Assembly (NCBI GenBank): GCA_963830365.1
Contig: CAWHMU010000011.1
Coordinates: 1-13,780, forward strand
DNA: 13,780 nucleotides
DNA from: an uncultured Chlamydiae bacterium
Lineage (GTDB): Bacteria; Chlamydiota; Chlamydiia; Chlamydiales; Parachlamydiaceae
Direction: 5' to 3'
How positions within the stretch are numbered: the stretch's first letter is position 1; every line of letters begins with the position of its first letter. Positions 1-13,780 of the stretch are shown piece after piece. The notes beneath the pieces were generated by a model that was given only the letters and a program-made list of their open reading frames with translations, made no database searches and had not been told where the DNA came from. A program made the position numbers and the translations under genes.

Positions 1-2
1 AG

Positions 3-764
3 CTGCGCGCGTTGCTGATGGACAAACTCTTTGTCAATTTCGGTCTCGAGATCTTAAAAGCCATCCCCGGCCGCGTGTCCACCGAAGTCGATGCCCGCCT
101 CTCCTTTGATGTCGAAGGCAGCATCAACAAAGCCCATACGCTGATTAAACTCTACGAAGCTGCCGGCATCTCCAAAGAGCGCATCCTCATCAAGCTGGCC
201 TCCACCTGGGAAGGCGTCAAAGCCGCCGCCCAGCTGGAAAAAGAAGGCATCCACTGCAACATGACGCTGCTTTTCAGCCTGCCCCAGGCCATTGCCTGTG
301 CCGAGGCCAAAGCCACGCTTGTCTCCCCTTTCGTGGGTCGTATCCTCGACTGGTATAAGAAGAGCACTGGCGCCAGCGGTTATGCCCCGACCGAAGATCC
401 GGGCGTGGTGTCTGTGACGCAAATCTACAACTATTATAAGAAATTCGACTACCAGACTGTCGTCATGGGGGCAAGCTTCCGCAACATCGATGAGATCATC
501 GAGCTGGCAGGCTGCGACCTGCTCACCATAGCGCCGGCACTGCTTGAAGAGCTCGCCAAAAGCGCAGGCACAGTCGTCCGCAAGCTCGATGCCGCCCATG
601 CCAAGACATTGCCGCTGCAGAAAATAGCCATGGATGAAAAGACCTTCCGTCTGCAACTAAATGAAAATGCCATGGCCACCGAAAAGCTAGCAGAGGGAAT
701 TCGCAAATTCGCCGAAGATGCCGCCAAACTGGAAAACACCATCGTCAGTGAATTTAAACTGTAG
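3..764 (+). CDS. tal: Transaldolase (5'-partial; frame is open to the window edge)
   Basis: Motifs [25 protein letters not shown] (Schiff-base Lys), [19 protein letters not shown] and VMGASFRN, typical of TalA/TalB. No stop upstream of position 12 in this frame. Confidence 0.97.
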
Positions 765-790
765 CACCTTATTAACACTGAGAGAGCCAT

Positions 791-1120
791 ATGAGTTCGC
801 GTTCACACCCTGACGTGCCGGGCCTGCCCTTCGATAAACCAAAACAGATCGAAGCATTGGAGCAGATGAATCGCGCCATGCTCGATTCCATGCCACCGCT
901 TGAAGTCGATGAAACGGTGGCAGAAATTGCCCACGCCGTTGCCACGACCTATAAGCAGAAAGTCAAAAACAGTGATTACGACGGCTGCGTCGAAGTGGTG
1001 GCCGTGGCCCTCAGTGTCACCGGCAGCTCCATCGGCGGGCATGTCGGCAATGCCATGGTCGCCGCCAACCAGCATATGGCCGTTATCGCCTGCCGGCGGG
1101 CCTTCCCCCAAGATGAATAG
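791..1120 (+). CDS. Hypothetical protein, 109 aa
   Basis: ATG preceded by purine-rich GAGAG. Fills the gap between tal and the pentapeptide gene on the same strand. No recognisable motif. Confidence 0.7.
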   Translation: MSSRSHPDVPGLPFDKPKQIEALEQMNRAMLDSMPPLEVDETVAEIAHAVATTYKQKVKNSDYDGCVEVVAVALSVTGSSIGGHVGNAMVAANQHMAVIACRRAFPQDE

Positions 1121-1141
1121 ATCCTGCTGGTTTATACCGTG

Positions 1142-1726
1142 ATGCTTTATGAAGATAAAATACTCAAAGGCTGCGATTATAAAAGCCAAAACCTGCAAGA
1201 CCAAACCTTCCACCACGTAGTCTTTGACAGCTGCCATTTTCAAGCCAGCAACTGGCAGCAGGCCAAGTTTGTCAATTGCCGCTTCAAAAATTGCAACCTA
1301 AGCCTGATCAATCTCACCGGCTGTCGGCTGCAGGATATCGTATTTGAGGAATGCAAGCTGGTGGGGCTTGATTTCTGCAAATGCGCGCAGACCTTTCTAT
1401 CTTTTAGCATGCTGAAAAGTTTTTTGCAGACCTGCAATTTTAGCGATTTATCTTTCAAGAAGACCACTTTCAAAGGCTCGATCATCAGAGAATGTTATTT
1501 CAGCCATACCGATTTAACCGAAACAGACTTCTCCCATACCGACTTGCTGGGCACCACCTTCCACCAATGCAATCTAGCCAAGGCCGACTTCAGGGAGGCC
1601 AAGAACTATTGTATCGACCCCAGCACCAACAACCTGCGCAAAGCGCGTTTCTCCTTCCCCGAAGCCATCGGCCTGCTGCACGGCTTCGGCATCGAATTGC
1701 ACGGCTTCGGCAGCGAGGCCGGGTAG
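1142..1726 (+). CDS. Pentapeptide repeat protein (Qnr/MfpA-like fold)
   Basis: Continuous 5-residue F/L periodicity (FDSCHFQASNW, FVNCRFKNCNL, FSHTDLTETDF) and a C-terminal NNLRKARFSFPEAIGLL. Start is ATG 1142 or GTG 1139. Confidence 0.92.
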   Translation: MLYEDKILKGCDYKSQNLQDQTFHHVVFDSCHFQASNWQQAKFVNCRFKNCNLSLINLTGCRLQDIVFEECKLVGLDFCKCAQTFLSFSMLKSFLQTCNFSDLSFKKTTFKGSIIRECYFSHTDLTETDFSHTDLLGTTFHQCNLAKADFREAKNYCIDPSTNNLRKARFSFPEAIGLLHGFGIELHGFGSEAG

Positions 1727-1767
1727 CCACCGCCAACAAAGTTTTACGAAAGCCGCCTACCATAGCA

Positions 1768-1906
1768 ATTCACCGCAGAGGCACCGAGACAAAGAGAAAC
1801 AAAAGCTTCAGCCGGACCATTATTTGCCGTCTTTGTCTATCCTGCCATCCTGTTTAACGCCTCTTGTTTCTCTGTGCCGCTGTGCCTCTGTGCCTGTGTG
1901 GTGAAT
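1768..1906. repeat. Imperfect inverted repeat built from 8-nt periodic units
   Basis: Left arm ATTCACCGCAGAG-GCACCGAG-ACAAAGAG-AAACAAAAG (1768-1805). Right arm ...TTGTTTCTCTGTGC-CGCTGTGC-CTCTGTGC-CTGTGTGGTGAAT (1860-1906). Lies between convergent genes. Confidence 0.7.
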
Positions 1907-2015
1907 CACCTTCTTTTGCGACCTTTTCGCTCTTGGCGTTGAATCGCATTCACAGGCTATTGAATAGATATAATGTTAGGGATTCTGTTATACACACAGC
2001 CATTTCCCGGCTTTG

Positions 2016-2975
2016 CTACCAGTTCCAGTACCAGCGGCAATAGCAGTCGCGTACAATCGTCTCTTGGCGCCTCACGGGCTGATAGAGGAGCGGTGATTGA
2101 CAGCCGCACTTGAATTCCTCAGCATCCCCCCAAAAAGGTATGGTGATGCCGATTTGCGCCTGCACGCGCGTGTTGAAGCGGTTGTCGTGCGTGGCACTCA
2201 CAGCAACGACCACATAATTCCAAAAGTTTCCTACAATCGAAACCCTTCCTCCAAAGATGTCCGTCTCACACTCTGCCGGAAAGTAATAATAGGGGCCGGC
2301 TGCAAGAGACAGTCGGTTGCCGTTGCAAAAGGTGAATATGCGCTCGACTTCAAAATCCAACCCCATGAAACTGGTTTCATATTCCTGATTGAAGGCAAAA
2401 TACCCACCCACATAGTGATCGAAGATGCAGAGATCCCGCATGGTACCATATTTCAGACCGATCGGCAGATATCCGTTCAGGCGCGAGGCCCAGCAATGTC
2501 CTAACAGCTCCAGGCCGATGCCTACCTGGTTGAAATTATTGAATTTGGTGTTGTGGTAATCGTGGTAAAAATTGACGCCGACAACCTTATTGATACCTTC
2601 AAACCAATACCTGAGGCCTAATCCTTCGTTGGAGGCATAGGTATCGTCATCAAAGCGGTGGATGCGCAAATCGAAAAACGGCTGGAAGCCTTTAAAAGGC
2701 GAAAGTACAAACAGCTGACCTTCCAGTGTAGTATAGGCCCTGCTGCTGCCTAGGCTCTGGCCGAAGTTCTGCCGCAGCGTGATGCTGGCCGGTGCAAAGG
2801 CGTAGTTTTCATAATCATCATCCTCTTCTGCTTGAGCTACGGCCTCATTACTTGTTTCCCAGGGAGTTTCTTGCAGTGAATAATCATCGGCATGGCATTT
2901 TTGAAAAGCGATCAGTAGCGCAGCTAGAATGGTAAACATTTTATTAAATATGTTTTGAGACGGTCTCTCAATCAT
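2016..2975 (-). CDS. Inverse autotransporter beta-domain-like outer membrane protein without a passenger domain
   Basis: Hydrophobic signal-like N-terminus and amphipathic strands NEGLGLRY, VVGVNFYHDY, FNQVGIGLELLG, RLNGYLPIG and the PVRRQETI motif, resembling intimin/invasin-type beta domains as seen in Chlamydiae. Confidence 0.75.
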   Translation of the reverse strand: MIERPSQNIFNKMFTILAALLIAFQKCHADDYSLQETPWETSNEAVAQAEEDDDYENYAFAPASITLRQNFGQSLGSSRAYTTLEGQLFVLSPFKGFQPFFDLRIHRFDDDTYASNEGLGLRYWFEGINKVVGVNFYHDYHNTKFNNFNQVGIGLELLGHCWASRLNGYLPIGLKYGTMRDLCIFDHYVGGYFAFNQEYETSFMGLDFEVERIFTFCNGNRLSLAAGPYYYFPAECETDIFGGRVSIVGNFWNYVVVAVSATHDNRFNTRVQAQIGITIPFWGDAEEFKCGCQSPLLYQPVRRQETIVRDCYCRWYWNW

Positions 2976-3204
2976 AAAATCAACAAATTAAATCCGCATA
3001 AAACCTTTCATATCATGGGTTTACTTCCTCTTATTTACTCATTTTTAATTTGATTATATAGCACACAGCTAACGGCCACGCAAGACGCATTTGCATATGA
3101 TTTATTTTAACCGGCAGTTTTTCATGCCGACCATGCTTTTTTCTAAAAAACCTATTTCAAGCAATCAATGAGAAGATTAGAATCATCATGTAAAACTATG
3201 TGGC

Positions 3205-3834
3205 ATGGATATGGATTGCTTACTTGAGAATGATATTCTGGTAAATTGGCTCCTGCAATATGGCGGCTTGGCATTGTTTTTCCTGCTGGCCATCGGCATT
3301 GTGGCCCTGCCGGTACCGGAGGAGACACTGATGGTGTTAACGGGACTTGCCATGCATAGCGGCAAGCTGCCGATCACATCCACCATCATTGCCGCCTATG
3401 GCGGCAGCATTTGCGGCATTACCATGAGCTACTGGCTGGGACGCACCGCCGGGGTGTACTTTTTCCACAAATATGGGAAATGGCTGGGAATCAGGGAAAA
3501 ACAACTCCAAAAGGTCCATATATGGTTCGAGCATTGGGGAAAATGGACATTATTATTTGGCTATTTCATTCCGGGAGTGCGCCATTTTACAGGCTTCACC
3601 GCGGGTACCACCGACCTGGAATATAAACATTTTGCACTTTTTGCCTATACCGGCGCCATCTTCTGGGTATCGACCTTCCTCTCAATCGGCTATTTTTTTG
3701 GCAACTACTGCTTTGCGGTACTTAAAGGACTGGAGCTCAGTGGAGAGGAAATAGTCATCGGATCCATCGTATTGGCATGTGGTGGCTATATTGCCTATCG
3801 ATATATCAAAAGAAAACGGCATCACCATAATTAA
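3205..3834 (+). CDS. dedA: DedA (SNARE-associated/VTT domain) membrane protein
   Basis: LPVPEETLMVLTG, SYWLGR.G and FIPGVRHFTGFTAG motifs plus several TM segments. Confidence 0.93.
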   Translation: MDMDCLLENDILVNWLLQYGGLALFFLLAIGIVALPVPEETLMVLTGLAMHSGKLPITSTIIAAYGGSICGITMSYWLGRTAGVYFFHKYGKWLGIREKQLQKVHIWFEHWGKWTLLFGYFIPGVRHFTGFTAGTTDLEYKHFALFAYTGAIFWVSTFLSIGYFFGNYCFAVLKGLELSGEEIVIGSIVLACGGYIAYRYIKRKRHHHN

Positions 3835-3883
3835 TTCTTTATTAAGTATCTTAAAACACCTTCGCAAAACATAGAAAACAAAT

Positions 3884-4474
3884 ATGACAAATTCCTTACC
3901 TCACGCACGCTGCTCATGGGTGCAAATCGGCAACACCCTTTACGAGGAATATCACGATACTGAATGGGGCATCCCTGTACATGATGATGCAAAACATTTT
4001 GAATTTCTCATCCTGGAAGGAGCACAAGCCGGCCTTAGCTGGCTGACAATTCTGCAACGCCGCGCCAGCTACCGCCAAGCCTTTGCCAATTTCAATCCCA
4101 AAAAAGTTGCCGCCTTCGACGAACGCAAGATCGCCGAACTGCTCACCTTCGAGGGGATCATCCGCAATAAATTAAAAGTACTGTCCGCTGTCAATAACGC
4201 CAAACGCTTCCTCGAAGTCCAGGCTGAATTCGGCAGCTTCGATGCCTATATTTGGCAGTTTGTCGACGGCAAACCCAAGCAAAACCGCTGGAAATCATGC
4301 CAGCAAGTCCCCTCGGAAACCAAAGAATCCCAAGCCTTAAGCCAGGACTTGAAGCAAAGAGGCTTTACCTTTGTCGGCCCGATCGTCATGTACGCCTATA
4401 TGCAGGCGACAGGCCTTGTCAATGACCATACCAGCAACTGTTTCTGCTGCCAGCGCGATAAGAAGTCGAAATAG
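3884..4474 (+). CDS. tag: DNA-3-methyladenine glycosylase I
   Basis: RCSW, YHDTEWG, LEGAQAGLSW, IIRNKLK, GFTFVGP and GLVNDH...C motifs, including the Zn-binding C/H residues. Confidence 0.97.
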   Translation: MTNSLPHARCSWVQIGNTLYEEYHDTEWGIPVHDDAKHFEFLILEGAQAGLSWLTILQRRASYRQAFANFNPKKVAAFDERKIAELLTFEGIIRNKLKVLSAVNNAKRFLEVQAEFGSFDAYIWQFVDGKPKQNRWKSCQQVPSETKESQALSQDLKQRGFTFVGPIVMYAYMQATGLVNDHTSNCFCCQRDKKSK

Positions 4475-4843
4475 CGGATCGTGCGAACGGCGTTATATCC
4501 TTTTTGCACCCACAGATGCAAGAAAGGGCCGGGCATGGACGTCCCTTTTAAAGTTCATCCGGTTTTGTAGGACCAACCCGGAAAAGGGTGCATAGAAATG
4601 AGGGATTGCAGGTAACACATCGGAGCAAAAATAACAGGATATTAGGATGGACATGGTGAAAGATGTAAATTTTAGTTTCCCAACTATGTGATTTATGCAA
4701 ATCTTGGGTGATCATCCAATTTTCATATCCAGACCATCGTAATATCCTGTTTTTTTGCCTGCTCTTTTCTCTATGTAAGTCCTGATAAAGCGGAAGAACC
4801 TCTTTTAAAATCCCCATTTTAGCTCCAGTTCCCCATCACGCCG

Positions 4844-5254
4844 TTTTAATTAAAAAGATTTGATAGGTAGCACGGGTATTGGTTTAACTTCGGCCAGCAT
4901 GCATTTGCTGCTATGCCCCGTCAAGGGGCGGCCATATTTGTAGCCCACGGTGTAGCGTCAACGACGCAAACCGTGGGTCACCATCCCAAAGCAATCCAGC
5001 CCCAGAGGGGCGTTATAATTCCTTCACTGCTATCAGCAAGGATGAAAATCAAAAAACAATTATAACGCCCCCTCGGGGCTGTTTTTCTTTCTTATGATAA
5101 CCATGGTTTGTGCCCTTGGCACTACACCATGGGCTACAAATATGGCCGCCCCTTGACGGGGCTCAGCAAAAAAGACATCATGCCAAATCGGACGCGCGCT
5201 CTGGCACGGCGAGTTTATATCACTGAATAGCCTATCAAAACTTTTTAATCAAAA
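4844..5254. repeat. 24-bp inverted repeat pair bracketing REPIN-like element 1
   Basis: TTTTAATTAAAAAGATTTGATAGG (4844-4867) vs CCTATCAAAACTTTTTAATCAAAA (5231-5254), 22/24 complementary. No outer target duplication seen. Confidence 0.65.
4915..5162. repeat. REP-doublet (REPIN-like) element 1
   Basis: Outer arms 4915-4955 and 5122-5162 are 40/41 complementary. Inner arms 4997-5020 and 5058-5081 are 21/24. Each half is a GCCCC-n-GGGGC mini-hairpin, then GTAG plus a branched hairpin, then a second GCCCC-n-GGGGC. Confidence 0.85.
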
Positions 5255-5527
5255 GACCCTGGTTTCCCCATTCATAAACCCGTATGACCCTTCTTCGTAA
5301 TCAGCACTCGATATCGCTAGCTAAATTGCTTCCGTTGTGTCTCCGCGTCTTCTCTACGTTTAGACAAGTGCATTGGTTATTAAGGCATTACAATATTTCC
5401 CGTTTTTTTTATGATCATATATTCCAGAAGATTCAACGAAAAGAAGCGGCACAAGGCGCAAAGAAAAACAAGGAGCACGTTGCCTAGCGAGAAATAAAGT
5501 GAAAGGCAACACCATGAAAATAAAAGT

Positions 5528-6061
5528 GGTTCATCCGACAAATGAGGACCTCGACTCGTAGAGATAATAAAGCTGGTTTAAAATATTCCATATTCAAGAA
5601 GTCGTATACTTGTCTTTTCGACGAAGGTTTGCAAGTAGGCTAAAATGTGCACTTACCGCGGCAGCGGTCAACAGATTTCAGCCCCGCGTGCAGGTGCTTC
5701 CTGCGCCGGAACGTGGGGTTCGCATAAATTTAAAAGGCAACCGCGGCAGCGGTGTAAGAGGTCTACAAAGCTCTTACACCGCTGCCGCGGTTTTGATATT
5801 ATGTGTATTCTGACCCCACGTTCCGGCGCAGGAAGCGCCTGCACGCGGGGCTGAAATCTGCTGACCGCTACCGCGGTATAAGGCACTATCCAACAGCTTA
5901 ATTTGAGCTACATAAGTACTTTTGCAATTTTCTCAAACGAGGATTGTAGAAGGTTTACTCAAGATCTCAAGCAGTTCACAAAGTTCTGATAATAAAGGTT
6001 CATAAAAATCTGAAGACTTAATACTTTTACCTGCTAAAGGTCCTCATTTGTCGGATGAACC
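5528..6061. mobile_element. Non-autonomous MITE, 534 bp, with 24-bp perfect TIRs and an 8-bp target site duplication
   Basis: TIR GGTTCATCCGACAAATGAGGACCT (5528-5551) and its exact reverse complement (6038-6061), flanked by ATAAAAGT at 5520-5527 and 6062-6069. No transposase ORF inside. Confidence 0.9.
5654..5878. repeat. REP-doublet (REPIN-like) element 2, nested in the MITE
   Basis: Outer arms 5654-5719 and 5813-5878 are 63/66 complementary. Inner arms 5739-5760 and 5771-5792 are a perfect 22 bp with a 10-nt loop. Four copies of the mini-palindrome ACCGC-GGYA-GCGGT, two per strand. Confidence 0.88.
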
Positions 6062-6230
6062 ATAAAAGTTTTAAAATTTGTTATTTAGGAGAGGACGAGA
6101 CGCAACGAAAATCTAAAATGGAGAAAGGGCACGGCCTGAGAGTATGACGGTTTGATTTTGCTGGTTATATACCACGCGCGGTATACAAGCATCTTGTTGA
6201 TGAACTGTCTAATATGGCTGCTTGGATATC

Positions 6231-6269
6231 ATAATAAAACCACAGAGCCCGCTGGTAGGGCTCTGTGGT
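6231..6269 (-). terminator. Rho-independent terminator of the OMP gene
   Basis: Perfect 12-bp stem ACCACAGAGCCC / GGGCTCTGTGGT (6239-6250 / 6258-6269) with a 7-nt loop, followed by TTTATTAT on the minus strand, 22 nt after the stop at 6292. Confidence 0.8.
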
Positions 6270-6291
6270 ACATTTTTAGAGCAATTACTGA

Positions 6292-6978
6292 CTAGAAGCT
6301 ATAGCCTGCGCCGACGCCGAACTTCAAACCGCTCATATTGAGATCATATTCCTGGACGAATGGTTCAGAATGGGATGAAGACTTGGTAAAACGGGTGTAG
6401 TAATAATCTACAAAACCTTCAAAGAAGACATTGCAGGTATAGTGATAGATAAAGCCTGTCTTCACAGTGCCACCGAAGGCTTGTTTGCGCACATGCTCCT
6501 TCACAAACTCTGAATGGTCATGGATCCTAAGGAAGCTATAGGTGGCGCCCAAGCCCAGATAGAGATCGACATCGCAGGTCACGGGCTGCACCCATTTTAA
6601 GCCTGCGCTTAAAGGGATGAGTTGCAATTCAGTCTTATTTTCCAAGCCAAGGGATTTCCCTTCATTCCAGATATAGCCGGCATTGACCCAGCCACTCACA
6701 CACTCCCAAACGGGCATGGAGGCTTCGACTTCCAGACTCGGCAGGGCATCATTATAAATTTTGCGCACCTTCGATTCGAAAGGTACAAAAGCGGCAAACC
6801 GCCCCTCTATAGTGGCGCCTTCAAACAACTCACAGCAGCTGTCAAAACAGCCGCTATTGCAATTGTCTGTCATATTGCTATAGCAGTCGTTATGGAAATT
6901 ATCATAGGGGTTTGCCATGGCAAACGGTGATTGAAGGCAAACAGCCAATAAAAAGATGGCGCCGAGAATTTTTTTCAT
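6292..6978 (-). CDS. Outer membrane beta-barrel protein (OmpA/OmpW-like 8-stranded)
   Basis: Sec signal peptide (MKKILGAIFLLAVCLQSPFAMA), Cys-rich linker, amphipathic strands (LYLGLGATY) and the C-terminal beta-signal GVGAGYSF. Confidence 0.85.
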   Translation of the reverse strand: MKKILGAIFLLAVCLQSPFAMANPYDNFHNDCYSNMTDNCNSGCFDSCCELFEGATIEGRFAAFVPFESKVRKIYNDALPSLEVEASMPVWECVSGWVNAGYIWNEGKSLGLENKTELQLIPLSAGLKWVQPVTCDVDLYLGLGATYSFLRIHDHSEFVKEHVRKQAFGGTVKTGFIYHYTCNVFFEGFVDYYYTRFTKSSSHSEPFVQEYDLNMSGLKFGVGAGYSF

Positions 6979-7045
6979 ATTACTTCGTCCTTAAAAAGAG
7001 TTTTCTTTAGACATCCAAAAGGGAAAAATTGCATTGATTTCCATG

Positions 7046-7211
7046 TATACCAGGATCTAGTGAGAATTTGACATCTTGGACTGCGCGAAAGCTCTCGCGG
7101 TTGCAGGATCGTAAGCCACCCAATATTAGCGAATATGGGGTGGCTTACGATCCTGCAATCCCGAGGTTTTGGCGCGACCAATATGTCAAATCCTCACTAG
7201 ATTCTGGTATA
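7046..7211. mobile_element. Palindromic MITE-like element, 166 bp, TATAC...GTATA ends
   Basis: Terminal arms TATACCAGGATCTAGTGAGAATTTGACAT / ATGTCAAATCCTCACTAGATTCTGGTATA (27/29) and an inner perfect 21-bp stem (7101-7121 / 7138-7158). TA at both ends fits a TA target duplication. Confidence 0.8.
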
Positions 7212-7263
7212 TATGACATATAGGCATTTTAATGCCAAACCTTTAAACCAGATGCTGCATACT

Positions 7264-8211
7264 TCAATGCAAAAGATGCCACAAAAGGGCGATCTCCAGC
7301 AAATACAGCGCCGCCACTACCACGATGCCAATGAGGGTCGTCTTGCCACCATCAGCCACCTGCGGCGATAGCCACCACCCCAAAAAGAAAATGGCCAGTG
7401 GCATCATCGGCCACGACACCAACGCCACGCTCAAGGCGTTACCGATGAAGGTCGCAAGGCTGCTATTGAAGCCGCTAAGCCATGGGGAAAGAAATTTAAG
7501 CTCGAGCATGACGATCGGGAACAGCACCAGCAGCACAATCATGGTCTGCTTCCATACCGGAGGGGCTTGACCGCCCTTTGTAATCGACGCAAACCAACCG
7601 GCATAAGGCGAAATCACGCGGTGGCTTTCAAGGGATGAAATCAGGGATTTGGATTCATCGAGCATCGCCGCCCGCTCTTTGGACAACAGCCAACCATCCA
7701 GATTTTCCGGGGTATCGAATTGCAACAGCGTGATCCAATTCTGGCCCTGACCTTTGCTTGGCGACTGCACATAAACGCCCCTGAAGCCTGGAAATCTGGC
7801 TTCGGCCTGATGGATTTTGGCGATCCACTCACGATAAATCCCTTCCTTATCCGGACTCACCTGGGTGACAATTACTTCCGTCACCGCCCCCTGCTTATCC
7901 AAAGCGGCAGCTCCCATCTCGCTAAAAGCCTCAGGCTCTGCTGCCAGGAGGGGCTGCAATTCGGCCAGCAGCTGTTGCCAGGCGATTGAGGCGCGCCATT
8001 TGGCGATAGCATCAACGCTATAAAATCGTTGCACCACCATCCAGGCAAAGTCCTTGCCGGCTGTCGGAGAGGAAATTTCCAGGCTAACGAAGCCCGGAAA
8101 GGCTGCGATCATGGCATTCAAGCTGGCCTGCCAATCGACAAAGTCGCTTTTGCAGGCCGGCTTGATGCGGATCTTGTTGACGATGCAAGTATCGGTTACA
8201 GGTGATGTCAT
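7264..8211 (-). CDS. Antibiotic biosynthesis monooxygenase (ABM)-like double-domain protein with C-terminal membrane segments
   Basis: Two repeats of FPGF...W....F.....W and a PPVWKQ...LLVLFP motif followed by TM helices. Start placed at ATG 8211 (MTSPV), 8 nt after the deaminase stop, rather than the overlapping 8262. Confidence 0.8.
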   Translation of the reverse strand: MTSPVTDTCIVNKIRIKPACKSDFVDWQASLNAMIAAFPGFVSLEISSPTAGKDFAWMVVQRFYSVDAIAKWRASIAWQQLLAELQPLLAAEPEAFSEMGAAALDKQGAVTEVIVTQVSPDKEGIYREWIAKIHQAEARFPGFRGVYVQSPSKGQGQNWITLLQFDTPENLDGWLLSKERAAMLDESKSLISSLESHRVISPYAGWFASITKGGQAPPVWKQTMIVLLVLFPIVMLELKFLSPWLSGFNSSLATFIGNALSVALVSWPMMPLAIFFLGWWLSPQVADGGKTTLIGIVVVAALYLLEIALLWHLLH

Positions 8212-8219
8212 ATCCCGAC

Positions 8220-8921
8220 TTAATAGCGCGCGCGATCGGGCATGACAGAGAATTTCTTCCATATCTCGACCGCTTCAGGGCGCATGAGTTCGGTGAATGT
8301 AATCTTTCGGCTTTTGGGATCTTTGCGAATTTCAGCCAGGAAATCGACGTCTTGGAAATCCCCATATTTCAAGGAATCTTCGATGCGGGCGCCGTAGTAA
8401 ATGTGGTCGATATGTGCCCAGTAAGCGGCACATAGGCACATCGGACAGCATTCTGCACTGGTATAGAGGATACAGCCGTCCAGATGCGTGGTTCCAAGCT
8501 TTTTGCAGGCCTCTTTAATGGCATGGATTTCGGCATGCCAAGTGGGGTCGTTGTGCCTGACGACCTGATTATAGCCTTCACCGATGATCTTGCCGTCCTT
8601 GACAATGACTGCGCCAAAGACGCCGCCGGATTTTTCGATCAGGGAGGCGCGCTCGCTTAAGTCGATAGCTCTTTGCATGAAGGCTTCATGGGTATTTCCA
8701 TGGCTATTCCCATGGCTATTTCCAAGGGAATGTTCGTGGGCATGTGCGTTTGCTACGGCATGACCGCCGCAGCAGCCGGACCGTTTGGCGCTGTCTGTTA
8801 AAGGGGCAAGCTTGGATTTTTCGGCGGCAGGCTTATGATCTGCTGCATGCTTATGATCTGTTGAATGACCACCGCAGCAGCCGGCGTGTTTAGTATGCTC
8901 GTCTGAATGGGAATGCTTCAT
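8220..8921 (-). CDS. Guanine/nucleoside deaminase (CDA-fold, GuaD-like) with a His/Cys-rich N-terminal extension
   Basis: GGVFGAVIVKDG, DPTWHAEIHAI and CCPMCLCAAYWA Zn-binding motifs and a YGFQD-like (YGDFQD) segment. The first ~77 aa are His-rich. Confidence 0.88.
   Translation of the reverse strand: MKHSHSDEHTKHAGCCGGHSTDHKHAADHKPAAEKSKLAPLTDSAKRSGCCGGHAVANAHAHEHSLGNSHGNSHGNTHEAFMQRAIDLSERASLIEKSGGVFGAVIVKDGKIIGEGYNQVVRHNDPTWHAEIHAIKEACKKLGTTHLDGCILYTSAECCPMCLCAAYWAHIDHIYYGARIEDSLKYGDFQDVDFLAEIRKDPKSRKITFTELMRPEAVEIWKKFSVMPDRARY
8687..8722 (-). repeat. In-frame 12-bp tandem repeat x3 (GNSH-GNSH-GNTH)
   Basis: CATGGGTATTTC CATGGCTATTCC CATGGCTATTTC on the + strand. Confidence 0.85.
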
Positions 8922-8970
8922 AATTTTTCTCCTGGGTTATACTCATCAGAAATATGGATCCGTAAATCGG

Positions 8971-9055
8971 ATTAGAAAACAAAATCTTTATCTTGTCAAT
9001 CGATGCTATTGACAGCATCCGGTGAAAATTACATATTTAATATTTCAATTGAAAT
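8971..9055. promoter_or_regulatory. Back-to-back sigma70/sigma66-type promoters and a palindromic candidate operator
   Basis: Minus strand: TTGACA (8999-8994), 17 nt, TCTAAT (8976-8971). Plus strand: TTGACA (9009-9014), 17 nt, CATATT (9032-9037). Perfect palindrome ATTTCAATTGAAAT at 9042-9055. Confidence 0.5.
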
Positions 9056-9104
9056 TAAAACACCTAATTTGAACAATGCGAGCTAAAAAAACAATGAGGC
9101 ATAT

Positions 9105-9560
9105 ATGAGAATTAAATCAACTTTAATCGCCTTAGGAGTCATCCTAAGCCCAATCGCGGCTCCCGTCAGCGCATTTTCAGCTAATAAGCATGCATCCCAT
9201 GAAACACATGCACAAGCTAAAGAGCTGGCCTATAAGCAAATCAACGCCAAAGAGCTGAAAAGCTGGATCGATTCGGGCAAGCAAATTCAACTCATCGATG
9301 CCCGTCCAAAAAAATTTGAAGGCGGCGACGTCATCGTCGGAGCCAAATTTTTGGCATATGACTCCGATGAAAAAGCCATCGCCAGGGCCCTCCCTTCAAA
9401 AGAGGCCATCATCGTCACCTACTGCGCCAGCACCAAGTGCCCTGCCAGCGCCTACTTAAGCAACCAGCTGGTGGATTTGGGATACAAGAACGTCTACAAA
9501 TATCCCGGCGGCATAGCAGACTGGATGGCTAAGGACTATCCGACTCAGAAGAGCAAGTAA
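9105..9560 (+). CDS. Exported single-domain rhodanese-like protein
   Basis: Signal peptide, LIDAR, active-site loop TYCASTKCPAS and C-terminal LGYKNVYKYPGGIADW. SD-like GAGG upstream. Confidence 0.9.
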   Translation: MRIKSTLIALGVILSPIAAPVSAFSANKHASHETHAQAKELAYKQINAKELKSWIDSGKQIQLIDARPKKFEGGDVIVGAKFLAYDSDEKAIARALPSKEAIIVTYCASTKCPASAYLSNQLVDLGYKNVYKYPGGIADWMAKDYPTQKSK

Positions 9561-9609
9561 TCAAGGCGCAGCGTTTGGTGTTAAGCCACGTTCTTTTTGG
9601 TCTGAAAGG

Positions 9610-9772
9610 TATACTGCAGGCGGCATCAAAGTTCGATTTATGGATGTAGATGTTCGCGCCTGCACGCTGTTAAAAAAACCTGACATACATATTTGTAGGC
9701 TCGTTTTTGAAACAGCGTGCAGGCGCGAAAAGAAGCGTTCATAAATCGAGCTCTGCTGCCGGCTGCAGTATA
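9610..9772. mobile_element. Palindromic MITE-like element, 163 bp, TATAC...GTATA ends
   Basis: Terminal arms TATACTGCAGGCGGCATCAAAGTTCGATTTATGGATG / CGTTCATAAATCGAGCTCTGCTGCCGGCTGCAGTATA (31/37) and an inner perfect 19-bp stem (9653-9671 / 9711-9729). Confidence 0.78.
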
Positions 9773-9847
9773 GCCTACGCTGTGCGTTTGAAGTATGCCA
9801 AAATCCTTCCTTAAATCAGCATAAAACTCACCCATAAGAAACTATAG

Positions 9848-11560
9848 ATGAACAATTCAACTTTTTCTACTCTCCCATGCATTGCCCGTACGGCAAAAGA
9901 AGAGCCCATAGCTAAAACAACAAGCGCCAAACCAGCTCCTGCCGTAGCCCAGCATGGCCGCCTCTGGCACATTTTACATGGCATAAAAGGACTCTTCAAC
10001 TGCCTGCCGTGCTTTGAGCCGGCATCACAGCAACAGTCCCCCGGCAACTCCCCTGTCCCCTTGCGCATCATGACGTTCAATATATGGCGCGGCGGTGATC
10101 AGGTAGATCTTGGCATGACTGCCAAAGCGATTCAGGCCGCCAAGGCCGATGTTGTCGGCATCCAGGAATCCGACGGCAACTTGAGGCGTTTGGCAGCCAT
10201 GCTCGGCTGGCCGGCTGTCAACGCGCGTGTCAGCATCATCTCCAAATACCCCCTTATCGATCCGCCGGCTAGCGATCAGGGCCATGCCGTCCATAGGGAT
10301 GACGGCTTCACTAATCCCTACACCTTCATCGAAATGCAAACCGGCCGCATCGCCGCCATCGCCAATGTGCATCTTCCCTCCAATGCCTATGGTCCTTATG
10401 CCCTGCGTAAAGGCGCAAGCCCGGCGGAAGTCACCTCCCAGGAAAAACGCCTGCGCCTGGCCGGCGTACAGCCGGTCTATGAAAAACTATTGCAGCTGGA
10501 AGCCAAGGGCATTCCGGTATTCCTCACCGGCGATTTCAATGTCCCTTCACATCTGGATTGGACGGCCAGCACAGCTAAAGTCCATAAACACATCAGATTC
10601 CCGGTTGAGTGGCCGGTCAGCAAGGCGCTGATGGATGCCGGCTTCCGCGACAGCTATCGCGAGATCCATCCGGATCCATGCAGACATCCCGGTTGGACAT
10701 GGACTTCCGGCTATCCCTATCCGCGCATACGCCCCAATGAAATTTTTGACCGCATTGATTTCATCTGGGCCAAAGGTAACTCCAAGACTGTGAGCAGCCA
10801 TGTGGTCGGTGAAGGCGGCAAACATATGATGGATGGACAGCACATCAATAAAGATGTAGCTATCGCCGTTGCGCCTTGGCCTTCCGACCACCGGGCCGTA
10901 GTTTCCGAATTTCTGATCCAGCCGGCCCAAGCTCCCGCCATGCTCTCACTGGACAACCGCCTGGTCAGTTGCGGCGACAATATCCGTCTGCATATGTTCG
11001 GACAGGATAAAATCAATTTAAAAATGGCCCTCATGCCGGCCGGTGGCGATCCGAAAAAGGATCTGCTCACATACGTTGATGCCAATAATGGATGCGACCG
11101 CACATCCGTCATTTTTGGCACCAGTCATCTGAAGCCAGGGGCTTACAAAGCCGCTGTGCTTGATCAGGACAACAACGAGCTGGCGACAGTCAATTTCTGG
11201 ATCAAGGCCAAGGAAGCGGCCTGTGAAATGCGCCTTGACAAACCTGGTGACAAACCAAGCTATGCCTATCAAGAGCCGATAAAGATCAGCTGGCGTTACG
11301 CCCCGGGGAATAAATGGGACTACATCGCTTTTTTCAAGGCAGGAGATGCTGACATAAGCAATCCGCTGGCATTTTGCTATATCAATGCGGGGATCGCAGG
11401 TGCCATCACCTTTAACAAAGAAACTTTGGATGGTCATACCTTTGAACCGGGCGATTACGAAGCTAAACTCTTAGATGATGGCGGCCATGTCCTCCTATCG
11501 ACCGTCAAGTTCAGCGTCGAAGGGCAAAAAGACAAACCTAATAATATTAATTCTAATTAA
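9848..11560 (+). CDS. Endonuclease/exonuclease/phosphatase (EEP) family protein with C-terminal beta-sandwich domains
   Basis: Catalytic motifs MTFNI, VGIQE, NVHL, TGDFN, RIDFI and PSDH. About 70 aa of low-complexity N-terminal extension. Confidence 0.92.
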   Translation: MNNSTFSTLPCIARTAKEEPIAKTTSAKPAPAVAQHGRLWHILHGIKGLFNCLPCFEPASQQQSPGNSPVPLRIMTFNIWRGGDQVDLGMTAKAIQAAKADVVGIQESDGNLRRLAAMLGWPAVNARVSIISKYPLIDPPASDQGHAVHRDDGFTNPYTFIEMQTGRIAAIANVHLPSNAYGPYALRKGASPAEVTSQEKRLRLAGVQPVYEKLLQLEAKGIPVFLTGDFNVPSHLDWTASTAKVHKHIRFPVEWPVSKALMDAGFRDSYREIHPDPCRHPGWTWTSGYPYPRIRPNEIFDRIDFIWAKGNSKTVSSHVVGEGGKHMMDGQHINKDVAIAVAPWPSDHRAVVSEFLIQPAQAPAMLSLDNRLVSCGDNIRLHMFGQDKINLKMALMPAGGDPKKDLLTYVDANNGCDRTSVIFGTSHLKPGAYKAAVLDQDNNELATVNFWIKAKEAACEMRLDKPGDKPSYAYQEPIKISWRYAPGNKWDYIAFFKAGDADISNPLAFCYINAGIAGAITFNKETLDGHTFEPGDYEAKLLDDGGHVLLSTVKFSVEGQKDKPNNINSN

Positions 11561-11617
11561 ATACTAATGGCTGTATCTTTAAATTAGCTATGCGTTTTCA
11601 TAGAAACGGAGGTTTGT

Positions 11618-11878
11618 ATGACTAAATTCTCATTTTTAAAGAAGTCATTAATTTTAATCGCCTTGTGCCCCCTTTTGACCTTGGCAAACACTTATGCCGA
11701 TGAGGCCGAGTTGATAGCTAGAGATGGTGGCCGCGGACAAGCCGGACAACACTACGACCAAGGCCGCCGTGGCTATGACAACGGAGGCGGATATTACGGG
11801 GGAGCTGCCGCTTATCCTTACTATCCAGGCTACACCCTTCCACCTGAAAACTCAGAACATGCCTCCCCATCGCACTGA
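11618..11878 (+). CDS. Small exported Gly/Tyr-rich protein, probably 3'-truncated at the junction
   Basis: GGAGGT SD at 11608-11613, signal peptide and GGGYYGG/YPYYPGY low-complexity body. The last ~10 codons overlap the antisense tail of the phosphatidyltransferase reading frame. Confidence 0.7.
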   Translation: MTKFSFLKKSLILIALCPLLTLANTYADEAELIARDGGRGQAGQHYDQGRRGYDNGGGYYGGAAAYPYYPGYTLPPENSEHASPSH

Positions 11879-12308
11879 TGTATATTTTCTTGGCACCCCA
11901 TGTGGAATAACATCCCTAAATATGTCATTGCTATTATTAAGGTTACTACATATAAGCCCTGTCTTGATAAATGTTTAAATACATAAATAATATAAACATC
12001 AAGCCTAGCACATACAATGTATCACTGATATGATCATAATAATCTCCAAATTTGGTACACATATTATATTTTCTTGCCATGTGCCCATCTAAACAATCGA
12101 AGAAATATCCTATTATTCCATAAAATAAAAATAATGCCTTCCTGTTCTGCAGCAAATAATATATCGATGCTATCCTCGCTATTATACCAAATGTGGTTAC
12201 TATGTTTGGTGTTATACCTATGCTCCTTAATGCAGGAGAAATTTTATCCGATATCTCTATTAATATATCATCTATCGGGTTTTCGAATGCTCTTGGGATT
12301 TTCCTCAT
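11830..12308 (-). pseudogene. CDP-alcohol phosphatidyltransferase, giant-virus-like, frameshifted and apparently 3'-truncated
   Basis: Full signature D-x2-DG-x2-AR...G-x3-D-x3-D (DCLDGHMARKYNMCTKFGDYYDHISD) in ORF 12308-11946. A -1 frame change near 11970-11995 continues as HLSRQGLYVVTLIIAMTYLGMLFHMGCQENIHQCDGEACSEF until a stop at 11830-11832. Confidence 0.8.
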
Positions 12309-12481
12309 CTATCAAAACTGGTATGTATATGTATCAGTGCTAATACAATAAGAATCTAAAATGGTTATGTATAGAATAGACCAAGCAAATGGGATATTAG
12401 ATAGATATATTATATATTTATCCAATATTAAATTTCAATTAATTGTCCTATTTTGTAAATCATTAATACAAAATCCAATGC

Positions 12482-12490
12482 AAAATTTGA
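12482..12490 (+). promoter_or_regulatory. Variant of the Mimiviridae early promoter motif (AAAATTGA)
   Basis: AAAATTTGA ~80 nt upstream of ATG 12571. One base longer than the canonical motif and in AT-rich DNA, so weak. Confidence 0.3.
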
Positions 12491-12570
12491 TCATTATTTT
12501 TATATTTTTATGCGGTTAATATCAGATTATAGAATAATATCAAACTATAGATATCATTCTAAAACCATAA

Positions 12571-13317
12571 ATGTGGGCTATAATTAAAGCTGTTGCTGTT
12601 GGCGCCGTAGTCATCTCTGTAATCTATTATAATAGAAATAAGAGTTACATCATAACTGAGACCATTCCCAGCTATGCTATGTCATTATATACATCAGCAA
12701 GACTCCTTGTGCGCCATAGAAACAAGAAACCAGTAGACATTAATATTATGGATCAACCGCTAAAATACAGCATCCTGTCAGTCATTGGTTATAATGATAA
12801 ACACCATAATGACTGCACAGATATCTTCAAGGTTTTGTTTTCAAATTCTGATAATTCTTTCGGAGTATCCGACGAAATTATGGATACTATGTATATGTAC
12901 GATAATTTCGTCATCTATTACTCTTTTATGGCTAATCAACTGGAAAATAGCTCTATTGATATCCAAAATTATGCCATTATTATCCCTGCAAAAGCTATCA
13001 CCAATTTTACAATGCCTGCTTATACCGCTAAGGACCTCGAACTTGCCAATGGAGTGGGCTGGGAAGATATCTGGGACCAGGTTATTATCAAAACAGATGA
13101 AGATATACATGAAGTTGAAGATTGTAATGTAATTGATACCCTTGTTATGCACGCTGGACCCCTGAAAGATTATTATGAATCTGTTATGCCCGACTATCTA
13201 TCAATGACTAACTGGAAAACTATAAGAAATTATATCAACCATGATCCCATCCTACTGGAACCCAACAGCACTTTCTATATTACTAGCTCCCTAGGACAAA
13301 CTAAACGATTCAGTTAA
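12571..13317 (+). CDS. Hypothetical protein with N-terminal membrane anchor, NCLDV-like
   Basis: 248-aa ORF in ~30% GC DNA with a hydrophobic N-terminus (AIIKAVAVGAVVISVIYY) and Ile/Asn/Tyr/Asp-rich composition. No SD; start context ATAAATG. Confidence 0.85.
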   Translation: MWAIIKAVAVGAVVISVIYYNRNKSYIITETIPSYAMSLYTSARLLVRHRNKKPVDINIMDQPLKYSILSVIGYNDKHHNDCTDIFKVLFSNSDNSFGVSDEIMDTMYMYDNFVIYYSFMANQLENSSIDIQNYAIIIPAKAITNFTMPAYTAKDLELANGVGWEDIWDQVIIKTDEDIHEVEDCNVIDTLVMHAGPLKDYYESVMPDYLSMTNWKTIRNYINHDPILLEPNSTFYITSSLGQTKRFS

Positions 13318-13453
13318 TAAATATAAAAAATACATATTTAACACTGTATTTAATTCATTATTTGTTTTATTTTTTTATTATATATTTTGACCTAAATACT
13401 AATTTTTAGATCCAAATATATTATGATAGCGTTAATGAACTGTTTCAGAGGTA

Positions 13454-13780
13454 TCATTTTGAATCTGTGATTTTATTTAGAAGATCACATATGCTGTCCC
13501 GATTAATATCAATATTTAAATCTAATATTGTCCTAATAATATCAGCAAAAGATTTGCCTATATATGATAATATCCCACTATCAGATGATGAATAACAATA
13601 TATATGTCCGAATTTATCTGATTTAGGGTTTAGATTTATATGTATGCTCCCAGAACCGTTGTCTACACTATTACAATCAAAAAATATTTCATACCAATCA
13701 TATAAACCTACATTGGGAATTCGTTCCATTGCGTCATTATCTTCGTAATCCAAGATGGCTTCGTCACTAAGTAAAAATAA
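13454..13780 (-). CDS. SMI1/KNR4 (SUKH)-like protein, 5'-partial
   Basis: Frame is open to the window edge (LFLLSDEAI precedes the TTG at 13753). The pattern GSIHINLNP..DKFGHIY...SYIGKSFADII resembles the SUKH C-terminal strands and helix. Confidence 0.6.
   Translation of the reverse strand, partial: LFLLSDEAILDYEDNDAMERIPNVGLYDWYEIFFDCNSVDNGSGSIHINLNPKSDKFGHIYCYSSSDSGILSYIGKSFADIIRTILDLNIDINRDSICDLLNKITDSK

Follow-up and report, generated by a model that had tools for sequence, protein, structure and literature searches.

The two repeat doublets in the window, that is, the whole 13,780-nt stretch of DNA analyzed here, are likely to be non-autonomous, REPIN-like substrates of TnpA-Y1 enzymes of subclass 1.2. 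Each doublet is a gene-less inverted pair of a unit built from three hairpins, and it is likely to be these enzymes' own mobile substrate because the same unit brackets the genes of this IS200-like enzyme branch in many phyla. The original prediction that the doublets represent two specificity variants of one class of non-autonomous element is supported by the kept spacing of the unit and by Y1 genes that differ by clade.

Layout and folding of the two doublets

Two inverted three-hairpin doublets ∼490 bp apart had been described, and this was borne out by the position of every part named, all of which were found in the 13,780-nt window, with a gap of ∼490 nt between doublet 1 and doublet 2. 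The unit follows a plan of a small hairpin (H1), ∼12 nt, AG, a long hairpin (H2), ∼21 nt, and a second small hairpin (H3), and is oriented with H3 toward the gene or toward the doublet center. The doublets and the MITEs in which they lie are as follows.

4837 to 5261, no strand: MITE with doublet 1, 425 bp, terminal inverted repeats of ∼33 bp, CAGGG-type ends
4915 to 5162: doublet 1, two inverted units with H3 facing inward and a 55-nt center
4915 to 5011, plus strand: element 1 left unit; H1 4915 to 4929, GTAG foot 4940 to 4943, H2 4944 to 4977, H3 4999 to 5011; 14 nt between H1 and H2, ending GTAG, and a 21-nt A-rich linker between H2 and H3
5012 to 5066, no strand: element 1 central spacer, 55 nt
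5067 to 5162, minus strand: element 1 right unit, inverted; H1 5148 to 5162, GTAG foot 5134 to 5137, H2 ∼5100 to 5133, H3 5067 to 5079
5520 to 5527 (left) and 6062 to 6069 (right): perfect 8-bp target-site duplication, ATAAAAGT
5528 to 6061, no strand: MITE with doublet 2, 534 bp, ISL3-derived, 24-bp perfect terminal inverted repeats at 5528 to 5551 and 6038 to 6061
5655 to 5877: doublet 2, two inverted units with H3 facing inward and a 24-nt center
5655 to 5753, plus strand: element 2 left unit; H1 5655 to 5668, TCAG foot 5678 to 5681, H2 5682 to 5718, H3 5740 to 5753; 13 nt between H1 and H2, ending TCAG, and a 21-nt linker between H2 and H3
5754 to 5777, no strand: element 2 central spacer, 24 nt
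5778 to 5877, minus strand: element 2 right unit, inverted; H1 5864 to 5877, TCAG foot 5851 to 5854, H2 5814 to 5850, H3 5778 to 5791

H2, which had been described as branched, forms a single extended hairpin interrupted by an internal loop, and its outer pair is broken in the element 1 right unit (∼5100 to 5133). The sequence GCGNNAGC is contained exactly in both H1 and H3 of element 2. Whole doublets folded far more stably than shuffled sequences (z of −18 and −24), and the four halves, each folded separately as unit-strand DNA, gave z values of −5.0, −4.6, −2.0, and −4.6. Three separate hairpins appeared in the minimum-energy fold of only one of the four halves, and in both element 2 halves this fold paired H1 with H3.

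An alignment was made of 50 of 57 non-chlamydial units taken from transposase flanks (L019, L037, L045, L052, L053, L068, and L073 were excluded as mis-parsed, distant, or oddly spaced), and a covariance model, R1, was built from those 50. Double changes were identified in 17 of the 18 stem pairs, 93% of cells pair, and none of 500 shuffles was as good. Using R1, the four window halves ranked first and on the predicted strands, with E values between 1e−8 and 1e−4 (element 1 left unit, 9.5e−9 at 4908 to 5019; element 1 right unit, 4.2e−7; element 2 left unit, 1e−4; element 2 right unit, 7.9e−6), the next match in the window having an E value of 0.14. Direct identity between element 1 and element 2 was 57%, the top of the shuffled range of 43 to 57%. 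Despite this value, one covariance model matches all four halves, and calling the doublets sequence-unrelated was too strong.

Partner Y1 enzymes and the units that flank them

Close relatives of the host's proteins bear Chlamydiae or Parachlamydiaceae labels, which points to an environmental chlamydia. The genome assembly (2.73 Mb, 82% complete) contained nine Y1_Tnp matches, five being domains of four short genes and four being long genes of class 2.1 type. The short-gene domains with the Y---Q--HH motif are, judged by motif, members of TnpA-Y1 subclass 1.2 of Quentin et al. 2018, for which Table 1 of that paper gives DH[IV]H, WQ, and Y---Q--HH (PMC6006769). YI[QE]NQxxHH was present in four of the five domains, and the fifth, the N-terminal domain of a fusion, keeps the Y, with D replacing Q. 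The partner proteins had HUH and WQ motifs, an intact catalytic tyrosine, and a size of 144 to 150 aa per domain, and alignment of the subclass 1.2 domains identified a conserved C-terminal tail of ∼25 aa. The four short genes are divergent and single copy, their domains sharing 33 to 39% identity with the C33 protein, and subclass 1.2 matches numbered one to six per genome. All four short proteins scored above the cut-off for NCBIfam NF033573 (IS200/IS605 transposase); with NF047646 (REP_Tyr_transpos), two scored 35.5 and 57 bits against a cut-off of 80 and the other two had no match. The likeness to published subclass 1.2 lies in these motifs, a length of ∼148 aa, and a low, divergent copy number. 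Where subclass 1.2 is listed by Quentin et al. 2018 (PMC6006769), the entry carries no REPs or terminal structure, whereas most members examined here have an inverted three-hairpin unit on both sides, and a tandem two-domain form exists. The units contradict the published description of subclass 1.2, not the class assignment.

G000:C45:169619-170494: two-domain Y1 gene, 291 aa, tandem subclass 1.2 (L004/L151; P0003)
G000:C20:48.5 kb, C20:43.5 kb, C28:30.3 kb, and C17:28.0 kb: long class 2.1-type Y1 genes (YxHLNP), L006 to L009
L122:1410-2040 (G230:C261): deleted gene cassette, a 626-bp element with CAGGG ends, a 10-bp duplication, and element 2 units

The four long genes of class 2.1 type have short, TIRYT-like terminal repeats, and their loci gave neither three-hairpin units (0 of 4) nor an R1 match.

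The relation between unit and enzyme was analyzed at the best 80 of 594 relatives across phyla and at 29 loci from phylum-mates; loci with <200 nt of flank (four and three, respectively) were removed, leaving 76 and 26. Using a loose descriptor that was written after the flanks were viewed and that itself imposes the AG, gene-facing units were identified on both sides of 48 of the 76 cross-phylum subclass 1.2 loci and 15 of the 26 phylum-mate loci, the unit being missing on at least one side in 28 of the 76. Cross-phylum controls gave 1, 0, and 0 such loci in shuffles, 3 on the opposite strand, and 0 of 62 in distal DNA, and phylum-mate controls gave 0 in shuffles, 0 on the opposite strand, and 0 of 20 in distal DNA. 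Unit-flanked genes were carried by Planctomycetota, Acidobacteriota, Verrucomicrobiota, Chlamydiota, and other phyla. The class is not restricted to one lineage; in many phyla, TnpA-Y1 subclass 1.2 genes are usually flanked by it, and the descriptor search found the same spacing across them, as the original prediction had expected of other copies.

A strict set of 124 units from 109 loci was also compiled. The foot was ATAG in 43, TTAG in 28, GTAG in 27, AAAG in 9, and other in 17; H2 was usually 20 nt long with a conserved A eight bases before its end, and the median distance from unit to gene was ∼20 nt. Upstream and downstream units had the first 7 nt of H2 in common at 32 of 46 loci, compared with 2.3 in shuffled pairings. 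Across 73 family genomes, gene and units occurred together in 34, units only in 11, gene only in 0, and neither in 28, so that 11 of the 45 unit-bearing genomes had no gene match; these unit counts are lower bounds (best 57 candidates), and kin are non-independent. In a tree of 61 domains, unit type followed protein clade (element 2-like, third type, CCYAGGG, and two-domain), and within the two-domain clade G323 again carried element 1-type units.

A cognate Y1 gene within 200 bp was found for element 1 at C45 and for element 2 only in G230. Each variant was predicted to have its own Y1 HUH clade, and this agrees with the location of element 1 units at the two-domain Y1 gene and of element 2 units at a gene of another clade in a relative. 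The C45 gene is bracketed by 2+2 element 1 units that are 76 to 79% identical to element 1 of the window. A search at E 1e−30 identified 40 proteins including the query, nearly all of them full length. Both HUH motifs and both tyrosines were invariant in 19 aligned two-domain proteins, and mostly D or E stood in the N-terminal domain at the position of the C-terminal domain's conserved Q. The predicted fold (pLDDT 90) matched ISDra2 and IS608 TnpA, and the protein may represent the TnpA dimer in a single chain. A metagenome scan with the two-domain protein gave three weak loci. At the two-domain locus L153, whose gene is cut off by the end of the contig, the descriptor found no unit and R1 located units upstream; L154 is a divergent two-domain gene with a different unit type. 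A group II intron fragment lies beside a truncated element 1 unit at L151:3725-3841 (G000:C45, ∼171.8 kb).

Other variants of the three-hairpin unit flank the C33 and C23 genes. At the C27 gene (L001, G000:C27:48.2-49.3 kb), the flanking unit has the foot, H2, and H3, with a pyrimidine tract replacing H1; its flanks gave no R1 match, and ∼27 related loci are dispersed in the genome. The element 2 partner gene was not found in the 82%-complete assembly, in which the nearest resident units, those of C33, are only 60 to 63% alike and are not dispersed (one locus). Units around the G230 Y1 gene are 81 to 84% identical to the element 2 left unit and 86 to 87% identical to the right unit. By this comparison, the element 2 partner gene is either missing from the assembly or lost from the genome. 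The third and commonest unit type (172 units) likewise has no resident gene in the assembly. G230 carries an intact gene with element 2 units and a 94 to 95% identical copy from which the middle of the gene is deleted, and on alignment the deleted copy reads as a direct intermediate between gene cassette and doublet. The target of the G230 626-bp element is similar to the spacer between H1 and H2 of element 1, read as its reverse complement.

Genomic copies and MITE wrappers

BLAST searches of the genome identified 38 loci like the element 1 region and 40 like the element 2 region. The strict descriptor gave 178 units of several sequence types, and similarity extension gave 75 element 1 units, 17 element 2 units, and the 172 of the third type. 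No midpoint of the 287 typed units lay inside an ORF of ≥150 aa, although such ORFs make up 76.5% of the genome. Element 1 was present as 18 doublets at dispersed sites, as single units, and as an array of 14 head-to-tail copies on C16; units also occurred as direct repeats and arrays. The C16 array (G000:C16:73753-79013) consists of 14 element 1 doublets with a period of ∼360 to 400 nt, and in an array with a 67-nt period (C18:20-1307) each H3 doubles as the next H1. A CRISPR-like array was considered for C16 and rejected, repeats and spacers both being near-identical. Formation of doublets in place by fold-back of local DNA was rejected as a general route because outward complementarity was mostly 0 to 10 nt (longer in a few) and the centers are homologous across loci. 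Element 1 DNA was not found in the genomes searched among 299 other genomes of the phylum (best two candidates or fewer scored per genome). The REPIN-type arrangement, two inverted repeats within ∼130 bp that are dispersed, intergenic, and diverse, was found here.

The doublets had been recognized in the original inventory of repeats, which missed the larger elements with terminal inverted repeats that enclose them. Around doublet 1, the flanking duplication is imperfect in the window, and a perfect duplication of 9 bp was identified at the C38 copy. No parent transposase was found for this MITE, its end being present in 22 copies in the genome, none tied to a transposase. From its CAGGG terminus and 9- to 10-bp duplications the wrapper may be ISAs1-like, and the genome carries PF13808 elements. 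The ends of the doublet 2 MITE match a decayed ISL3 at G000:C45:81.3-82.7 kb (PF01610 match). ISL3 elements make 8-bp AT-rich target duplications, and perfect 8-bp duplications flanked three of the six doublet-bearing copies measured. The third unit type lies in another ISL3-type wrapper (21 copies, 10 with perfect duplications), and three separate wrapper families carry gene-less doublets in one genome. At least 12 intact ISL3 transposase frames were found. A terminal repeat was present within 300 nt on at least one side of six of the seven element 2 doublets and 30 of the 48 third-type doublets. Wrapper copies that contain no doublet look like deletions rather than preinsertion sites, since they retain one H1 or break at a short microhomology. 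On the evidence of the target-site duplications, the near-identical copies of both window doublets appear to owe their recent spread to DDE-type MITE wrappers. As in other DDE MITEs, terminal inverted repeats and 8- to 10-bp target duplications surround a noncoding core; the difference lies in the cargo, a gene-less three-hairpin doublet. The intergenic region at 4475 to 6290 is largely stacked repeats, with two more repeat families (∼24 and 28 loci) directly upstream of the first MITE at 4540 to 4800.

An alternative that we consider unlikely is that the units are what is left of Y1 elements that were formerly active, that the Y1 enzymes have ceased to move them, and that they now gain copies only through slippage, tandem duplication, and carriage by DDE MITEs. 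It would be compatible with both window doublets lying inside MITEs, with the terminal repeats near 6/7 element 2 and 30/48 third-type doublets, with the perfect 8-bp duplications at 3/6 and 10/21 wrappers alongside the intact ISL3 transposase frames, and with the partner genes of two unit types not being in the assembly. Against this, terminal repeats are lacking near 13 of the 18 dispersed element 1 doublets, the outer flanks show no relation among the 11 doublets compared (0.46 versus 0.44 for shuffled sequence), and the gene matching element 1 is intact. Among 13 element 1 doublets, H2 stems and H3 were 94% conserved, whereas linkers had drifted to 61% and centers to 58% (shuffled baseline for linkers and centers, ∼47 to 50%) at nearly fixed length, the centers mostly 53 to 59 nt long and diverged in sequence. 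Conservation of the stems amid drift of the linkers points to continuing selection on the unit.

Nature of the unit, related systems, and proposed mechanism

Triloops on the unit strand were of the GNA type in 68 of 90 H1 and 80 of 86 H3 hairpins, the reverse-complement loop type occurring in two and none, respectively, and GNRA tetraloops were rare (1 of 29 in H1 and 8 of 33 in H3). According to the data given in PMC13037366, DNA mini-hairpins of the GNA and GNNA types are exceptionally stable, and GCGAAAGC made as RNA has a melting temperature of just 39°C, far below that of its DNA counterpart. Element 1 loops fit the stable-DNA mini-hairpin type less well than element 2 loops. Given the GNA loops on the unit strand and this DNA-specific stability, the loop types favor single-stranded DNA as the active form; an effect at the RNA level could coexist.

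It is very unlikely that the unit is instead a structured RNA (Acido-Lenti-1) or a transcript-end element regulating the transposase gene, with dispersed copies acting on RNA. RF01687 (Acido-Lenti-1; gathering cut-off, 37 bits) scored above gathering at 15 places in 9 of 20 tested loci, and its strand is the reverse complement of H1-H2, that is, of the strand bearing the GNA loops. Acido-Lenti-1 is rated "probably" RNA in Table 1 of Weinberg 2010 (PMC2864571), and a 2026 preprint, in the part cited, calls its function unknown. The units are intergenic and ∼20 nt from gene ends, as an RNA reading would allow; they are also inverted on both sides of the gene, and GNRA loops are rare, which argue against it. 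Covariation does not distinguish RNA from single-stranded DNA. The 46-nt two-hairpin Rfam model corresponds to the reverse complement of H1-spacer-H2 in its short-H2 form, and differs from the unit in being an sRNA of unknown function without H3 and on the other strand. RF01687 passes in short-H2 homologues, and the window units are of the long-H2 form; it had no match to the window units at E values up to 1, and the other unit types of this genome matched below the cut-off, the best score being 35.7 bits (150 of 661 candidates scored). An Rfam scan of the window gave only subthreshold miRNA-type matches to long palindromes, which were rejected.

The original suggestion that the class was possibly uncharacterized in this lineage holds in that no paper linking subclass 1.2 to three-hairpin units was found (the GTAG families in Figure 1 of PMC3733652 may include H2 alone, and part of the unit could be mentioned in additional files 4 and 5 of that paper or in the motif comments of PMC2864571, Additional file 1), and fails in that the H1-H2 half was already in Rfam as RF01687, on the opposite strand. 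The results text of Di Nocera 2013 describes no three-hairpin unit.

The feature probably works like a REPIN-RAYT system and lies outside the described RAYT groups. Inverted hairpin repeats at a Y1 HUH gene, dispersed intergenic doublets, tandem arrays, several gene-repeat pairs per genome, and a tetranucleotide ending in AG at the 5′ foot of the main hairpin are common to both. The enzyme here is of class 1 (Y---Q), whereas that of REPIN-RAYT systems (Group 2/3) is of class 2 (Y---NP), and the unit spans ∼80 to 110 nt with three hairpins at fixed spacing rather than a single 20- to 40-nt palindrome. In REP systems, single-strand cleavage occurs at C|T chosen by the foot, which is GT[AG]G; in the strict set GTAG was found in only 27 of 124 units, and in the window it is the foot of element 1, that of element 2 being TCAG. 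According to the passages cited from the RAREFAN preprint (10.1101/2022.05.22.493013), such repeats are confined to two of the five RAYT families, Groups 2 and 3. With these findings, REPIN-like systems reach beyond class 2 RAYTs to the family's IS200 side, which bears on the origin of domesticated REP enzymes from insertion sequences, and one genome supplies matched enzyme-unit pairs together with a natural single-chain two-domain enzyme. Repeats can also gain copies on DDE MITEs, so copy-number arguments for RAYT activity are confounded. A precedent for such hitch-hiking, in the portion of the literature cited, is the copying of Neisseria RAYTs by an insertion sequence in trans.

With IS608 and ISDra2 (IS200/IS605), the enzymes have in common the fold and a hairpin with a 5′ foot sequence. 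In IS200/IS605 elements both ends are read on one strand, whereas the units here are inverted and include two additional small hairpins, and the genes do not occur as multiple near-identical copies. The least probable of the readings considered, that gene and two units form an ordinary autonomous IS200-like insertion sequence with the units as its ends and the doublets as MITE-like deletion products, would accommodate the NCBIfam scores (IS200/IS605 transposase above cut-off, RAYT below), the internal deletion in G230, and neighboring gene pairs in two genomes (G271 and G245), and is opposed by the strand specificity of IS200/IS605 transposition (as covered in PMC8266576) set against inverted units, by short-Y1 domains only 33 to 39% identical to the C33 protein, by units in direct repeats and arrays, and by the low copy number and 36% intragenomic identity reported for subclass 1.2 (Quentin 2018, PMC6006769).

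For the preferred reading, in which the doublets are substrates of subclass 1.2 enzymes, the following steps are proposed. The enzyme would bind H2 together with its NTAG foot in exposed single-stranded DNA, a binding and cleavage model known from IS608 TnpA and TnpA-REP and taken from the relevant part of PMC8266576. Its tyrosine would nick at corresponding sites within or next to H1 and H3, and strand transfer would follow. Equivalent sites at H1 and H3 are suggested by the fixed spacing, the likeness of H1 to H3, the shared-hairpin array, and the single-hairpin relics; the array and the relics with exactly one small hairpin are equally explained by slippage between the H1 and H3 repeats, and the relics also by palindrome collapse. 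Doublets would originate when the gene between two units is lost and would then spread in that form, and the window copies would last have moved as MITE cargo, likely via DDE transposases acting in trans. A guide role for the foot is borrowed, by analogy, from other families, since a covariation scan of foot bases −4 and −3 found no partner position (best z, 2.3); signals at position −5 were stronger but inconsistent between sides. Searches for filled versus empty sites (52 candidate sites in one; among the matches listed in the other) gave no clean pair and no cut site, the empty-site candidates being palindrome collapses, single-hairpin relics, or array self-matches. One unit, located in an ISL3 end at C14, has the appearance of a precise insertion, but the match beyond the unit on which this rests is 10 nt long.

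A more specific model, which we put forward tentatively and think doubtful, is that H1 and H3 represent two copies of one recombination site defined by its structure, and that an enzyme docked on H2 excises a 65- to 100-nt strand as a circle, which inserts at lone mini-hairpins or builds arrays. If true, this would add a third HUH targeting logic to those of IS608 and REP and would be the activity that mainly underlies the Acido-Lenti-1 "RNA," and the element 1 two-domain enzyme would be a single-chain asymmetric TnpA dimer.

Further features of the window were recorded. A symmetric nested palindrome at 7040 to 7216 has ∼38 related loci, three relatives of which pass the strict descriptor; it gave no R1 match, and no partner gene was identified for it. 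A palindromic repeat with CACAGAG-like heptamers at 1765 to 1960 has ∼32 genome loci. The segment at 11880 to 13780 has a GC content of 27 to 38% and no match elsewhere in the genome, encodes a CDP-alcohol phosphatidyltransferase and two ORFs without a Pfam match, and is possibly foreign DNA or a chimeric contig end. An inverted repeat with 70-nt arms at 9605 to 9775 is present at ∼5 loci, and one such copy, at G000:C16:47.9 kb, splits the left flank of a third-type MITE.
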